Part shown: in pieces, positions 1 to 58,190 of the stretch
How the letters are laid out: each line of letters starts with the position of its first letter
Numbering within the stretch: position 1 is the stretch's first letter
Assembly: GCF_003334255.1 (NCBI RefSeq)
Contig: NZ_QOWU01000031.1
Source: Escherichia coli
Lineage (GTDB): Bacteria; Pseudomonadota; Gammaproteobacteria; Enterobacterales; Enterobacteriaceae
Reading direction: 5' to 3' (one strand)
Length of the DNA: 58,190 nucleotides
Program-made: the position numbers and the translations under genes
The notes under the pieces: generated by a model
Database searches by the model: none
What the model saw: the letters and a program-made list of their open reading frames with translations, nothing else
What the model was told of the DNA's origin: nothing

Positions 1-1
1 G

Positions 2-898
2 TGGCTTGCGCAGTGCGGGCTGACGGTGGAGCAACTGGCCAGACAGGTGGAGCCGGAATACACACCGGCGCGAAAAGCTCATCTTTATCACTGCGACCAC
101 CGGGGACTGCCGCTGGCGCTTATCAGCGAAGACGGCAATACGGCGTGGAGCGCGGAATATGATGAATGGGGCAACCAGCTTAATGAGGAGAACCCGCATC
201 ATGTGTATCAGCCGTACCGTCTGCCAGGGCAGCAGCATGATGAGGAATCAGGGCTGTACTATAACCGTCACCGGTACTACGATCCGTTGCAGGGGCGGTA
301 TATTACTCAGGACCCGATGGGGTTGAAAGGGGGATGGAATTTATATCAGTATCCTTTAAATCCACTACAACAAATTGACCCTATGGGATTATTGCAGACT
401 TGGGATGATGCCAGATCTGGAGCATGTACGGGGGGAGTTTGTGGTGTTCTTTCACGTATAATAGGACCAAGTAAATTTGATAGTACTGCAGATGCTGCGT
501 TAGATGCTTTGAAAGAAACGCAGAATAGATCTCTATGTAATGATATGGAATACTCTGGTATTGTCTGTAAAGATACTAATGGAAAATATTTTGCATCTAA
601 GGCAGAAACTGATAATTTAAGAAAGGAGTCATATCCTCTGAAAAGAAAATGTCCCACAGGTACAGATAGAGTTGCTGCTTATCATACTCACGGTGCAGAT
701 AGTCATGGCGATTATGTTGATGAATTTTTTTCAAGTAGCGATAAAAATCTTGTAAGAAGTAAAGATAATAATCTTGAAGCATTTTATCTCGCAACACCTG
801 ATGGACGATTTGAGGCGCTTAATAATAAAGGAGAATATATTTTTATCAGAAATAGTGTCCCGGGATTGAGTTCAGTATGCATACCGTATCATGATTAA
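2..898 (+). CDS. rhsD: Rhs family protein, 3' portion (5' end upstream of window): conserved Rhs core terminus followed by a variable C-terminal toxin domain
   Basis: Reading frame is open from the window start. Translation contains the Rhs core-end signature (YDEWGNQ...[16 protein letters not shown]...YPLNP...DPMGL) followed by an AT-rich, low-complexity-free tail of about 165 aa. Position next to ybbC/mnmH matches rhsD by K-12 synteny (from memory). Confidence 0.85.
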
Positions 899-937
899 TT
901 TTAGTGCTTTTATTAGTAGGGCCTATAAGGAGATTCA

Positions 938-1306
938 ATGAAATATAGTTCAATATTTTCGATGCTTTCATTTTTTATACTATTTGCCTGTAATGAGACA
1001 GCTGTTTACGGTTCTGATGAAAACATTATTTTTATGAGGTATGTGGAAAAATTACATTTAGATAAATACTCTGTTAAAAATACGGTAAAAACTGAAACAA
1101 TGGCGATACAATTAGCTGAAATATATGTTAGGTATCGCTATGGCGAACGGATTGCAGAAGAAGAAAAACCATATTTAATTACGGAACTACCAGATAGTTG
1201 GGTTGTTGAGGGAGCAAAGTTACCTTATGAAGTTGCGGGTGGTGTATTTATTATAGAAATTAATAAGAAAAATGGATGTGTTTTGAATTTCCTACATAGT
1301 AAATAA
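938..1306 (+). CDS. ybbC: Putative Rhs-CT immunity protein, 122 aa, predicted lipoprotein (signal peptide with L-F-A-C lipobox)
   Basis: 122-aa ORF immediately downstream of the Rhs toxin domain, AT-rich. N-terminus [18 protein letters not shown] has a hydrophobic core and lipobox cysteine. Length and position match K-12 ybbC. Confidence 0.75.
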
Positions 1307-2016
1307 TGCTGGCGCTGATGGATGCGGATGGAAACATTGCGTGGAGCGGGGAGTATGATGAGTGGGGCAACCAGCTGAATGAAGAGAACCCGCATCACCT
1401 GCACCAGCCGTACCGGCTGCCGGGGCAGCAGTATGATAAGGAGTCGGGGCTGTACTACAACCGGAACCGGTACTACGATCCGTTGCAGGGGCGGTATATC
1501 ACTCAGGACCCGATAGGGCTGGAGGGGGGATGGAGTCTGTATGCGTATCCGCTGAATCCGGTGAATGGTATTGATCCATTAGGGTTAAGTCCCGCAGATG
1601 TAGCGCTAATAAGAAGAAAAGATCAACTAAACCATCAAAGAGCATGGGATATATTATCTGATACTTATGAAGATATGAAGAGATTAAATTTAGGTGGGAC
1701 TGATCAATTTTTCCATTGTATGGCATTTTGTCGAGTGTCTAAATTAAATGACGCTGGTGTTAGCCGATCGGCGAAAGGGCTGGGTTATGAAAAAGAGATT
1801 AGAGATTACGGGTTAAATCTGTTCGGTATGTACGGCAGAAAAGTAAAGCTATCCCATTCTGAAATGATTGAAGATAATAAAAAAGACTTGGCTGTAAATG
1901 ACCATGGGTTGACATGTCCATCAACAACAGATTGCTCAGATAGATGTAGTGATTATATTAATCCAGAGCATAAAAAAACGATAAAGGCTTTACAAGATGC
2001 TGGCTATCTCAAGTAA
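1306..2016 (+). CDS. ylbH: Orphan Rhs C-terminal module: about 80 aa of Rhs core-end homology followed by a distinct toxin-like domain; may be silent or pseudogenic
   Basis: Begins at a TAATG stop/start overlap with ybbC. The N-terminal 80 aa repeat the Rhs core end ([11 protein letters not shown]...DPIGL...DPLGL), then an unrelated AT-rich tail follows. This is the classic orphan rhs-CT arrangement. Confidence 0.7.
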
Positions 2017-2233
2017 TCTATCAAAGATGATAATATTTATTTTTGCTATTATAATCATTGTTGTTTTATGCGTAATTACTTATCTTTATTTATACAAAGA
2101 TGAATCTCTTGTAAGTAAACATTACATAAACTATATGGCAATACCAGAAAATGATGGAGTTTTTACATGGCTCCCAGATTTTTTTTCCGCACGTAGCGGT
2201 GGATATATCAATATACACAAATGTAGAAGATGA
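1997..2233 (+). CDS. ybbD: Small membrane protein, candidate immunity protein for the orphan Rhs-CT (more likely start at the internal Met near 2027)
   Basis: ORF directly after the orphan toxin module, with one strongly hydrophobic N-terminal helix ([23 protein letters not shown]). AT-rich. Gene name is by position only. Confidence 0.4.
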
Positions 2234-3002
2234 TTATTTTTTTCTTATTTTTCCCTAACAAATGATGATGGGGGTAGGTTTAAGAAAACATTGACAGTGA
2301 GGGCCAGGGAACAAGTGGCGAAAATCGTATCAAAGAATGATCCAGATACAAAAAAAGTGTGGTGTAAATATGGTAAGATACCAGGGCAAGGGGATGGTGT
2401 AAACCTTTTTTTTGTTGGTGAAATTAATGTTACGCATTATTTTATAACAAATATTGGAGCTGGATTGCCTGATGCTTGTGCAGAGTAATTGCTTGAATTA
2501 AGAGTCTATCCCATATCGAAGTCGTCAACTTCGTAGTGAGGAAAAGTAAAATTCCTGACTGAGAAAAGACATGTCGGCTATTGTGTAAAGCCATATAGCT
2601 CAGACGATGAATATCTACTCGTATTCAGTTGTTTATTGAGGGTGAGTTCCGACCCTGAAACAACAAATAAAATGAACAGTCAGAGAGTTTACATAGAATT
2701 GCACTGGTCTTTTACGATATCTGACATTGTGTAATACATATTCAGCCATGCATTAATTAAAATGTTACGTGTTTAATGTGAGTCCCTATCTGAAAATAAA
2801 TAATCCTTCCGGATTAAAATAAATTCTTGCCGGGAAAGAAAGAGGAAATAAACCATTAGCGGAAAACCAGCGGCACGCCAGGGTGACATGCCCCAGTACG
2901 GCGGCCCGATAGTCCAGGGTTCAGCGGGGGTACTGATAGTCGCGCCGACTGCATCGAGAACTCCATACAACTTTTTACGGAACGTCACCTGATAAAATTT
3001 GT

Positions 3003-3410
3003 TCAGTATCGTCTTTTGAGATTCTCAAGGTTATGGAGTAACCAGACAGAACGGACACCACTGTCGGAGATAAAAACCCCCTGTTTACGCAGCTCGTTGC
3101 TGGCCCGGTGCTGACCATGTGTCGGGAAAGCGACGGCGTAATCAACAACAGCCTGTTCAGTTGCCTCATCGGTACGGTTCTTAAGGTTAGGAGCGCGGCG
3201 ACTACGATTAATCTGCGCATCCACACCGCCTTCAGCGACCAGTTCGCGGTAACGATAAAACGTATCACGCGAAACGCCCATGATTTTACAGGCTTTTGAT
3301 ACGTTGCTGAGTTCTTCAGCCAGATTGAGCAAACCGGCTTTGTGTTTGATGACGGGATTGGCAGTATGAAGCATGAGAGTTACCTCTTGTTTTGGATAAG
3401 GATTCGACAC
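3003..3410 (-). pseudogene. ylbG: Transposase-like N-terminal (HTH) fragment, truncated; catalytic domain absent
   Basis: 135-aa ORF with an HTH-like segment (ACKIMGVSRDTFYRYRELVAEGG) typical of IS transposase N-termini. It ends without any DDE/integrase domain, and the downstream frames are broken. Position between the Rhs island and mnmH matches the K-12 ylbG pseudogene (from memory). Confidence 0.5.
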
Positions 3411-3489
3411 TCATATCAAAACCGGTAACTCTCAACCTTTCAAGGCCATGTGTCAGATCAAGTCGCGACTAATACAAATACGTCCCTCA

Positions 3490-4599
<1,110 letters not shown>

Positions 4600-4652
4600 T
4601 CAAATCAGCTTGCGCGCTATTTTACGCGCCAACGCGCAAGGAAACTTGATTT

Positions 4653-5579
4653 TTAACTGCGTGGATTGCCGAAAATTTCTAAAAATCCGCTGATTTCCGG
4701 CCTGCGCTGGGTAAACAAGGTCACAATATCTTCTACCGCTTTGCCGCTGCCAAATTTGCGCCATGCCAGACTCAATGGCGAAGGAGGGCGCATCGTTGGG
4801 ATTACCCGGCTGACCAGTTGTTGATTATCGATCATTGACTGGTAAAGCGATTTTGGCAAAAAACCAATGCCAACGCCCGCCAGATGGGCGGCGATTTTCG
4901 TTTCCATATCGGGAACAATAATCTCTTTTTGCCCTGGCAATCGCCAGGCGACGCGTTTGGTTAAGGTGCGGGCGCTGTCTTCAATATTGACCGCCGGAAA
5001 GCGCCGCAACTGCGCTTCTGTTAGCGGCTCTTCAACGTTCGCCAGCGGATGATCCGCCGCCATGACAAAGCGCCATTGCACCGATCCTAAGGGATCAAGA
5101 CTAAAGGTATTTGCCAGCGCCTCAGTTCCCGTGACGCCGATAGCCAGCGAAAAACCTTCGTACAATAGCGAGTCCCAGACGCCCATATAGATTTGTCGGG
5201 AGATGTGAAACTGGGTAAAGGGGTAACGCTCATTCAGCCACGCCAGCAACTGGGCGACGGCCTGGGGGTTGTAGAGCAGGTTGTTGATGACAATATTCAC
5301 CTGGCGTTCCACGGCATCATTCACCTGTTGCAGCTCGCTTGGCATACTTTCCAGCCAGCTCAGCCAGTCTCTGGCCTGGGAAAGTAGATGCTCGCCAGCC
5401 GCTGTCAACGTCACGCTGCGAGTCGTACGGAAAAACAGCGCTACTCCGGTATTCTCTTCCAGAAGTTTAATGCGATAACTGATCGTCGCCGTGGTTTTAC
5501 ATAATCGTTCTGCCGCTTTTGAAAAACTTCCTGTTTCAGCAACCGCAATGAAAGTCCGCAAGGTTTCTGGATCGAACAT
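4653..5579 (-). CDS. allS: LysR-family transcriptional activator of the allantoin regulon
   Basis: 308-aa ORF with an N-terminal LysR HTH ([24 protein letters not shown]). Divergent from allA. Confidence 0.9.
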
Positions 5580-5686
5580 CTTCAGGTATCCCCTTTTAAA
5601 TCTGCAAGTTGCGTGATTTTCTTATCCTCTGATTTATCAGTATTTTTACATGATAACCCTGTTCAATTTGTGTACTAAATCTAGTT

Positions 5687-5703
5687 TTGGAAAAATATTC
5701 CAA
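5687..5703. promoter_or_regulatory. Palindromic operator TTGGAAAAATATTCCAA in the allS-allA divergent intergenic region (AllR-type operator)
   Basis: Near-perfect 17-bp inverted repeat seen directly in the sequence. An almost identical palindrome lies upstream of gcl at 7237-7253. AllR is known to bind such sites. Confidence 0.7.
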
Positions 5704-5808
5704 CTTTTGTATTGATGTTGTTCTCTTAAGGTTTTAGATTGCCTGTTATTGAAACCAAGCTGACCGGTCGGCGGTGGTTGAACGGAATTATGTTACAAGG
5801 ACAAAAAG

Positions 5809-6291
5809 ATGAAACTTCAGGTATTACCGTTAAGTCAGGAAGCCTTTAGTGCTTATGGCGACGTAATCGAAACGCAGCAACGGGATTTTTTCCATATTAA
5901 CAATGGCCTGGTGGAGCGTTACCACGATTTGGCGCTGGTTGAGATTCTTGAGCAAGACCGTACGCTTATCAGCATTAACCGCGCGCAACCGGCGAATCTG
6001 CCGCTGACCATTCACGAACTCGAACGTCATCCGCTGGGTACTCAGGCCTTTATCCCGATGAAAGGTGAGGTGTTTGTGGTGGTCGTGGCGTTAGGTGACG
6101 ACAAACCAGACCTGTCAACGCTGCGGGCGTTTATCACCAACGGCGAACAGGGAGTGAATTACCATCGTAACGTCTGGCATCACCCACTTTTCGCCTGGCA
6201 GCGCGTCACCGATTTTCTGACCATCGATCGCGGCGGCAGTGACAACTGTGATGTTGAAAGTATTCCTGAACAGGAACTCTGTTTTGCGTGA
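5809..6291 (+). CDS. allA: Ureidoglycolate lyase
   Basis: 160-aa ORF; synteny and length match. Confidence 0.9.
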
Positions 6292-6368
6292 CGCCTGCAA
6301 CCGACTTGCATAAGATAAACTAATTGTTCATTGTTTATGCTCACTTGTAGGTCGGAGTTAACGTAGGT

Positions 6369-7184
6369 ATGACGGAAGTTAGACGGCGCGGCAGGCCAGG
6401 ACAGGCGGAGCCTGTGGCACAGAAGGGCGCACAGGCGTTAGAGCGGGGAATTGCGATTCTGCAATATTTGGAAAAAAGTGGGGGAAGTTCGTCGGTTAGC
6501 GATATTTCTCTCAATCTGGATTTGCCGCTCTCCACGACCTTTCGCTTGCTGAAGGTTTTACAGGCAGCGGATTTTGTCTATCAGGACAGTCAATTAGGCT
6601 GGTGGCATATAGGATTAGGTGTCTTTAACGTCGGTGCGGCGTACATCCATAACCGCGATGTCCTCTCCGTCGCCGGGCCGTTTATGCGCCGCCTGATGTT
6701 ACTTTCCGGCGAAACGGTCAATGTCGCGATCCGTAACGGCAATGAAGCGGTATTAATTGGTCAGTTAGAGTGTAAATCGATGGTCAGGATGTGTGCGCCA
6801 CTGGGCAGTCGTCTGCCACTGCATGCTTCCGGTGCGGGCAAAGCGCTGCTTTATCCGCTGGCGGAAGAGGAGTTGATGAGCATCATTCTGCAAACCGGTT
6901 TGCAGCAGTTTACGCCAACTACGCTTGTGGATATGCCCACCTTGCTGAAGGACCTGGAACAAGCGCGTGAACTGGGCTATACCGTAGATAAAGAAGAGCA
7001 TGTTGTAGGTCTGAATTGCATAGCTTCAGCAATTTACGATGATGTCGGTAGTGTTGTTGCCGCTATCTCCATCTCCGGGCCTTCATCAAGACTGACAGAA
7101 GATCGTTTTGTCAGTCAGGGTGAGCTGGTCAGAGACACCGCCCGCGATATCAGCACGGCGTTGGGACTGAAAGCACATCCATAA
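6369..7184 (+). CDS. allR: IclR-family repressor of the allantoin/glyoxylate regulon
   Basis: 271-aa ORF with IclR-type HTH and effector domain; synteny. Confidence 0.9.
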
Positions 7185-7196
7185 TGTCTGTCGCAT

Positions 7197-7221
7197 CCCG
7201 CTCTGCGGAGCGGGTTTTTTT
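7197..7221 (+). terminator. Rho-independent terminator after allR
   Basis: GC-rich hairpin CCCGCTC-TGCG-GAGCGGG followed by a run of 8 T. Confidence 0.7.
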
Positions 7222-7236
7222 GACAAAATTTGAAAG

Positions 7237-7253
7237 TTGGAAAAATTTTCCAA
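7237..7253. promoter_or_regulatory. Perfect palindromic operator TTGGAAAAATTTTCCAA upstream of gcl (AllR-type operator)
   Basis: 17-bp perfect inverted repeat, 20 bp upstream of the gcl start, seen directly. Confidence 0.75.
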
Positions 7254-7273
7254 TAAATAGAGGTAGGAATAAA

Positions 7274-9055
7274 ATGGCAAAAATGAGAGCCGTTGACGCG
7301 GCAATGTATGTGCTGGAGAAAGAAGGTATCACCACCGCCTTCGGTGTTCCGGGAGCTGCAATCAATCCGTTCTACTCAGCGATGCGTAAGCACGGCGGTA
7401 TTCGTCACATTCTGGCGCGTCATGTGGAAGGTGCTTCGCACATGGCGGAAGGTTATACCCGCGCAACGGCAGGAAATATCGGCGTATGTCTGGGGACTTC
7501 CGGTCCTGCGGGCACGGACATGATCACCGCGCTCTATTCCGCTTCTGCTGATTCCATTCCTATTCTGTGCATTACCGGCCAGGCACCGCGCGCCCGTCTG
7601 CATAAAGAAGATTTTCAGGCCGTAGATATTGAAGCAATTGCTAAACCGGTCAGCAAAATGGCGGTTACAGTTCGTGAAGCGGCGCTGGTGCCTCGCGTGC
7701 TGCAACAGGCATTTCACCTGATGCGTTCTGGTCGTCCGGGTCCGGTACTGGTGGATTTACCGTTCGACGTTCAGGTTGCGGAAATCGAGTTTGATCCTGA
7801 CATGTACGAACCGCTGCCGGTCTACAAACCTGCTGCCAGCCGTATGCAGATCGAAAAAGCTGTAGAAATGTTAATCCAGGCCGAACGTCCGGTGATTGTT
7901 GCCGGGGGCGGGGTAATTAATGCTGACGCAGCTGCACTGTTACAACAGTTTGCTGAACTGACCAGCGTTCCGGTGATCCCAACGCTGATGGGCTGGGGCT
8001 GTATCCCGGACGATCATGAACTGATGGCCGGGATGGTGGGTCTGCAAACCGCGCATCGTTACGGTAACGCAACGTTGCTGGCGTCCGACATGGTGTTTGG
8101 TATCGGTAACCGTTTTGCTAACCGTCATACCGGTTCGGTAGAGAAATACACCGAAGGGCGCAAAATCGTTCATATCGATATTGAGCCGACGCAAATTGGT
8201 CGCGTGCTGTGTCCGGATCTCGGCATTGTCTCTGATGCTAAAGCGGCGCTGACACTGCTGGTTGAAGTGGCGCAGGAGATGCAAAAAGCGGGTCGTCTGC
8301 CGTGTCGTAAAGAATGGGTCGCCGACTGCCAGCAGCGCAAACGCACTTTGCTGCGCAAAACCCATTTCGACAACGTGCCGGTGAAACCGCAGCGCGTGTA
8401 TGAAGAGATGAACAAAGCCTTTGGTCGCGATGTTTGCTATGTCACCACCATTGGTCTGTCACAAATCGCTGCGGCACAAATGCTGCATGTCTTTAAAGAC
8501 CGCCACTGGATCAACTGTGGTCAGGCTGGTCCGTTAGGCTGGACGATTCCGGCGGCGCTGGGGGTTTGTGCCGCTGATCCGAAACGCAATGTGGTGGCGA
8601 TTTCTGGCGACTTTGACTTCCAGTTCCTGATTGAAGAGTTAGCCGTTGGCGCGCAGTTCAACATTCCGTACATCCATGTGCTGGTGAATAACGCCTATCT
8701 CGGCCTGATTCGTCAGTCACAACGCGCTTTTGACATGGACTACTGCGTGCAACTCGCTTTCGAGAATATCAACTCCAGTGAAGTGAATGGCTACGGTGTT
8801 GACCACGTAAAAGTAGCGGAAGGTTTAGGTTGTAAAGCTATTCGGGTCTTCAAACCGGAAGATATTGCGCCAGCCTTTGAACAGGCGAAAGCCTTAATGG
8901 CGCAATATCGGGTACCGGTAGTCGTGGAAGTTATTCTCGAGCGTGTGACCAATATTTCGATGGGCAGCGAACTGGATAACGTCATGGAATTTGAAGATAT
9001 CGCCGATAACGCAGCGGACGCACCGACTGAAACCTGCTTCATGCACTATGAATAA
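7274..9055 (+). CDS. gcl: Glyoxylate carboligase (ThDP-dependent)
   Basis: 593 aa from the internal ATG at 7274; the track ORF from 7184 is an upstream in-frame extension. ThDP-enzyme motifs and synteny. Confidence 0.9.
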
Positions 9056-9067
9056 GGGAGATAAATA

Positions 9068-9844
9068 ATGTTACGTTTCTCTGCTAATTTATCGATGTTA
9101 TTTGGAGAATATGATTTTCTCGCCCGTTTTGAGAAAGCTGCGCAGTGTGGTTTTCGCAGCGTTGAATTTATGTTTCCTTATGACTACGACATTGAAGAAT
9201 TAAAACATGTGCTGGCGAGTAATAAACTCGAACATACGCTGCACAATTTACCGGCGGGTGACTGGGCGGCGGGGGAGCGCGGTATTGCCTGTATTCCTGG
9301 CCGTGAAGAAGAGTTTCGGGATGGCGTAGCAGCAGCGATTCGTTATGCCCGTGCGCTGGGTAATAAAAAAATTAACTGTCTGGTCGGTAAAACGCCGGCT
9401 GGTTTCAGCAGTGAACAGATTCACGCAACGCTTGTAGAAAACCTGCGTTATGCCGCGAATATGCTGATGAAAGAAGATATTTTATTACTGATTGAACCTA
9501 TTAACCATTTTGATATTCCTGGTTTCCATCTCACCGGAACTCGGCAGGCGCTGAAATTGATTGATGATGTTGGTTGCTGCAATTTGAAAATTCAGTATGA
9601 CATTTATCATATGCAGCGGATGGAAGGTGAATTAACCAACACCATGACTCAGTGGGCTGATAAAATTGGTCACCTGCAAATTGCCGATAATCCGCATCGC
9701 GGCGAACCGGGAACCGGAGAAATTAATTATGATTATCTCTTTAAGGTAATCGAAAATTCTGACTACAACGGTTGGGTTGGGTGTGAATATAAACCCCAAA
9801 CCACCACGGAAGCCGGTTTACGCTGGATGGATCCGTACCGTTAA
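9068..9844 (+). CDS. hyi: Hydroxypyruvate isomerase
   Basis: 258-aa ORF; synteny (gcl-hyi-glxR). Confidence 0.9.
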   Translation: MLRFSANLSMLFGEYDFLARFEKAAQCGFRSVEFMFPYDYDIEELKHVLASNKLEHTLHNLPAGDWAAGERGIACIPGREEEFRDGVAAAIRYARALGNKKINCLVGKTPAGFSSEQIHATLVENLRYAANMLMKEDILLLIEPINHFDIPGFHLTGTRQALKLIDDVGCCNLKIQYDIYHMQRMEGELTNTMTQWADKIGHLQIADNPHRGEPGTGEINYDYLFKVIENSDYNGWVGCEYKPQTTTEAGLRWMDPYR

Positions 9845-9943
9845 AACGTAACGCTATTCAGACAATGCTTTTTTAGGCCGCTAAGTTGGCAGGGGATCGT
9901 GTTGTCTGAATTCAGGAAAAGCGAAATTTAAAAGAGGTTAATT

Positions 9944-10822
9944 ATGAAACTGGGATTTATTGGCTTAGGCATTATGGGTACACCGATGGCCATTAATCTG
10001 GCGCGTGCCGGTCATCAATTACATGTCACGACCATTGGACCGGTTGCTGATGAATTACTGTCACTGGGTGCCGTCAGTGTTGAAACTGCTCGCCAGGTAA
10101 CGGAAGCATCGGACATCATTTTTATTATGGTGCCGGACACACCTCAGGTTGAAGAAGTTCTGTTCGGTGAAAATGGTTGTACCAAAGCCTCGCTGAAGGG
10201 CAAAACCATTGTTGATATGAGCTCCATTTCCCCGATTGAAACTAAGCGTTTCGCTCGTCAGGTGAATGAACTGGGCGGCGATTATCTCGATGCGCCAGTC
10301 TCCGGCGGTGAAATCGGTGCGCGTGAAGGGACGTTGTCGATTATGGTTGGCGGTGATGAAGCGGTATTTGAACGTGTTAAACCGCTGTTTGAACTGCTCG
10401 GTAAAAATATCACCCTCGTGGGCGGTAACGGCGATGGTCAAACCTGCAAAGTGGCAAATCAGATTATCGTGGCGCTCAATATTGAAGCGGTTTCTGAAGC
10501 CCTGCTATTTGCTTCAAAAGCCGGTGCGGACCCGGTACGTGTGCGCCAGGCGCTGATGGGCGGCTTTGCTTCCTCACGTATTCTGGAAGTTCATGGCGAG
10601 CGTATGATTAAACGCACCTTTAATCCGGGCTTCAAAATCGCTCTGCACCAGAAAGATCTCAACCTGGCACTGCAAAGTGCGAAAGCACTTGCGCTGAACC
10701 TGCCAAACACTGCGACCTGCCAGGAGTTATTTAATACCTGTGCGGCAAACGGTGGCAGCCAGTTGGATCACTCTGCGTTAGTGCAGGCGCTGGAATTAAT
10801 GGCTAACCATAAACTGGCCTGA
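9944..10822 (+). CDS. glxR: Tartronate semialdehyde reductase (NAD-binding beta-hydroxyacid dehydrogenase)
   Basis: 292-aa ORF with N-terminal Rossmann motif GFIGLGIMG; synteny. Confidence 0.9.
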   Translation: MKLGFIGLGIMGTPMAINLARAGHQLHVTTIGPVADELLSLGAVSVETARQVTEASDIIFIMVPDTPQVEEVLFGENGCTKASLKGKTIVDMSSISPIETKRFARQVNELGGDYLDAPVSGGEIGAREGTLSIMVGGDEAVFERVKPLFELLGKNITLVGGNGDGQTCKVANQIIVALNIEAVSEALLFASKAGADPVRVRQALMGGFASSRILEVHGERMIKRTFNPGFKIALHQKDLNLALQSAKALALNLPNTATCQELFNTCAANGGSQLDHSALVQALELMANHKLA

Positions 10823-10990
10823 TACCCGCAATAAAAATGGCCGGTATCAGAAAATGAATCGGCCAGCAATATTAAAAAAGAAAGCAGCCAAAGATGTTGC
10901 TTCAGTATTAAAAATAATATTTTTATTTTATTTGTTCCTCATAGCTAGATTAAAACAACGTTATTCGATACGTGAAATTAAGAGGGATTT

Positions 10991-12445
10991 ATGGAACATC
11001 AGAGAAAACTATTCCAGCAACGCGGCTATAGCGAAGATCTATTGCCGAAAACGCAAAGCCAGCGGACCTGGAAAACATTTAACTATTTTACCTTATGGAT
11101 GGGTTCGGTTCATAACGTTCCCAATTATGTGATGGTCGGCGGCTTTTTTATTCTCGGCTTGTCTACCTTTAGTATTATGCTGGCAATTATCCTCAGCGCC
11201 TTTTTCATTGCCGCGGTAATGGTATTAAACGGTGCTGCGGGCAGTAAATACGGTGTGCCTTTTGCCATGATCCTGCGTGCTTCTTACGGTGTACGTGGTG
11301 CACTGTTTCCCGGATTATTAAGGGGCGGAATTGCCGCCATCATGTGGTTTGGTTTGCAATGTTACGCGGGGTCACTGGCCTGCTTGATTCTGATTGGCAA
11401 AATCTGGCCGGGATTTTTAACTCTCGGTGGTGATTTCACTCTGTTAGGCCTTTCTCTACCGGGCTTAATTACTTTCTTAATCTTCTGGCTGGTCAACGTT
11501 GGTATAGGTTTTGGCGGTGGCAAAGTTTTAAATAAATTCACTGCCATTCTTAACCCGTGCATCTATATCGTTTTCGGCGGTATGGCGATTTGGGCGATTT
11601 CACTGGTCGGGATCGGTCCAATCTTTGACTACATTCCGAGCGGTATTCAGAAAGCAGAAAACGGTGGCTTCCTGTTCCTGGTGGTGATTAACGCGGTAGT
11701 TGCGGTCTGGGCGGCACCGGCGGTGAGCGCATCCGACTTTACGCAAAACGCCCACTCGTTTCGTGAGCAGGCGCTGGGGCAAACGCTGGGTTTAGTTGTG
11801 GCCTATATTCTGTTTGCGGTCGCCGGGGTATGTATTATTGCCGGAGCCAGTATTCACTACGGCGCTGATACCTGGAACGTGCTGGATATTGTTCAGCGTT
11901 GGGACAGCCTGTTCGCCTCGTTCTTTGCGGTACTGGTTATTCTGATGACAACTATCTCCACTAACGCGACCGGTAATATTATTCCAGCCGGTTATCAGAT
12001 TGCCGCCATTGCACCGACAAAACTGACCTATAAAAACGGCGTACTGATTGCCAGTATTATCAGCTTGCTGATCTGCCCGTGGAAATTAATGGAAAATCAG
12101 GACAGCATTTATCTTTTCCTCGATATTATCGGCGGAATGCTTGGTCCGGTAATTGGTGTCATGATGGCGCATTATTTTGTGGTGATGCGCGGACAAATTA
12201 ATCTTGATGAACTGTATACCGCACCTGGCGATTATAAATATTACGATAACGGTTTTAACCTCACTGCGTTTTCAGTAACTCTGGTGGCCGTTATTTTATC
12301 TCTTGGCGGTAAGTTTATTCACTTTATGGAACCGTTATCGCGTGTTTCATGGTTTGTCGGCGTCATCGTCGCCTTTGCGGCCTACGCCTTATTAAAGAAA
12401 CGTACAACAGCAGAAAAAACAGGAGAGCAAAAAACCATAGGTTAA
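10991..12445 (+). CDS. ybbW: Putative allantoin permease (NCS1 family transporter)
   Basis: 484-aa polytopic membrane protein; synteny upstream of allB. Confidence 0.85.
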   Translation: MEHQRKLFQQRGYSEDLLPKTQSQRTWKTFNYFTLWMGSVHNVPNYVMVGGFFILGLSTFSIMLAIILSAFFIAAVMVLNGAAGSKYGVPFAMILRASYGVRGALFPGLLRGGIAAIMWFGLQCYAGSLACLILIGKIWPGFLTLGGDFTLLGLSLPGLITFLIFWLVNVGIGFGGGKVLNKFTAILNPCIYIVFGGMAIWAISLVGIGPIFDYIPSGIQKAENGGFLFLVVINAVVAVWAAPAVSASDFTQNAHSFREQALGQTLGLVVAYILFAVAGVCIIAGASIHYGADTWNVLDIVQRWDSLFASFFAVLVILMTTISTNATGNIIPAGYQIAAIAPTKLTYKNGVLIASIISLLICPWKLMENQDSIYLFLDIIGGMLGPVIGVMMAHYFVVMRGQINLDELYTAPGDYKYYDNGFNLTAFSVTLVAVILSLGGKFIHFMEPLSRVSWFVGVIVAFAAYALLKKRTTAEKTGEQKTIG

Positions 12446-12504
12446 TTAATCCCGATATTGAACATTGAGTTAAAAACCAATCTGTATTTTACAAGGAGTT
12501 TGTT

Positions 12505-13866
12505 ATGTCTTTTGATTTAATCATTAAAAACGGCACCGTTATTTTAGAAAACGAAGCTCGCGTTGTAGATATCGCCGTTAAAGGCGGAAAAATTGCTGCT
12601 ATCGGTCAGGATCTGGGCGATGCAAAAGAAGTTATGGATGCGTCTGGTCTGGTGGTTTCGCCGGGCATGGTTGATGCGCACACCCATATTTCTGAACCGG
12701 GTCGTAGCCACTGGGAAGGTTATGAAACCGGTACTCGCGCAGCGGCAAAAGGTGGTATCACCACCATGATCGAAATGCCGCTCAACCAGCTGCCTGCAAC
12801 GGTTGACCGCGCTTCAATTGAACTGAAGTTCGATGCCGCTAAAGGCAAGCTGACTATTGATGCGGCACAACTCGGTGGCCTGGTGTCTTACAACATCGAC
12901 CGTCTGCATGAGCTGGATGAAGTGGGCGTTGTCGGCTTCAAATGCTTCGTTGCGACCTGTGGCGATCGCGGTATCGACAACGACTTCCGTGATGTAAACG
13001 ACTGGCAGTTCTTCAAAGGTGCGCAGAAGCTGGGCGAACTGGGTCAGCCGGTGCTGGTGCACTGCGAAAACGCGCTGATTTGTGACGAACTGGGCGAAGA
13101 AGCGAAGCGTGAAGGTCGCGTAACCGCTCATGACTATGTGGCTTCGCGTCCGGTATTTACCGAAGTGGAAGCAATTCGCCGCGTACTGTATCTGGCGAAA
13201 GTTGCTGGTTGCCGTCTGCACGTTTGCCACGTCAGCAGCCCGGAAGGTGTTGAGGAAGTGACTCGTGCACGTCAGGAAGGTCAGGACGTTACTTGTGAAT
13301 CCTGCCCGCATTACTTTGTACTGGATACCGATCAGTTCGAAGAAATCGGTACTCTGGCGAAGTGTTCACCGCCGATCCGCGATCTGGAAAACCAGAAAGG
13401 CATGTGGGAAAAACTGTTTAACGGTGAAATCGACTGCCTGGTTTCCGACCACTCTCCATGCCCGCCGGAAATGAAAGCCGGTAACATCATGAAAGCATGG
13501 GGCGGTATCGCCGGTCTGCAAAGCTGCATGGACGTGATGTTCGATGAAGCGGTACAGAAACGCGGTATGTCTCTGCCAATGTTCGGCAAATTAATGGCGA
13601 CTAACGCAGCAGATATTTTCGGTCTGCAGCAAAAAGGCCGTATCGCCCCAGGAAAAGATGCCGACTTCGTCTTCATTCAGCCGAATAGCAGCTATGTTCT
13701 TACCAATGACGATCTGGAATATCGCCACAAAGTCAGCCCGTATGTTGGCCGTACCATTGGCGCGCGTATCACGAAAACCATCTTACGTGGTGATGTGATT
13801 TACGACATTGAACAGGGCTTCCCTGTTGCGCCGAAAGGTCAATTTATCCTTAAACATCAGCAGTAA
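12505..13866 (+). CDS. allB: Allantoinase (cyclic amidohydrolase)
   Basis: 453-aa ORF with metal-binding DAHTH motif; synteny. Confidence 0.9.
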
Positions 13867-13916
13867 TCTGGCCCCTGCAATGCCCGTCCTTGCGGCGGGC
13901 ATTCTCCGGTTAAGGT

Positions 13917-15224
13917 GTGTTTATGTTCAATTTTGCAGTCAGCCGCGAAAGCCTGTTATCAGGATTTCAGTGGTTTTTCTTTATTTTTTGCAACACGGTT
14001 GTGGTTCCTCCTACGCTACTTTCTGCTTTTCAGTTGCCGCAAAGTAGCCTGCTTACGCTCACGCAATATGCTTTTCTTGCTACCGCACTGGCCTGCTTCG
14101 CTCAGGCGTTTTGCGGTCATCGTCGCGCTATTATGGAAGGGCCAGGTGGCCTGTGGTGGGGAACCATCCTTACTATCACCCTTGGTGAAGCATCGCGCGG
14201 GACACCGATCAACGATATCGCCACCAGCCTGGCAGTGGGGATTGCACTCTCCGGCGTGCTGACGATGTTGATTGGTTTTAGCGGATTAGGCCATCGCCTG
14301 GCACGGTTATTTACGCCGTCGGTGATGGTCTTGTTTATGTTGATGCTGGGCGCGCAGCTGACCACTATCTTTTTCAAAGGTATGCTCGGGCTGCCGTTTG
14401 GCATAGCCGACCCGAATTTTAAAATTCAGTTACCGCCGTTCGCGCTCTCGGTGGCGGTGATGTGCCTGGTACTGGCGATGATTATCTTCCTGCCGCAACG
14501 TTTTGCCCGTTATGGCCTGCTGGTCGGCACCATAACCGGCTGGTTGTTGTGGTACTTTTGCTTTCCTTCTTCGCACTCGCTCTCCGGTGAGTTGCACTGG
14601 CAGTGGTTCCCGCTCGGCAGTGGCGGTGCTTTGTCGCCGGGAATTATTCTGACGGCGGTGATTACAGGTCTGGTAAATATCAGCAATACCTACGGTGCGA
14701 TTCGGGGCACGGATGTTTTTTATCCGCAGCAGGGCGCAGGGAATACGCGTTATCGTCGTAGCTTTGTGGCGACCGGATTTATGACGCTGATAACCGTACC
14801 GCTGGCGGTAATTCCATTTTCACCGTTTGTTTCATCCATTGGTTTATTAACCCAGACTGGCGATTACACGCGGCGTTCGTTTATTTATGGCAGCGTTATT
14901 TGCCTGCTGGTGGCGCTGGTTCCTGCACTCACGCGACTGTTTTGCAGTATCCCTTTACCCGTGAGTAGTGCGGTCATGCTGGTTTCTTATCTGCCTTTAC
15001 TCTTTTCCGCGCTGGTGTTTAGCCAGCAAATAACGTTTACCGCTCGCAATATTTATCGACTCGCATTGCCGTTATTTGTCGGCATATTTTTAATGGCATT
15101 ACCGCCTGTGTATCTGCAAGACCTTCCATTAACGCTTCGTCCTCTGCTCAGTAACGGCTTATTGGTCGGGATTTTACTGGCTGTTCTTATGGATAACCTT
15201 ATTCCGTGGGAACGCATCGAATAA
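13917..15224 (+). CDS. ybbY: Putative purine/nucleobase permease (NCS2-like membrane protein); start may be 13923
   Basis: 435-aa polytopic membrane ORF; synteny. Confidence 0.8.
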   Translation: MFMFNFAVSRESLLSGFQWFFFIFCNTVVVPPTLLSAFQLPQSSLLTLTQYAFLATALACFAQAFCGHRRAIMEGPGGLWWGTILTITLGEASRGTPINDIATSLAVGIALSGVLTMLIGFSGLGHRLARLFTPSVMVLFMLMLGAQLTTIFFKGMLGLPFGIADPNFKIQLPPFALSVAVMCLVLAMIIFLPQRFARYGLLVGTITGWLLWYFCFPSSHSLSGELHWQWFPLGSGGALSPGIILTAVITGLVNISNTYGAIRGTDVFYPQQGAGNTRYRRSFVATGFMTLITVPLAVIPFSPFVSSIGLLTQTGDYTRRSFIYGSVICLLVALVPALTRLFCSIPLPVSSAVMLVSYLPLLFSALVFSQQITFTARNIYRLALPLFVGIFLMALPPVYLQDLPLTLRPLLSNGLLVGILLAVLMDNLIPWERIE

Positions 15225-15245
15225 TTTGTTGAAAAAGGATTGATA

Positions 15246-16391
15246 ATGAAGATTGTCATTGCGCCAGACTCTTTTAAAGAGAGCTTAAGTGCAGAAAAAT
15301 GTTGTCAGGCAATTAAAGCCGGGTTTTCGACCCTCTTTCCCGATGCGAACTATATCTGTTTGCCGATAGCGGATGGCGGCGAAGGGACGGTGGATGCGAT
15401 GGTCGCCGCGACGGGCGGCAACATCGTGACGCTTGAAGTCTGCGGGCCGATGGGCGAAAAAGTGAATGCTTTTTATGGCCTTACCGGCGACGGGAAAACG
15501 GCGGTGATTGAGATGGCGGCAGCAAGTGTCCTGATGCTGGTCGCGCCTGAAAAGCGTAATCCGTTGCTGGCCTCCAGTTTTGGTACGGGGGAGTTAATTC
15601 GTCATGCGCTGGATAACGACATTCGCCATATTATTCTCGGCATTGGCGGCAGTGCGACGGTCGACGGCGGTATGGGCATGGCGCAGGCGCTCGGTGTGCG
15701 TTTCCTTGATGCCGACGGTCAGGCGCTGGCGGCAAACGGTGGTAATTTAGCGCGCGTGGCAAGCATTGAGATGGATGAATGCGATCCGCGTCTGGCGAAT
15801 TGCCATATTGAAGTAGCATGTGACGTTGATAACCCGCTGGTAGGGGCACGCGGCGCGGCGGCGGTGTTTGGCCCGCAAAAAGGGGCAACGCCGGAGATGG
15901 TCGAAGAACTTGAACAGGGGCTGCAAAATTACGCCCGTGTTTTACAACAGCAAACTGAAATTAATGTCTGCCAGATGGCGGGCGGCGGCGCTGCGGGCGG
16001 TATGGGTATTGCGGCGGCGGTATTTCTCAATGCGGATATTAAACCGGGCATTGAAATTGTGTTGAATGCGGTCCATCTTGCGCAGGCAGTGCAGGGCGCA
16101 GCACTGGTGATTACCGGGGAAGGGCGCATCGACTCGCAAACGGCAGGCGGTAAAGCGCCGCTGGGTGTGGCGTCGGTGGCGAAGCAGTTTAATGTACCGG
16201 TGATTGGGATTGCTGGCGTATTGGGTGATGGCGTGGAAGTGGTGCACCAGTACGGCATTGACGCGGTATTCAGCATTTTGCCTCGTCTGGCACCTTTAGC
16301 CGAAGTGCTCGCCAGCGGTGAAACCAATCTCTTCAACAGCGCGCGAAATATTGCCTGCGCCATTAAAATAGGTCAGGGAATTAAAAACTAA
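15246..16391 (+). CDS. glxK: Glycerate 2-kinase
   Basis: 381 aa from the Met at 15246 ([11 protein letters not shown]...); glycerate kinase family; synteny. Confidence 0.9.
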
Positions 16392-16550
16392 CCCTTACCT
16401 TTAAAGCGGATGCGATTTATATCGCATAAGAGTGCAGTACTCATGCCGGATGCGGCATGAGTACCATATCCTTCCTGAAAATCGCGCAAATTCTATATAT
16501 TGCAGAGATCATGTAGGCCTGATAAGCGAAGCGCATCAGGCAATGTTACA

Positions 16551-16576
16551 AAAAAAGCCACGGTATAAACCGTGGC
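16551..16576 (-). terminator. Rho-independent terminator of the allD-allC-allE operon
   Basis: On the minus strand: hairpin GCCACGGT-TTAT-ACCGTGGC followed by TTTTTT, about 45 nt downstream of the allE stop. Confidence 0.65.
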
Positions 16577-16618
16577 AAAATCCAACATAGCTAAAAATAA
16601 TCAGGCGAGTGGTATGAC

Positions 16619-17404
16619 TTAAATCTCTACGTCGCGGTTACAATCTTTCGAGTAAATATAGCTGAACGCTTCACCACGCCCTACACCATAACCAGCCTGT
16701 AAAGAATAAGCGCCCATAAAGATGTAATCGCCTTTTTTCACCGGGATCCAGTTATTGTCGAGGTTATAAACCCCCTGACCGGAAAGAATATAGGCACCGT
16801 GTTCCTGAACGTGTGTTTCGATATAACCGTGGCTGGCACCTGGTGCAAAAGAGAGGATATGCATGTTCATATCAAAACCTAACTCTTTGGGCAGAAAATC
16901 CAGCAGAATAACATCGTCCATGCCTTCATAATGAATGCGTTCCAGTTCGCTGGCATTGCCAGAAACCAGCCACGGTGCATAGCCTTCTACCGGAACATAG
17001 CGGCGCTTATATAAAAAGATTTGGCTGTCTTCGGCCTGGGCGTTAACAAACGTCATTAAGGAGCCTGGCGGGCAATAAAGATAGCCACCTTCGCTTAAGG
17101 CAAATGTTTTGCCTTCGGCTTTGGCAGTGATATTTCCAGAGATCACATACAGGAACGTTTCAATGCCTTCGCCACCGAAGCCCTGTTGGTTGCCACCGTT
17201 TTGATGCAGTGTGACCAGATAATCAACAAAAGAGGCACCCAGCTTTGGCGTGGAGAGGATTGTCGCGTCACAATTTTCAAAGCCCGGAATAATATTTTTT
17301 ACCAGACCATCCGGGGTTAACAGTGCGAAATTACCGTGTTTAACAATCGCACGGTTAGCCAGTAAATCTTCGCGGTAACCGGTGACGTTATTTAAATATC
17401 CCAT
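16619..17404 (-). CDS. allE: (S)-ureidoglycine aminohydrolase (cupin)
   Basis: 261-aa ORF; synteny (K-12 ylbA). Confidence 0.85.
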   Translation of the reverse strand: MGYLNNVTGYREDLLANRAIVKHGNFALLTPDGLVKNIIPGFENCDATILSTPKLGASFVDYLVTLHQNGGNQQGFGGEGIETFLYVISGNITAKAEGKTFALSEGGYLYCPPGSLMTFVNAQAEDSQIFLYKRRYVPVEGYAPWLVSGNASELERIHYEGMDDVILLDFLPKELGFDMNMHILSFAPGASHGYIETHVQEHGAYILSGQGVYNLDNNWIPVKKGDYIFMGAYSLQAGYGVGRGEAFSYIYSKDCNRDVEI

Positions 17405-17414
17405 TTATGACTCC

Positions 17415-18650
17415 TTATTTCTGCCAGGCAAGTTGATAAAGCATGAGTGCCAACGTTTTGACCCCTTCGGCAAGGTCGGTAATATTGGTGCGTTCCGCCG
17501 GGTTATGGCTGATCCCGTTGATGCTGGGGATAAAAATCATGCAGGTTGGTACGCGAGGCGCGAAAATTTGCGCGTCGTGCCCGGCACCACTGTGCATCAC
17601 CCGGTAATTCAGTTTTTCTCTTTCACACAATTCTGTCAGGGTGGCGACCAGCTCCTTATTCATCGGCACGGGTTCTTCGTCCATCCATAAATCGATATCA
17701 ATACCAATGTCCATTTCATCGCAAATCGCCCGCATGTCGTTTTCTAACTGTTGGGTGAAATCGCGCAGCACGGCAGCGTCGGTATGACGACAATCAATGG
17801 TGAACGTGGTTTTACCCGGCACCACATTTACCGTATTCGGGCGCGGCTCTACTTTGCCAAAGGTCAGAACCAGCGGATCGCCCATCCTTTTCGCTTTTTC
17901 GACCGACTGATGGCAAATGCGACTGAAAGCGTAAACTGTATCACGACGATAACCCATCGGCGTGGTGCCTGCATGGTTTGATTCGCCGTTCAGCGTTACC
18001 GTATAACGACGCTGCCCGACAATTGCATTCACCACGCCAATTGATTGCCCATTACTTTCCAGCACACAGCCCTGTTCAATATGCAGTTCAACAAAGGCTT
18101 TAATATCCTGACGCGGAGTTAGTGGGGCGTTCGGAAGAGTAAATCCGCAAGCCTTCATCGCATCGACAAAACTATTTCCTTTGGCATCACAGATATTCCG
18201 CACGTCGTCAGGATTCGCCAGCCCAAAAATATTTTTACTGCCCCAGAAGACATACGGGAAGCGGCTGCCTTCTTCTTCTGCCATCGCCACCACTTCGACC
18301 GTACGTAGCGGCGCGCCGTATTGCGTTTTCAGCCAGTCAATTGCCAGCCACGCCGCCAGCGCGCCGAATTGCCCGTCAAGGTTACCGCCGTTAACCACGG
18401 TATCGATATGCGAACCGCTCAGAACCACTTCCTGTGGATATTCGGTGCCATTCAGGCGACCGTATAAATTCCCCACTTCATCGAAACGTGTTTCCAGCCC
18501 GCTTGCTGCCATTCTTTTTTTAAATTGCTGCTGGGTTTCCAGCCATTCCGGCGAATAAAGTAAACGGGTCATCCCACCCGCTGGGTCAGCGCCAAAAGAG
18601 GAAAGCCAGGGCAGCGTTTCTTCTATAGCTTGACGGAAATGTGTAATCAT
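17415..18650 (-). CDS. allC: Allantoate amidohydrolase (M20 peptidase family)
   Basis: 411 aa from the internal Met (MITHFRQAIEE...); the track ORF extends 6 codons further upstream. Synteny. Confidence 0.9.
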   Translation of the reverse strand: MITHFRQAIEETLPWLSSFGADPAGGMTRLLYSPEWLETQQQFKKRMAASGLETRFDEVGNLYGRLNGTEYPQEVVLSGSHIDTVVNGGNLDGQFGALAAWLAIDWLKTQYGAPLRTVEVVAMAEEEGSRFPYVFWGSKNIFGLANPDDVRNICDAKGNSFVDAMKACGFTLPNAPLTPRQDIKAFVELHIEQGCVLESNGQSIGVVNAIVGQRRYTVTLNGESNHAGTTPMGYRRDTVYAFSRICHQSVEKAKRMGDPLVLTFGKVEPRPNTVNVVPGKTTFTIDCRHTDAAVLRDFTQQLENDMRAICDEMDIGIDIDLWMDEEPVPMNKELVATLTELCEREKLNYRVMHSGAGHDAQIFAPRVPTCMIFIPSINGISHNPAERTNITDLAEGVKTLALMLYQLAWQK

Positions 18651-18671
18651 AAGAAAGTCCTGTCTCAATAA

Positions 18672-19721
18672 TTATTGCGCAAAGGGATTTTTCGTTTCGT
18701 ATGACGTGTTATAAAGCGCGTCGGAAATTAAATACTGGTAAATATCATCAACAATTTCGATGCCTTCGACGGCGGCTTTGCGTTGTTTAATATCCTGATC
18801 CTGTCCGGGATAATAAACCTGATTAAAACCGGGCGCGGGGGTAATGGCATTTAATTCGCGCATGGTCTGGCTAAGATGTTGACGGAATAATTCGCTGGAG
18901 GAGAAAAAGTTCGGATTAATAACTATATGTAATTGCCCCAAATTACGCCCTGCGTGTAAATCGTCATACATCGAACTAACCTGTCGCCCGAACGGTAAGC
19001 CGAGTAAGACGCCTGAGAGGACGTCAATCATCATCATCAGGCCATACCCTTTTGGCCCGGCGGCGGGGAGCAGAGCATGTACCGCGAACGGATCGGTTGT
19101 TGGTACACCGTTTTTATCGACCGCCCAGGTATCCGGGATAGACATATTACGCGAGCGGGCGTCGAGCACTTTTCCCCATGCCTGTACGGTAGTCGCCATA
19201 TCAAAGGTAAGGATCTCGTCGCCTTCTCCCGGCGCGGCAAAGGCCAGGGGGTTAGTACCGTAGTAAATTTCCGCGCCGCCAAACGGCACCACCATTGGAT
19301 CGGACTGGCACATCGAAATGCCAATGAATCCGGCGCGGGCTGCCTGCTGCACAAAATAAGAGATTGCGCCGCTGTGACCCATCCGGCTGATACCGACCAC
19401 CGCAACGCCATTTTGCTGGGCGGTTTTGATGGCATGTTCCATACCCATTTTCGCCGCGACCTGTCCGGCGGCATTGTCGGCATGTAAAATTGCCGAGCAC
19501 GGCCCGGTTTCCTCAAGACGAAACTCCGGTTCGCGGTTGGTGCCGCCTTTTGAAATGCGTTCCGCGTAGTATTCCACGCGCACCGCGCCATGAGAGTGGA
19601 TCCCTCTGGCATCGGCGTAAACCAATACTTCAGCCACGGTTGCAGCGTGCTCACGTTTTAACCCAGCCTGGCAGAGTTTATTCTCAATTAGCTGGTGGAG
19701 TGTTTCCCGACTGATTTTCAT
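18672..19721 (-). CDS. allD: Ureidoglycolate dehydrogenase
   Basis: 349-aa ORF; synteny. Confidence 0.9.
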   Translation of the reverse strand: MKISRETLHQLIENKLCQAGLKREHAATVAEVLVYADARGIHSHGAVRVEYYAERISKGGTNREPEFRLEETGPCSAILHADNAAGQVAAKMGMEHAIKTAQQNGVAVVGISRMGHSGAISYFVQQAARAGFIGISMCQSDPMVVPFGGAEIYYGTNPLAFAAPGEGDEILTFDMATTVQAWGKVLDARSRNMSIPDTWAVDKNGVPTTDPFAVHALLPAAGPKGYGLMMMIDVLSGVLLGLPFGRQVSSMYDDLHAGRNLGQLHIVINPNFFSSSELFRQHLSQTMRELNAITPAPGFNQVYYPGQDQDIKQRKAAVEGIEIVDDIYQYLISDALYNTSYETKNPFAQ

Positions 19722-20037
19722 CTGTCTTCCTTTTTAACGACGGTGTGAAGCATGACTGCAATTAACATACAGGGAAAATATCTGGATTATGTGATCCAGA
19801 CAGGCAAGAAAATATAGTTAGAATTTATTTGATAATCCGCTCACTTTTAACCTGATTTTTAAAACAACCACGCTTATTAAAAAATAATGAGTAATAGCCT
19901 GGCGGTTATTTGAATTCTTTTGTTAATAATTCCTGTGTGATATTCATCACCTTATTTACTCGTTGTCATCGATACCGTAATCGCCACATTAACACTGCTC
20001 GTGCAATTGCCATGGGTGCAATTTTTAAGGAGTTGTT

Positions 20038-21705
20038 ATGATCCACGCCTTTATTAAAAAAGGGTGTTTTCAGGATTCGGTCAGTTTAATGATTATTTCA
20101 CGAAAACTCAGCGAATCAGAAAATGTTGATGATGTTTCCGTAATGATGGGTACGCCCGCCAATAAAGCGTTATTAGATACCACAGGTTTCTGGCATGACG
20201 ATTTTAATAACGCCACGCCGAACGATATTTGCGTGGCAATTCGTAGCGAAGCGGCGGATGCGGGGATCGCGCAGGCGATTATGCAGCAGCTTGAAGAGGC
20301 GCTAAAACAACTGGCGCAGGGGTCAGGCAGCAGCCAGGCGTTGACGCAGGTGCGTCGCTGGGACAGTGCCTGTCAGAAATTACCCGACGCCAGTCTGGCG
20401 CTGATTTCAGTGGCTGGCGAGTATGCGGCGGAGCTGGCGAACCAGGCGCTGGATCGCAACCTCAACGTGATGATGTTCTCCGATAACGTCACGCTGGAAG
20501 ATGAAATCCAACTTAAAAGCCGCGCGCGGGAAAAAGGCTTGCTGGTGATGGGGCCGGACTGCGGTACGTCGATGATTGCCGGCACGCCGCTGGCTTTTGC
20601 TAACGTGATGCCGGAAGGCAATATTGGCGTCATTGGCGCTTCCGGTACCGGGATTCAGGAACTGTGTTCGCAGATTGCGCTGGCAGGGGAGGGAATTACT
20701 CACGCGATTGGCCTTGGCGGGCGCGACCTCAGCCGTGAAGTGGGCGGCATCAGTGCGCTGACGGCGCTGGAAATGCTCAGTGCAGACGAGAAAAGCGAAG
20801 TGCTGGCATTTGTTTCAAAACCGCCTGCCGAAGCTGTGCGTCTGAAAATTGTTAATGCCATGAAAGCAACCGGCAAACCGACGGTGGCGCTGTTTTTAGG
20901 TTATACCCCGGCGGTGGCCCGCGACGAGAATGTCTGGTTTGCCTCCTCGCTGGATGAGGCCGCACGCCTGGCTTGCCTGCTTTCACGCGTTACGGCGCGA
21001 CGTAACGCGATAACGCCTGCCAGCAGCGGATTTATTTGCGGTTTGTATACCGGCGGTACCCTGGCTGCCGAAGCGGCGGGATTACTTGCTGGACACCTTG
21101 GCGTGGAAGCCGACGATACCCATCATCACGGCATGATGCTCGACGCCGATGGTCACCAGATTATTGACCTCGGCGATGATTTCTACACCGTCGGGCGTCC
21201 CCATCCGATGATCGACCCAGCCTTACGCAATCAGTTAATTGCCGATCTCGGCGCTAAACCGCAAGTGCGCGTATTGCTGCTTGATGTCGTGATTGGCTTC
21301 GGTGCGACCGCCGATCCTGCCGCCTCGCTGGTAAGCGCCTGGCAAAAAGCCTGTGCTGCGCGTTCAGACAATCAACCACTGTATGCCATTGCCACGGTGA
21401 CAGGCACTGAACGTGACCCGCAATGCCGCTCGCAGCAAATCGCCACGCTGGAAGATGCGGGGATCGCGGTAGTGAGTTCGCTGCCGGAAGCCACCTTGCT
21501 GGCGGCGGCACTGATTCGTCCGCTTTCGCCTGCCACTCAGCAACACACACCGTCATTACTGGAAAACGTCGCCGTGATTAACATCGGATTACGCAGCTTT
21601 GCGCTGGAGCTACAAAGCGCCAGCAAACCGGTTGTGCATTACCAATGGTCGCCAGTCGCCGGTGGCAATAAAAAACTGGCTCGTTTATTAGAACGTTTGC
21701 AATAA
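20038..21705 (+). CDS. fdrA: FdrA: succinyl-CoA-synthetase-alpha-like (CoA-binding) protein
   Basis: 555-aa ORF; synteny. First gene of a tightly packed four-gene co-oriented cluster. Confidence 0.85.
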   Translation: MIHAFIKKGCFQDSVSLMIISRKLSESENVDDVSVMMGTPANKALLDTTGFWHDDFNNATPNDICVAIRSEAADAGIAQAIMQQLEEALKQLAQGSGSSQALTQVRRWDSACQKLPDASLALISVAGEYAAELANQALDRNLNVMMFSDNVTLEDEIQLKSRAREKGLLVMGPDCGTSMIAGTPLAFANVMPEGNIGVIGASGTGIQELCSQIALAGEGITHAIGLGGRDLSREVGGISALTALEMLSADEKSEVLAFVSKPPAEAVRLKIVNAMKATGKPTVALFLGYTPAVARDENVWFASSLDEAARLACLLSRVTARRNAITPASSGFICGLYTGGTLAAEAAGLLAGHLGVEADDTHHHGMMLDADGHQIIDLGDDFYTVGRPHPMIDPALRNQLIADLGAKPQVRVLLLDVVIGFGATADPAASLVSAWQKACAARSDNQPLYAIATVTGTERDPQCRSQQIATLEDAGIAVVSSLPEATLLAAALIRPLSPATQQHTPSLLENVAVINIGLRSFALELQSASKPVVHYQWSPVAGGNKKLARLLERLQ

Positions 21706-21714
21706 GGGGTTCCC

Positions 21715-43556: not shown

Positions 43557-44999
43557 TTAAGCGGGTAATGTGATAACAAACCTTGTCCCCCGCGCATCCG
43601 ACGTTACCGCAACCGTGCCTTTATGCGCGACAACAATCGATTTCACTATCGCCAGGCCAATACCGCTACCTTCACCTTTTCGCTGGCGGGAGGGGTCAAC
43701 GCGATAGAAACGGTCAAACAATCGCGGTAAGTGCTCGGGCGCAATGGGCGTACCGGGGTTTTCGACGATAACTTGCACCAGGTGATCGACCGTCTGACAG
43801 CGCACTACAATTGTCTCTCCGGTTGGCGTATAACGCAGGGCGTTCGAAAGCAGGTTGCTTAGCGCCCGACGCAGCATCAGCGGATCGCCCGCGACCTGAC
43901 ACTTGTCGCCAACAAACCGCAACTCCACGCCGCGATCTTCCGCTAACGCCTCGAAAAAATCGAACACTTTGCCGACTTCATCCGCCAGGTTGAGCATTTT
44001 CTTTTCGGGGATTAGCTGGTTGTTATCGGCCTGAGCGAGAAACAGCATATCGCTGACCATTTTCGCCATTCGCGTCAGCTCTTCGAGATTAGAGTAGAGC
44101 ACATCTTCCAGCTCCTTCTGGCTGCGCGACTGGCTGAGGGCGATTTCGGTTTGCGTTATGAGATTCGTAATTGGTGTGCGAATTTCGTGAGCGATATCCG
44201 CTGAGAAATTGGACTGGCGGGTAAAGACATCCTCAATACGCTCGATCATATGGTTGAACGACAGTACCAGCTGTTCCAGCTCAATGGGCACGGTCTGCGG
44301 GTCAAGGCGAACGTCGAGATCTTTCGAGGTAATATTCTGGATTTGACGGCTGACGCTGCGGATCGGCGCGTGACCTTTATGTACCGCCAACAGCACGATA
44401 AAGACGATCAGGATGCTGATTACCGATGCGGTCATAATAAGTTTATTCATCAAATCATTTATGTAATGAAGATGAAAATCGATCGAAAGCGCGATGTAGA
44501 GCGTATAAATCGGTTTGCCGTCAACCAGCGGGCCAACCGGTAAGTTAATCATCCGCCAGTTGCTGTGTTCCATATGCCCGTGACCGTGCCCTGGCATCAT
44601 AATCGTCGGGCCGGAAAGGAGATACACCTCGCCGCCCCGCGCGTCTTTATCGGGTATGGCGTCACGCGTAAACTCGCGGATATCGGGCGCACCGGGGGAG
44701 TGATACACCGTTTTACCCTGACTATCTGCCAGGGAAATCAACACATTGGAATAACCACTGACGATATCTTCCAGCGTCATTAAGCGTCGGGCTTGCGTTT
44801 CGTCAGGGTGATTTAGTACCCGTTCAAGGGTGGCGCTAATCTCTTTTAAATCATTAATATCCTGCTCGGCAAAATGCACTTTTACTGAGTGGATCATGAT
44901 CCATGCAAAGGCGAAAAACGCCGCGATGGTGGCCAGGCTGATAAAAAAGGTCAGGCGGGTTGCCAGCGAAAACGGGCGCTGAAATGGCTTACTGACCAT
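43557..44999 (-). CDS. cusS: Copper/silver-sensing histidine kinase
   Basis: 480 aa from the internal Met ([10 protein letters not shown]...). Two TM segments, HisKA H-box ([10 protein letters not shown]) and HATPase domain. Confidence 0.9.
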
Positions 45000-45672
45000 C
45001 CGGCACCTCAAGCATGTAACCCACGCCGCGCACGGTTTGAATCAGCTTCGGCTCAAAGTCGTTGTCGATTTTGCCGCGTAGCCGCTTCACCGCCACATCA
45101 ATGGCGTTAGTGTCGCTGTCGAAATTCATGTCCCATACCTGCGAGGCGATAAGCGAGCGGGGCAGCACTTCGCCCTGATGGCGAAGGAAAAACTCCAGCA
45201 GAGTAAATTCTTTACTGGTCAGAGTGATGCGCGTGCCGCTGCGGGTGACTTTGCGGCTGACGAGATCGACCATCAGATCGGCAACCTGAAACTGACTTTC
45301 GATAATCACCGCCGCCCCGCGCCGCAGGAGAGTGCGCACCCGCGCCAGCAGTTCAGCAAAAGCGAACGGCTTCACCAGATAGTCATCGGCCCCCAACTCC
45401 AGCCCCTTGACGCGATGTTCAATGGTGCCAAGCGCGGTAAGCAACAGAATCGGCATCCCTTTATTGGCGGAGCGCAACATGCGCACGATATCCCAGCCGT
45501 TCACGTCCGGCAGCATAATATCGAGGATTATCAGGTCATAATCTCCGGTCATCGCCAGATGGTAGCCATTCAGCCCGTTGTCGGCCAAATCGACCACAAA
45601 ACCGGCTTCGGTTAACCCTTTGGTCAAGTATTCTCCGGTTTTCTTTTCATCTTCGACAATCAGCAGTTTCAT
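44989..45672 (-). CDS. cusR: OmpR-family response regulator
   Basis: 227-aa ORF (MKLLIVEDE...) with receiver and winged-helix domains; overlaps the cusS start. Confidence 0.9.
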
Positions 45673-45737
45673 ATTTCCTCCACATGTTGCCCGGGCAATT
45701 CTAGAGTAGCGGGATCAGATGGCAATCGCTTATTGGC

Positions 45738-45759
45738 AAAATGACAATTTTGTCATTTT
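45738..45759. promoter_or_regulatory. CusR box: perfect palindrome AAAATGACAATTTTGTCATTTT in the cusR-cusC divergent promoter region
   Basis: 22-bp perfect inverted repeat seen directly, placed between the divergent cusRS and cusCFBA operons. Confidence 0.8.
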
Positions 45760-45828
45760 CCTGTCACCGGAAAATCAGAGGCTGGCGAGTAAAGTTGGCG
45801 GCATAAAATCACCAGAAATTATGAGCCT

Positions 45829-47208
45829 ATGTCTCCTTGTAAACTTCTGCCATTTTGTGTGGCCCTTGCGCTAACCGGTTGTTCACTGGCACCGGATTAT
45901 CAGCGCCCGGCAATGCCCGTACCGCAGCAGTTCTCACTCAGCCAGAACGGCCTCGTTAACGCAGCAGATAACTATCAGAACGCGGGCTGGCGCACCTTTT
46001 TTGTTGATAATCAGGTGAAGACGCTGATTAGCGAGGCGCTGGTGAATAACCGGGATTTGCGCATGGCGACGCTGAAAGTGCAGGAGGCACGGGCGCAATA
46101 TCGTCTGACTGATGCCGACCGCTACCCACAGCTCAATGGCGAGGGCAGCGGCAGCTGGAGCGGTAATCTTAAAGGGAATACCGCCACGACACGGGAGTTT
46201 TCGACCGGCCTTAACGCCAGCCTTGACCTCGATTTTTTCGGTCGCTTAAAGAACATGAGCGAAGCCGAGCGACAAAATTATTTAGCCACTGAGGAAGCTC
46301 AGCGCGCGGTGCATATTCTGCTGGTTTCTAATGTCGCGCAAAGCTATTTCAATCAGCAACTGGCGTATGCGCAATTGCAAATAGCCGAAGAAACGCTGCG
46401 TAATTATCAGCAGTCATATGCGTTTGTCGAAAAACAACTGTTGACCGGTAGCAGCAATGTTCTGGCGCTGGAACAGGCTCGCGGGGTGATAGAAAGTACC
46501 CGCAGTGACATCGCTAAACGTCAGGGGGAACTGGCGCAGGCGAATAATGCATTGCAACTGTTATTGGGAAGCTACGGCAAGCTGCCGCAAGCGCAGACAG
46601 TAAACAGCGACAGTCTGCAAAGCGTTAAATTACCGGCGGGCTTGTCGTCGCAAATCTTATTGCAGCGCCCGGATATTATGGAAGCTGAACACGCGTTAAT
46701 GGCGGCTAATGCCAATATTGGTGCTGCGCGTGCGGCATTTTTCCCGTCTATCAGCCTGACCAGCGGAATATCGACCGCCAGCAGCGATCTGTCGTCATTA
46801 TTTAACGCCAGCAGCGGGATGTGGAATTTTATACCCAAAATTGAGATCCCCATTTTTAATGCCGGACGCAACCAGGCCAATCTGGATATCGCCGAAATTC
46901 GCCAGCAGCAGTCGGTAGTGAATTATGAACAGAAAATCCAGAACGCCTTTAAAGAAGTGGCAGATGCGCTGGCATTACGTCAAAGCCTGAACGATCAAAT
47001 CAGCGCCCAGCAGCGTTATCTGGCGTCGCTGCAAATTACTTTGCAACGGGCGCGGGCATTATATCAGCACGGCGCGGTAAGTTATCTGGAAGTGCTGGAT
47101 GCCGAGCGTTCTTTATTTGCAACCCGACAAACCTTACTTGACCTGAATTATGCCCGTCAGGTCAACGAAATTTCTTTATATACCGCACTTGGTGGCGGTT
47201 GGCAGTAG
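45829..47208 (+). CDS. cusC: Outer-membrane efflux lipoprotein (TolC family) of the Cus system
   Basis: 459-aa ORF; lipoprotein signal with lipobox LTGC; synteny. Confidence 0.9.
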   Translation: MSPCKLLPFCVALALTGCSLAPDYQRPAMPVPQQFSLSQNGLVNAADNYQNAGWRTFFVDNQVKTLISEALVNNRDLRMATLKVQEARAQYRLTDADRYPQLNGEGSGSWSGNLKGNTATTREFSTGLNASLDLDFFGRLKNMSEAERQNYLATEEAQRAVHILLVSNVAQSYFNQQLAYAQLQIAEETLRNYQQSYAFVEKQLLTGSSNVLALEQARGVIESTRSDIAKRQGELAQANNALQLLLGSYGKLPQAQTVNSDSLQSVKLPAGLSSQILLQRPDIMEAEHALMAANANIGAARAAFFPSISLTSGISTASSDLSSLFNASSGMWNFIPKIEIPIFNAGRNQANLDIAEIRQQQSVVNYEQKIQNAFKEVADALALRQSLNDQISAQQRYLASLQITLQRARALYQHGAVSYLEVLDAERSLFATRQTLLDLNYARQVNEISLYTALGGGWQ

Positions 47209-47234
47209 TAATTTTTAACTCCAGGAGAGAATAA

Positions 47235-47567
47235 ATGAAAAAAGCACTGCAAGTCGCAATGTTCAGTCTGTTTACCGTTATTGGCTTTAATGCCCAGGCT
47301 AACGAACATCATCATGAAACCATGAGCGAAGTACAACCGCAGGTTATTAGCGCCACTGGCGTGGTAAAAGGTGTTGATCTGGAAAGCAAAAAAATCACCA
47401 TCCATCACGATCCGATTGCTGCCGTGAACTGGCCGGAGATGACCATGCGCTTTACCATCACCCCGCAGACGAAAATGAGTGAAATTAAAACCGGCGACAA
47501 AGTGGCGTTTAATTTTGTCCAGCAGGGCAACCTTTCTTTATTACAGGATATTAAAGTCAGCCAGTAA
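47235..47567 (+). CDS. cusF: Periplasmic copper/silver chaperone
   Basis: 110-aa ORF with signal peptide and His/Met-rich metal site. Confidence 0.9.
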   Translation: MKKALQVAMFSLFTVIGFNAQANEHHHETMSEVQPQVISATGVVKGVDLESKKITIHHDPIAAVNWPEMTMRFTITPQTKMSEIKTGDKVAFNFVQQGNLSLLQDIKVSQ

Positions 47568-47582
47568 CCCAGGTTTAATGAT

Positions 47583-48806
47583 ATGAAAAAAATCGCGCTT
47601 ATTATCGGCAGCATGATCGCGGGCGGTATTATTTCTGCGGCAGGTTTTAACTGGTTTGCAAAGGCTGAACCGCCCGCAGAAAAAACGTCGACCGCAGAAC
47701 GTAAAGTCTTATTCTGGTACGACCCGATGTATCCCAATACGCGGTTCGATAAACCAGGTAAATCGCCGTTTATGGATATGGATCTGGTGCCGAAATATGC
47801 CGATGAAGAGAGTTCTGCGTCTGGTGTGCGCATTGACCCGACTCAGACGCAGAATCTGGGGGTGAAAACGGCTACCGTCACGCGCGGGCCGCTGACTTTT
47901 GCCCAGAGTTTCCCGGCGAATGTCAGTTACAACGAGTATCAGTATGCCATTGTGCAGGCTCGCGCTGCCGGGTTTATCGACAAGGTGTATCCGCTTACCG
48001 TGGGCGATAAAGTGCAAAAGGGCACACCGCTTCTCGACCTGACCATTCCCGACTGGGTGGAAGCGCAGAGTGAGTATTTACTGCTGCGCGAAACCGGCGG
48101 TACGGCGACCCAGACTGAAGGCATTCTTGAGCGGCTGCGACTGGCGGGAATGCCGGAGGCGGATATTCGCCGCCTGATCGCCACGCAAAAAATCCAGACT
48201 CGCTTTACGCTCAAAGCGCCCATTGATGGCGTGATCACCGCGTTTGATCTGCGCGCGGGAATGAATATCGCCAAAGATAACGTGGTCGCGAAAATTCAGG
48301 GTATGGACCCGGTGTGGGTCACTGCTGCGATCCCGGAGTCCATCGCCTGGCTGGTGAAAGATGCCTCGCAGTTTACGCTCACCGTTCCGGCGCGACCTGA
48401 TAAAACACTCACCATCCGCAAATGGACCCTGCTACCCGGCGTGGATGCCGCGACCCGCACGCTACAACTGCGTCTGGAAGTCGACAACGCCGACGAGGCG
48501 CTAAAACCAGGCATGAACGCCTGGTTGCAACTCAATACCGCCAGCGAACCGATGCTGCTCATTCCGTCACAGGCGCTGATTGATACCGGCAACGAACAGC
48601 GGGTGATTACCGTTGATGCCGACGGGCGCTTTGTACCGAAACGCGTTGCCGTTTTCCAGGCATCGCAAGGTGTCACCGCATTACGCTCTGGTCTGGCGGA
48701 AGGTGAAAAGGTGGTTTCCAGCGGCCTGTTCCTGATTGATTCCGAAGCCAATATTTCTGGCGCACTGGAGCGGATGCGCTCTGAAAGTGCTACCCATGCG
48801 CATTGA
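47583..48806 (+). CDS. cusB: Membrane fusion protein of the Cus RND efflux system
   Basis: 407-aa ORF; synteny. Confidence 0.9.
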   Translation: MKKIALIIGSMIAGGIISAAGFNWFAKAEPPAEKTSTAERKVLFWYDPMYPNTRFDKPGKSPFMDMDLVPKYADEESSASGVRIDPTQTQNLGVKTATVTRGPLTFAQSFPANVSYNEYQYAIVQARAAGFIDKVYPLTVGDKVQKGTPLLDLTIPDWVEAQSEYLLLRETGGTATQTEGILERLRLAGMPEADIRRLIATQKIQTRFTLKAPIDGVITAFDLRAGMNIAKDNVVAKIQGMDPVWVTAAIPESIAWLVKDASQFTLTVPARPDKTLTIRKWTLLPGVDAATRTLQLRLEVDNADEALKPGMNAWLQLNTASEPMLLIPSQALIDTGNEQRVITVDADGRFVPKRVAVFQASQGVTALRSGLAEGEKVVSSGLFLIDSEANISGALERMRSESATHAH

Positions 48807-48817
48807 GGGAATAACCA

Positions 48818-51800
48818 ATGATTGAATGGATTATTCGTCGCTCGGTGGCGAACCGTTTTCTGGTGCTGATGGGCGCGTTATTTCTGAGTATCTGGGGCAC
48901 CTGGACCATCATTAACACGCCAGTGGATGCGCTGCCGGATCTCTCCGATGTGCAGGTGATTATTAAAACCAGCTATCCCGGCCAGGCACCGCAAATCGTT
49001 GAAAATCAGGTGACTTATCCGCTAACCACCACCATGTTGTCGGTGCCTGGCGCGAAGACTGTGCGTGGTTTCTCGCAGTTTGGCGACTCTTATGTGTATG
49101 TCATTTTCGAAGATGGTACCGATCCGTACTGGGCGCGTTCGCGGGTGCTGGAATACCTCAACCAGGTACAGGGTAAGCTGCCTGCGGGAGTCAGCGCCGA
49201 GCTGGGGCCAGATGCCACGGGTGTTGGCTGGATCTATGAATATGCACTGGTGGATCGCAGCGGTAAGCACGATCTGGCCGATTTACGCTCATTGCAGGAC
49301 TGGTTTCTCAAATATGAGCTAAAAACCATCCCTGACGTTGCGGAAGTGGCGTCGGTGGGCGGTGTGGTGAAAGAGTATCAGGTGGTTATCGATCCTCAGC
49401 GCCTGGCACAGTATGGCATCAGTCTAGCCGAAGTAAAAAGCGCGCTGGATGCTTCAAACCAGGAAGCGGGCGGTTCGTCGATCGAACTGGCGGAAGCGGA
49501 ATATATGGTGCGCGCCAGCGGCTATCTGCAAACGCTCGACGACTTTAATCACATCGTTTTAAAAGCCAGTGAAAATGGCGTGCCTGTTTATCTGCGTGAT
49601 GTTGCGAAGGTCCAGATTGGACCGGAAATGCGCCGGGGCATTGCCGAACTGAACGGCGAAGGCGAAGTGGCAGGCGGGGTGGTGATCCTGCGCTCCGGCA
49701 AAAACGCCCGTGAAGTGATCGCCGCCGTGAAGGACAAACTGGAAACGCTGAAAAGTAGTCTGCCGGAAGGCGTGGAGATAGTTACAACATACGATCGCAG
49801 CCAGCTCATTGACCGCGCCATCGACAACCTCAGCGGCAAGTTGCTGGAAGAGTTTATTGTGGTGGCGGTAGTCTGTGCGCTGTTTCTCTGGCATGTGCGC
49901 TCGGCGCTGGTGGCGATTATTTCGTTGCCGCTGGGGTTGTGTATTGCTTTTATTGTCATGCACTTCCAGGGACTGAATGCCAATATTATGTCGTTGGGTG
50001 GCATTGCGATTGCCGTCGGGGCGATGGTCGATGCTGCTATCGTCATGATCGAGAATGCGCATAAACGGCTGGAAGAGTGGCAGCACCAGCATCCTGACGC
50101 CACGCTGGATAATAAAACGCGCTGGCAGGTGATCACCGATGCGTCTGTTGAAGTGGGTCCGGCGTTGTTTATCAGTCTGCTGATTATCACGTTGTCGTTT
50201 ATCCCGATCTTCACCCTGGAAGGGCAGGAAGGGCGTCTGTTTGGCCCGCTGGCGTTCACTAAAACCTATGCGATGGCGGGCGCGGCGCTGCTGGCGATCG
50301 TAGTGATCCCGATCCTGATGGGCTACTGGATCCGTGGCAAAATTCCGCCGGAAAGCAGTAACCCGCTCAATCGCTTTTTGATTCGTGTTTATCATCCTCT
50401 ATTGCTGAAAGTACTGCACTGGCCGAAAACCACGCTGTTGGTGGCAGCGCTTTCGGTGCTGACGGTTCTCTGGCCGCTCAATAAAGTTGGCGGGGAATTT
50501 TTACCGCAGATCAATGAAGGCGACTTGTTGTATATGCCATCGACGCTGCCGGGGATTTCCGCAGCAGAGGCGGCGAGTATGCTGCAAAAAACCGACAAGC
50601 TAATTATGAGCGAACCTGAAGTGGCGCGGGTATTTGGCAAAACCGGGAAAGCGGAAACCGCCACCGATTCTGCTCCGCTGGAGATGGTAGAAACGACCAT
50701 CCAGCTTAAGCCGCAGGAGCAGTGGCGGCCAGGCATGACGATGGACAAAATCATTGAGGAACTGGATAACACCGTGCGTCTGCCGGGGCTGGCGAATCTG
50801 TGGGTGCCGCCAATTCGTAACCGTATCGATATGCTCTCAACCGGCATTAAAAGCCCCATCGGCATTAAAGTTTCCGGCACTGTGCTGGCGGATATCGACG
50901 CGATGGCGGAGCAAATTGAAGAAGTGGCACGAACGGTGCCAGGCGTAGCTTCTGCGCTTGCCGAGCGGCTGGAAGGTGGGCGCTATATCAACGTTGAGAT
51001 TAACCGTGAAAAAGCCGCACGTTACGGTATGACGGTGGCGGATGTGCAGTTGTTTGTGACTTCTGCGGTGGGCGGGGCGATGGTTGGCGAAACGGTGGAA
51101 GGGATTGCCCGTTATCCAATTAATCTGCGTTATCCGCAAAGCTGGCGCGATAGTCCGCAGGCACTGCGCCAGTTGCCGATCCTGACGCCGATGAAGCAGC
51201 AAATCACCCTGGCAGACGTGGCCGACGTTAAAGTCTCTACCGGACCGTCGATGCTGAAAACCGAGAATGCGCGCCCGACGAGCTGGATTTATATCGATGC
51301 CCGCGATCGTGACATGGTGTCGGTGGTTCACGATTTGCAAAAAGCGATAGCTGAAAAAGTGCAGTTAAAACCAGGCACCAGCGTGGCGTTTTCCGGGCAG
51401 TTCGAGTTGCTGGAGCGCGCCAACCATAAGCTGAAACTCATGGTGCCGATGACGCTGATGATCATCTTCGTGCTGTTGTATCTGGCGTTCCGTCGGGGGG
51501 GCGAAGCGTTGCTGATTATCAGCAGCGTACCGTTTGCGCTGGTGGGCGGCATCTGGTTGCTGTGGTGGATGGGCTTTCATCTTTCCGTGGCGACGGGCAC
51601 TGGCTTTATCGCCCTCGCCGGGGTCGCCGCCGAATTTGGCGTGGTGATGCTGATGTATTTACGTCACGCCATAGAGGCCGAGCCGTCGTTGAATAATCCG
51701 CAAACATTCAGTGAGCAGAAGCTGGATGAGGCGTTGTATCACGGCGCGGTACTGCGCGTGCGCCCGAAAGCGATGACGGTGGCGGTGATTATCGCCGGTC

Positions 51801-51961
51801 TGCTGCCGATTCTGTGGGGAACGGGGGCTGGTTCAGAGGTGATGAGCCGGATTGCCGCACCGATGATTGGCGGCATGATCACCGCACCTTTGCTGTCGCT
51901 GTTTATTATCCCGGCGGCGTATAAGCTGATGTGGCTGCACCGACATCGGGTACGGAAATAA
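48818..51961 (+). CDS. cusA: RND heavy-metal efflux permease
   Basis: 1047-aa ORF with 12-TM RND architecture. Confidence 0.95.
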
Positions 51962-52062
51962 AAGCAGGATACCCCGTTTAACCGTGTGGATTGTGTCTTG
52001 CGACGATGGGCACTAAATGTTAAAAGGTGCCCCTCAACAAAAAAGACACACAGGGGAAAGGC

Positions 52063-53439
52063 GTGAAAAACGCGTCAACCGTATCGGAAGATACTGCGTC
52101 GAATCAAGAGCCGACGCTTCATCGCGGATTACATAACCGTCATATTCAACTGATTGCGCTGGGTGGCGCAATTGGTACTGGTCTGTTTCTTGGCATTGGT
52201 CCGGCGATTCAGATGGCGGGTCCGGCTGTATTGCTGGGCTACGGCGTCGCCGGGATCATCGCTTTCCTGATTATGCGCCAGCTTGGCGAGATGGTGGTCG
52301 AAGAGCCGGTATCCGGTTCATTTGCCCACTTTGCCTATAAATACTGGGGACCGTTTGCGGGCTTCCTCTCTGGCTGGAACTACTGGGTAATGTTCGTGCT
52401 GGTGGGAATGGCAGAGCTGACCGCTGCGGGCATCTATATGCAGTACTGGTTCCCGGATGTTCCAACGTGGATTTGGGCTGCCGCCTTCTTTATTATCATC
52501 AACGCCGTTAACCTGGTGAACGTGCGCTTATATGGCGAAACCGAGTTCTGGTTTGCGTTGATTAAAGTGCTGGCAATCATCGGTATGATCGGCTTTGGCC
52601 TGTGGCTGCTGTTTTCTGGTCACGGCGGCGAGAAAGCCAGTATCGACAACCTCTGGCGCTACGGTGGTTTCTTCGCCACCGGCTGGAATGGGCTGATTTT
52701 GTCGCTGGCGGTAATTATGTTCTCCTTCGGCGGTCTGGAGCTGATTGGGATTACTGCCGCTGAAGCGCGCGATCCGGAAAAAAGCATTCCAAAAGCGGTA
52801 AATCAGGTGGTGTATCGCATCCTGCTGTTTTACATCGGTTCACTGGTGGTTTTACTGGCGCTCTATCCGTGGGTGGAAGTGAAATCCAACAGTAGCCCGT
52901 TTGTGATGATTTTCCATAATCTCGACAGCAACGTGGTAGCTTCTGCGCTGAACTTCGTCATTCTGGTAGCATCGCTGTCAGTGTATAACAGCGGGGTTTA
53001 CTCTAACAGCCGCATGCTGTTTGGCCTTTCTGTGCAGGGTAATGCGCCGAAGTTTTTGACTCGCGTCAGCCGTCGCGGTGTGCCGATTAACTCGCTGATG
53101 CTTTCCGGAGCGATCACTTCGCTGGTGGTGTTAATCAACTATCTGCTGCCGCAAAAAGCGTTTGGTCTGCTGATGGCGCTGGTGGTAGCAACGCTGCTGT
53201 TGAACTGGATTATGATCTGTCTGGCGCATCTGCGTTTTCGTGCAGCGATGCGACGTCAGGGGCGTGAAACACAGTTTAAGGCGCTGCTCTATCCGTTCGG
53301 CAACTATCTCTGCATTGCCTTCCTCGGCATGATTTTGCTGCTGATGTGCACGATGGATGATATGCGCTTGTCAGCGATCCTGCTGCCGGTGTGGATTGTA
53401 TTCCTGTTTATGGCATTTAAAACGCTGCGTCGGAAATAA
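52063..53439 (+). CDS. pheP: Phenylalanine-specific permease (APC family)
   Basis: 458 aa from the GTG at 52063 (MKNASTVSED...); the track ORF from 52027 is an upstream extension. Confidence 0.85.
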   Translation: MKNASTVSEDTASNQEPTLHRGLHNRHIQLIALGGAIGTGLFLGIGPAIQMAGPAVLLGYGVAGIIAFLIMRQLGEMVVEEPVSGSFAHFAYKYWGPFAGFLSGWNYWVMFVLVGMAELTAAGIYMQYWFPDVPTWIWAAAFFIIINAVNLVNVRLYGETEFWFALIKVLAIIGMIGFGLWLLFSGHGGEKASIDNLWRYGGFFATGWNGLILSLAVIMFSFGGLELIGITAAEARDPEKSIPKAVNQVVYRILLFYIGSLVVLLALYPWVEVKSNSSPFVMIFHNLDSNVVASALNFVILVASLSVYNSGVYSNSRMLFGLSVQGNAPKFLTRVSRRGVPINSLMLSGAITSLVVLINYLLPQKAFGLLMALVVATLLLNWIMICLAHLRFRAAMRRQGRETQFKALLYPFGNYLCIAFLGMILLLMCTMDDMRLSAILLPVWIVFLFMAFKTLRRK

Positions 53440-53480
53440 GGCATTCACGCTACATCCGACAAAACGATGTCAACCATCCG

Positions 53481-53517
53481 AAACCGCTCTCATCCATTCG
53501 ATGAGAGCGGTTTTTTT
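53481..53517. terminator. Bidirectional rho-independent terminator between convergent pheP and ybdG
   Basis: Hairpin AAACCGCTCTCATC-CATTC-GATGAGAGCGGTTT flanked by an A-run and a T-run. Confidence 0.8.
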
Positions 53518-53519
53518 AA

Positions 53520-54815
<1,296 letters not shown>

Positions 54816-54874
54816 TTATGCAAATCAGGAGAATCTGAGAGGAAATAGCCGGGCAGATGCCCGGCAAGAGAGAA

Positions 54875-55528
54875 TTACACTTCGGTTAAGGTGATGTTTT
54901 GCGGCAGACGAGATTTCGGCAGCGTAGCGTTAAAATCTTCAACGCTGTGATGACCTACCGGAACAACCACCAGACTGGTGTAGCCTTTCTCTTTCAGACC
55001 AAATTCTGCATCGAGGATGGCGGCGTCAAAACCTTCGATGGGTACCGCGTCCAGACCCAGAGCCGCCACGCCGAGCAGGAAGTTACCGACGTTGAGATAA
55101 ACCTGTTTTGCCATCCACTCTGCATCATCATGCAGATCTTTACGGTGCATATCAGCGAAGAACTTGCGACCTTTATCGTTCGCGGCTTTCGCTTCCGGCG
55201 TGGCAAAGCGGCCATCGGCATCTTCCTGGTCAACAACCAGCTTCAGCCAGACATCGTCCATCGCGGTTTTTGCACAGAACACCACGACGTGCGAGGCATC
55301 AAGCATTTTACGCTCGTTGAACACGTAATTACCGGCAGCGGATTTGGCAACACGCGCTTTACCTTCTTCCGTGCTGGCAACAATAAAATGCCACGGCTGG
55401 GAGTTGGTGCTGGATGGGCTGTATTGCAGTAGCGTTTTGATCTGCTCGGCCTGTTCCGGGGTAAGTTTTTTGCTGGCATCAAATGCCTTAGTGGAATGAC
55501 GCTTTAAGGCGACAGAAATGATATCCAT
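54875..55528 (-). CDS. nfsB: Oxygen-insensitive NAD(P)H nitroreductase
   Basis: 217 aa from the internal Met ([17 protein letters not shown]...); nitroreductase family. Confidence 0.9.
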
Positions 55529-55621
55529 AAAGACTCCATGTGAAAGTAATTTTGCGTGCCAGCAGATTACAAGGTTCAACGAGAAATGGTAAGCGAGAAA
55601 AATGCGCTATAGATTTCCGCT

Positions 55622-55990
55622 TTAGCCTGGACGCACTCTTTTTTGATCGCGTTTAGCCAGACCATCAACCACCAGATTCCACGAATCGTTGATCAGATCG
55701 CGAAGTAACGCTTCGGAGATTTCTTCGCCGGGATACACTGAAATCCAGTGCTTTTTATTCATGTGATACCCTGGCTTAATGCTTGGGTATATTTGCTGAT
55801 TTAACAGGGATTTTTGTGGATCGGACTTCAGATTGATAAAGGGGACGCCGCGTAGCTCCGACGACAGCATAAAAATCTTGCCGCCAATTTTAAAAACATC
55901 GAACTCCGGGCCAAAAGGCCAGCAAAGCTCGACAAAGGGTAACTCAAGGGCCAGGCGTTTCGCCGTTTCGTGCAGTGATTGCTTATCCAT
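55622..55990 (-). CDS. ybdF: Uncharacterized small protein
   Basis: 122 aa from the internal Met ([13 protein letters not shown]...); synteny. Confidence 0.75.
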
Positions 55991-56054
55991 AAACGTTCCT
56001 TTAGGCGAAGGAGAATAAGCAAAGTATGCCGCGAAGTACGGCGATAATCGACGT

Positions 56055-56303
56055 TTAATCCGCCAGCGAGAACCAGCGTCGCCAGATAAAGCGCAGAACA
56101 AAATACTCAATAGCGCCCAGCACTAAAAACCACAGACAAAACAATAAAGTGTAAAGCTGACTAAGATCCATCAGATGGAACATGGTCACCAGTTTTTGTG
56201 CCAGCGCCAGCCCCAGTGCGGGGGCGGGCAGCAGCAGGCAAGAGAGGAAAGCCATCAGCAAAATGCCTGCTGCGGTGGTCAAGGTTTCTAAAGGGTGTTT
56301 CAT
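56055..56303 (-). CDS. ybdJ: Small membrane protein of unknown function
   Basis: 82-aa ORF with two hydrophobic helices; synteny. Confidence 0.75.
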
Positions 56304-56368
56304 AACATTGTTAAATGTAAGTTAAAACACCATTGTCAGGGATATTCTTCTGTAAGGCAATTCCCGGC

Positions 56369-57496
<1,128 letters not shown>

Positions 57497-57840
57497 TTAT
57501 GTTGGCGTTTTCTATTCAGTATAGAAGTCGGAGCGGCTGGGCGAGATGCGGAAGTTCTGGAATGTTTCTTTTTTTTGGTGATGGTGAACTGATGGTGCCT
57601 GAAGCAATTTGGCTACTTTTGCAATGTGACAAGTTATGGCAGTGCTGACTGGTGGCGAAGAATTTTGACGATTGAGTCATGCAGAAAAAAACGGGTTCAG
57701 CTTCAGTTGATTAAATGAGGAGTGAGAAGTCCGAAACAGGACTCACTGTATAAATAAACAGCTATTTTGTTGAGGAAGGGTAAGATAACGGCGGGTGCCT
57801 GAAGCTTTCCGGTTTCAGGTTTACTCTGAGGTCTGGAAAG

Positions 57841-58092
57841 ATGAAGCCCCAGGAGATATTTCTATCAACCCTGGGGCTGCCACTCCAAACCCGAACAATT
57901 TGGATGGTAGTCCCTTCTTCGCATGGAGGCAATATAAACATGCTGACGAAATATGCCCTTGCGGCAGTCATAGTGCTGTGTTTAACGGTGCTGGGATTTA
58001 CGCTTCTGGTCGGAGACTCGCTGTGTGAGTTTACGGTGAAGGAACGTAATATTGAGTTTAAGGCTGTTCTCGCTTACGAACCGAAGAAGTAG
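57841..58092 (+). CDS. mokE: mok-type overlapping leader frame of the hokE locus (modulator of killing)
   Basis: 83-aa frame that contains the whole hokE frame at its 3' end, which is the arrangement of hok/mok loci. Confidence 0.5.
57940..58092 (+). CDS. hokE: Hok-family type I toxin, 50-aa membrane peptide
   Basis: [50 protein letters not shown]: one TM helix plus the conserved Hok C-terminal region with Cys. Located next to ybdK as in K-12. Confidence 0.9.

Positions 58093-58190: not shown

Follow-up and report, generated by a model that had tools for sequence, protein, structure and literature searches.

The window analyzed here, a stretch of 58,190 nucleotides of Escherichia coli DNA (contig NZ_QOWU01000031.1), opens inside rhsD, whose frame was followed by translation from nt 2 to a stop codon at nt 896 to 898. 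The parts of rhsD and ybbC described below lie on the plus strand. The 3′ end of the rhsD core (RHS-associated core domain) occupies positions 2 to 391 and was assigned from its translation, its motifs, and 99.9 to 100% identity to annotated rhsD. It is followed by the RhsD C-terminal toxin tip of 168 residues plus stop codon (positions 392 to 898), which corresponds to RhsD residues 1259 to 1426 and contains six cysteines. The next gene, ybbC (positions 938 to 1306, stop codon included), starts 39 nt past the tip gene and encodes a predicted immunity protein of 122 residues that is annotated as a member of the YbbC/YhhH family. The first-pass annotation had placed a toxin tip and its candidate immunity gene at positions 330 to 1306, and these limits were accurate. 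Over positions 1 to 3500, the window was 99.9 to 100% identical to E. coli genomes including the rhsD–ybbC region of K-12 MG1655, in which the annotated order is rhsD, ybbC, a truncated "RHS repeat-associated core" pseudogene, small hypothetical genes, ylbG, mnmH, allS, and allA. The locus is the long-annotated rhsD–ybbC toxin/immunity module of E. coli K-12 and thus known already, because both protein families were paired in silico by Zhang et al. (2012, Biol Direct 7:18, PMC3482391). In that study, DUF4329 was equated with the Tox-JAB-2 clade, and the immunity partner of Tox-JAB-2 was given as "Imm-NTF2 family 2," at that time from E. coli only. The rhsD–ybbC locus is a founding member of the Tox-JAB-2/Imm-NTF2-2 pair named in 2012, and it shares with the published pair the Pfam families, the E/H[ST]H/S/D motif, the Rhs carrier, and the gene adjacency, with no structural difference. 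As a gene find, it is textbook E. coli K-12 and nothing new; what is added here is a comparative argument for an action of Tox-JAB-2 tips in the cell envelope. Among 5426 complete E. coli genomes, 1855 carried the tip and ybbC as a module of 915 bp with at least 99% identity, and in almost all carriers the module was chromosomal and in single copy. Two paralogous pairs of DUF4329 tip and Imm-NTF2-2 protein are carried by E. coli, and the flanks of rhsD–ybbC contain a displaced orphan tip and an IS fragment.

The GC content in a sliding window dropped from 0.55 to 0.63 (nt 1 to 300) to 0.31 to 0.37 (nt 450 to 900). Specifically, the GC content at third codon positions (GC3) of rhsD was 0.66 for nt 2 to 331 and 0.18 for nt 332 to 895, and that of ybbC was 0.21, compared to 0.58 for the neighboring housekeeping gene mnmH. 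The abrupt switch from GC-rich to AT-rich sequence within the Rhs frame, noticed in the first-pass annotation, could therefore be located near nt 332, and the core-end signature reported there was recovered as two copies of the DPMGL motif (nt 311 to 325 and nt 377 to 391). When the orphan Rhs fragment at positions 1306 to 2016 was aligned with rhsD, nucleotide identity was high up to approximately nt 335 and decayed beyond, yet the residues YPLNP...DPxGL are kept in both copies despite the divergence of the DNA. This alignment and the GC3 values delimit a recombination or compositional breakpoint zone at positions 332 to 391; the approximately 20 last codons of the core, which make up this zone, are AT-rich already. 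From the decay of DNA identity near nt 335, it follows that the exchanged cassette starts approximately 20 codons ahead of the cleavage motif. The RhsD tip is a variable tip of foreign composition that is swapped between paralogues at the core end; the drop in GC3 and the end of homology to the orphan copy at about nt 335 to 391 bear out its reading as a polymorphic, exchanged Rhs tip. The AT-rich tail had been given a length of 165 residues; its designation as the tip holds, and its length after DPMGL is 168 residues. Autoproteolytic release of the tip is predicted after the leucine encoded at nt 389 to 391. Such cleavage after DPMGL is proposed by analogy with published Rhs/TcC shell structures. 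The full-length RhsD protein features RHS repeats and an RHS core, the Pfam match of the latter lying just upstream, and the PxxxxDPxGL motif expected of an Rhs core end stands directly ahead of the tip.

For description of the tip, residues were numbered from the last leucine of DPMGL as residue 1. The tip matched DUF4329 (PF14220), i.e., the Tox-JAB-2 domain, at positions 491 to 850 with an E value of 1.1e-37, covering model positions 2 to 114 of 116, so that a profile search as proposed in the first-pass annotation was informative. The statement that the tail holds no assignable motif was not upheld: the tip carries an intact JAMM/MPN+ signature, E...H[ST]H...SxxD, at positions 548 to 742, formed by E54 (nt 548 to 550), H99-T100-H101 (nt 683 to 691), S115 (nt 731 to 733), and D118 (nt 740 to 742). 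These residues correspond to the Tox-JAB-2 motif described as E, H[ST]H, S, and D (Zhang et al. 2012, PMC3482391). When 1.84 billion representatives were searched exhaustively, 254 relatives of the tip were obtained at E values of 1e-3 or below. In 118 aligned DUF4329 domains, E54 and D118 were invariant (118/118 each), H99 and H101 were each present in 117, S115 in 116, and T100 in 106. Three DUF4329 members also matched the Pfam family Prok-JAB (nine at a weaker cutoff). AlphaFold2 modeled the tip with a pLDDT of 92.7 and a pTM of 0.87, and the model is a confident predicted JAMM/MPN fold of the deaminase-like α+β type. Comparison of the tip with JAMM proteins gave scores of 8.3 for BRCC36, 7.8 for AfJAMM, 7.4 for PfJAMM1, 7.0 for both RadC and Rpn11, 6.9 for Cap3, and 6.4 for BilC, and Foldseek matched it to JAMM structures weakly, with a best E value of 0.03. 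The sequence identity to RadC and to known JAMM/MPN+ proteins (AfJAMM, Rpn11, BRCC36, AMSH, CBASS Cap3, and BilC) was 9 to 18%; the tip differs from known JAMM/MPN+ enzymes by a spacer of 13 instead of about 7 residues between HxH and SxxD and by extra N-terminal helices and cysteine pairs. Sequence searches of PDB chains with the tip, with YbbC, and with a profile of 70 tip sequences returned nothing meaningful, the best match being zinc-finger noise at an E value of about 0.5. NCBIfam held no model for the tip or YbbC, PHROGs matched the tip to an unannotated family alone, and a word-indexed protein search with both proteins retrieved close E. coli relatives alone. A contig search with a narrow alignment returned three E. 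coli-like contigs in MAG bins labeled Alistipes, Lachnospiraceae, and Flavobacterium, which are probably binning contamination.

The domain context of DUF4329 was surveyed with Pfam in 123 full-length relatives, where its only fusion partners were modules for delivery (RHS, YD shell, PAAR, Tox-PAAR-like, and DUF6531). None of these 123 proteins carried a fusion of DUF4329 to a cell-wall-binding domain, so that the fusions give no pointer to the substrate. The survey also bears on whether DUF4329 might be a peptidase that processes the protein instead of being the toxin. JAMM enzymes act as peptidases or isopeptidases, releasing peptidases are frequent in polymorphic toxins (Zhang et al. 2012, PMC3482391), and a PAAR-Rhs-DUF4329 protein of Salmonella is longer (1593 residues), all of which would suit this role; yet DUF4329 is the sole module after DPMGL in RhsD and extends nearly to the stop codon, a dedicated and tightly linked immunity family adjoins it, and no other toxin domain was fused to it among the 123 representatives. 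We therefore regard a processing function as highly improbable and treat DUF4329 as the putative toxin domain.

The start of ybbC is preceded by a Shine-Dalgarno sequence, AAGGAG (positions 927 to 932), read from the sequence 5 nt ahead of the ATG. This strong ribosome-binding site argues for nt 938 as the true start codon and hence for translation of the signal peptide predicted at positions 938 to 991. The latter comprises K2, a hydrophobic core, and the lipobox L-F-A-C with Cys18 (nt 989 to 991) followed by Asn at +2; it matched a PROSITE PS00013-type pattern at Cys18 and had a hydropathy of 2.55. The first-pass description of a 122-residue protein with a lipoprotein signal and an LFAC lipobox thus agrees with our data. 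Asn at this position would entail sorting of YbbC to the outer membrane under the +2 rule. The Phe at -2 of the lipobox is uncommon. An internal start at Met33 (codon at nt 1034) was considered and rejected, there being no comparable ribosome-binding site at this position and hydrophobic N termini being kept in diverged homologs. The C-terminal part of YbbC (residues 55 to 122) matched Imm-NTF2-2 (PF15631; positions 1100 to 1303) with an E value of 6.8e-26, whereby a profile search supported the proposed assignment of the downstream gene as immunity gene. Imm-NTF2-2 is also the partner family expected for Tox-JAB-2. The tail accordingly belongs to a named family whose known partner family is YbbC's own, rather than to a well-characterized toxin family with a different partner. 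In an alignment of 13 sequences including distant members, Y68 and W88 of YbbC were invariant.

In the structural model of YbbC, residues from about 50 to 120 were confident, with block-mean pLDDT values of about 78 to 95, and the Imm-NTF2-2 core combines a four-stranded sheet with one long helix packed against it. Residues 1 to 25 formed a lone helix of low confidence, as a signal peptide would give. The core fits the label "NTF2 fold," yet it is smaller than the full NTF2 cone. Its nearest folds were the PepSY domains of YpeB and FoxB (8.2) and YpmB (7.3), followed by periplasmic NTF2-like domains of DotI/VirB8 (6 to 7) and the propeptides of M36 (6.7) and M4 (6.0) metalloproteases; weaker similarities were found to cystatins and latexin (about 5.5) and to Cmi, the periplasmic colicin M immunity protein (5.1). 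According to the model, the YbbC core most resembles extracytoplasmic protease-inhibitor modules of the cystatin/PepSY/NTF2-like kind.

A system close to rhsD–ybbC is that of the YhhH-type Imm-NTF2-2 proteins of E. coli, in which the tips are approximately 52% identical to the RhsD tip and share its six-cysteine pattern, while the immunity cores are about 50 to 56% identical. As for ybbC, the immunity gene lies immediately after the tip gene or overlaps it, and YhhH-type genes directly after a DUF4329 tip were found at locus L017. The YhhH-type proteins have no lipobox; they possess a basic n-region (KK), a hydrophobic core, and a cleavage-type site TWA|Q or GWA|N. Unlike YbbC with its lipobox, they thus bear a signal of the Sec/SPase I type (…TWA|QC), which predicts a soluble periplasmic protein instead of a lipid-anchored one. 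A lipobox or lipobox-like signal was present in YbbC variants, in Escherichia albertii P0147, and at the soil locus L014, whereas its place is taken by a Sec-type signal in the YhhH-type proteins and at L002; the N terminus of an E. albertii member reads MRFLFIIFSISSC. Across the relatives of YbbC, export thus appears to be conserved and lipidation not. Within Rhs proteins of Bacteroidetes, the sister JAB-fold clade Tox-JAB-1 is paired with Imm65, a lipoprotein with signal peptide and lipobox, signals predicted for YbbC too; that pair differs from RhsD/YbbC in the toxin motif (NxxxE, HxH, S, D), in an unrelated immunity fold, and in the phylum.

Signal peptides were called by hydropathy and pattern. 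To sample partners blindly, the contigs of 11 distant metagenomic DUF4329 Rhs proteins were picked without knowing the downstream gene. An export signal was found in the downstream protein at eight of these loci, i.e., L002 (Imm-NTF2-2, Sec-type), L004, L008 (DUF6794), L011, L012 (lipobox), L013, L014 (Imm-NTF2-2, lipobox), and L015 (signal anchor); two downstream proteins had no signal, namely those of L009 and L010, the latter being a bona fide Imm-NTF2-2 protein of 76 residues that could not be extended upstream, and the downstream open reading frame of L003 was doubtful. With a background of 25%, the binomial probability of at least 8 export signals in 10 proteins is 4e-4. At least five families, without detectable relationship to one another, are represented among the exported downstream proteins. 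The proteins of L004/L011 and L015 were counted as separate families because hhalign did not detect them as Imm-NTF2-2. Since the exported partners stem from at least five unrelated families, the pattern follows the toxin and not one immunity lineage. An Imm-NTF2-2 gene directly after a Tox-JAB-2 tip was found in the window and at L002, L010, L014, and L017; in contrast to the restriction to E. coli in the 2012 study, the pair thus occurs in freshwater and soil metagenomes as well (L002, L010, and L014). The same study (Zhang et al. 2012, PMC3482391) described the great majority of immunity proteins as cytoplasmic, with Imm65 as its only lipoprotein; for Tox-JAB-2/Imm-NTF2-2 it mentioned no export signal and favored a nuclease role, whereas export signals on the partners are common in our data. 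Contrary to this pattern are the signal-less partners of L009 and L010 and the immunity genes beside DUF4329 Rhs proteins of a Salmonella study, which are listed there without signal peptide or transmembrane segment. Overall, the export signals, seen on YbbC, on the YhhH-type proteins, and on eight of the ten partners at distant loci, lend weight to the hint, raised in the first-pass annotation from the YbbC lipobox, that the toxin may act in the periplasm or on the membrane.

The cysteines of the tips point in the same direction. Tips of the enterobacterial clade contain five to seven cysteines (six in RhsD), and C13, C18, C50, C60, and C88 were invariant in an alignment of five tip sequences. 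Cys88 was present in all 52 sequences with Cys60 and in 14 of the 55 with Tyr60; for this co-occurrence, Fisher's test gave a P value of 1e-19, in which kinship between the sequences is ignored. Co-variation of Cys60 and Cys88 would look like that of a disulfide formed in an oxidizing compartment. Moreover, several short standalone DUF4329 proteins were found that start with a signal peptide or lipobox (P0210, P0217, P0231, and P0269), and secreted phage and giant-virus versions of Tox-JAB-2 had been noted before (Zhang et al. 2012, PMC3482391).

These observations have to be set against the current annotation of DUF4329 as an RNase, a label without traceable data that is spreading in papers on type VI secretion (T6SS). 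In three papers, which refer to Ma et al. (2017), DUF4329 is labeled an RNase, in terms such as "putative" or "potentially associated." A review of the work of Ma et al. (2017) terms Rhs-CT5 to Rhs-CT8 "putative RNase" and gives CT1, CT3, and CT5 as the only toxins tested; the label derives from a bioinformatic class. No biochemical or toxicity data on the RhsD tip were found in the searchable literature, nor was an assay of either JAB toxin clade, Tox-JAB-1 or Tox-JAB-2. An RNase effector would lead one to expect a cytoplasmic immunity protein, and this expectation fails for YbbC, the YhhH-type proteins, and 8 of the 10 distant partners. The tip might still be a nuclease or RNase that acts in the cytoplasm, if YbbC intercepted it in the periplasm before it crossed the inner membrane or if the N-terminal signal of YbbC did not work. 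This explanation has on its side the naming in several T6SS papers and the analogy with RadC, but no RNase assay of DUF4329 can be traced in the literature, the spread of exported partners over at least five unrelated families is hard to square with a cytoplasmic target, and the co-varying cysteine pair and the secreted standalone homologs suit an oxidizing compartment. Its variant with a nonfunctional signal is further weakened by the ribosome-binding site, which supports translation of the YbbC signal. We consider a cytoplasmic nuclease unlikely and the label "RNase" for DUF4329, on comparative grounds, probably wrong.

The best explanation in our opinion, and one we hold to be reasonably probable, is that the RhsD tip is a JAMM zinc hydrolase acting in the periplasm, that the exported and lipid-anchored YbbC blocks it, and that the RNase label is probably incorrect. 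The presence of an exported immunity protein suggests that the target of the tip is probably the cell envelope and not RNA. Cleavage after DPMGL would free the tip from the Rhs shell, and the tip would be delivered into the periplasm of a neighboring cell, where it would fold, probably with disulfides, and might hydrolyze a component of the envelope in a Zn2+-dependent manner, either as an amidase or as a peptidase. YbbC would be exported and anchored to lipid via Cys18, facing the periplasm, and its cystatin/PepSY-like core could bind the incoming tip and block it by direct contact. The argument for periplasmic action of Tox-JAB-2 tips is comparative, inferred from sequences, and not experimental. 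Extended to the whole family, it would make Tox-JAB-2/DUF4329 the first extracytoplasmic JAMM enzymes, i.e., periplasmic zinc amidases or isopeptidases that act on the envelope (for example, on a peptidoglycan stem-peptide bond or the Lpp-peptidoglycan link) and are countered by exported inhibitors of cystatin/PepSY-like type, with the RNase annotation being wrong; we advance this generalization tentatively, giving it slightly less than an even chance. To our knowledge, all characterized JAMM enzymes are intracellular, which counts against a periplasmic action; the known JAMM/MPN+ members of which we are aware work on ubiquitin-like conjugates inside the cell, whereas the tip apparently acts outside the cytoplasm. 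Periplasm-acting toxins with exported immunity proteins are represented by Tae/Tai, Tse1/Tsi1, and colicin M/Cmi, whose toxin folds are unrelated to the tip. For those systems, peptidoglycan or lipid II has been proven as the substrate, and most of the toxins are not Rhs-borne. If the proposal is true, Tox-JAB-2 tips would constitute a new enzymatic class among periplasm-acting antibacterial effectors and would take JAMM chemistry beyond ubiquitin-like systems. The question lends itself to simple genetics in E. coli, the best-studied bacterium.

With respect to delivery, full-length RhsD showed a weak, partial PAAR match (E value of 0.28) and DUF6531, and its upstream neighbor in annotated genomes is ybbP, not vgrG. 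K-12 lacks a T6SS as far as we know. The weak PAAR match, the missing vgrG neighbor, and the lack of a T6SS in K-12 make delivery doubtful from the genome studied here as well as from K-12 itself. The same three features (neither vgrG nor any T6SS gene lies beside rhsD), together with the displaced orphan tip and the IS fragment at its flanks, would also fit an inert relic, i.e., a locus with intact frames that is not expressed or not deliverable. This possibility is taken seriously, although it appears rather doubtful for the rhsD–ybbC locus in the window: neither reading frame is disrupted, no catalytic residue is lost, and 1855 of the complete E. coli genomes surveyed keep the module at the identity given above. 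Transposon mutants of ybbC are viable and less fit under trimethoprim (PMC8767339). Their viability is in line with a relic, while the fitness phenotype of the insertions speaks against one; moreover, a shell-enclosed toxin acting in the periplasm predicts viable immunity mutants as well. The viability of ybbC mutants is therefore in keeping with a silent locus as well as with a toxin enclosed in its shell that has its target beyond the cytoplasm of the producer.

Directly 3′ of ybbC, the gene encoding the predicted immunity protein of the RhsD tip, a second, displaced Rhs cassette was found at window positions 1306 to 2233, starting at the ybbC stop codon itself. The cassette opens with a GC-rich core end of 94 codons, which contains DPIGL/DPLGL motifs and matches the NCBIfam model RHS_core (E = 2e-50), and this core end is followed by an AT-rich tip of 142 residues that differs from the tip of RhsD. 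The only Pfam match of this orphan tip is a weak one to Serum amyloid A (E = 1.3e-3). An open reading frame of 78 codons (positions 1997 to 2233) overlaps the tip and continues past it; its product features a hydrophobic segment and partially matches NCBIfam PRK14710 models. Taken as a whole, the region from 1306 to 2233 looks like a putative orphan toxin/immunity pair. Further downstream, the GC content jumps near nucleotide 2800, close to a 135-codon open reading frame on the minus strand (positions 3003 to 3410). This frame matches ylbG, which the annotation lists as a helix-turn-helix pseudogene truncated at its C-terminus. It appears to be an N-terminal transposase fragment and marks the right-hand boundary of the AT-rich Rhs island, ahead of mnmH.

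Export signals are present on the gene 3′ of the DUF4329 tip in 8 of 10 clear distant metagenomic loci, and the clearest exception to this pattern is locus L010. Here, an Imm-NTF2-2 protein of 76 residues (L010 positions 2099 to 2329), encoded from 15 nucleotides 3′ of a DUF4329 Rhs tip with a single cysteine, has no signal peptide, and its frame cannot be extended upstream; the protein consists of the core only and is presumably cytoplasmic. In L016, from one E. coli assembly, a yhhH-type immunity gene, i.e., a paralogue of ybbC, is followed by genes for a HEAT_2 protein, an unannotated 153-residue protein, and Imm57 (L016 positions 752 to 4559), which may constitute a poly-immunity array. 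The yhhH-type gene lies close to the contig start, so any toxin upstream of it would lie beyond the end of the contig.

In a TraDIS-Xpress study, ybbC insertions were among the mutants that trimethoprim depleted most strongly, with log-fold values of about -1.4 to -2.1, and the peptidoglycan-recycling gene ldcA was tabulated together with ybbC (PMC8767339).

Among the genome contigs, the tip on the short contig L005 is 100% identical to that of RhsD, and those on L006 and L007, which are likewise short, are 52% identical; the MAG bins of these three contigs are labeled Alistipes, Lachnospiraceae, and Flavobacterium psychrophilum. In the protein P0148 (607 residues), an LRR_5 region is joined to an RHS core and a tip identical to that of RhsD. 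In all four cases, contaminated bins or a chimeric assembly are the probable cause, not a real transfer.

Elsewhere in the window, adjoining matches to the sRNAs STnc480 and ES036 (positions 16478 to 16612), a match to the sok antitoxin RNA (84 bits; positions 57793 to 57948), and an argU-type tRNA-Arg(TCT) gene (positions 36254 to 36330), a classic prophage integration site, bear no relation to the rhsD-ybbC module.

Follow-up and report, generated by a model that had tools for sequence, protein, structure and literature searches.

Duplicated Rhs core-end sequence at the Escherichia coli rhsD locus probably marks the joints of a C-terminal displacement

The rhsD locus of Escherichia coli occurs in two architectures that differ by exactly 1,196 bp, the interval between two direct copies of Rhs core-end sequence. 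In one, represented by the window described here (the whole 58,190-nucleotide stretch of DNA that was analysed), a main rhs gene and its presumed immunity gene are followed by an orphan rhs fragment; in the other, a single rhs gene ends in the orphan's tip. The explanation that we favor, and consider reasonably probable, is that the two repeat copies are a pair of joints that C-terminal displacement left behind, and thus a by-product of tip exchange and not a functioning switch. The resident rhs gene at the locus would have carried the ylbH tip together with ybbD, and a newer cassette, composed of a divergent core-end, a DUF4329 tip, ybbC, and a short core stub, would have recombined into the conserved core-end, such that the cassette tip became the expressed tip and the old one was pushed downstream. 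The reverse reaction could also occur, with loss of RhsD-CT and ybbC and loading of the orphan tip onto the core. We infer both the direction, with the fused form being older, and recombination at the core-end as the mechanism; the displacement model is consistent with the layout (Jackson 2009, PMC2935791).

A direct repeat of the Rhs core-end

A repeat search found only one significant direct-repeat family, pairing positions 112–391 with 1308–1587 at an offset of 1196 (280 nt, 80% identity, ungapped). A sequence-only reading of the same DNA had placed diverged copies of core-end sequence at about 140–330 and 1340–1530, judged them by eye to be about 85% identical, and proposed a pairwise alignment. 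The repeat is real and the estimate was close: when aligned, 166 of 191 positions are identical (86.9%) in an ungapped, in-frame match, and the true register of the second segment is 1336–1526, 4 nt away. By blastn the regions of the two copies align over 252 nt at 82.9% identity (E = 2e-73), whereas the best 191-nt identity in a shuffled control has a mean of 35% and a maximum of 39% (200 shuffles), and identity falls to 22–25% on either side of the repeat. Chance or artefact as the source of the repeat is ruled out by the blastn E value, the ceiling of the shuffles, and some 1,800 independent assemblies that have this arrangement. Of the perfect blocks, the longest measures 34 bp (270–303, equivalent to 1466–1499), and a second perfect block of 14 bp, GAGAACCCGCATCA, lies at 188–201 (equivalent to 1384–1397).

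The reading frame is common to both copies, which are 81% identical at the amino acid level, and the differences between them are distributed 15/7/34 over the three codon positions, such that third positions dominate. Each copy codes for the final 93 residues of the Rhs core, up to the PxxxxDPxGL boundary motif, and both match the last 93 positions of the NCBIfam RHS_core profile and all of TIGR03696 (Rhs-associated core domain). The motif is encoded at 362–391 in copy 1 and at 1558–1587 in copy 2, and beyond it identity between the two genes collapses to about 22%. Base composition follows the same boundary, with the core-ends having 54–57% GC, and the tips and immunity genes being AT-rich (28–37% GC).

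Organization of the locus

In an E. coli chromosome that is 100% identical to the window, the annotated order is rhsD, ybbC, a partial RHS core pseudogene, a frameshifted small ORF, ylbG, mnmH, and allS, and the locus is the annotated K-12-type rhsD locus. All of the features considered here are on the + strand. The window opens inside rhsD, the 3' end of which occupies 1–898 (ORF 26–898; 'rhs element protein RhsD' in the RefSeq annotation of the 100%-identical record). The core part extends to 391 and matches NF041261 RHS_core positions 1141–1261, TIGR03696, and Pfam RHS, with copy 1 of the repeat (112–391) forming its end and corresponding to the Rhs-associated core domain. The remainder (392–898, including the stop codon) encodes the C-terminal toxin tip, RhsD-CT, which has 36.5% GC and matches DUF4329 (Pfam PF14220, E 2.5e-37). 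It is followed by ybbC (938–1306), an ORF coding for the presumed 122-aa immunity protein for RhsD-CT (RefSeq 'YbbC/YhhH family protein'). In two metagenomic contigs (L014 and L015), a 122-aa ybbC-matching product encoded downstream of a DUF4329 tip matches PF15631 Imm-NTF2-2, an NTF2-fold immunity family. RhsD-CT and ybbC are flanked by the repeat copies.

The orphan rhs fragment (ylbH in K-12) lies at 1306–2016 as an open frame of 236 codons, which RefSeq annotates as a pseudogene 'missing N-terminus', and the ybbC stop codon and the orphan's ATG overlap (TAATG). It begins with copy 2 of the repeat (1308–1587; RHS_core positions 1169–1261), which constitutes its core stub, and the first ~45 nt of copy 2 are found only in stubs that come after ybbC. 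The orphan toxin tip, referred to here as the ylbH tip, follows at 1588–2016; it has 36.6% GC compared with 57% for the stub, and a Pfam search assigns it to no confident family. Overlapping the orphan stop codon is ybbD (1997–2488), the presumed immunity gene for the ylbH tip, which is disrupted in the window: there is one additional T in the run at 2179–2186 and one T fewer in the run at 2237–2243, with a stop codon between them (2231–2233), leaving 78 codons. The gene is intact elsewhere (163 aa; L005, NF011298), including in the main-plus-orphan strains HB-Coli0, S42, and strain 4.

The properties of the downstream module are those of an orphan or dissociated tip. The 3' core is present through PxxxxDPxGL, and the fragment retains the last 93 of 1,261 RHS_core positions; the N-terminal region and the YD-repeat shell are absent, with ybbC ending immediately upstream. 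The AT-rich orphan tip differs from, and is unrelated to, the DUF4329 tip of the main gene. The same-strand order is a full-length rhsD (1,426 aa in L001), ybbC, and the orphan, after which comes ybbD as a small putative immunity gene. This is the textbook layout of a main rhs gene with an orphan rhs-CT/rhsI module (Jackson 2009, PMC2935791; Poole 2011, PMC3150448).

Both architectures at the same locus

The locus was compared across 5,426 complete E. coli genomes, of which 1,767 have coverage of 80% or more over window positions 1–2600. A 44-mer specific to the orphan stub (1309–1352) is present in 1,857 genomes, in one copy each, and it falls within the orphan fragment in each of the 60 rows sampled. 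RhsD-CT/ybbC is present in 1,895 genomes and is single-copy wherever it is present, whereas the ylbH tip with ybbD is present in 2,863, such that at least 968 genomes carry the orphan tip without the cassette; in these there is no ybbC anywhere in the genome. The comparison with related genomes that the sequence-only reading had proposed therefore turned up the fused structure it predicted: of the 5,426, no fewer than 968 have it at this locus.

In E. coli O157:H7 and eight other genomes, the fused locus has the order ybbP, a single rhs gene ending in the ylbH tip, ybbD, ylbG, and mnmH, and is the shorter of the two by precisely the repeat interval. The fused rhs gene is intact in O157, RM10740, EC1515, ETEC4067, and WP4, and is split by a +G slip in a G-run (equivalent to 1524–1529) in YC21, 503025, 97-3250, and the O103 strain. 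As expected for displacement, the ylbH tip is thus found on a single intact rhs ORF between ybbP and mnmH in O157:H7, RM10740, EC1515, and ETEC4067. We take the fused form to occur in phylogroup E (O157:H7, O55:H7) and in B1 STEC, and the K-12-type form in phylogroups A and B1. Four main-plus-orphan and nine fused genomes were read base by base, with 17 sequences in the alignment; approximately 100–150 main-plus-orphan genomes, which lie outside this sample, have variant left arms.

Junctions in the fused alleles

In seven of the nine sampled fused alleles, the transition from copy-1-like to copy-2-like sequence lies within the 14-bp block at 188–201. Five of them are copy-1-like through 187 and copy-2-like from 202 in the 17-sequence alignment; in O157 there are mixed copy-1 and copy-2 positions at 153–187, and its junction interval is less certain; and the O103 strain has an extra short patch matching the core-end of another Rhs protein (P0039). 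In the two exceptions, ETEC4067 and WP4, the core-end is another one entirely. All of the sampled fused alleles differ from the main-plus-orphan haplotype at positions 106 and 127, and most of them also at 78–94.

We searched for the exact junctions that recombination between the K-12 copies would generate, modeling two crossover positions in assembled genomes, which places rare variants within cultures outside the reach of the test. No exact junction with a crossover at 188–201 is present in the 5,426 genomes (best match 98.7%), and neither is one with a crossover within the 34-bp block at 270–303 (best match 96.3%). The K-12 copies were accordingly rejected as the direct source of the common fused allele, with five mismatches in the best match (78, 83, 88, 106, and 127), and so was any ancestor or product with a crossover in the 34-bp block. 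We also considered the copy-1-to-copy-2 mosaic as an indicator of direction, and dropped it because integration and excision are exact reverses; insertion and deletion leave the same junction, and the direction of the event is therefore unreadable from it.

The cassette haplotype and the direction of change

RhsD-CT/ybbC is near-invariant, with at least 99% identity in 1,891 of 1,896 records, and the four sampled main-plus-orphan strains show no difference over a segment that starts 46 nt upstream of the window and extends into copy 2. Outside of this segment they diverge. Strain 4, S42, and HB-Coli0 have a common upstream core allele that is about 5% diverged from that of the window, two alleles of the ylbH/ybbD region exist that differ by about 4%, and three downstream allele classes (a1, a2, and b) are represented among the four strains. 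The fused alleles have widely differing left arms. Each of the downstream classes is present in both architectures, and within class a2 a +G frameshift is common to an orphan (strain 4) and to fused genes (O26, O103). The occurrence of the downstream classes in both architectures indicates repeated interconversion or allelic transfer, and some of the fused alleles could have arisen by deletion.

The toxin gene, ybbC, and the stub are linked as one haplotype block. In the two metagenomic contigs L014 and L015, the DNA of toxin, ybbC, and stub is identical up to about position 1475, after which there are different, unrelated tips, and these orphans depart from the copy 2 sequence at or just after the 34-bp block. 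A further protein (P0004, known from protein only) has the same stub, after which come another core-end and the second of the two ylbH-tip alleles. A search for a full-length rhs gene with the stub-specific 'MDADGNIAW', which could be a donor or ancestor, returned none in the E. coli genomes, the protein database, or 100,044 species genomes. In the protein search the stub-head peptide occurs at orphan N-termini only, and the degenerate coding pattern of the stub head gave one hit in the 100,044 species genomes, a K-12-like contig mis-binned as Alistipes.

From these sequence comparisons, the fused form is probably the older state and the cassette a young insertion that has spread horizontally. 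This reading draws on the near-invariance of the cassette in varied backgrounds, the recurrence of the toxin/ybbC/stub unit ahead of other orphan tips, the diversity of the fused alleles, the lack of an exact K-12 product, and the phylogroup spread. A more specific version is possible, although we are inclined to doubt it: the segment that begins with the tail of the divergent core-end (~202–391), takes in RhsD-CT and ybbC, and ends with the stub head (1308–1383) may be a discrete, circularly permuted mobile 'tip cassette' that enters and exits a resident core-end by a single crossover. On this reading, stub head and tail together would make up one complete foreign core-end. If correct, it would account for the same unit preceding at least three unrelated orphan tips as well as both ylbH-tip alleles, and would provide sequence-level support for circular intermediates, which were only hypothesised by Jackson et al. 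(PMC2935791).

Alternatives to displacement

A different account makes the repeat a recombinational switch, in which RecA-mediated exchange deletes RhsD-CT and ybbC and arms the core with the ylbH tip, with the natural fused alleles as its products; we regard this as rather unlikely. The sequence-only reading had supposed that recombination would delete the first toxin/immunity pair and fuse rhs to the orphan tail, and much of this stands, in that the copies are direct and in frame, fused alleles of the predicted structure are common, and every downstream class is found in both states, although such alleles are not in themselves evidence of deletion. The same process has been demonstrated for the rhs main and orphan genes of S. 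Typhimurium (PMC3967940), in which evolving cultures yielded recombinant junctions once the locus had been duplicated (Koskiniemi 2014, PMC3967940), and has been proposed for Rhs/CDI orphans (PMC3150448); the notion of switching had thus been published already (Poole 2011, PMC3150448; Koskiniemi 2014, PMC3967940). Whether identity might be too low or too patchy for exchange, a concern of the earlier reading, has a divided answer, as a tract of 191 bp at 86.9% with a perfect run of 34 bp is available for recombination but falls far below the 522 bp at 95% in Salmonella. The minimum homology for recombination in E. coli is about 25 bp, just below the length of the 34-bp block, and with mismatch-repair barriers exchange here is expected to be orders of magnitude rarer. 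Exchange is mechanistically possible, and its product would keep a complete core domain. However, the junction gives no direction, and no fused genome is the exact product of the K-12-type haplotype, given the differences at 106 and 127 and mostly at 78–94. Most of the sampled fused alleles have one junction interval in common, and it is in the 14-bp and not the 34-bp block, which suggests descent from a single event and not recurrent switching. Moreover, strain 4 and YC21, which are closely related, are separated by the insert together with an adjacent SNP patch at 78–127, a pattern that imported allelic sequence explains better than deletion within the chromosome does. A duplication-first route that would keep immunity is also not seen, with the ylbH-tip genomes that lack the cassette (at least 968) being without any ybbC. 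Simple deletion removes ybbC, and since ybbD is frameshifted in this window, a newly armed strain would be without an intact immunity gene. To our knowledge, K-12-type strains have no type VI secretion system, which also counts against a switch. Deletion should therefore be possible but rare here, yielding a toxin without an intact immunity gene, and a working switch in this strain is unlikely. To call the repeat a 'built-in toxin-switching device', as the earlier reading did, goes beyond the evidence, given a junction without direction, a near-invariant cassette haplotype set against diverse fused alleles with no exact K-12 product among them for the two modeled crossovers, homology that is short and diverged, a broken ybbD, and the loss of ybbC.

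Two other explanations concern the retention of the orphan. The stub could be kept for an internal promoter and start site, with the orphan toxin made intracellularly as part of a toxin-antitoxin-like module, as reported for Salmonella. A promoter was found upstream of PxxxDPxGL in the conserved region common to main and orphan genes, and similar E. coli sequences were reported (Starsta 2020, PMC7043789), and the open 236-codon frame of the orphan, with its ATG over the ybbC stop codon, would allow translational coupling. We nonetheless consider this very unlikely at rhsD, as a consensus scan found no + strand sigma-70 site in 112–391 or 1308–1587, and no promoter or terminator signals were found on the + strand of the repeat. 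In addition, ybbD is a pseudogene in this window, a state that would kill the cell were an active toxin produced, and many strains have a +G frameshift in the G-run of the stub with no evident consequence. More improbable still is that the orphan is retained as an immunity store against neighbours with a ylbH-type toxin, and that the repeat is incidental. The intact 163-aa ybbD after the orphan in HB-Coli0, S42, and strain 4 would suit such a role, and CDI systems are documented to express orphan immunity genes (PMC3150448), but ybbD is truncated at 78 codons in this window, and retention of the core stub and the toxin tip would be left unexplained.

Significance and comparison with known systems

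Rhs tips serve bacteria as weapons against competitors, and the way in which these tips are exchanged shapes strain coexistence. The rhsD locus provides a clean natural case in the best-studied bacterium, with the 'before' and 'after' architectures both common in E. coli and with breakpoints that can be mapped to 14-bp and 34-bp identity blocks. It also offers a caution, in that the ability of a repeat to mediate switching is not evidence of switching. The layout, displacement, and recombinational reloading have all been published before, and nothing is conceptually new here; for rhsD and ylbH specifically, we found incidental mentions only in the literature searched. The new points are modest, namely population-level mapping of breakpoints at rhsD, and evidence for the joint movement of toxin, immunity gene, and stub as a single unit.

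The module resembles the orphan rhs-CT/rhsI modules described as 'dissociated tips' (PMC2935791, PMC3150448) in having a partial core 3' end, a distinct AT-rich tip, and a small presumed immunity ORF, in being directly after a complete rhs gene together with its immunity gene, and in having a tip that is fused to a full-length gene elsewhere. The dissociated tips of Jackson (PMC2935791) are near-identical to the main gene, whereas the stub here has 80–87% DNA identity and 81% amino acid identity, and, unlike published orphan modules, its immunity gene (ybbD) is a pseudogene in this strain. Dissociated tips are usually absent from E. coli clade I loci (Jackson 2009, PMC2935791, a statement on clade I).

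As in the Salmonella case (PMC3967940), exchange at rhsD would give a chimeric full-length Rhs protein with the orphan tip. The two differ in that the homology in Salmonella is 522 bp at 95%, compared with 191–280 bp at 80–87% here, in that the evidence here is across genomes and not within a clone, and in that the natural fused genomes hold no second copy retaining ybbC. The internal toxin-antitoxin modules of Starsta 2020 (PMC7043789) likewise have a core-end common to main and orphan genes upstream of the tip; at rhsD, by contrast, no promoter-like site was detected in the repeat and the antitoxin partner is broken. A further parallel is with the cdiA-CT/cdiI orphan arrays of CDI systems (Poole 2011, PMC3150448), in which a conserved motif-encoding stub precedes each displaced toxin/immunity pair and has been proposed as a recombination site (Poole 2011, PMC3150448). 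The CDI arrays belong to another protein family with another delivery route, and their boundary motif is VENN, where that at rhsD is PxxxxDPxGL.

Divergence and frameshifts at the rhsD locus

When the E. coli rhsD-locus sequences (L001 and L003-L013) are compared over the roughly 2 kb of rhsD core that precede the window, this part of the gene proves to be a mosaic of blocks that are 4-7% diverged between strains, far above the divergence typical of E. coli core genes. Because the core is built of such diverged blocks, the comparison suggests that gene conversion among rhs paralogues is frequent.

Within the second copy of the core-end repeat, which is the core stub of the orphan, a run of G residues (1524-1529) has gained one G in the orphan of strain 4, a strain with the main-plus-orphan architecture, and a nearby T>C change is linked to this slip. 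The same +G slip, with the linked change, is present at the equivalent position of the fused rhs genes of L003, L004, L006, L008 and L011, where it cuts off the Rhs core from the toxin tip; the strains with the slipped fused genes include O26- and O103-type STEC, as well as others.

The truncation of ybbD, the presumed immunity gene of the orphan tip, involves two slips 58 nt apart in T-runs, a gain of one T at 2179-2186 and a loss of one T at 2237-2243, with a stop codon between them. The ybbD of O157:H7 carries slips other than those in the window and gives an 86-aa product, which is covered by its own NCBIfam model (NF011297). Further along, ylbG (3003-3410, - strand), a helix-turn-helix, transposase-like pseudogene, is positioned between the rhs element and mnmH, and is found in main-plus-orphan and fused architectures alike.

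One metagenomic contig (L016, CASFSC010000074.1, 3,995 bp) is 99.5% identical to window positions 127-4123. Although assigned to a metagenome-assembled genome of 'uncultured Alistipes sp.', this contig is contamination from E. coli.

Rfam matches and a tRNA gene elsewhere in the window

Two small RNAs match at Rfam gathering scores and adjoin each other on the + strand, ES036 (16478-16520; 38.1 bits, barely over the cut-off) and STnc480 (16546-16612; 87.6 bits). A tRNA-Arg gene with anticodon TCT is located at 36254-36330, and its K-12 counterpart is presumably argU, a known site of prophage integration. Close to the window's end, positions 57793-57948 match the Rfam family of the antitoxin RNA sok (84.4 bits), which implies a putative toxin-antitoxin locus of the hok/sok type.

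Follow-up and report, generated by a model that had tools for sequence, protein, structure and literature searches.

Orphan rhs-CT/rhsI modules have been described by Poole et al. 2011 (PMC3150448), and the displacement of C-terminal tips by Jackson et al. 2009 (PMC2935791). [quoted passage not shown] Both in Salmonella (PMC7043789) and in EHEC (PMC7618764), Rhs tails, whether orphan or main, have been found to be expressed internally. As to the toxins themselves, the prokaryotic serum amyloid A (prok-SAA) family of the Lipocone superfamily occurs as a polymorphic-toxin tip paired with immunity proteins of the membrane or periplasm, and the predicted activity of the superfamily is the cleavage or transfer of head groups linked by phosphate to membrane lipids or polyprenol carriers (bioRxiv 10.1101/2025.01.14.632903). 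A serum amyloid A (SAA) likeness of the EHEC RhsD protein z0651 has already been reported, by threading (PMC7216683). We describe here a locus of Escherichia coli in a stretch of 58,190 nucleotides (assembly GCF_003334255.1, contig NZ_QOWU01000031.1), termed the window, on the + strand of which all of the features discussed below are found. It carries an orphan Rhs tip, which is an element of an already known kind, partly decayed. Positions 1306–2488 very probably represent a displaced toxin/immunity tip (ylbH and ybbD) that is now a silent, partly decayed reserve tip.

[quoted passage not shown] Residues 2–122 of the frame at 26–898 match the NCBIfam RHS_core model (E = 2.2e-75), and it is the end of the model that is matched, the frame then running into an AT-rich tail. 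The protein at the main-gene position of related loci is an RhsD of 1426–1429 residues with PF14220 (DUF4329), and it has 1426 residues in the loci whose layout is identical to that of the window. The next gene (938–1306), which has a strong AAGGAG ribosome-binding site, is annotated as ybbC, of the YbbC-YhhH family, and carries PF15631 (Imm-NTF2-2) in related loci. The initial annotation was right to regard it as an immunity gene: it belongs to the Imm-NTF2-2 family, serves the main RhsD tail and ends in a TAA stop codon at 1304–1306. In a K-12 derivative the annotated order is ybbC, Rhs fragment, YbbD family, ylbG, mnmH and allS, the fragment being labelled ‘RHS repeat-associated core domain-containing protein, incomplete, missing N-terminus’; the K-12 gene names along the orphan stretch are ylbH, ybbD and ylbI (PMC3946193). 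The same layout of ybbC, fragment and ybbD was recovered by megablast from 1767 of 5426 complete E. coli genomes. Positions 1306–2488 of the window are the annotated ylbH-ybbD, the orphan tip of the E. coli rhsD locus. An earlier placement of the module's end at 2233 is wrong; ybbD resumes in frame and the module reaches 2488. A paper on EHEC RhsF/RhsFI (PMC7618764) was considered as a description of this locus and rejected, because the island described there is another one (S-loop 44).

Between ybbC and the orphan lies the sequence TAATG (1304–1308), the right-hand junction of the tip displacement. The ybbC stop codon at 1304–1306 shares its last A with an ATG at 1306–1308 that opens a frame of 236 codons ending at 2016; overlap and frame are both present as first reported. 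In a MAFFT alignment, homology between the orphan and the Rhs core begins at G1308, the main gene reading CCG CTG GCG CT at the junction and the orphan ATG CTG GCG CT. The ATG at 1306 is therefore a chimeric codon made by the junction, because its A and T come from the ybbC side and its G from the core side. TAATG was found in all 22 orphan loci scored, and a 75-nt stretch at the junction is identical in 21 of these, with a single substitution 5 nt downstream in the remaining one. Conservation of TAATG within DNA so nearly identical therefore points to one ancestral event and not to selection. Very many assemblies carry the 236-codon frame itself intact and with identical sequence (14000 index blocks).

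The first part of this frame (1306–1587, residues 1–94) is a remnant of Rhs core that ends in the PxxxxDPxGL autoproteolysis/demarcation motif (nt 1558–1587). Residues 2–94 match positions 1169–1261 of the 1261 positions of RHS_core (NCBIfam, E = 2.2e-50), and the remnant also matches TIGR03696 (E = 3.3e-24) and the Pfam RHS model. The end of the Rhs core is re-created here as had been claimed, but over some 94 residues and not 80. Only RHS_core positions 1169–1261 are kept, and the orphan is not exportable because the N-terminal PAAR/YD-shell part, required for delivery, is absent. After PxxxxDPxGL the G+C content drops from approximately 57% to approximately 36%, as expected at an Rhs core-to-tip boundary.

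The 142 residues that follow bear no relation to the tail, DUF4329, in which the upstream rhsD ends, in agreement with the description of a second, unrelated tail. They recur on full-length Rhs proteins: O157:H7 strain 7409 (1398 residues) and strain A19 (1400 residues) each carry an identical tail. In both strains a single Rhs gene lies between ybbP and ylbG-mnmH-allS, its last approximately 150 residues correspond to the orphan tail, and the locus has neither the DUF4329 tail nor ybbC. The expectation that some strains would have this tail fused to a full-length rhs was thereby borne out, and at the same chromosomal site, which fits the tip-displacement model (PMC2935791) and the concept of orphan rhs-CT/rhsI modules (PMC3150448). 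The 427 nt specific to the toxin (1590–2016) occur in 2852 of the 5426 complete genomes, in 2317 of them at 99% identity or more. Since the orphan layout accounts for 1767 genomes and toxin DNA is present in 2852, roughly 1000 genomes appear to have the tail in some other arrangement, fused in most cases.

The toxin domain (residues 95–236 plus the stop codon; 1588–2016) is helical and resembles prokaryotic serum amyloid A. A word-indexed protein search with the tail returned close relatives only, most of them short fragments, and did not reach the wider family, whereas an exhaustive search of representatives gave 96 cluster representatives at E ≤ 0.001. Without exception the homologues occupy the C-terminus of their proteins, the longest of which has 1935 residues, and DPxGL often precedes them. 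The residues that are invariant in the family (D133, H137, C138, C142, E164, D167, D194, N198, G201, C210 and C214, numbered in the 236-residue frame) are all present in the window. With the single 236-residue protein, Pfam gave a borderline SAA match (E = 0.0013) that was later confirmed by profile and structure model. Among 34 family members, 20 match Pfam SAA at E ≤ 0.001, the window's own sequence doing so at E = 0.0004, and the alignment profile finds the SAA chains 7zh7 (E = 1.6e-10) and 4ip8 (E = 3.8e-08) in the PDB. An AlphaFold2 model of the toxin has six helices and a pLDDT of 96.4; when it was compared with the PDB by Foldseek, the top seven matches were all SAA1 or SAA3, with target-normalized TM scores of 0.67–0.74 and a probability of 1.00. 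Within the sNxxGR motif of helix 4, N198 and G201 are invariant after a small or aliphatic residue, and the R is not conserved in the subfamily. As judged by homology and modelling, the tail is a prok-SAA (Lipocone) toxin domain, in line with the threading result for z0651 (PMC7216683) and with the published account of the prok-SAA family (bioRxiv 10.1101/2025.01.14.632903).

Because the four invariant cysteines sit at i, i+4 spacing on two helices, they may form disulfide staples, which would imply action outside the cytoplasm. Taken with a membrane-anchored immunity protein, they point more precisely to the periplasmic face of the inner membrane as the probable site of toxin action, a prediction made from sequence. 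The literature searched contains no toxicity, localization or immunity experiment on the ylbH-ybbD pair.

The partner gene ybbD (1997–2488) is the putative cognate immunity gene and is a pseudogene in the window, where it consists of a 78-codon stump (1997–2233) and an in-frame C-terminal remnant (2234–2488). Intact ybbD, as found in A19, has 163 codons, encoding an N-terminal membrane helix and a putative alpha/beta domain. Alignment with A19 resolves the 78-codon ORF, which has one hydrophobic segment and overlaps the toxin frame by 20 nt, into the first 62 codons of ybbD, 16 out-of-frame codons and a premature TGA. In a four-strain alignment two indels account for this arrangement: a T8 run at 2179–2186 that is a +1 frameshift relative to T7 in intact ybbD, and a T7 run at 2237–2243 that is a –1 frameshift relative to the intact T8, the same lesion as in K-12. 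The premature TGA (2231–2233) lies in the shifted frame between them, and past the second run the original frame returns and encodes the normal 83 C-terminal residues, to 2488. K-12 ybbD has the –1 lesion only and an 86-residue product, while that of O157:H7 combines the K-12-type lesion with a further –1 at a third run (2406–2413). The allele of the window is real and not a sequencing error, because the 78-residue product is found on 333 contigs and the exact T8 in 181 complete genomes. Intact YbbD of A19 scores 379.6 against NCBIfam NF011298 (cut-off 326), and the split copy in the window gives no full-length match to this 163-residue model; the family is also represented by Pfam PF26610 (YbbD_head).

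The initial annotation described this gene as a single-TM protein of 68–78 residues. Such an ORF with its hydrophobic segment does exist, but it is a fragment of the 163-codon ybbD and not a native small protein. The shorter alternative, with a start at 2027, finds no support, since the N-terminus beginning at 1997 is retained in homologues at 50–70% identity, which are conserved over their full length. Nor is a small membrane-protein partner of its own supported for the toxin: the partner is the 163-residue, membrane-anchored YbbD, which is doubly frameshifted here. Several divergent pairs link genes of this type to the toxin. A YbbD of 50% identity follows a toxin of 80% identity, with the same 20-nt overlap; a 173-residue YbbD_head protein, 34% identical over residues 42–163, lies after a toxin of 56% identity in another organism; and a toxin of 50% identity is followed by a ybbD-type gene only weakly similar to YbbD. 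Conservation among ybbD-type genes spans residues 42–163. Homologues that are conserved full length and linked to divergent toxins show the full 163 residues to be the selected form of YbbD, and this linkage across divergent pairs identifies YbbD as the putative cognate immunity protein. An AlphaFold2 model of YbbD from a six-sequence alignment was poor (pLDDT 62.7), and only its N-terminal helix was accepted.

These comparisons suggest the following history. The Rhs gene at this site would once have ended in the serum-amyloid-A-like toxin, followed by ybbD, a layout that strains like O157:H7 and A19 appear to have retained. In the lineage of the window, a cassette consisting of a core fragment, the DUF4329 tail and ybbC would have recombined into the core and shunted the old tip downstream. 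The junction would have fallen 1 nt past the ybbC stop codon and have created an in-frame ATG by chance. The orphan as it stands retains 94 core codons, including PxxxxDPxGL, and an intact 142-residue toxin; in the window, two homopolymer frameshifts have inactivated ybbD. Any protein made from 1306 by re-initiation after ybbC would be cytoplasmic, undelivered and of little consequence, and the orphan could presumably be re-armed only by recombination between the two core repeats. These repeats, in the main gene and the orphan, have approximately 230 bp in common at approximately 87% identity (about 85–90%), with no stretch of perfect identity exceeding 34 bp, and are a possible recombination substrate, as judged from their sequence, albeit a poor one. 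The proposal that the module is a displaced cassette which recombination could move onto the main gene is upheld in part: an orphan Rhs-CT does lie downstream of full-length rhsD and ybbC, but the shared core is only a possible substrate. Were fusion to the main core to occur, it would delete the DUF4329 tail and ybbC and, in the window strain, would arm the toxin without working immunity.

Not all of the evidence sits easily with a silent, decayed tip. The 236-codon frame is undamaged and the same in very many assemblies, and the A6 and A7 runs inside the toxin show no length variation in 34–35 loci; this constancy, when set against the varying runs of ybbD, means that the toxin part may still be under constraint. 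Against silence, there is the internal expression of Rhs tails in Salmonella (PMC7043789) and EHEC (PMC7618764), together with the in-vitro RNA polymerase binding sites that have been reported for ylbH>ybbD (PMC3946193).

The alternative that survives best holds that the tip is purely a relic, its core repeats being of insufficient length and similarity for recombination, and can never be re-attached. The brevity and divergence of the repeats, with no identical run longer than 34 bp, speak for it, as does an immunity gene that is already dead. However, a toxin frame that is intact and nearly invariant (at least 99% identical in 2317 of 2852 genomes) is at odds with a pure relic, and in Salmonella an orphan has been seen to be re-armed through recombination (PMC3967940). 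We regard a pure relic as rather unlikely, and return to a reserve tip, silent and partly decayed, as the preferred reading.

A different possibility is that the orphan is expressed in place by re-initiation at the overlapping ATG, yielding a low level of the 236-residue protein with a toxin–antitoxin-like or regulatory role. TAATG has the form of a stop/start overlap in one transcription unit, no terminator-like site is predicted between ybbC and the orphan, and the RNA at the start codon is not unusually structured (folding z = –0.21). The frame is intact with all invariant toxin residues in place, and there are precedents for expression of this kind in the Salmonella orphan Rhs-CT (PMC7043789) and in EHEC RhsFint (PMC7618764). 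Set against this, a ribosome-binding site is absent from the 3′ end of ybbC: there is no GGAG, GAGG or AGGA in the 25 nt upstream of the ATG at 1306 (ttttgaatttcctacatagtaaata), unlike ybbC, which has taaggag. Alignment with the published 108-bp P2 shows that the Salmonella promoter is degenerate here, its –35 element TTGACG being replaced by ATGATA and its –10 element TACAAT by TACAAC, and the + strand yielded no promoter-like site between 1300 and 1990. In some orphan loci that keep TAATG, a G7 run cuts the ATG off from the toxin. The cognate immunity gene is broken in the window and in most carriers, and a toxin–antitoxin pair active in the cytoplasm is disfavoured because such a pair could not tolerate broken immunity; the predicted site of action of the toxin is, moreover, periplasmic or membrane. 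We lean against translation in place, which nothing positively favours, although weak re-initiation may occur; a functional role for any product is unlikely, and expression in place with such a role is very improbable. Little credence can be given to the broader notion that the module is not inert, whether through re-initiation at TAATG that yields a low-level cytoplasmic SAA-like protein, toxin–antitoxin-like or regulatory, or through heritable switches at the G6/7 and T7/8 runs.

The homopolymer runs deserve separate consideration, since they determine which parts of the module can be read. The run at 1524–1529 is a G6, the in-frame allele, and with the G7 allele of other genomes the toxin no longer shares a frame with the core and the ATG. 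Exact matches with probes of approximately 91 nt in complete E. coli genomes gave G6 in 2124 and G7 in 411; at the second T run (2237–2243), exact T7 was found in 1413 and the intact T8 in 530 of the 2327 genomes with a match, and at the first (2179–2186) a T8 probe found the shifted allele in 181. Eleven run-length genotypes were distinguished among 36 sequences (35 fetched loci and the window), in orphan and fused layouts alike. All four ybbD runs of at least 6 nt vary, as does the G run, and those in ybbC, the toxin, mnmH and allS are constant, a contrast between ybbD and other genes that is inflated, as the loci were partly picked by allele. The link to the toxin is often lost and immunity kept in fused loci, whereas in orphan loci it is immunity that is lost. 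We read this pattern, from the sequences compared, as decay at mutational hot spots. That the runs (G6/7 in the core and T7/8 at three ybbD sites) are contingency switches, reversibly toggling toxin attachment and immunity, might be argued from the 11 genotypes, from the same change to T8 at the first T run in orphan and main layouts and from the constancy of runs of similar length in neighbouring genes, yet it is barely credible, given that runs of 6–8 bases are short for high-rate slippage in repair-proficient E. coli, that the alleles have gone to fixation within large clonal groups, that both O157:H7 and the window have accumulated second hits 3′ of the first, as expected for the decay of a dead gene, and that partial sampling by allele has inflated the spread.

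For annotation, the small membrane ORF after ylbH is a broken ybbD and not a new small protein. An Rhs toxin tip homologous to mammalian serum amyloid A is present in about half of the complete E. coli genomes, and the carrier genomes are a mosaic in which the toxin is in frame or cut off and immunity is intact or broken. This natural allele series, with the intact pair of the A19 type, is a handy resource for testing the predicted lipid-directed activity of the SAA-like toxin, and could show which part of YbbD confers immunity.

The locus can finally be set beside the systems outlined at the outset. Like other orphan rhs-CT/rhsI modules, ylbH-ybbD combines a DPxGL-bearing piece of core with a variable tail and, downstream, a putative immunity ORF, and its tail is fused to full-length Rhs in other strains. 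It departs from them in that ybbD is doubly frameshifted and ylbH starts with a junction-made ATG overlapping the ybbC stop codon; neither Jackson et al. 2009 (PMC2935791) nor Poole et al. 2011 (PMC3150448) mentions this orphan by name. It resembles the Salmonella Typhimurium orphan Rhs-CT, for which a possible route of internal expression is discussed, in the position of the tip downstream of the main rhs and in a common core sequence that permits recombination (PMC7043789 and PMC3967940). The E. coli module differs from the Salmonella orphan in its degenerate P2, its broken immunity gene and the type of its toxin.

The toxin is predicted to share the helical fold of prok-SAA and animal serum amyloid A (PDB 4ip8, 4q5g), and has in common with prok-SAA the motifs (Y/F)xxM(R/K)xxN, GxD(Q/K)(F/Y)FH and DxxAN..G. 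As described for that family, it is a C-terminal polymorphic-toxin tip with membrane-associated immunity (bioRxiv 10.1101/2025.01.14.632903), while its subfamily differs from prok-SAA in having four invariant cysteines and in lacking the arginine of sNxxGR; YbbD is outside the immunity types listed in the main text of the same preprint. A further point of comparison can be drawn at the level of the superfamily, where family and secretion route differ. TelC/TipC of Streptococcus intermedius, the toxin of which is a lipid II phosphatase of the Lipocone superfamily, represents a different family and is secreted by another route (T7SS); TelC and the ylbH toxin gave no direct match in sequence. By superfamily membership, the two systems would nevertheless be analogous in a predicted action on extracytoplasmic lipid-linked head groups and in an immunity protein of the membrane or periplasm.

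The toxin and its putative cognate immunity gene are found in opposite states in the O157:H7-type loci L002 and L020 of the comparison set. Over the region equivalent to 1524–2488 of the window, both carry the SAA-like toxin in frame (G6 in the G run) on a full-length Rhs protein, while ybbD contains two breaks, with T2 and T3 each having a length of 7. Judged from sequence, these loci would appear to encode an attacker without intact cognate immunity. Either the system goes unused in them, or a YbbD stump of 86 residues is enough.

Elsewhere it is the toxin that is out of frame. A G7 run in place of G6 at 1524–1529 shifts the frame just 5′ of the PxxxxDPxGL motif, and this allele is carried by comparison loci L004, L006, L010, L011, L013 and L030–L035, which include both orphan and fused layouts. 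Exact matches to G7 occur in 411 complete genomes, and the 151-residue gene call that is the product of this shift is found in 7923 index blocks.

The top promoter-like site predicted in the first 3 kb (ATGATA-17-TATAAT, 10/12; 2027–2055, plus strand) lies inside ybbD, 3′ of its start. RNA polymerase sites are reported from genomic SELEX for ylbH>ybbD and ybbD>ylbI (PMC3946193). The sequence at 2867–2940 (plus strand), which corresponds to ylbI, is left over from the 5′ end of an rhs gene: GKPAARQGDMPQYGGPIVQGSAGV matches the Rhs N-terminus MSGKPAARQGDMTQYGGPIVQGSAGV of L002. It adjoins ylbG, an IS-type HTH remnant (3003–3410, minus strand), and suggests that this site formerly had another rhs gene or underwent an IS-mediated rearrangement. 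The RNA features tRNA-Arg(TCT) at 36254–36330, sok antitoxin RNA at 57793–57948 and the sRNAs STnc480 and ES036 at 16478–16612, are ordinary for E. coli in the region 3′ of the all/gcl genes.

In the K-12 derivative Stbl4 (L001, 2032–2999), the DUF4329 tail lies immediately beside pptA-yddH-nhoA; here the core of rhsD is either gone or recombined with another rhs locus. A different genome (L037, CP029992.1; 1300–5700) holds orphan toxin/immunity modules in an array, in the order Ntox16 fragment, DUF6714 protein, 380-residue Rhs fragment, 173-residue YbbD_head protein, TseH and Imm58, and the tail of its Rhs fragment is SAA-like (56% identical).

What the first reader, a model, noticed from the sequence alone, without database searches (positions are those of the whole stretch)
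2234..3002. AT-rich unassigned stretch after the Rhs cassettes with a 65-aa ORF and decayed frames
About 770 bp between the last Rhs-associated ORF and the transposase remnant have no confident gene. The 65-aa ORF at 2291-2488 has no recognisable motif. The region may hold further decayed orphan-toxin or immunity fragments, or a small regulatory RNA.
Basis: seen in the sequence. Interest (0 to 1): 0.3.

Follow-up and report, generated by a model that had tools for sequence, protein, structure and literature searches.

The report
Decayed ybbD immunity gene and Rhs stub
The "unassigned" stretch is the already annotated tail of the E. coli RhsD element: a frameshifted immunity gene (ybbD), a silent spacer, the first 32 codons of a lost Rhs gene (ylbI) and the edge of a broken IS481 element, so it is ordinary and known.

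Summary
The window is the E. coli rhsD–selU–allS region. Bases 2234-3002 are not unassigned. In K-12 MG1655 they carry the annotated pseudogenes ybbD (b0501) and ylbI (b4632) and abut ylbG (b0502).

The 65-aa ORF at 2291-2488 is residues 99-163 of the 163-aa YbbD family (NCBIfam NF011298, Pfam PF26610 YbbD_head). The "last Rhs-associated ORF" (1997-2233) is the N-terminus of the same gene. The window's ybbD differs from an intact allele (strain E2865) by exactly two single-T indels: +T at 2179-2186 and -T at 2237-2243.

YbbD homologues follow the same serum-amyloid-A-like Rhs C-terminal toxin in three other diverged loci. It is therefore most likely that toxin's immunity protein, here orphaned and inactivated.

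- 2489-2854 is a 366-bp AT-rich spacer. It has no Rfam match, no unusual fold and no conserved ORF.
- 2855-2950 is the first 32 codons of an Rhs gene (ATG→ATT, 63% GC).
- 2950-3018 is an internal piece of an internally deleted IS481-family transposase gene.

Published data report H-NS/StpA binding over ybbC-rhsH-ybbD and use of the ybbD–ylbG interval as a landing pad. Already known, low interest.

The parts
1997..2488 (+). ybbD pseudogene (K-12 b0501). It is a YbbD-family (NF011298 / PF26610 YbbD_head) putative immunity gene of the upstream orphan Rhs C-terminal toxin ylbH/rhsH, and overlaps that gene's 3' end by 20 nt.
   Evidence: K-12 annotation places ybbD at 528640-529130. The repaired translation matches NF011298 over 1-163/163 at 379.6 bits, above the cutoff of 326. 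It is identical to the intact 163-aa CDS WP_000879785.1 of strain E2865 except for two 1-nt indels.
1997..2233 (+). N-terminal ybbD ORF as encoded here (78 aa). It contains the hydrophobic membrane anchor (residues about 11-33) and is correct up to residue about 63, then runs out of frame to a TGA stop.
   Evidence: ORF list; alignment with intact homologues.
2179..2186 (+). Poly-T tract 1: T8 here, T7 in the intact allele and in K-12. This is a +1 frameshift.
2237..2243 (+). Poly-T tract 2: T7 here and in K-12, T8 in the intact allele. This -1 frameshift restores the original frame, but only after the stop at 2231-2233.
2291..2488 (+). PGAP calls a 57-aa version from GTG 2315.
   Evidence: NF011298 positions 99-163, E 3.5e-42; alignment; PGAP annotation of the 100%-identical strain 63-2.
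2406..2413 (+). Poly-T tract 3 (T8). It is in frame here and is the site where the 149-aa variant leaves the family reading frame in other strains.
   Evidence: The 149-aa variant P0002 diverges from the family sequence at this point.
2489..2854 (.). 366-bp AT-rich (35.5% GC) non-coding spacer between ybbD and ylbI. It is nearly invariant among the roughly 2750 E. coli genomes that carry it.
   Evidence: Homology to diverged toxin-ybbD modules ends at 2501. No Rfam hit and no fold signal.
2522..2552 (+). Promoter-like TCGTCA-19-TAAAAT, listed for the ybbD>ylbI spacer in an in vitro RpoD-holoenzyme genomic SELEX screen.
   Evidence: PMC3946193. The motif was located by reading the sequence. It was not picked up by the consensus scan.
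2624..2808 (.). 185-bp stretch with an 86%-identical paralogue in a vgrG/ISEc1/ydcC (rhsE-type) locus of about 81 genomes. That copy ends about 8 bp before an H-repeat (ISAs1-family) copy begins. There is no conserved ORF on either strand.
   Evidence: (H28).
2855..2950 (+). ylbI pseudogene (K-12 b4632): the first 32 codons of an Rhs core gene (ISGKPAARQGDMPQYGGPIVQGSAGVLIVAPT). The start codon is ATG→ATT, a Shine-Dalgarno-like AGAGGA lies upstream, and GC is 63.5%.
   Evidence: NF041261 RHS_core positions 1-33, E 4e-12. Alignment to an intact Rhs start, MSGKPAARQGDMTQYGGPIVQGSAGVRIGAPT.
2950..3018 (-). Internal 3'-region fragment of an IS481-family transposase gene. It is joined to ylbI on one side and, across a 467-bp internal deletion (junction 3014-3018), to the 5' part of the same transposase gene on the other.
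   Evidence: BLAST against intact IS481-family copies L008 and L009.
3003..3374 (-). ylbG (K-12 b0502): ORF for the helix-turn-helix N-terminal part of the IS481-family transposase. The IS remnant extends to about 3476-3491.
   Evidence: NF033577 transpos_IS481 positions 2-112/284 at 89.9 bits, below the cutoff of 224..

Best explanation
The interval is the decaying distal end of the E. coli RhsD element, and every base is accounted for.

(1) 2234-2488 is the rest of ybbD. This 163-codon gene starts at 1997 and overlaps the stop of the orphan Rhs toxin fragment ylbH/rhsH. In this strain two single-T slips in homopolymer tracts (T8 at 2179-2186, T7 at 2237-2243) put 50 nt out of frame and create a stop at 2231-2233. 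The most conserved 'head' motif of the family lies in this stretch. The 65-aa ORF is therefore just the in-frame tail of a dead gene.

Intact YbbD is predicted to be a membrane-anchored protein, and some homologues carry lipoprotein-like L-x-x-C signals (my reading of the alignment). Its roughly 125-residue alpha/beta domain carries a conserved cysteine pair. By conserved gene order it is inferred to be the immunity protein that neutralises the serum-amyloid-A-like C-terminal toxin domain carried by ylbH. In EHEC-type strains the main RhsD protein carries that same toxin domain. The cysteine pair and the anchor suggest it acts on the periplasmic side.

(2) 2489-2854 is a non-coding spacer. The adjacent ybbC-rhsH-ybbD genes are H-NS/StpA-bound in published ChIP-exo data.

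(3) 2855-2950 is the 5' stub of a second Rhs gene (ylbI). Its body was lost in a deletion that also removed the end of an IS481-family element (2950 onward, ylbG).

Shown: identities, frameshifts, junctions, synteny. Inferred: the immunity function, its periplasmic site of action, and lack of present-day function.
For: Locus identity and annotation:
- Searches give rhsD, ybbC, ylbH, ybbD, ylbI, ylbG, selU and allS in this order.

Family membership:
- The repaired YbbD scores 379.6 bits full length on NF011298 (cutoff 326), and the 65-aa ORF matches positions 99-163.
- Homologues carry PF26610 YbbD_head.

Frame repair:
- Homologues at 50-70% identity keep 'FFPxxAxxISIYTN(V/I)ExxYF(F/Y)SYF' across the stretch that is out of frame here.
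- The window differs from the intact E2865 allele by exactly +T and -T over 492 nt.

Toxin-immunity pairing:
- In three diverged loci a YbbD homologue (70%, 50% and 38% identity) directly follows a homologue of the ylbH toxin domain (87%, 80% and 59% identity), in the closer two with the same 20-nt overlap.
- In E2865 the ORF just upstream of intact ybbD overlaps it by the same 20 nt and adjoins the main Rhs core pseudogene. Homology of that ORF to the ylbH domain is inferred and from PMC7216683, not tested directly.

Toxin domain:
- Weak Pfam SAA hit, E 0.0013.
- A published model of EDL933 RhsD-CT on serum amyloid A1 (PMC7216683).

YbbD model:
- pLDDT 90.9.
- C123 is invariant across the 8-sequence alignment.
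- C161 is nearly invariant, and lipobox-like leaders are visible in the homologues.

ylbI. IS481 junctions.

Silencing and dispensability:
- H-NS/StpA ChIP-exo over ybbC-rhsH-ybbD (PMC9948719).
- The ybbD-ylbG interval used as an engineered landing pad in MG1655 (10.1101/2020.01.04.894907).
Against: - No experiment shows that YbbD neutralises the ylbH-type toxin; the pairing is by synteny only.
- One YbbD_head homologue lies in a non-Rhs context (glgP-glpD region). There its upstream gene is unrelated to the toxin, so the family is not exclusively Rhs-linked.
- A TraDIS study found the first ORF of K-12 ybbD free of insertions and suggested it might still matter (10.1101/237842). A later study attributes this to H-NS/StpA protection.
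- An in vitro RNA polymerase SELEX peak exists in the spacer, so some transcription cannot be excluded.
Confidence: 0.88

Rival explanations
1. The 65-aa ORF (or the 57-aa GTG-2315 version that PGAP calls) is an independently expressed small protein that has been exapted from the tail of ybbD.
For: PGAP annotates WP_001297301.1 (57 aa) as a non-pseudo CDS in K-12-like genomes and in the 100%-identical strain 63-2. The ORF is intact in most strains.
Against: - The starts are TTG or GTG with poorly placed Shine-Dalgarno-like purines: GGTAGG is 12 nt before the TTG and AGGGA is 4 nt before the GTG (sequence).
- The peptide is simply residues 99-163 (or 107-163) of a 163-aa domain. It lacks the membrane anchor, the conserved head motif and part of the predicted sheet.
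- ORF length is within chance for this composition.
- The upstream genes ybbC-rhsH-ybbD are H-NS/StpA-bound.
Confidence: 0.04
2. The spacer 2489-2854 encodes a small regulatory RNA or a functional promoter/leader. The 185-bp stretch conserved in two Rhs-type loci would be the candidate element.
For: - RpoD-holoenzyme SELEX peak with TCGTCA-19-TAAAAT at 2522-2552.
- A paralogue of 2624-2808 at 86% identity, with a nearly identical core of about 90 nt, in another Rhs-type locus.
- The spacer is at least 99% identical in about 2690 genomes.
Against: - No Rfam match at E<=1.
- Folding z-scores of -0.71 and -0.09.
- No excess of promoter-like or terminator-like sites.
- The spacer-core 24-mer was not found in other species' representative genomes.
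- The downstream gene it would serve (ylbI) is a 32-codon stub without a start codon.
- High identity is expected for recently shared DNA within one species.
- The interval tolerates insertion of an engineered landing pad.
Confidence: 0.06
3. ybbD is not simply dead but is switched on and off by slipped-strand changes in its three T7/T8 tracts, giving phase-variable immunity. Alternatively it is read through by ribosomal frameshifting on the T runs.
For: All four combinations of tract 1 and tract 2 lengths occur among 2571 genomes: T7/T7 1605, T7/T8 (in frame) 379, T8/T8 130, T8/T7 48. This needs recurrent slippage or recombination. The window allele is exactly two slips from an intact gene, with no other change in 492 nt. 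A third tract also varies.
Against: - Runs of 7-8 T are short for classical contingency loci.
- The commonest allele is out of frame.
- Some length calls may be homopolymer sequencing errors.
- K-12 lacks a T6SS (my knowledge, not checked here) and the locus is H-NS-bound, so selection for switching is doubtful.
- AT-rich genes accumulate such tracts by composition alone.
Confidence: 0.07

Closest known systems
E. coli K-12 ybbD (b0501) pseudogene / YbbD family (NCBIfam NF011298, Pfam PF26610 YbbD_head)
   Same: Same locus, same gene and same neighbours. The sequence is 99.9% identical to K-12 over 2000-3100. The repaired protein is identical to the intact WP_000879785.1.
   Different: K-12 carries T7/T7 (one frameshift, 86-aa first ORF). 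This window carries T8/T7 (two compensating frameshifts, 78-aa first ORF), a minority allele found in 48 of 2571 genomes.
Orphan Rhs toxin-immunity modules created by C-terminal displacement (for example the Salmonella Typhimurium main plus orphan rhs, PMC7043789; the Rhs element architecture of E. coli)
   Same: An Rhs core-end fragment (TIGR03696) is followed by an AT-rich C-terminal toxin domain and an overlapping small downstream gene, placed after the main rhsD-ybbC pair. The same toxin domain is carried by the main RhsD protein in EHEC EDL933 (PMC7216683).
   Different: Here the immunity partner is frameshifted, and the orphan toxin has no delivery domain. No activity has been shown for either.
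E. coli K-12 ylbI (b4632) and ylbG (b0502)
   Same: Same coordinates relative to selU. ylbI is the Rhs N-terminal stub and ylbG is the IS481-family helix-turn-helix fragment.
   Different: Nothing material. This analysis adds the junction details: ATG→ATT, the ylbI/IS junction at about 2950, and a 467-bp internal IS deletion at 3014-3018.
YdcD (RhsE-associated downstream protein, PDB 8wj5)

Membership tests
YbbD family (NF011298 / PF26610 YbbD_head) | Full-length match to the 163-position family model above the curated cutoff (326 bits) | tested here: met
   The repaired translation (one T removed at 2179-2186, one T added at 2237-2243) scores 379.6 bits over 1-163/163. As encoded, the 65-aa ORF alone scores 144.5 bits over positions 99-163, so it is a fragment of a member.
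YbbD family (NF011298 / PF26610 YbbD_head) | Uninterrupted reading frame, that is, a functional member | tested here: not met
   Two 1-nt indels relative to the intact E2865 allele give a stop at 2231-2233. The gene is annotated as a pseudogene in K-12 and in the identical strain 63-2.
YbbD family (NF011298 / PF26610 YbbD_head) | Conserved head motif (IPxxxGVxTWLPxFFP...N.D.N.F) and conserved Cys pair | tested here: met
In the window the segment following FFP is out of frame.
Rhs toxin-immunity pair (immunity protein of an Rhs C-terminal toxin) | Gene lies immediately downstream of, or overlapping, the toxin-encoding 3' end, and this is conserved across diverged loci | tested here: met
   There is a 20-nt overlap with ylbH here, and the same overlap in L012 and L015. 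L017 is adjacent. The toxin domains are 87%, 80% and 59% identical, while the YbbD homologues are 70%, 50% and 38% identical.
Rhs toxin-immunity pair (immunity protein of an Rhs C-terminal toxin) | Protein neutralises its cognate toxin | not testable with these tools
   This needs co-expression or competition assays.
Rhs core gene (NF041261 RHS_core), for 2855-2950 (ylbI) | N-terminal MSGKPAARQGDM... segment | tested here: met
   Match to model positions 1-33, E 4e-12. 82% DNA identity to an intact Rhs start.
Rhs core gene (NF041261 RHS_core), for 2855-2950 (ylbI) | Start codon and full-length core (about 1260 positions, cutoff 2000 bits) | tested here: not met
   ATT replaces ATG. Homology ends at 2950 after 32 codons, and the score is 44.8 bits.
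IS481-family insertion sequence, for 2950-3491 | Complete transposase with catalytic domain | tested here: not met
   Only model positions 2-112/284 are matched, at 89.9 bits against a cutoff of 224. There is a 467-bp internal deletion and the 3' end is missing.
Known small RNA families (Rfam 15) | Covariance-model match within 2234-3002 | tested here: not met
   No match at E<=1 in 1800-3600 other than psRNA2, which lies at 3377-3548, is below threshold, and is outside the finding.

The most novel reading that the evidence does not exclude
The three T7/T8 homopolymer tracts in ybbD might act as slippage switches, so that E. coli populations toggle an orphan Rhs immunity gene between dead and live states. 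All four combinations of the first two tracts exist in nature, and the window allele is exactly two slips from intact. A second possibility is that the 185-bp stretch shared with an rhsE-type locus is a functional Rhs-associated non-coding element.
Probability: 0.08. Interest if true: 0.4.

Novelty: already known. Interest (0 to 1): 0.1.

Why it matters
It matters little beyond tidy annotation. The result shows that an apparently empty 770 bp is fully explained by three known pseudogene remnants of the RhsD element.

It also shows why automated callers report several 'hypothetical proteins' here: they are fragments of one frameshifted gene.

The modest added value is threefold:
- An exact description of the two compensating poly-T frameshifts and their population frequencies.
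- Synteny evidence pairing YbbD with the serum-amyloid-A-like Rhs toxin domain.
- The junction map of the ylbI and IS481 remnants.

If the YbbD/SAA-like toxin pair were tested, it would add one more Rhs effector-immunity pair, probably acting in the periplasm.

Tried and rejected
- Rfam search of 1800-3600 at E<=1 found nothing inside the finding.
- RNA folding of 2620-2830 on both strands gave z-scores of -0.71 and -0.09.
- The promoter/terminator scan found 3 and 2 sites against 4.9 and 1.7 expected.
- Pfam-A scan of repaired YbbD gave no significant domain; the copy used lacks, or did not report, PF26610.
- PADLOC gave no hit for YbbD or for the DFL.5 neighbour protein.
- An exact 24-mer from the conserved spacer core, scanned against 100,044 species-representative genomes, gave one hit. 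That hit is an E. coli-like contig binned as 'Alistipes', so there is no evidence for the element outside E. coli.
- I looked for the spacer paralogue in the K-12 rhsE locus; it is absent.
- I tested whether the protein upstream of the non-Rhs YbbD_head homologue (L018) resembles the toxin; it does not.
- The minus-strand 71-aa ORF at 2773-2988 has no family hit and is antisense to the GC-rich ylbI and IS pieces, so it was rejected as a gene.
- The ORF-length chance test showed that length alone is uninformative.

Full report
**Locus.** The first 6 kb of the window match the E. coli rhsD–selU(mnmH)–allS region. A megablast of 2000-3100 found the segment in 3039 of 5426 complete E. coli genomes. 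It is 100% identical to strain 63-2 and 99.9% identical to K-12 MG1655.

The curated K-12 record NC_000913.3 lists these features in order:
- rhsD
- ybbC
- pseudogene ylbH (b0499)
- pseudogene ybbD (b0501, 528640-529130)
- pseudogene ylbI (b4632, 529497-529592)
- ylbG (b0502)
- selU
- allS

In window coordinates these map as follows:

| Feature | Window coordinates | Strand |
|---|---|---|
| ylbH | 1306-2016 | + |
| ybbD | 1997-2488 | + |
| ylbI | 2855-2950 | + |
| ylbG | 3003-3374 | - |
| selU | 3490-4584 | - |

The finding's interval (2234-3002) is therefore already annotated territory.

**Checking the observation.** The 65-aa TTG ORF at 2291-2488 is real. The interval is 39.4% GC against 50.9% for the window. 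It is a mosaic, however:
- 36% GC in the ybbD part.
- 35.5% GC in the spacer.
- 63.5% GC in ylbI.

An open stretch as long as the one containing the ORF arises in 29% of base shuffles. Length alone therefore says nothing.

**The 65-aa ORF is the tail of ybbD.** Six-frame translation and alignment with three other strains show two poly-T tracts whose lengths differ among strains: 2179-2186 and 2237-2243. Removing one T from the first and adding one to the second gives a 163-aa protein.
- It matches NCBIfam NF011298 end to end at 379.6 bits (cutoff 326). The 65-aa ORF alone covers model positions 99-163.
- Database homologues carry Pfam PF26610 'YbbD_head'.
- Homologues at 70% and 50% identity keep the sequence across the stretch that is out of frame in the window. 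This validates the repair.
- Strain E2865 has an intact 163-aa CDS, WP_000879785.1. Over 492 nt the window differs from it only by +T at tract 1 and -T at tract 2. The next 532 nt are identical.

So ORF 1997-2233 (78 aa) and ORF 2291-2488 are two pieces of one gene. The start of the 65-aa ORF has no well-placed Shine-Dalgarno sequence.

**Allele frequencies.** Exact-match 94-96-nt probes spanning both tracts were searched against the genomes that carry the segment (2571 genomes).

| Tract 1 / tract 2 | Genomes | Note |
|---|---|---|
| T7/T7 | 1605 | K-12 type |
| T7/T8 | 379 | in frame |
| T8/T8 | 130 | |
| T8/T7 | 48 | this window |

The remaining genomes differ by SNPs. A third tract (2406-2413) is where the common 149-aa variant leaves the family frame. 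All four combinations exist, which implies recurrent slippage, recombination or some homopolymer sequencing error. I could not resolve which.

**What YbbD is.** The gene overlaps the 3' end of ylbH by 20 nt.

ylbH has an Rhs-associated core end (TIGR03696). It is followed by an AT-rich C-terminal domain with a weak serum-amyloid-A match:
- Pfam SAA, E 0.0013.
- PDB 7zh7, E 0.31.
- The main RhsD of EHEC EDL933 has been modelled on SAA1 (PMC7216683).

In three diverged loci with different flanking genes, a YbbD homologue directly follows a homologue of this toxin domain.

| Locus | YbbD homologue identity | Toxin domain identity |
|---|---|---|
| L015 | 70% | 87% |
| L012 | 50% | 80% |
| L017 | 38% | 59% |

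This conserved pairing is the basis for calling YbbD the cognate immunity protein. It is an inference, not an experiment.

The family is small. Only 48 cluster representatives among 1.84 billion reach E<=0.001, and many of those are fragments of the frameshifted E. coli gene.

A 24-sequence alignment shows:
- A hydrophobic N-terminus. It reads as a signal anchor in E. coli and as lipobox-like L-x-x-C leaders in several homologues (my reading).
- The invariant WLP..FP head motif.
- Two conserved cysteines: C123, invariant in the 8-sequence alignment, and C161, nearly invariant.

Together with the cysteine-rich toxin domain, this suggests action on the periplasmic side (inference).

One YbbD_head homologue sits in a non-Rhs context with an unrelated upstream gene. 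The family is therefore not exclusively Rhs-linked.

**The spacer, 2489-2854.** Homology to the diverged toxin–ybbD modules stops at 2501, so the spacer belongs to a different segment. It is at least 99% identical in about 2690 E. coli genomes.

A 185-bp part (2624-2808) has an 86% paralogue in a vgrG/ISEc1/ydcC locus of about 81 genomes. That copy ends about 8 bp before an H-repeat copy starts. No ORF is conserved between the two copies (sequence comparison).

Tests for a non-coding function were negative:
- No Rfam match.
- No better-than-shuffle folding.
- No excess of promoter-like or terminator-like sites.
- One exact 24-mer from the spacer core found no copy in other species' representative genomes.

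Published data add four points:
- An in vitro RpoD SELEX peak is listed for ybbD>ylbI, with TCGTCA-19-TAAAAT at 2522-2552 (PMC3946193).
- H-NS and StpA bind ybbC-rhsH-ybbD and block transposon insertion there (PMC9948719).
- That binding explains an earlier TraDIS suggestion that the first ybbD ORF might be essential (10.1101/237842).
- The ybbD–ylbG interval has been used as an engineered landing pad in MG1655 (10.1101/2020.01.04.894907).

**ylbI and the IS remnant.** 2855-2950 encodes ISGKPAARQGDMPQYGGPIVQGSAGVLIVAPT. This matches positions 1-33 of the RHS_core model. It aligns with the start of an intact Rhs gene, with ATT in place of ATG.

BLAST against intact IS481-family copies shows:
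- 3014 to 3476-3491 is the 5' part of the element.
- 2950-3018 is a piece from near the 3' end of the transposase gene.
- 467 bp are deleted between them, with a 5-nt overlap at the junction.
- The outer 3' end of the IS is absent.

The Rhs body was therefore lost in a deletion running from inside the IS into the Rhs gene. It was not lost by a simple insertion.

**Verdict.** Every base of the finding is explained by known, annotated remnants of the RhsD element.
- 'No recognisable motif' is wrong.
- The small-RNA option is unsupported.

Novelty: already known. Interest: low.

Noticed in passing
window 3377-3548 (+): Sub-threshold Rfam match to psRNA2 (RF02349): 31.1 bits against a gathering score of 65, E 2.5e-5. 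It lies over the outer end of the IS481-family remnant and the 3' end of selU. Window 3312-3473 also has matches of about 76% next to betA in many E. coli genomes, which suggests a dispersed IS-end-derived repeat rather than a gene.
   Followed up: partly
window 1306-2016 (ylbH/rhsH): The orphan Rhs C-terminal domain is cysteine-rich and weakly resembles serum amyloid A (Pfam SAA E 0.0013; PDB 7zh7 E 0.31). Across diverged loci it is more conserved (59-87% identity) than its partner YbbD (38-70%).
   Followed up: partly
window 2179-2186, 2237-2243, 2406-2413: All three T7/T8 homopolymer tracts inside ybbD vary in length among E. coli genomes. All four combinations of the first two occur (1605, 379, 130 and 48 genomes). 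Whether this reflects recurrent slippage, recombination or assembly error was not resolved.
   Followed up: partly
window 2624-2808; L005 4001-4185: A 185-bp non-coding stretch has an 86% paralogue, with a nearly identical core of about 90 nt, in a vgrG/ISEc1/ydcC locus of about 81 genomes. That copy ends about 8 bp before an H-repeat (ISAs1-family) copy. It is absent from the K-12 rhsE locus.
   Followed up: partly
L018 4288-5423 (metagenome contig, glgP-glpD region): A YbbD_head homologue (140 aa, lipoprotein-like leader) lies in a non-Rhs context, after a 493-aa PBP-like protein and an unrelated 238-aa protein. The domain is therefore not restricted to Rhs immunity modules.
   Followed up: partly
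window 16478-16612 (+), 36254-36330 (+), 57793-57948 (+): Rfam gathering-level hits elsewhere in the window: ES036 and STnc480 sRNAs side by side at 16478-16612, tRNA-Arg(TCT) at 36254-36330, and a sok antitoxin RNA (hok/sok locus) at 57793-57948.
   Followed up: no
L007 (CASFSC010000074.1): A 3995-bp contig deposited in an 'uncultured Alistipes sp.' metagenome bin is 99.5% identical to window 127-4123. It is an E. coli contig that was mis-binned.
   Followed up: yes

What the first reader, a model, noticed from the sequence alone, without database searches (positions are those of the whole stretch)
2773..3410. Truncated transposase-like HTH fragment marking the distal edge of the Rhs island
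The 135-aa frame looks like the N-terminal DNA-binding part of an IS transposase but stops before any catalytic domain. It sits at the boundary between the AT-rich Rhs accessory DNA and the GC-normal core gene mnmH, as expected for the scar of the event that delivered or rearranged the island.
Basis: partly seen in the sequence, partly recalled or inferred. Interest (0 to 1): 0.3.

Follow-up and report, generated by a model that had tools for sequence, protein, structure and literature searches.

The report
Dead IS481 transposase remnant (ylbG)
This is the already-catalogued E. coli gene fragment ylbG, the decayed front end of an IS481-family jumping gene that has lost its cutting domain and one of its ends, and it sits as the last piece of the variable RhsD island next to the core gene mnmH; it is ordinary.

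Summary
The ORF at 3003..3410(-) is E. coli ylbG; its real start is the ATG at 3374, giving 123 aa. It matches only the N-terminal HTH region of IS481-family transposases (NCBIfam NF033577 positions 2-112 of 284, E=2.8e-25; Pfam HTH_29/28/32).

Intact 1201-bp relatives have 26-bp inverted repeats, 7-bp target duplications and a 346-aa transposase. Against them the window keeps a perfect left inverted repeat (3476-3451), the 5' leader and codons 1 to about 121. A 464-bp out-of-frame internal deletion then removes the whole rve catalytic core. A 68-bp 3' transposase scrap follows (3018-2951). It is fused abruptly to a 32-codon 5' fragment of an rhs gene on the other strand (ylbI, 2855-2950). There is no right inverted repeat.

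The remnant evolves neutrally (8 nonsynonymous to 2 synonymous lineage-specific changes, against 6 to 24 between intact copies). At least 288 of the 2907 genomes that carry it have a frameshift.

It is the last variable element before mnmH. Nothing suggests the IS delivered the island; it records later deletions. Already known; low interest. The one useful point is that the K-12 reference label "putative transcriptional regulator" is probably misleading.

The parts
3451..3476 (-). Left terminal inverted repeat (IRL) of the IS481-family element; outer end at 3476, 13 bp beyond the mnmH stop codon (3490-3492)
   Evidence: 26/26 identical to the IRL of intact copies, TGTATTAGTCGCGACTTGATCTGACA. 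It is the only IR-like site in the window with 7 or fewer mismatches.
3375..3450 (-). IS 5' leader between IRL and the transposase start.
   Evidence: The 102 nt from the IRL outer end to the ATG (3476-3375, i.e. the IRL plus this leader) differ from L004 at 6 positions.
3003..3374 (-). ylbG: transposase codons 1 to about 121 (HTH_29/HTH_28/HTH_32), then 2-3 junction codons and TGA (3005-3003); 123 aa
   Evidence: 92% aa and 96% nt identity to 346-aa IS481-family transposases. Supported by NCBIfam and Pfam. Same coordinates as K-12 b0502.
3010..3018 (-). Internal deletion junction. About 464 bp of the IS are missing (L004 2866-3328, aa about 122-276, the whole rve core). The junction lies in an AAAACG-type microhomology and is out of frame.
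   Evidence: Two BLAST segments overlap by 9 nt. The junction was read directly. The rve domain lies at aa 162-267 of the intact protein.
2951..3018 (-). 3' transposase scrap (about aa 277-299, ILNKFYQVTFRKKLYGVLD), out of frame with ylbG
   Evidence: 81-88% nt identity to intact elements, E=5e-14 to 1e-19; translation.
2855..2950 (+). ylbI: first 32 codons of an rhs core gene with a dead start codon (ATT for ATG), fused at 2950/2951 to internal IS sequence
   Evidence: 79% nt identity over 95 nt to the 5' end of rhsD itself (E=1e-19), and 28/32 aa identical to MSGKPAARQGDMTQYGGPIVQGSAGVRIGAPT. There are hits to the starts of 'RHS element core protein' genes. K-12 pseudogene b4632.
2773..2988 (-). 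71-aa ORF inside the finding's coordinates. It is an artefact: a read-through from the transposase scrap into the antisense of ylbI and its AT-rich leader.
   Evidence: No family hit. The first 12 aa (MTFRKKLYGVLD) match transposase aa 288-299 at 10 of 11 residues after the start codon; the rest is antisense to the rhs fragment.

Best explanation
The feature is a non-functional, immobile remnant of a 1.2-kb IS481-family insertion sequence. It is E. coli ylbG plus an unannotated 3' scrap.

Inferred history:
1. An intact element inserted just downstream of mnmH, left end outward, at the margin of the RhsD accessory region.
2. A microhomology-mediated 464-bp internal deletion removed the DDE (rve) core and shifted the frame.
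3. A second illegitimate deletion removed the last ~200 bp of the IS, including the right inverted repeat, together with most of an adjacent rhs gene. This fused rhs codon 32 (ylbI) to internal IS sequence.

What remains cannot transpose, because it has no catalytic domain and only one end. It has drifted neutrally since. It marks the mnmH-side edge of a variable locus but did not deliver the island.

Shown: homology, boundaries, junctions, missing parts, population distribution and substitution pattern. Inferred: the order of events and the absence of any present function.
For: - Homology to the IS481 transposase covers the N-terminus only.
- Intact relatives (L004, L005, L010, L013-16) are 1201 bp with 26-bp IRs, a 346-aa HTH+rve transposase and 7-bp target duplications: TTTAATG in L013 and ATTTACA in L016.
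- Collinear alignment: window 3477-3010 matches IS 1-467 at 96%, and window 3018-2950 matches IS 931-999 at 81-88%. Nothing matches beyond that.
- The rhs 5' fragment abuts at 2950.
- There is a single IR in the window and in the whole island.
- Neutral drift: 10 ylbG-specific codon changes, 8 nonsynonymous and 2 synonymous. Intact copies differ by 6 nonsynonymous and 24 synonymous changes (omega 0.06). Fisher p=0.0012.
- Of the 2907 of 5426 complete genomes that carry this segment, at least 288 have a T5-to-T4 frameshift that rewrites the last ~22 aa.
- The remnant is absent from about 46% of E. coli genomes, which carry other content at the locus.
- NCBI's PGAP calls it an incomplete pseudogene.
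- The ybbD-ylbG spacer is used as a neutral landing pad.
Against: - The 123-aa ORF is intact in most carriers: 2140 of 2907 are identical over the tested 71 bp.
- The K-12 reference annotates it as a CDS, 'putative DNA-binding transcriptional regulator YlbG'.
- Expression was not tested here. It lies co-directionally downstream of mnmH and I found no terminator between them, so it may well be transcribed.
- The substitution counts are small.
- The 3' scrap is significantly more diverged from the closest intact copy than the 5' part (13/69 against 19/468 mismatches, p=4e-5). The two pieces could therefore come from different or mosaic IS copies rather than from one element.
Confidence: 0.92

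Rival explanations
1. Domesticated or residually active HTH protein. The 123-aa N-terminal transposase domain is expressed and binds the IRs of related IS481-family copies as a trans-acting inhibitor (as truncated transposases such as IS1 InsA, IS911 OrfA or the Tn5 inhibitor do; from general knowledge), or it has been recruited as a host regulator as the K-12 label suggests.
For: - The ORF is intact with complete HTH_29/HTH_32 domains and a native start and leader.
- It is identical in about 74% of carriers.
- It may be read through from mnmH, since no terminator was found.
- K-12 reference product name.
Against: - Substitutions on its branch look neutral (8N:2S).
- About 10% of carriers are frameshifted, and roughly half of E. 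coli genomes lack it.
- Intact copies of the IS are present in only 77 of 5426 genomes, so there is little for it to regulate.
- Many genomes with an intact copy show 2 or more places matching the IS, and one shows 7, so fragments and intact copies appear to coexist. I did not check that the extra places are ylbG.
- The full-text search for ylbG found no functional study in the E. coli papers I opened.
Confidence: 0.06
2. The IS was the vehicle: a composite or one-ended IS481 transposition delivered the RhsD island between ybbP and mnmH, and ylbG is the scar of that delivery.
For: The IS left end is the outermost island sequence. Homology with island-less and T6SS-island strains resumes 12-23 bp beyond it.
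Against: - No second IS end or fragment exists at the ybbP side or anywhere else in the island.
- The island replaces a 704-bp spacer starting 6 bp after ybbP rather than being inserted with a duplication.
- The same locus hosts an unrelated T6SS island without this IS, which points to a recombination hotspot.
- The rhs-IS junction is at an internal IS position, so it is a deletion and not a transposition joint.
Confidence: 0.02

Closest known systems
E. coli K-12 ylbG (b0502) with neighbouring ylbI (b4632)
   Same: Same locus and essentially the same sequence. The window is 99.9% identical to NC_000913.3 from about 526643. ylbG is at 3003-3374(-) and ylbI at 2855-2950(+).
   Different: No biological difference. 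The K-12 reference calls ylbG a 'putative DNA-binding transcriptional regulator' CDS, whereas PGAP calls it an incomplete pseudogene. The analysis here supports the pseudogene/IS-remnant reading and adds the unannotated IRL, the deletion junctions and the 3' scrap.
Intact IS481-family element of Escherichia/Salmonella plasmids and a few E. coli chromosomes (e.g. WP_256878404.1 on E. albertii pEA13_3; some sources label close fragments 'ISSod13')
   Same: 96% nt identity over IS positions 1-467, including an identical 26-bp IRL; same transposase N-terminus (92% aa).
   Different: The window copy lacks aa about 122-276 (the rve core), the last ~200 bp, the right IR and any target duplication. 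I could not check ISfinder, so the element's formal name is not established.
Other decayed copies of the same IS in E. coli islands (L002 next to a T1SS/TolC cluster; L003 next to cnf1)
   Same: Truncated HTH-only fragments annotated 'helix-turn-helix domain-containing protein, incomplete'. L002 also carries an internal deletion (IS 1-416 joined to 1116-1201).
   Different: Different loci, different breakpoints and 81-96% identity; these are independent decay events.

Membership tests
IS481 family insertion sequence | Transposase with N-terminal HTH homologous to the family model | tested here: met
   NF033577 positions 2-112 of 284, E=2.8e-25. The score of 89 bits is below the 224-bit full-protein cut-off, as expected for a fragment. 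Pfam HTH_29/28/32. 92% aa identity to annotated IS481-family transposases.
IS481 family insertion sequence | DDE catalytic core (rve / rve_3 integrase domain) | tested here: not met
   Absent from the window copy. The intact relative has rve at aa 162-267 and rve_3 at 256-326. The deletion removes aa about 122-276 and the remainder is out of frame and cut off at about aa 299. The copy is therefore derived from the family, not a functional member.
IS481 family insertion sequence | Pair of terminal inverted repeats | tested here: not met
   Only the left IR is present (3476-3451, 26/26). No right IR was found in the window or the island at 7 or fewer mismatches. Intact copies have both.
IS481 family insertion sequence | Short target-site duplication flanking the element | tested here: inconclusive
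   There is a 7-bp TSD in 2 of 5 full-length copies examined, L013 and L016. In the window the 7 bp outside the IRL (AATACGT, 3477-3483) has no second copy in window 1-4000, as expected once the right end is deleted.
Stand-alone HTH transcriptional regulator (K-12 product name for YlbG) | Full-length non-IS homologues; reading frame kept under purifying selection | tested here: not met
   1886 proteins hit at E<=1e-10, and only the best 120 are listed. The ten of 123-216 aa that I read are truncated or chimeric transposase N-termini, while complete relatives are 346-aa transposases inside IS ends. The ylbG branch shows 8N:2S against 6N:24S for intact copies. At least 288 of 2907 carriers are frameshifted.
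Stand-alone HTH transcriptional regulator (K-12 product name for YlbG) | Demonstrated DNA binding or a regulon | not testable with these tools
   Of the 17 papers that mention ylbG, the three E. coli papers I opened give only gene lists or landing-pad uses.
Rhs core protein (for the adjacent ylbI fragment) | Conserved N-terminal MSGKPAARQGDM... segment followed by the YD-repeat core | tested here: not met
   Only the first 32 codons are present, 28/32 identical to RhsD, and the start codon is ATT. There is no core. It is a fragment, not a gene.

The most novel reading that the evidence does not exclude
The retained N-terminal HTH domain (YlbG) is made and acts as a chromosomally fixed, trans-dominant repressor of incoming IS481-family copies by occupying their inverted repeats. 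That would help explain why intact copies are rare in E. coli (77 of 5426 genomes) while about half of strains carry ylbG.
Probability: 0.04. Interest if true: 0.35.

Novelty: already known. Interest (0 to 1): 0.07.

Why it matters
It matters little. It is a catalogued E. coli K-12 locus (ylbG/ylbI) in a region already used as a neutral integration site.

The modest value is for annotation:
- The K-12 reference product name 'putative DNA-binding transcriptional regulator' is best replaced by 'IS481-family transposase N-terminal fragment (pseudogene)'.
- The left inverted repeat and the 3' scrap are unannotated.
- The ylbI-IS junction shows that a further rhs gene once lay between ybbD and mnmH and was lost by deletion.

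It also documents ybbP-mnmH as a locus with at least three states: the RhsD island, a short spacer with a dinQ-like gene, and a T6SS island.

Tried and rejected
- I looked for a right inverted repeat or any second IS end in the window and across the whole ybbP-mnmH island, allowing up to 7 of 26 mismatches. None was found.
- I looked for a partner of the 7-bp flank AATACGT. None was found.
- I treated the island-less strain L006 as an 'empty site' for the IS. This was rejected because the rhsD island replaces a 704-bp spacer, so no clean pre-insertion site exists.
- I considered the 71-aa ORF (2773-2988) and the 97-aa ORF (2975-3268) as genes. Neither has a family hit. The first is a chimera over antisense rhs sequence. 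The second is the alternative frame used by the frameshifted alleles.
- The promoter scan of 2400-3700 found no sigma-70-like site. It found one terminator-like hairpin at 2892-2872(-), about the number expected from shuffles.
- I considered a composite-transposon origin for the island and rejected it (see rival explanations).
- I could not name the IS formally because ISfinder is not available. The 'ISSod13' labels on related fragments come from other annotators.

Full report
**What is at the coordinates**

The window's first ~5 kb is 99.9% identical to E. coli K-12 MG1655 from about position 526,643. The gene order is rhsD tail, ybbC, ylbH, ybbD, ylbI, ylbG, selU/mnmH, allS. It matches the NCBIfam IS481-transposase model only over model positions 2-112 of 284 (E=2.8e-25). 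It also matches Pfam HTH_29, HTH_28, HTH_23 and HTH_32, with no catalytic domain.

RefSeq genomes annotate it as ylbG, 'helix-turn-helix domain-containing protein; incomplete; missing C-terminus'. The K-12 reference record instead calls it a CDS, 'putative DNA-binding transcriptional regulator YlbG', at the equivalent of window 3003-3374.

**Full-length relatives**

tblastn against plasmids found 346-aa 'IS481 family transposase' genes at 92% aa identity in E. albertii and E. coli plasmids. The intact protein has HTH domains at aa 11-111, rve at 162-267 and rve_3 at 256-326.

The element is 1201 bp with 26-bp imperfect inverted repeats: TGTATTAGTCGCGACTTGATCTGACA on the left and TGTCAGATCAGGTCTGAGCTAATACA on the right. 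Two chromosomal copies show clean 7-bp target duplications, TTTAATG and ATTTACA.

Complete copies occur in only 77 of 5426 complete E. coli genomes. Fragments occur in 3600.

**Anatomy of the window copy (read on the minus strand)**

- Window 3477-3010 aligns without gaps to IS positions 1-467 at 96% identity.
- The left IR is intact (3476-3451, 26/26). Its outer end lies 13 bp past the mnmH stop codon.
- The homologous start codon is ATG 3374, so the remnant is 123 aa.
- At 3018-3010 the alignment jumps from IS position about 467 to about 931. This 464-bp deletion lies in an AAAACG-like microhomology and removes aa about 122-276, the whole rve core. It shifts the frame, so a TGA follows at once.
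- A 68-bp scrap (3018-2951) encodes ILNKFYQVTFRKKLYGVLD, transposase aa about 277-299. Its identity to intact copies is 81-88%.
- IS homology stops at 2951/2950. From there the + strand carries the first 32 codons of an rhs gene (2855-2950): ISGKPAARQGDMPQYGGPIVQGSAGVLIVAPT. This is 28/32 identical to the RhsD N-terminus, with ATT in place of ATG. It is K-12 pseudogene ylbI.
- The last ~200 bp of the IS, including the right IR, are gone. No other IR-like sequence exists in the window or in the whole ybbP-mnmH interval.
- The 71-aa ORF 2773..2988(-), which explains the finding's lower coordinate, is a read-through from the transposase scrap into antisense rhs sequence. It has no family match.

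**Is it the island edge?**

Yes. GC rises from 0.28-0.38 (1800-2850) through 0.44-0.53 (the remnant) to 0.53-0.58 (mnmH). A strain without the island (L006: ybbP, a dinQ-like gene, mnmH) regains homology at window 3488. A strain with a T6SS tssD/DUF2931 island at the same place (L007) regains it at 3499.

The rhsD island replaces a 704-bp spacer that begins 6 bp after ybbP. The locus therefore behaves as a replacement hotspot, not a simple insertion site. With only one IS end present, and with the rhs-IS joint at an internal IS position, the IS is a passenger that later suffered deletions. It was not the vehicle of the island.

**Dead or domesticated?**

Compared with four intact copies, ylbG has 10 lineage-specific codon changes, 8 nonsynonymous and 2 synonymous. 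Intact copies L004 and L010 differ by 6 nonsynonymous and 24 synonymous changes (omega 0.06). Fisher p=0.0012.

The segment is present in 2907 of 5426 genomes. Of these, 2140 are identical over a 71-bp test stretch, and at least 288 carry a T5-to-T4 frameshift that produces the 132-aa variant seen in protein databases. No promoter-like site was found, and no terminator separates it from mnmH, so read-through transcription is possible.

The literature I opened holds only incidental mentions. The ybbD-ylbG spacer is a standard neutral landing pad. One genomic SELEX study lists an RpoD site upstream of ylbI. I conclude it is a decaying pseudogene. A residual IR-binding or inhibitor role cannot be excluded but is unlikely.

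**Open detail**

The 3' scrap is significantly more diverged from the closest intact copy than the 5' part (13/69 against 19/468 mismatches, p=4e-5). Against a Salmonella variant the two parts are similarly distant (10/69 against 45/470). The ancestor was therefore either a mosaic variant, or the two pieces come from two copies. This does not change the verdict.

**Verdict**

The feature is already known as ylbG/ylbI and is of low interest.

Noticed in passing
window 2855-2950 (+): ylbI: a 32-codon 5' fragment of an rhs core gene (28/32 aa identical to RhsD, start codon ATG changed to ATT) fused directly to internal IS481 sequence. It implies that a further rhs gene pointing toward mnmH once lay here and was lost by deletion.
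   Followed up: yes
L006:3297-4000 and L007:1-4000 versus window <=3488: The ybbP-mnmH interval has at least three alternative contents among E. coli: the 7.3-kb rhsD island (about half of genomes), a 704-bp spacer with a gene PGAP names dinQ (type I toxin) plus a strong hairpin terminator, or a T6SS tssD/DUF2931 island.
   Followed up: partly
window 3072-3076 (A5 on +, T5 in ylbG): A homopolymer-run length polymorphism. At least 288 complete genomes have T4, which frameshifts ylbG after codon 100 and gives the 132/144-aa database variants (P0088, P0103).
   Followed up: yes
window 143-354 versus 1339-1550: A 212-bp direct repeat at 87% identity. The end of the rhsD core is repeated at the start of the orphan tip ylbH, the usual core/tip displacement arrangement of Rhs loci.
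   Followed up: no
window 2624-2806: AT-rich spacer that is 86% identical to a segment lying between a hypothetical gene and the ISAs1 (H-repeat) ydcC pseudogene near pptA, downstream of a vgrG gene, in another strain (L012). This suggests shared accessory DNA between distant loci.
   Followed up: partly
L002:2920-3420; L003:2644-3309: Other decayed copies of the same IS. One is internally deleted but keeps both ends (IS 1-416 plus 1116-1201) beside a T1SS/TolC cluster. One is a fragment beside cnf1 and ISEc16/IS66 debris in a UPEC island.
   Followed up: partly
window 16478-16612; 36254-36330; 57793-57948: Rfam and ARAGORN hits elsewhere in the window: ES036 and STnc480 sRNAs, tRNA-Arg(tct), and a sok antitoxin RNA. 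All are ordinary.
   Followed up: no
H1 (NZ_CP148405.1 1136651-1138728): One strain has an IS1A insertion splitting this same region: the match comes in two pieces spanning 2078 bp for a 1301-bp query.
   Followed up: no

Follow-up and report, generated by a model that had tools for sequence, protein, structure and literature searches.

The closest described system is the allantoin regulon of Escherichia coli K-12, and the AllR operators considered here are already known as a textbook feature of E. coli. In work from 2002, Rintoul reportedly obtained gel shifts and footprints of AllR, which glyoxylate abolished, on precisely the two regions in question, and Walker in 2006 is said to have found that AllR works as a tetramer, a dimer of dimers, in which glyoxylate causes a conformational change without dissociating the tetramer. 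According to the literature, the targets of AllR include both the allS-allA control region and the promoter of gcl, glyoxylate lowers this binding, and allantoin acts as a corepressor (PMC12535856, PMC11323563). The E. coli AllR motif has been given as KTTGGAAWAWTWTTCCAAC (Suvorova and Gelfand 2021, PMC8222616, citing Rintoul et al. 2002). Another study names AAATCTAGTTTTGGAAAAATATTCCAACTTTTGTATT as the "AllR recognition site" and describes an AllR-repressed lux reporter made from an 82-bp gclP fragment (MG1655; PMC13300388). A ChIP-seq compendium describes AllR as highly specific, having a single strong site or a few of them.

Two further described systems invite comparison. The IclR box, TGGAAATNATTTCCA, found at the aceBAK and iclR promoters, has in common with the sites described below its TGGAAA/TTTCCA arms, its palindromic architecture, a paralogous repressor, and glyoxylate as the effector. 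It differs in the pair flanking the centre, which is A..T here and T..A there, as well as in its target genes and cognate regulator. In the IclR family more generally, control of divergent genes by a single operator likewise involves an A/T-rich palindrome in the divergent region by the regulator's gene cluster (Suvorova and Gelfand 2021). Tandem sites with centres 18-22 bp apart have also been put forward for many regulators of this family, and over half of the IclR orthologous groups are reported to have tandem sites (Suvorova and Gelfand, PMC8222616); in contrast to that general pattern, no clear second site at 18-22 bp was found at the locus analyzed here.

The locus lies in a 58,190-bp stretch of E. 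coli DNA, all of which was analyzed and which we refer to as the window. Of 5,426 complete E. coli genomes, 5,405 contain positions 4600-7400, and strain G1/2 is 100% identical over this stretch. Genes were named from the RefSeq annotation of genomes 99.8-100% identical over this segment and from NCBIfam equivalog models scoring above their curated cut-offs. On the minus strand, allS (4653-5579) encodes the LysR-type activator of allD, as indicated by the AllS equivalog NF007501 (636 bits), the annotation, and the literature. The plus strand carries allA (5809-6291; ureidoglycolate lyase; NF002948, 365 bits, and annotation), allR (6369-7184), and gcl (7274-9055; TIGR01504, 1283 bits). The last of these is the first gene of the gcl-hyi-glxR-allW-allB-ybbY-glxK operon (7274-16391, plus strand), for which the gene order was taken from the RefSeq annotation and the extent, gcl to glxK, has been published (PMC12535856). 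On the 3′ side of glxK follow allE-allC-allD on the minus strand and then fdrA-ylbE-ylbF-ybcF on the plus strand. The allR gene is intact and encodes an IclR-family repressor of 271 amino acids that matches the NCBIfam AllR equivalog NF007548 over its full length (619 bits against a cut-off of 406 bits), matches PDB 1TF1 with its C-terminal domain (E = 2e-110), and shows 100% identity to AllR from a K-12-type genome. The gene is followed on the same strand by an intrinsic terminator at 7197-7221, with a 7-bp GC-rich stem (7197-7214) and a T-run to 7221, and both stem and T-run are kept in Citrobacter.

Within this segment, a preliminary description of the DNA had pointed out two near-identical 17-bp palindromes, at the allS-allA and gcl promoters. 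Both were recovered, and the names given there to allS, allA, and gcl agree with the RefSeq annotation and the NCBIfam equivalog models. Operator 1, TTGGAAAAATATTCCAA (5687-5703, unstranded), sits nearly in the middle of the 229-bp divergent allS-allA intergenic region, its centre lying 116 bp away from the start codon of allS and 114 bp from that of allA. Operator 2, TTGGAAAAATTTTCCAA (7237-7253, unstranded), lies 1550 bp further on, just downstream of the allR terminator and 20 bp upstream of the gcl ATG, and it ends 6 bp before the gcl Shine-Dalgarno sequence GAGG (7260). The preliminary description had also stated that the two are identical apart from the central base. They do differ by a single base, but it is position 11 of 17 (A in operator 1, T in operator 2), two bases off the centre, which is position 9. 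Operator 2 is a perfect 17-bp palindrome with a central A. Operator 1 pairs at 7 of its 8 symmetric arm positions and consists of perfect 6-bp arms, TTGGAA and TTCCAA, around a 5-bp A/T spacer. The degenerate 17-bp pattern has two exact matches in the window, compared with none in each of 100 dinucleotide-preserving shuffles, such that none would be expected by chance. No other site in the whole 58,190-bp window comes within fewer than five mismatches of the palindrome, nor does a further TGGAA-N5-9-TTCCA core occur elsewhere in it; matches with five mismatches number 13.

These two palindromes are almost certainly the operators of AllR, which is encoded between them, and through them AllR would shut off both the gcl operon and the divergent allS and allA genes. 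Operator 1 matches the AllR motif KTTGGAAWAWTWTTCCAAC at 19 of 19 positions and operator 2 at 18 of 19, the one mismatch being the last flanking base (T instead of C). Operator 1 with its flanks (5677-5713) is letter-for-letter equal to the recognition site AAATCTAGTTTTGGAAAAATATTCCAACTTTTGTATT of PMC13300388, and the primers of the gclP fragment used in the same study delimit 7185-7266, a segment that contains operator 2. The earlier suggestion that the palindromes fit the AllR operator is thus borne out by the published motif and, for operator 1, by the published recognition site. Compared with the K-12 AllR operators (Rintoul 2002, Walker 2006, Hasegawa 2008), the 17-bp sequences, the flanking genes, and the AllR protein are the same: a K-12-type genome carries both operators in identical form, and the only differences that we noted are rare single-nucleotide variants in the flanks of this strain (T at 5673 and T at 5603). 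From this identity to the characterized K-12 system we infer that the regulon wiring is probably intact in this strain, as the preliminary description had proposed. The sequences, positions, statistics, motif match, intact allR gene, and conservation come from the present analysis, while AllR binding and the effector responses are taken from the K-12 literature, in which they are reported for DNA with the same sequence.

How many AllR sites the gcl promoter carries is a separate matter. In one reading, an AllR tetramer would occupy tandem sites at gcl, namely the strong palindrome and a degenerate site immediately upstream, TTGACAAAATTTGAAAG (7219-7236). A five-mismatch match at 7219-7235 does abut operator 2, with its centre about 17-18 bp upstream, and clustered predicted AllR sites are mentioned in the BoltzNet paper. 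Against this, matches of that quality occur 13 times in the window, operator 1 has no comparable second site in its flanks, and 7219-7236 is not conserved among E. coli, Citrobacter, and Providencia, except for the T-run of the terminator. We consider the tandem arrangement improbable and, given the lack of conservation, dropped 7219-7236 as a second AllR site.

Another reading is that the sites are bound mainly, or also, by IclR, a paralogue that senses glyoxylate; the regulator of the glyoxylate shunt would then be coupled to gcl and all expression. The outer arms are those of the IclR box TGGAAATNATTTCCA, whose specified positions are matched at 12 of 14 by the 15-bp core of the gcl site and at 11 of 14 by that of the allS-allA site (13/15 and 12/15, respectively, when the N position is counted). 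AllR itself also matches the IclR equivalog model, at 248 bits, which is below the 380-bit cut-off, and the ligand-binding residues of the two proteins are nearly identical according to the literature. The mismatches to the IclR box are, however, the symmetric pair flanking the centre, which are the very positions that separate the two motifs, and it is at this pair that identity with TGGAAATNATTTCCA fails. Moreover, the literature assigns both sites to AllR, allR lies between them, and the pairing of sites and regulator is kept across genera. We found no report in the literature of IclR binding at gcl or allS-allA, and we regard a role for IclR at these sites as very unlikely compared with binding by AllR.

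Conservation of the AllR sites was assessed by scanning a collection of species-representative genomes (298 Gb) with the pattern TTGGAAWAWTWTTCCAA, which specifies 14 bases and three W positions. The scan returned at least 120 loci, and E. coli itself has no entry among the matches listed. Five of these loci fall in an all cluster: Citrobacter werkmanii, Citrobacter sp. FP75, and Citrobacter sp. R56 (L016, L047, and L072), Superficieibacter electus (L023), and a metagenome-assembled genome (MAG) of Providencia (L080). The motif stands between allS and allA in all five and directly upstream of gcl in each of the four that reach gcl, namely those of the three Citrobacter and of Providencia; in these four the two sites are 1548-1647 bp apart, compared with 1550 bp in the window. 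Because the loci were found through the motif itself, the presence of at least one conserved site in each cross-genus locus is partly by construction. This does not apply to the second site, which co-occurs at the orthologous place. The sample covers species whose operators match the motif and not those in which the operators have diverged. The arms TTGGAA and TTCCAA of operator 1 are unchanged in four other genomes from three genera. The allS-allA-allR-gcl-hyi-glxR arrangement extends to Providencia, where exact AllR boxes are found at 5426-5442 and 7073-7089 of the MAG locus and where the operator also keeps its spacing to the Shine-Dalgarno sequence of gcl. When the two intergenic regions are aligned, the operator forms the longest invariant block in each, even against Providencia, whose AllR and AllS are 65% and 52% identical, respectively, to those of E. 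coli and in which the rest of the spacer cannot be aligned.

The other 115 loci listed are single matches in unrelated, mostly AT-rich genomes. For 114 of them, no match to six all/gcl proteins was found, and the remaining one (L029) has a weak GlxR-like match alone (28% identical). Chance matches to a pattern of this type are expected to number on the order of 100 in 298 Gb, and the 115 single matches were treated as chance background. The idea that the E. coli palindromes are themselves AT-rich repeats without a protein partner, either chance inverted repeats such as arise in those many unrelated AT-rich genomes or structural DNA or RNA hairpins of a terminator-like kind, draws on the folding of the single strands into short hairpins (-4.1 and -4.7 kcal/mol; z = -1.9 and -2.4), but its probability is negligible. 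The hairpins are weak, with AT-rich stems of 6-7 bp, and the terminator search picked out neither of them; the true terminator of allR is formed by a separate GC-rich stem at 7197-7214. The chance expectation in the window is zero exact matches, and the pair of sites, 1550 bp apart here, is found again at the orthologous positions of four other genomes, whereas the matches in unrelated genomes stand singly and have no all genes nearby.

Variation of the AllR operators within the species was examined in five E. coli lineages (K-12-type, ATCC 25922, O157:H7, O169:H41, and MB06102). All 17 bp of operator 1 are invariant among the five, while its flanks vary. Operator 2 varies at its central base (7245) alone, which is A in the window and in K-12 and T in O157:H7, ATCC 25922, O169:H41, and MB06102; the T is linked with an A-to-T change at 7255, 2 bp past the 3′ end of the operator. 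The A and T forms are both perfect palindromes and are reverse complements of each other, which fits a symmetric AllR dimer that does not read the centre base. The operators vary at positions 9 and 11, to which symmetry adds position 7, and it is precisely these that the published motif gives as W. When the exact 60-mer at the gcl operator was searched by megablast against the 5,426 complete E. coli genomes, at least 1,985 genomes carried the window type and at least 1,992 the O157 type, these counts being lower bounds because of the short query and low-complexity filtering.

The two flanking variants of this strain lie outside operator 1, on the allS side. Position 5673, 14 bp from the operator, is T here and G in the five E. 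coli lineages, Citrobacter, and Superficieibacter; position 5603 is T here and C in the five other E. coli lineages. By megablast, with the same reading as a lower bound, the exact 60-mer at 5665-5724 is present in at least 8 of the 5,426 complete genomes. A speculative suggestion, to which we give little credence, is that cis-variation near the operators, comprising the A/T centre at gcl with the 7255 change and the G-to-T change at 5673, tunes the regulon differently between lineages. If this were true, the variants could alter AllR affinity through "accessory" bases, or the strength of the allS or gcl promoter. A different kind of variation was seen in E. coli O169:H41 Res13-Lact-PER13-34 (L125), in which allS (1342-1915 of that locus) is annotated as a frameshifted pseudogene. 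With allR and the two operators intact, this strain would be a natural case in which the AllS arm of the regulon has been lost.

Some features elsewhere in the window were recorded alongside. Compared with E. coli G1/2, the window shows four mismatches in 31 kb, and at about window position 31316 it is without a 775-bp IS1A segment present in G1/2. At this point, between folD and sfmD, the window has no sfmA or sfmC and no 5′ end of sfmD. The region upstream of folD is joined here to the inside of sfmD, and this IS-less junction is contiguous in none of the 5,426 complete genomes; it may reflect an IS1-mediated deletion with the IS copy lost or collapsed in this assembly. A tRNA-Arg(tct) gene (36254-36330) is followed directly by envY, ybcH, nfrA, and nfrB. 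In K-12, this tRNA gene is the site of the DLP12 prophage, which the window appears to lack. The rhsD/RHS-remnant region at the left end contains two copies of a segment of about 220 bp (143-363 and 1339-1559), 86% identical to each other.

Taken with the K-12 literature, the positions of the two AllR operators suggest how repression would work. The N-terminal helix-turn-helix domains of AllR would bind each inverted repeat, TTGGAA-N5-TTCCAA. At gcl, the operator lies between a candidate -35 hexamer and the ribosome-binding site, where bound AllR would occlude RNA polymerase and keep gcl-hyi-glxR-allW-allB-ybbY-glxK off. At allS-allA, the one central operator would repress both divergent promoters. 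Glyoxylate would bind the C-terminal domain of AllR and release the protein from DNA, whereupon the genes would be induced; allantoin is reported to strengthen repression. Once derepressed, AllS would activate allD, and according to a 2025 report it activates allF as well.

The promoters themselves were placed with less certainty. The gcl promoter has to fit between the terminator of allR and the ribosome-binding site, within about 7215-7258, and the 17 bp of operator 2 lie entirely within this interval. A candidate -35 hexamer, TTGACA, can be read at 7220-7225 on the plus strand; a spacer of 17-18 bp puts the putative -10 hexamer at about 7243-7249, inside operator 2, and bound AllR would therefore block RNA polymerase. 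A candidate allA promoter was likewise read at 5712-5740 on the plus strand, with a -35 hexamer TTGATG (5712-5717), a 17-bp spacer, and a -10 hexamer TAGATT (5735-5740). It starts 9 bp downstream of operator 1 and matches the consensus at 8 of 12 positions, which is below the threshold of the scanner; both of its hexamers fall in conserved blocks that E. coli shares with Citrobacter and Superficieibacter. Because a consensus promoter scan gave no canonical sigma-70 promoter overlapping either operator, we infer the occlusion geometry, including the exact overlap of the operator with the -10 and -35 hexamers, from these candidates. The sole promoter-like site returned by the scan overlaps the gcl ATG and cannot serve gcl, and the allS promoter could not be placed from sequence alone.

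The strain thus very probably carries the standard AllR/glyoxylate switch of allantoin and glyoxylate catabolism. The result is useful for checking annotation and, in the spotting of motifs, as a positive control, and it goes no further than what has been in print on E. coli K-12 since 2002. Two descriptive points are mildly new: the operator pair is kept as far out as Providencia, and E. coli genomes are balanced between A and T at the centre of the gcl operator.

Follow-up and report, generated by a model that had tools for sequence, protein, structure and literature searches.

The CusR box between cusR and cusC of Escherichia coli: a known operator with a conserved half-site on the cusC side

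What is the nearly palindromic element that lies between the divergently oriented genes cusR and cusC of Escherichia coli, and how much of the neighbouring DNA belongs to the same site? We addressed this question in an E. coli sequence of 58,190 nucleotides (contig NZ_QOWU01000031.1; "the window" below is this whole stretch), in which a preliminary description, made from the letters alone, had reported a perfect 22-bp palindrome at positions 45738–45759, centred in the divergent promoter region and matching the binding box of phosphorylated CusR. The element is almost certainly the operator ("CusR box") of the copper/silver-responsive two-component system CusS-CusR. This box is already known and is an ordinary part of the standard account of copper regulation in E. 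coli.

The genes on either side are indeed cusR and cusC. To the left, on the minus strand, lie cusR (44989–45672; NCBIfam score 507.9, curated cut-off 420), whose product, a response regulator of the OmpR/PhoB family, binds the box, and cusS (43557–44999; score 984, cut-off 423), which encodes the Cu(I)/Ag(I) sensor histidine kinase. To the right, on the plus strand, is the regulated efflux operon cusCFBA (45829–51961), made up of cusC (45829–47208; score 903, cut-off 598), cusF (47235–47567; score 204, cut-off 143), cusB (47583–48806), and cusA (48818–51961). A 701-bp stretch across the spacer (45400–46100) matches several RefSeq E. coli chromosomes with cusR/cusC annotation at 100% identity; one of them is annotated with cusS, cusR, cusC, cusF, cusB, and cusA in that order. 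Of 5426 complete E. coli genomes, 5337 contain the stretch. The divergent spacer is 156 bp long with its midpoint at 45750.5; the centre of the box is at 45748.5, with 65 nt from the box to the cusR start codon and 69 nt to that of cusC, in agreement with the central position first reported. On a larger scale, the distance from the cysS-ybcI region to cusR is 18,043 bp in NZ_CP025903.1, which is 100% identical to the window at both ends, and 16,200 bp in the window (about 29200–45400), so an indel of about 1.8 kb distinguishes the two sequences at some point in this interval.

Read directly from the window, positions 45738–45759 are AAAATGACAATTTTGTCATTTT, exactly the 22-mer originally given. 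The reverse complement, AAAATGACAAAATTGTCATTTT, mismatches it at the two central positions only; a position-by-position check pairs 45738–45747 perfectly with 45759–45750, 20 of the 22 positions are symmetric, and outward of both ends the symmetry stops. Because T stands opposite T at positions 11 and 12, the element is a hyphenated inverted repeat of the form 10+2+10 and not the perfect 22-bp palindrome of the preliminary description. The box, defined by its sequence (AAAATGACAA-TT-TTGTCATTTT) and by its exact match to the published consensus, has no strand of its own. Its left arm (45738–45747, plus strand) is AAAATGACAA with half-site TGACA at 45742–45746, and its right arm (45750–45759, plus strand) is TTGTCATTTT with half-site TGTCA at 45751–45755. 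Between them, the central TT (45748–45749, likewise strandless) is not self-complementary and occupies the "nn" of the consensus; this dinucleotide differs among species (AT, CG, TG, AA, and others). The core of the box, 45741–45756, has the 6-4-6 layout ATGACA-ATTT-TGTCAT.

Symmetry alone is weak evidence for an operator, since a perfect 10-2-10 repeat occurs somewhere in 9% of shuffled windows (300 dinucleotide-preserving shuffles) and, when any spacer of 0–4 is allowed between arms of at least 10 bp, the figure rises to 29% of 300 such shuffles. Perfect inverted repeats of this kind (arms of 10 bp or more, spacer no longer than 4) number three in the whole 58-kb window, and as a bare palindrome the box is only modestly unusual. 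The other two are both 10-4-10 repeats. One, ACTCATGCCGGATGCGGCATGAGT (16439–16462), adjoins glxK and looks like a REP-type repeat, since E. coli genomes carry the surrounding 301-bp stretch at up to 8 places (median 3); the other, CCGGATGCGAGTTTTCGCATCCGG (29366–29389), is single-copy, lies in a stretch annotated cysS, ybcI, and may be a terminator hairpin that our simple scan does not call. The shuffling frequency of 9%, together with the presence of the 20-base pattern in A/T-rich Firmicutes and Mollicutes MAGs in which no copper genes were detected, is what can be said for a chance A/T-rich palindrome without function. We consider that reading extremely improbable, and it is already contradicted by the published CusR binding data described below. 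The box exceeds chance because it sits in a 156-bp divergent spacer, matches a 20-base consensus exactly, and is conserved, being near-invariant in E. coli where the adjacent DNA is polymorphic and kept beside cusR across orders of Proteobacteria with a fixed promoter geometry. Moreover, a match to the box with up to 3 mismatches appeared in 0 of 100 shuffles, and the 58-kb window contains no second copy even when 3 mismatches are allowed.

Self-complementary DNA of this kind could also act as RNA, as a hairpin or as a transcription terminator or attenuator, instead of as a protein-binding site. The strand does fold (-10.8 kcal/mol, z = -2.65 versus shuffles) and a short T run follows the stem, but the fold is only moderately stable, the terminator scan found no terminator-like site here (the A/U-rich stem is below the scan minimum of three G-C pairs), and Rfam gave no match at E ≤ 1. 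In addition, the element is upstream of both predicted promoters (below), so neither operon should transcribe it, and its central bases vary freely while its arms are fixed, as expected for a pair of protein half-sites. We therefore give an RNA-level role practically no credence.

The identity of the element as the CusR box rests on an exact match to the published site and on independent published binding data at the same spacer. All 20 specified bases of the published CusR box, AAAATGACAAnnTTGTCATTTT, are matched at 45738–45759; that box was located between cusRS and cusC(F)BA (Yamamoto and Ishihama 2005, as quoted in PMC11195947). For E. coli K-12, the sequence "TGGCAATCGCTTATTGGC AAAATGACAATTTTGTCATTTT TCTGTCACCGGAAAAT" has been printed as the DNase I-footprinted CusR site, flanked by the -35 regions of PcusR and PcusC (S1 text, PMC9725139). 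CusR ChIP-chip gave one peak genome-wide, and it is in this spacer (bioRxiv 10.1101/2020.08.17.251918); genomic SELEX placed peaks of both CusR and its paralogue HprR there (PMC8249747); plasmid-borne decoy copies of the site alter how CusRS responds in vivo, and the reported induction of PcusR is about 5-fold (PMC9725139). Reg-Seq found a copper-dependent activator footprint at cusC (PMC12132413), and the need for a homologous palindrome in copper activation has been proven by mutation in Pseudomonas (PMC11195947). A single CusR box is reported in K-12 (bioRxiv 10.1101/2020.08.17.251918; PMC11195947); there is one in the 58-kb window, and the median number of places with the box and its flank is one per E. 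coli genome. The direct evidence for CusR binding and expression was published for K-12. The K-12 box agrees with that of the window at all 22 bp, centre included, and has the same flanking genes and the same position in the spacer. Thus, from sequence alone the preliminary description had recognised a real operator, and its assignment to CusR is borne out by the 20 of 20 consensus bases and by the footprint, ChIP-chip, genomic SELEX, and decoy titration in K-12.

Within the species the box is nearly invariant. Of 5335 E. coli records, 5149 have exactly the same 30 nt over the box and 8 nt of its left flank (45730–45759), 184 have one mismatch, and 2 have two. The neighbouring 30 nt of the spacer, 45769–45798, are identical in only 132 of the 5335 records, a low number that arises because the window has a minority G at 45781. 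The other strain difference beside the box is at 45760, immediately outside it, where the window has C and K-12 has T; this base falls in the spacer of the PhoB site discussed below. E. coli N96 (L040:151-180), one of the two records with two mismatches, has the box variant AAAATGACAGTATTGTCATTTT, in which the innermost base of the left arm and one central base are changed.

An exact scan for the 20 specified bases in one genome per species returned 37 loci. By tblastn with the Cus proteins of the window, cusR/cusS homologues adjoin the box in three further Escherichia lineages, Citrobacter koseri, six Providencia species, Shimwellia, Psychromonas, a Rhodocyclaceae MAG, and Acinetobacter. In Providencia, CusR is about 70% identical to that of E. 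coli and CusC only about 41%, and the remaining spacer cannot be aligned with that of E. coli. The genes directly downstream of the more distant boxes encode a CopM-family metallochaperone, a copper-resistance multicopper oxidase, or an RND adaptor. The box itself was the criterion by which these loci were chosen, which leaves their flanks and gene context as the only independent evidence. Many further matches of the scan lay in MAGs of A/T-rich Firmicutes, Mollicutes, and candidate phyla that have no cus homologues; these were treated as probable chance or unrelated occurrences. Shimwellia pseudoproteus (L006:5520-5541) has a different arrangement: instead of separating divergent genes, the box follows cusRS on the same strand and precedes a CopM-family gene, again with the third half-site (see below) on the target side.

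The same scan also found the 20 bases with a CG centre, AAAATGACAACGTTGTCATTTT, beside LacI-family genes in a Comamonadaceae MAG (L003:1529-1550), Xylophilus (L007:3299-3320), and Klebsiella spallanzanii (L025:4221-4242), with no cus genes near. These three boxes seem to be look-alike operators that serve another family of regulators, and repressors of the LacI/GalR family bind similar palindromes, which raises the question of whether the window element could be one of their operators. It has a TT centre and not CG, however, the annotated stretch from nfrA to pheP contains no LacI-family gene, and direct binding of CusR has been published; a LacI/GalR operator is thus about as implausible here as an RNA hairpin.

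A test of conservation unbiased by the box is provided by plasmid paralogues reached via the CusR protein, for which we read a Klebsiella plasmid with sil and pco; this route was taken because a search of plasmids with the spacer DNA returned only E. coli records that carry the cus locus itself, and no sil or pco match. On the Klebsiella plasmid the core is present in the silC-silR spacer (ATAATGACAATGTTGTCATTTTT), the silE promoter (ATGACAAAGATGTCAT), and the pcoE promoter (ATGACATTTTTGTCAC). These sil and pco "copper boxes" have a TGACAAnn(T/A)TGTCA core, a third GTCA 11 bp downstream, a AAACAGAG motif, and a -10 at offsets 31–36, all as in cus, but they keep the outer A4/T4 tracts only in part (ATAA..., TAAA..., AAGG...) and their cognate regulators are SilR and PcoR; CusR has been reported to control pcoE also (PMC11195947). 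On the silR side of the sil spacer (L039:20001-20090), TGTAAT at offsets 3–8 after the box forms an in-phase half-site of the HprR/AgrR type, which has no counterpart on the cusR side in E. coli, where the sequence is CAATAA.

Is the operator confined to these 22 bp? On the cusC side the right-arm half-site is repeated directly, 11 bp farther downstream, as a third TGTCA half-site (45762–45766, plus strand). We oriented 13 lineages and paralogues toward their target genes and compared them (cus, sil, pco, and distant copper promoters). GTCA is present at offset 4 after the box in 13 of 13 on the target-gene side and in 0 of 13 on the other side, and GTCA occurs elsewhere only twice among 741 positions; the figure of 13 of 13 is partly circular, since some distant loci were oriented by that very half-site. 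Independent of the choice of orientation is a second regularity, a -10-like TAnnnT exactly at offsets 31–36 (30 nt after the box) in 11 of the 13 promoters. By this comparative geometry, the putative cusC -10 in the window is TAAAGT at 45790–45795 (plus strand), which would place the cusC start near 45802 and the centre of the box near -53.5; the start is taken from geometry because no mapped cusC transcription start was found in the literature searched. The third half-site would then lie near -38, abutting a weak -35 of the cusC promoter.

Between the third half-site and the putative -10 lies AATCAGAG (45773–45780, plus strand; offsets 14–21 after the box), a conserved motif resembling AAnCAGAG. 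It is kept in the cus promoters of E. coli, C. koseri, Providencia, and Shimwellia and in plasmid silC, silE, and pcoE, and the literature searched yielded no published explanation of it. It may be a degenerate fourth in-phase half-site. Psychrobacter has a perfect TGTCA in this slot.

The geometry on the regulator side is looser. The predicted cusRS promoter (45698–45725, minus strand; 10 of 12 in a consensus scan) has a -35 TTGCCA (45725–45720), a 16-bp spacer, and a -10 TAGAAT (45703–45698), and the published PcusR -35 label falls in the same stretch (S1 text, PMC9725139). The -10 TAGAAT is kept in C. koseri, Providencia, and silR. E. coli and Providencia, however, have box-to-promoter distances on this side that are 13 bp apart, so that the spacing is less constrained here.

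The third half-site itself is not new: it is contained in a PhoB ChIP-seq table, has been suggested for CusR, and has been shown for AgrR. The PhoB table lists TGTCATTTTTCTGTCACC at cusR/cusC (PMC10294691). The corresponding PhoB site in the window, TGTCATTTTCCTGTCACC (45751–45768, plus strand), consists of the right arm plus the third half-site, and a single spacer base, at 45760, separates it from the K-12 allele. Its two TGTCA-type half-sites form a direct repeat 11 bp apart, and TGTCA(T/C) repeats with this spacing are likewise found in pho boxes such as that of phoA (TGTCATAAAGTTGTCACG); the difference is that the repeat in the window overlaps the inverted site of a second regulator. It ends 22 nt upstream of the putative cusC -10, if that -10 is right. 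Canonical pho boxes lie about one helical turn closer to the -10 than this. Expression of cusC was 208 in wild type and 50 in a phoB deletion (PMC10294691).

A second additional regulator is HprR, the CusR paralogue, which binds the same spacer and sequence and has its strongest genomic SELEX peak here (PMC8249747). The HprR/CusR box at hiuH-hprR (CATTACAAAATTGTAATG), a different locus outside the window, has the same 6-4-6 inverted layout, and CusR and HprR bind both boxes; its half-site is GTAATG where that of the cus box is GTCAT. The use of the same or overlapping DNA by HprR and PhoB was absent from the preliminary description.

Could the site, then, belong mainly to another OmpR/PhoB-family regulator such as HprR or PhoB, the functional unit being the head-to-tail TGTCAT-N5-TGTCAC at 45751–45768 and the inverted symmetry incidental? 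The PhoB ChIP-seq site lies exactly on the right arm and third half-site and the loss of phoB lowers cusC expression 4-fold; the HprR peak is the strongest of that regulator; head-to-tail binding is the norm in the OmpR/PhoB family, and SELEX suggests that it is possible for CusR~P (S1 text, PMC9725139); and a third half-site in 13 of 13 promoters would fit a tandem unit. Nevertheless, we judge this very unlikely. Copper induction of cusC requires CusRS, CusR ChIP-chip and genomic SELEX both peak here (bioRxiv 10.1101/2020.08.17.251918; PMC8249747), and the left arm, which a purely tandem site would not need, is conserved as much as the right in the cus, sil, and pco promoters, including the paralogues found independently of the box. 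HprR and PhoB add to CusR and do not replace it.

With CusR kept as the regulator of this site, its head-to-head arrangement still calls for comment. Such an arrangement is unusual for the OmpR subfamily, and the S1 text of PMC9725139, which makes this point and notes the SELEX indication of head-to-tail binding by CusR~P, adds that "an additional half-site may exist downstream" of the CusR site. The PDB has no CusR-DNA structure, the nearest entries being the PcoR DNA-binding domain (2jzy) and full-length DrrD (1kgs). A functional parallel is the AgrR box of Cupriavidus metallidurans, in which ATKACANNNNTGTMAT, a 6-4-6 inverted repeat, and a direct repeat in phase with it are both involved in binding and both needed for activation (PMC7380067). 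Window positions 45741–45756, ATGACAATTTTGTCAT, fit the AgrR consensus ATKACA-N4-TGTMAT exactly, and the promoter-proximal in-phase direct repeat of AgrR resembles TGTCA at 45762–45766, 11 bp after 45751–45755. The window site thus has both the 6-4-6 core and the in-phase direct repeat of heavy-metal OmpR-family operators of the AgrR/CopR/PcoR type. AgrR is nonetheless a different regulator from a different organism, and it acts unphosphorylated in the mutant studied (PMC7380067).

These comparisons lead us to propose, tentatively and with less than even confidence, that the box is just the upstream portion of a longer composite operator with rigid spacing, made of the inverted pair, the in-phase third half-site (possibly with a degenerate fourth), and a fixed -10 that lies 30 nt after the box. 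This layout would be common to cus, sil, pco, and distant proteobacterial copper promoters, and CusR-family activators, and not PhoB alone, might bind at three or four half-sites, in a mixture of head-to-head and head-to-tail orientations. What is new here is the comparative evidence (13 of 13 and 11 of 13), and the idea of an extra half-site has precedents in the CusR S1 text and in AgrR.

According to the literature on this sequence, periplasmic Cu(I) or Ag(I) activates CusS, CusR becomes phosphorylated, and the box is bound. From this single site CusR activates cusCFBA to the right and its own cusRS operon to the left, the latter by the 5-fold mentioned above (PMC9725139). An extra or tandem protomer at the third half-site (45762–45766, about -38) could contact RNA polymerase, as do other activators of the OmpR/PhoB family. 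Other signals reach the same DNA: HprR, which responds to H2O2 or HOCl, recognises the box as well, and PhoB, bound to the right arm and third half-site, raises cusC expression under phosphate limitation.

As a discovery the box carries little weight, having been footprinted in 2005. The modest addition made here is that the operator has a conserved, asymmetric extension toward the target gene, with its distance from the -10 fixed. This extension bears on the more general matter of how winged-helix regulators of the OmpR/PhoB family activate transcription from a head-to-head site, and the composite operator, if real, would account for the ability of an OmpR-family protein to act from a palindrome. 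The extension is also relevant to how one stretch of DNA integrates copper (CusR), oxidant (HprR), and phosphate (PhoB) signals.

Follow-up and report, generated by a model that had tools for sequence, protein, structure and literature searches.

The 12-mer GGTGCCTGAAGC occurs twice on the plus strand of the window, by which we mean the whole 58,190-nt stretch of Escherichia coli DNA analyzed here. We consider it very probable that the two copies, which lie 200 bp apart, are related neither by descent nor by function: copy 2 is the conserved tac end of the hokE mRNA, and copy 1 is a chance look-alike in the spacer between ybdK and hokE. An exact search of the window confirmed both occurrences recorded in the first-pass annotation, at 57594-57605 (copy 1) and at 57794-57805 (copy 2). 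It found no further exact copy and a single copy with one mismatch (42725-42736, minus strand), indicating that the 12-mer is not a many-copy dispersed repeat of the REP/BIME-like kind within these 58 kb.

Organization of the ybdK-hokE locus

The region is E. coli K-12-like, and only one base differs from MG1655 over 56400-58190. MG1655 coordinates were converted to window coordinates with an offset of 549896. The features of the locus are as follows.

56369-57487, minus strand: ybdK, carboxylate-amine ligase gene and divergent neighbor of hokE (open reading frame list; RefSeq annotation)
57580-57600, plus strand: imperfect 11-nt tandem duplication GATGGTGAACT / GATGGTGCCT (alignment of nine loci)
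57594-57605, plus strand: copy 1 of GGTGCCTGAAGC in the ybdK-hokE spacer, 107-118 nt upstream of the ybdK start codon (exact search)
57725-58110, plus strand: hokE locus unit (promoter, leader and mok/hok reading frame), truncated on its 3' side by IS186 (left edge of the duplication unit; IS186 position in MG1655)
57793-57948, plus strand: hokE mRNA 5' leader (Rfam 'sok', RF01794)
57794-57805, plus strand: copy 2 of GGTGCCTGAAGC, hokE mRNA nt +2 to +13, tac element and predicted 5' arm of the metastable hairpin (RF01794; folding)
57837-57896, minus strand: sokE antisense RNA gene (MG1655 annotation 607733-607792, mapped)
57940-58092, plus strand: hokE toxin coding sequence (RefSeq annotation; Hok-family matches)
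58111-58190, plus strand: left end of IS186 (MG1655 IS186B at 608007-609351)

The open reading frame 3' of the leader, hokE, encodes a Hok-family toxin. It was matched by Hok-family NCBIfam models with E = 1e-12 and 5.5e-10 (scores short of the cut-offs curated for HokA and Hok) and by R1 Hok in a tblastn search with E = 7e-11. Opposite the leader lies an antisense Sok RNA gene, the annotated sokE (57837-57896, minus strand). A promoter-like sequence, TTGCCT-17-TACCAT, was read at 57932-57904 (minus strand) and is a putative sokE promoter. The same sequence is listed by prediction as a ybdK promoter in PMC3946193; judged from its position, it maps to the sokE promoter, would be placed to drive sokE and not ybdK, and does not lie at copy 1.

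In MG1655, IS186 is directly followed, at its right end, by the fbi box (aaggcacctg) and the terminator; the native hokE fbi is 1.35 kb away in K-12, behind the insertion element. Because both elements lie beyond IS186, the K-12 hokE reading frame is cut off from its 3' regulatory end. Pedersen and Gerdes reportedly described hokE as IS-inactivated in K-12 in 1999, and the split by IS186 corresponds to the inactivated state known for hokE in K-12.

Several additional observations were made at the locus. The sole difference from MG1655 over 56400-58190 is at 57457, where the window has C and MG1655 has G; this change results in YbdK P11A and in a new HindIII site, and, as a further effect, the 10 nt at 57453-57462 form a perfect inverted repeat of CTGAAGCTTT in the hokE 5' sequence (57799-57808). 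Among complete RefSeq E. coli genomes, none was 100% identical to the window over 57400-58125. An ATG at 57841 starts an 83-codon frame that runs to 58092 (plus strand) in frame with hokE; this ATG is a candidate mok start, as are downstream starts. RefSeq also annotates a 'hypothetical protein' ORF at 57703-57971 (minus strand), antisense to the hokE leader, which is frameshifted in K-12 and intact (approximately 89 aa) in several strains. This ORF probably results from spurious annotation of the conserved hok/sok leader. In MSB1_4I (locus L008, 1697-2917), ISEc53 directly follows the hokE promoter-proximal sequence (at about window position 57755), and hokE is unannotated in the stretch compared. 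Together with the IS186 insertion in K-12, this insertion suggests that the hokE locus may be a recurrent IS target.

Copy 2 is the tac element of the hokE mRNA

The hokE leader was compared with the Rfam family RF01794, which, despite its name 'sok', represents the hok-sense strand and spans the mRNA from its 5' end up to the start codon of hok. The model aligned to 57793-57948 over model positions 1-157 with 84.4 bits (gathering score, 59; E = 3.6e-19), and it also matched both O157 hok units, with 75.5 and 83.8 bits. The match begins at 57793, and therefore copy 2 corresponds to nt +2 to +13 of the hokE mRNA. These nucleotides occupy model positions 2-13, for which the consensus is GGGUGCUUGAgc.

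Folding predictions were in accord with this placement. A 38-nt fold gave a predicted hairpin at 57793-57826, in which 57793-57806 is paired with 57811-57826 (-16.2 kcal/mol, z = -2.95); 1 of 200 shuffled sequences folded as well. Copy 2 is the 5' arm of this predicted hairpin, and the earlier proposal that the second 12-mer belongs to a hairpin at the 5' end of the hokE mRNA was thus borne out. For the first 58 nt of the mRNA, a tac stem followed by a long hairpin was predicted, matching the Rfam consensus. In the intact 401-nt hokE mRNA of O157:H7, nt 1-8 (GGGUGCCU) were predicted to pair with AGGCACCU, just 5' of the terminator hairpin (z = -7.4). This tac/fbi pairing is a folding prediction in the intact O157 allele; in the window, IS186 separates hokE from its fbi box.

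The copy-2 12-mer was present exactly once per hok unit in every fetched locus having such a unit, both units of tandem pairs included. It was invariant in all genomes compared, unlike copy 1.

The scheme of the hok mRNA, comprising tac/fbi closure, the metastable hairpin and the tac stem, is summarized in PMC9841398. Applied to hokE, it would give copy 2 three successive roles. In the nascent transcript, copy 2 would supply one arm, the 5' one, of the metastable hairpin. Once the mRNA of an intact allele is full-length, G+1 and the first 7 nt of copy 2 would base-pair with the fbi box at the 3' end, holding the molecule in its closed form. Trimming of the 3' end would then let copy 2 form the tac stem, which would open the leader to translation and to Sok binding. 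For the hok family, all three roles are established; for hokE, we infer them from homology and folding.

Copy 2 is therefore not a new element; it is the already known and well-characterized 5' tac element of hok mRNA, and its conservation is fully explained by the predicted RNA structure. With the hok mRNA family it shares RF01794 positions 2-13, the predicted metastable 5' hairpin and, in intact hokE, the predicted fbi pairing. Nothing differs in kind from the family; here, as in K-12, IS186 parts the fbi partner from hokE.

Copy 1 is a polymorphic site in the ybdK-hokE spacer

Copy 1 sits in the second unit of the 11-nt duplication at 57580-57600, and 'short' alleles have no first unit. The alleles found at the copy-1 site are listed below with their identity to the 12-mer (fetched loci are denoted by L numbers).

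GGTGCCTGAAGC (K-12 type), 12/12: the window, L001, L009, L010 and L011
GGTGACTGAAGC (short allele without the first 11-nt unit), 11/12: O157 (L002), L006, L007, L008 and L014
GGTGACTGAAGT, 10/12: L005
TGTGACTGAAGC, 10/12: L003
TGTGAGTGAAGC, 9/12: L004
TGTGACTGAAGA, 9/12: L012

Locus L013 has a long allele that carries GGTGACTGAAGC, with the duplication reading GATGGTGAACT / GATGGTGACT; a single A-to-C change at 57598 separates it from the K-12 form. Judged from these alleles, the C at 57598 is a K-12-lineage substitution that completes the 12/12 match; the ancestral state at this position was assigned by parsimony within E. coli only. Other lineages diverge from the hok sequence at copy 1, with T at 57594, G at 57599, and T or A at 57605. 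The exact K-12 allele was present in approximately 1984 of 5410 matching records (approximately 37% of complete E. coli genomes).

The presence of the first 11-nt unit was discordant with ybdK relatedness. Locus L003, which is long, has 6-8 ybdK differences from the short loci L006 and L007, and L004, also long, has 14 ybdK differences from the short locus L008. This scattering of long and short forms across ybdK lineages points to recurrent slippage or recombination at 57580-57600, and the segment appears to be a slippage/recombination hotspot upstream of ybdK. In this respect, the context of copy 1 is like that of other intergenic tandem duplications made by slippage: it is unit 2 of an imperfect 11-nt duplication, with scattered presence. 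The likeness covers the context of copy 1 only and provides no link to copy 2.

The sampled strain loci showed six alleles and the 11-nt indel at copy 1, and the site is thus not a conserved cis-regulatory element among them. A role of copy 1 in RNA structure was rejected, no structure being predicted on either strand. Coding constraint was likewise rejected: the ORFs over copy 1 (57499-57648, plus strand, and 57516-57680, minus strand) had no NCBIfam match, and the 11-nt indel would frameshift both. A scan for consensus promoters and terminators around copy 1 found none, and the supplements of PMC7815308 and PMC10301672 contain no start-site entry for it. Copy 1 is without detectable function of its own.

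A contig scan with a 21-mer from the spacer returned only L010 (PYVH01000101.1, 'Marinobacter sp. B9-2'). In this record, K-12-type ybdK-spacer DNA is joined to IS-like sequence and to an oppositely oriented ybdK; the most likely explanation is that the Marinobacter record was contaminated with E. coli DNA or contains a chimeric assembly.

The 12-mer pair is within chance expectation

The similarity between the two sites is short. Ungapped extension of the 12-mers gave 16/19 identity between 57587-57605 and 57787-57805, with AAC shared at -7 to -5 of the flank. A further weak match (9/10) links 57523 with 57725; its spacing is 202 nt compared with 200 nt for the 12-mers, and the register is nearly equal.

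For a sequence of 58,190 nt, the theoretical expectation is approximately 101 same-strand exact 12-mer pairs, of which approximately 0.9 pairs would fall within 250 nt. The window contained 369 exact direct 12-mer pairs, 17 of them (at 6 loci) within 250 nt. Windows simulated with a second-order Markov model (n = 100) averaged 1.7 close pairs, and 69% of them had one or more. The view that a chance 12-mer repeat is unlikely in 58 kb was consequently wrong, and the pair is not above chance expectation for a window of this size. Unrelated 13-mer direct pairs no more than 250 nt apart, longer than the hokE 12-mer, were found at 35843/35981, 40901/41048 and 41771/41996. These three pairs, together with a REP-like repeat cluster at 24711-24870, show that the background rate of short close repeats in the window exceeds the Markov expectation.

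Recombination between copy 1 and copy 2 would leave a predicted 200-bp deletion junction. This junction was found in 0 of 5,426 complete E. coli genomes (E<=1e-40).

Copy 1 is very unlikely to be the relic of a hok unit

The annotation had raised the idea that copy 1 survives from a duplicated hok 5' region; a related possibility is that an additional hok unit once lay upstream of hokE and that everything else in it has been deleted or has decayed. The locus gives this idea some footing, since hokE units do duplicate in tandem here and hok islets arising by local duplication have been reported (bioRxiv 10.1101/2025.08.07.668861). Tandem hokE was found in O157:H7 (L002, 2813-3783), L005 and L007, where units of approximately 470 nt, 94-97% identical, are arranged head-to-tail with a period of approximately 503 nt. 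The hokE duplication in these three is like the islets described in that report. Many E. coli strains carry the tandem duplication; K-12 has one unit, with IS186 interrupting downstream. The 16/19 similarity with flanks and the 9/10 match in similar register also fit a relic.

However, the boundary of the duplicating unit excludes copy 1. In each of the three tandem-hokE genomes, the duplicated unit begins 69 nt before the 12-mer, at a point that corresponds to window position 57725. Copy 1 ends at 57605, and so lies outside any such unit, 120 nt past its left boundary, and shares only 12-19 nt with it. Local alignment around the first copy found no extended similarity to the hok unit, the resemblance stopping at 19 nt. 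RF01794 had no match in 57488-57792 even at E<=10. A tblastn search of the spacer with HokE and R1 Hok gave no Hok peptide trace better than E = 0.78 over 6 residues (positive control, E = 1e-35).

The similarity was also assessed in a post hoc test, in which the 237-nt spacer (57488-57724) was aligned locally with the 401-nt hok unit and scored against dinucleotide shuffles. The best local alignment was the 12-mer alone (16/19 with soft scoring), with p = 0.03-0.07. When the spacer carried the O157-type copy-1 allele, the result was indistinguishable from shuffles (p = 0.55-0.83). Furthermore, most lineages match hok worse at this site than K-12 does. A true relic would be expected to resemble hok no less in those lineages. 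The perfect match was gained by a recent single substitution, which is the opposite of decay from an identical copy. Descent from a hok duplication was rejected on the shuffle-tested alignment, the Rfam scan, the tblastn search and the mapping of the unit boundary; this reading is largely refuted, and we regard it as very unlikely.

Other explanations of the match

The match could be other than coincidental and still functionless, if the A-to-C change at 57598 had been copied from the hok 5' end by template switching between 11/12 quasi-repeats. The one-step intermediate GGTGACTGAAGC occurs both in the short alleles and in L013, the change at 57598 is precisely what makes the two sites identical, and copy 1 is in a slippage-prone duplication. 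Nevertheless, no special mechanism is required to explain one substitution at a site with many variants, copy 1 has moved away from the hok sequence in other lineages, and the flanking homology able to guide a template switch is 4 + 7 nt only. On present data, templated mutation is indistinguishable from an ordinary point mutation at 57598, and we consider it highly improbable.

It had also been suggested that the 12-mer is a shared regulatory element, for example a protein-binding site that coordinates ybdK and hokE in cis. Both copies do lie in the divergent ybdK-hokE control region, and RNA polymerase holoenzyme SELEX peaks occur in the ybdK-hokE spacer (PMC3946193). The population data did not sustain this suggestion. 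Copy 1 is not conserved within the species: it is polymorphic, matching at 9 to 12 of 12 positions, its exact form is confined to K-12-type genomes, and the 11-nt indel shifts the site relative to ybdK in many strains. The 12-mer has no dyad symmetry, the conservation of copy 2 is accounted for by RNA structure without a shared binding site, and the predicted 'ybdK' promoter maps to the sokE promoter, away from copy 1. A shared binding site is therefore exceedingly unlikely.

The start-site table of PMC3415461 (supplement file 2) lists a minus-strand 5' end at window position 57827 and attributes it, by proximity only, to ybdK, which would give this gene a 340-nt leader. The position is 10 nt beyond the annotated 3' end of sokE, and instead of marking a ybdK start, the 5' end could stem from read-through or processing of Sok.

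A K-12-type minus-strand RNA running from the hokE leader toward ybdK would carry the complement of copy 1, GCUUCAGGCACC, which would pair with hokE mRNA nt +2 to +13 and might imitate fbi in trans or offer the hokE tac a second antisense partner. The listed 5' end at 57827 and the loss of the mRNA's own fbi to IS186 in K-12, where the native fbi is 1.35 kb away, would suit such a role; but that end is tied to ybdK by proximity only, the copy-1 segment has no predicted structure, the exact copy-1 allele is found in approximately 37% of genomes (counted irrespective of IS186 insertion), and an RNA from 57827, if it exists, would already be perfectly antisense to the hokE 5' end across 57793-57827, so the copy-1 complement would add nothing. 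The probability of this role is close to nil.

Origin and meaning of the match

Taken jointly, the hok relic, templated mutation, a shared binding site and the trans fbi mimic have a small combined probability, and none of these residual alternatives to coincidence is of high interest. The reading that we favor is coincidence. Under it, copy 1 would have arisen as a chance look-alike in unit 2 of the slippage-prone 11-nt duplication, in unconstrained spacer, and only the K-12-type lineage, by acquiring the A-to-C change at 57598, would have reached full identity. Some observations weigh against coincidence: the small comparison of 237 x 401 nt was nominally unusual (p approximately 0.03-0.07), the flanks extend the match to 16/19, with the 9/10 match (57523 and 57725) in nearly the same register, and the ancestral state rests on parsimony within E. 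coli only.

A spacer site that drifted to identity with the tac end in one lineage makes the 'repeat' an ordinary one. The exact recurrence of the 12-mer at 200 bp is within chance for a 58-kb window and in itself matters little. It carries a caution for similar cases: when a short exact repeat lies beside a known RNA element, its variation across the population should be examined before it is called a relic or a regulatory site.
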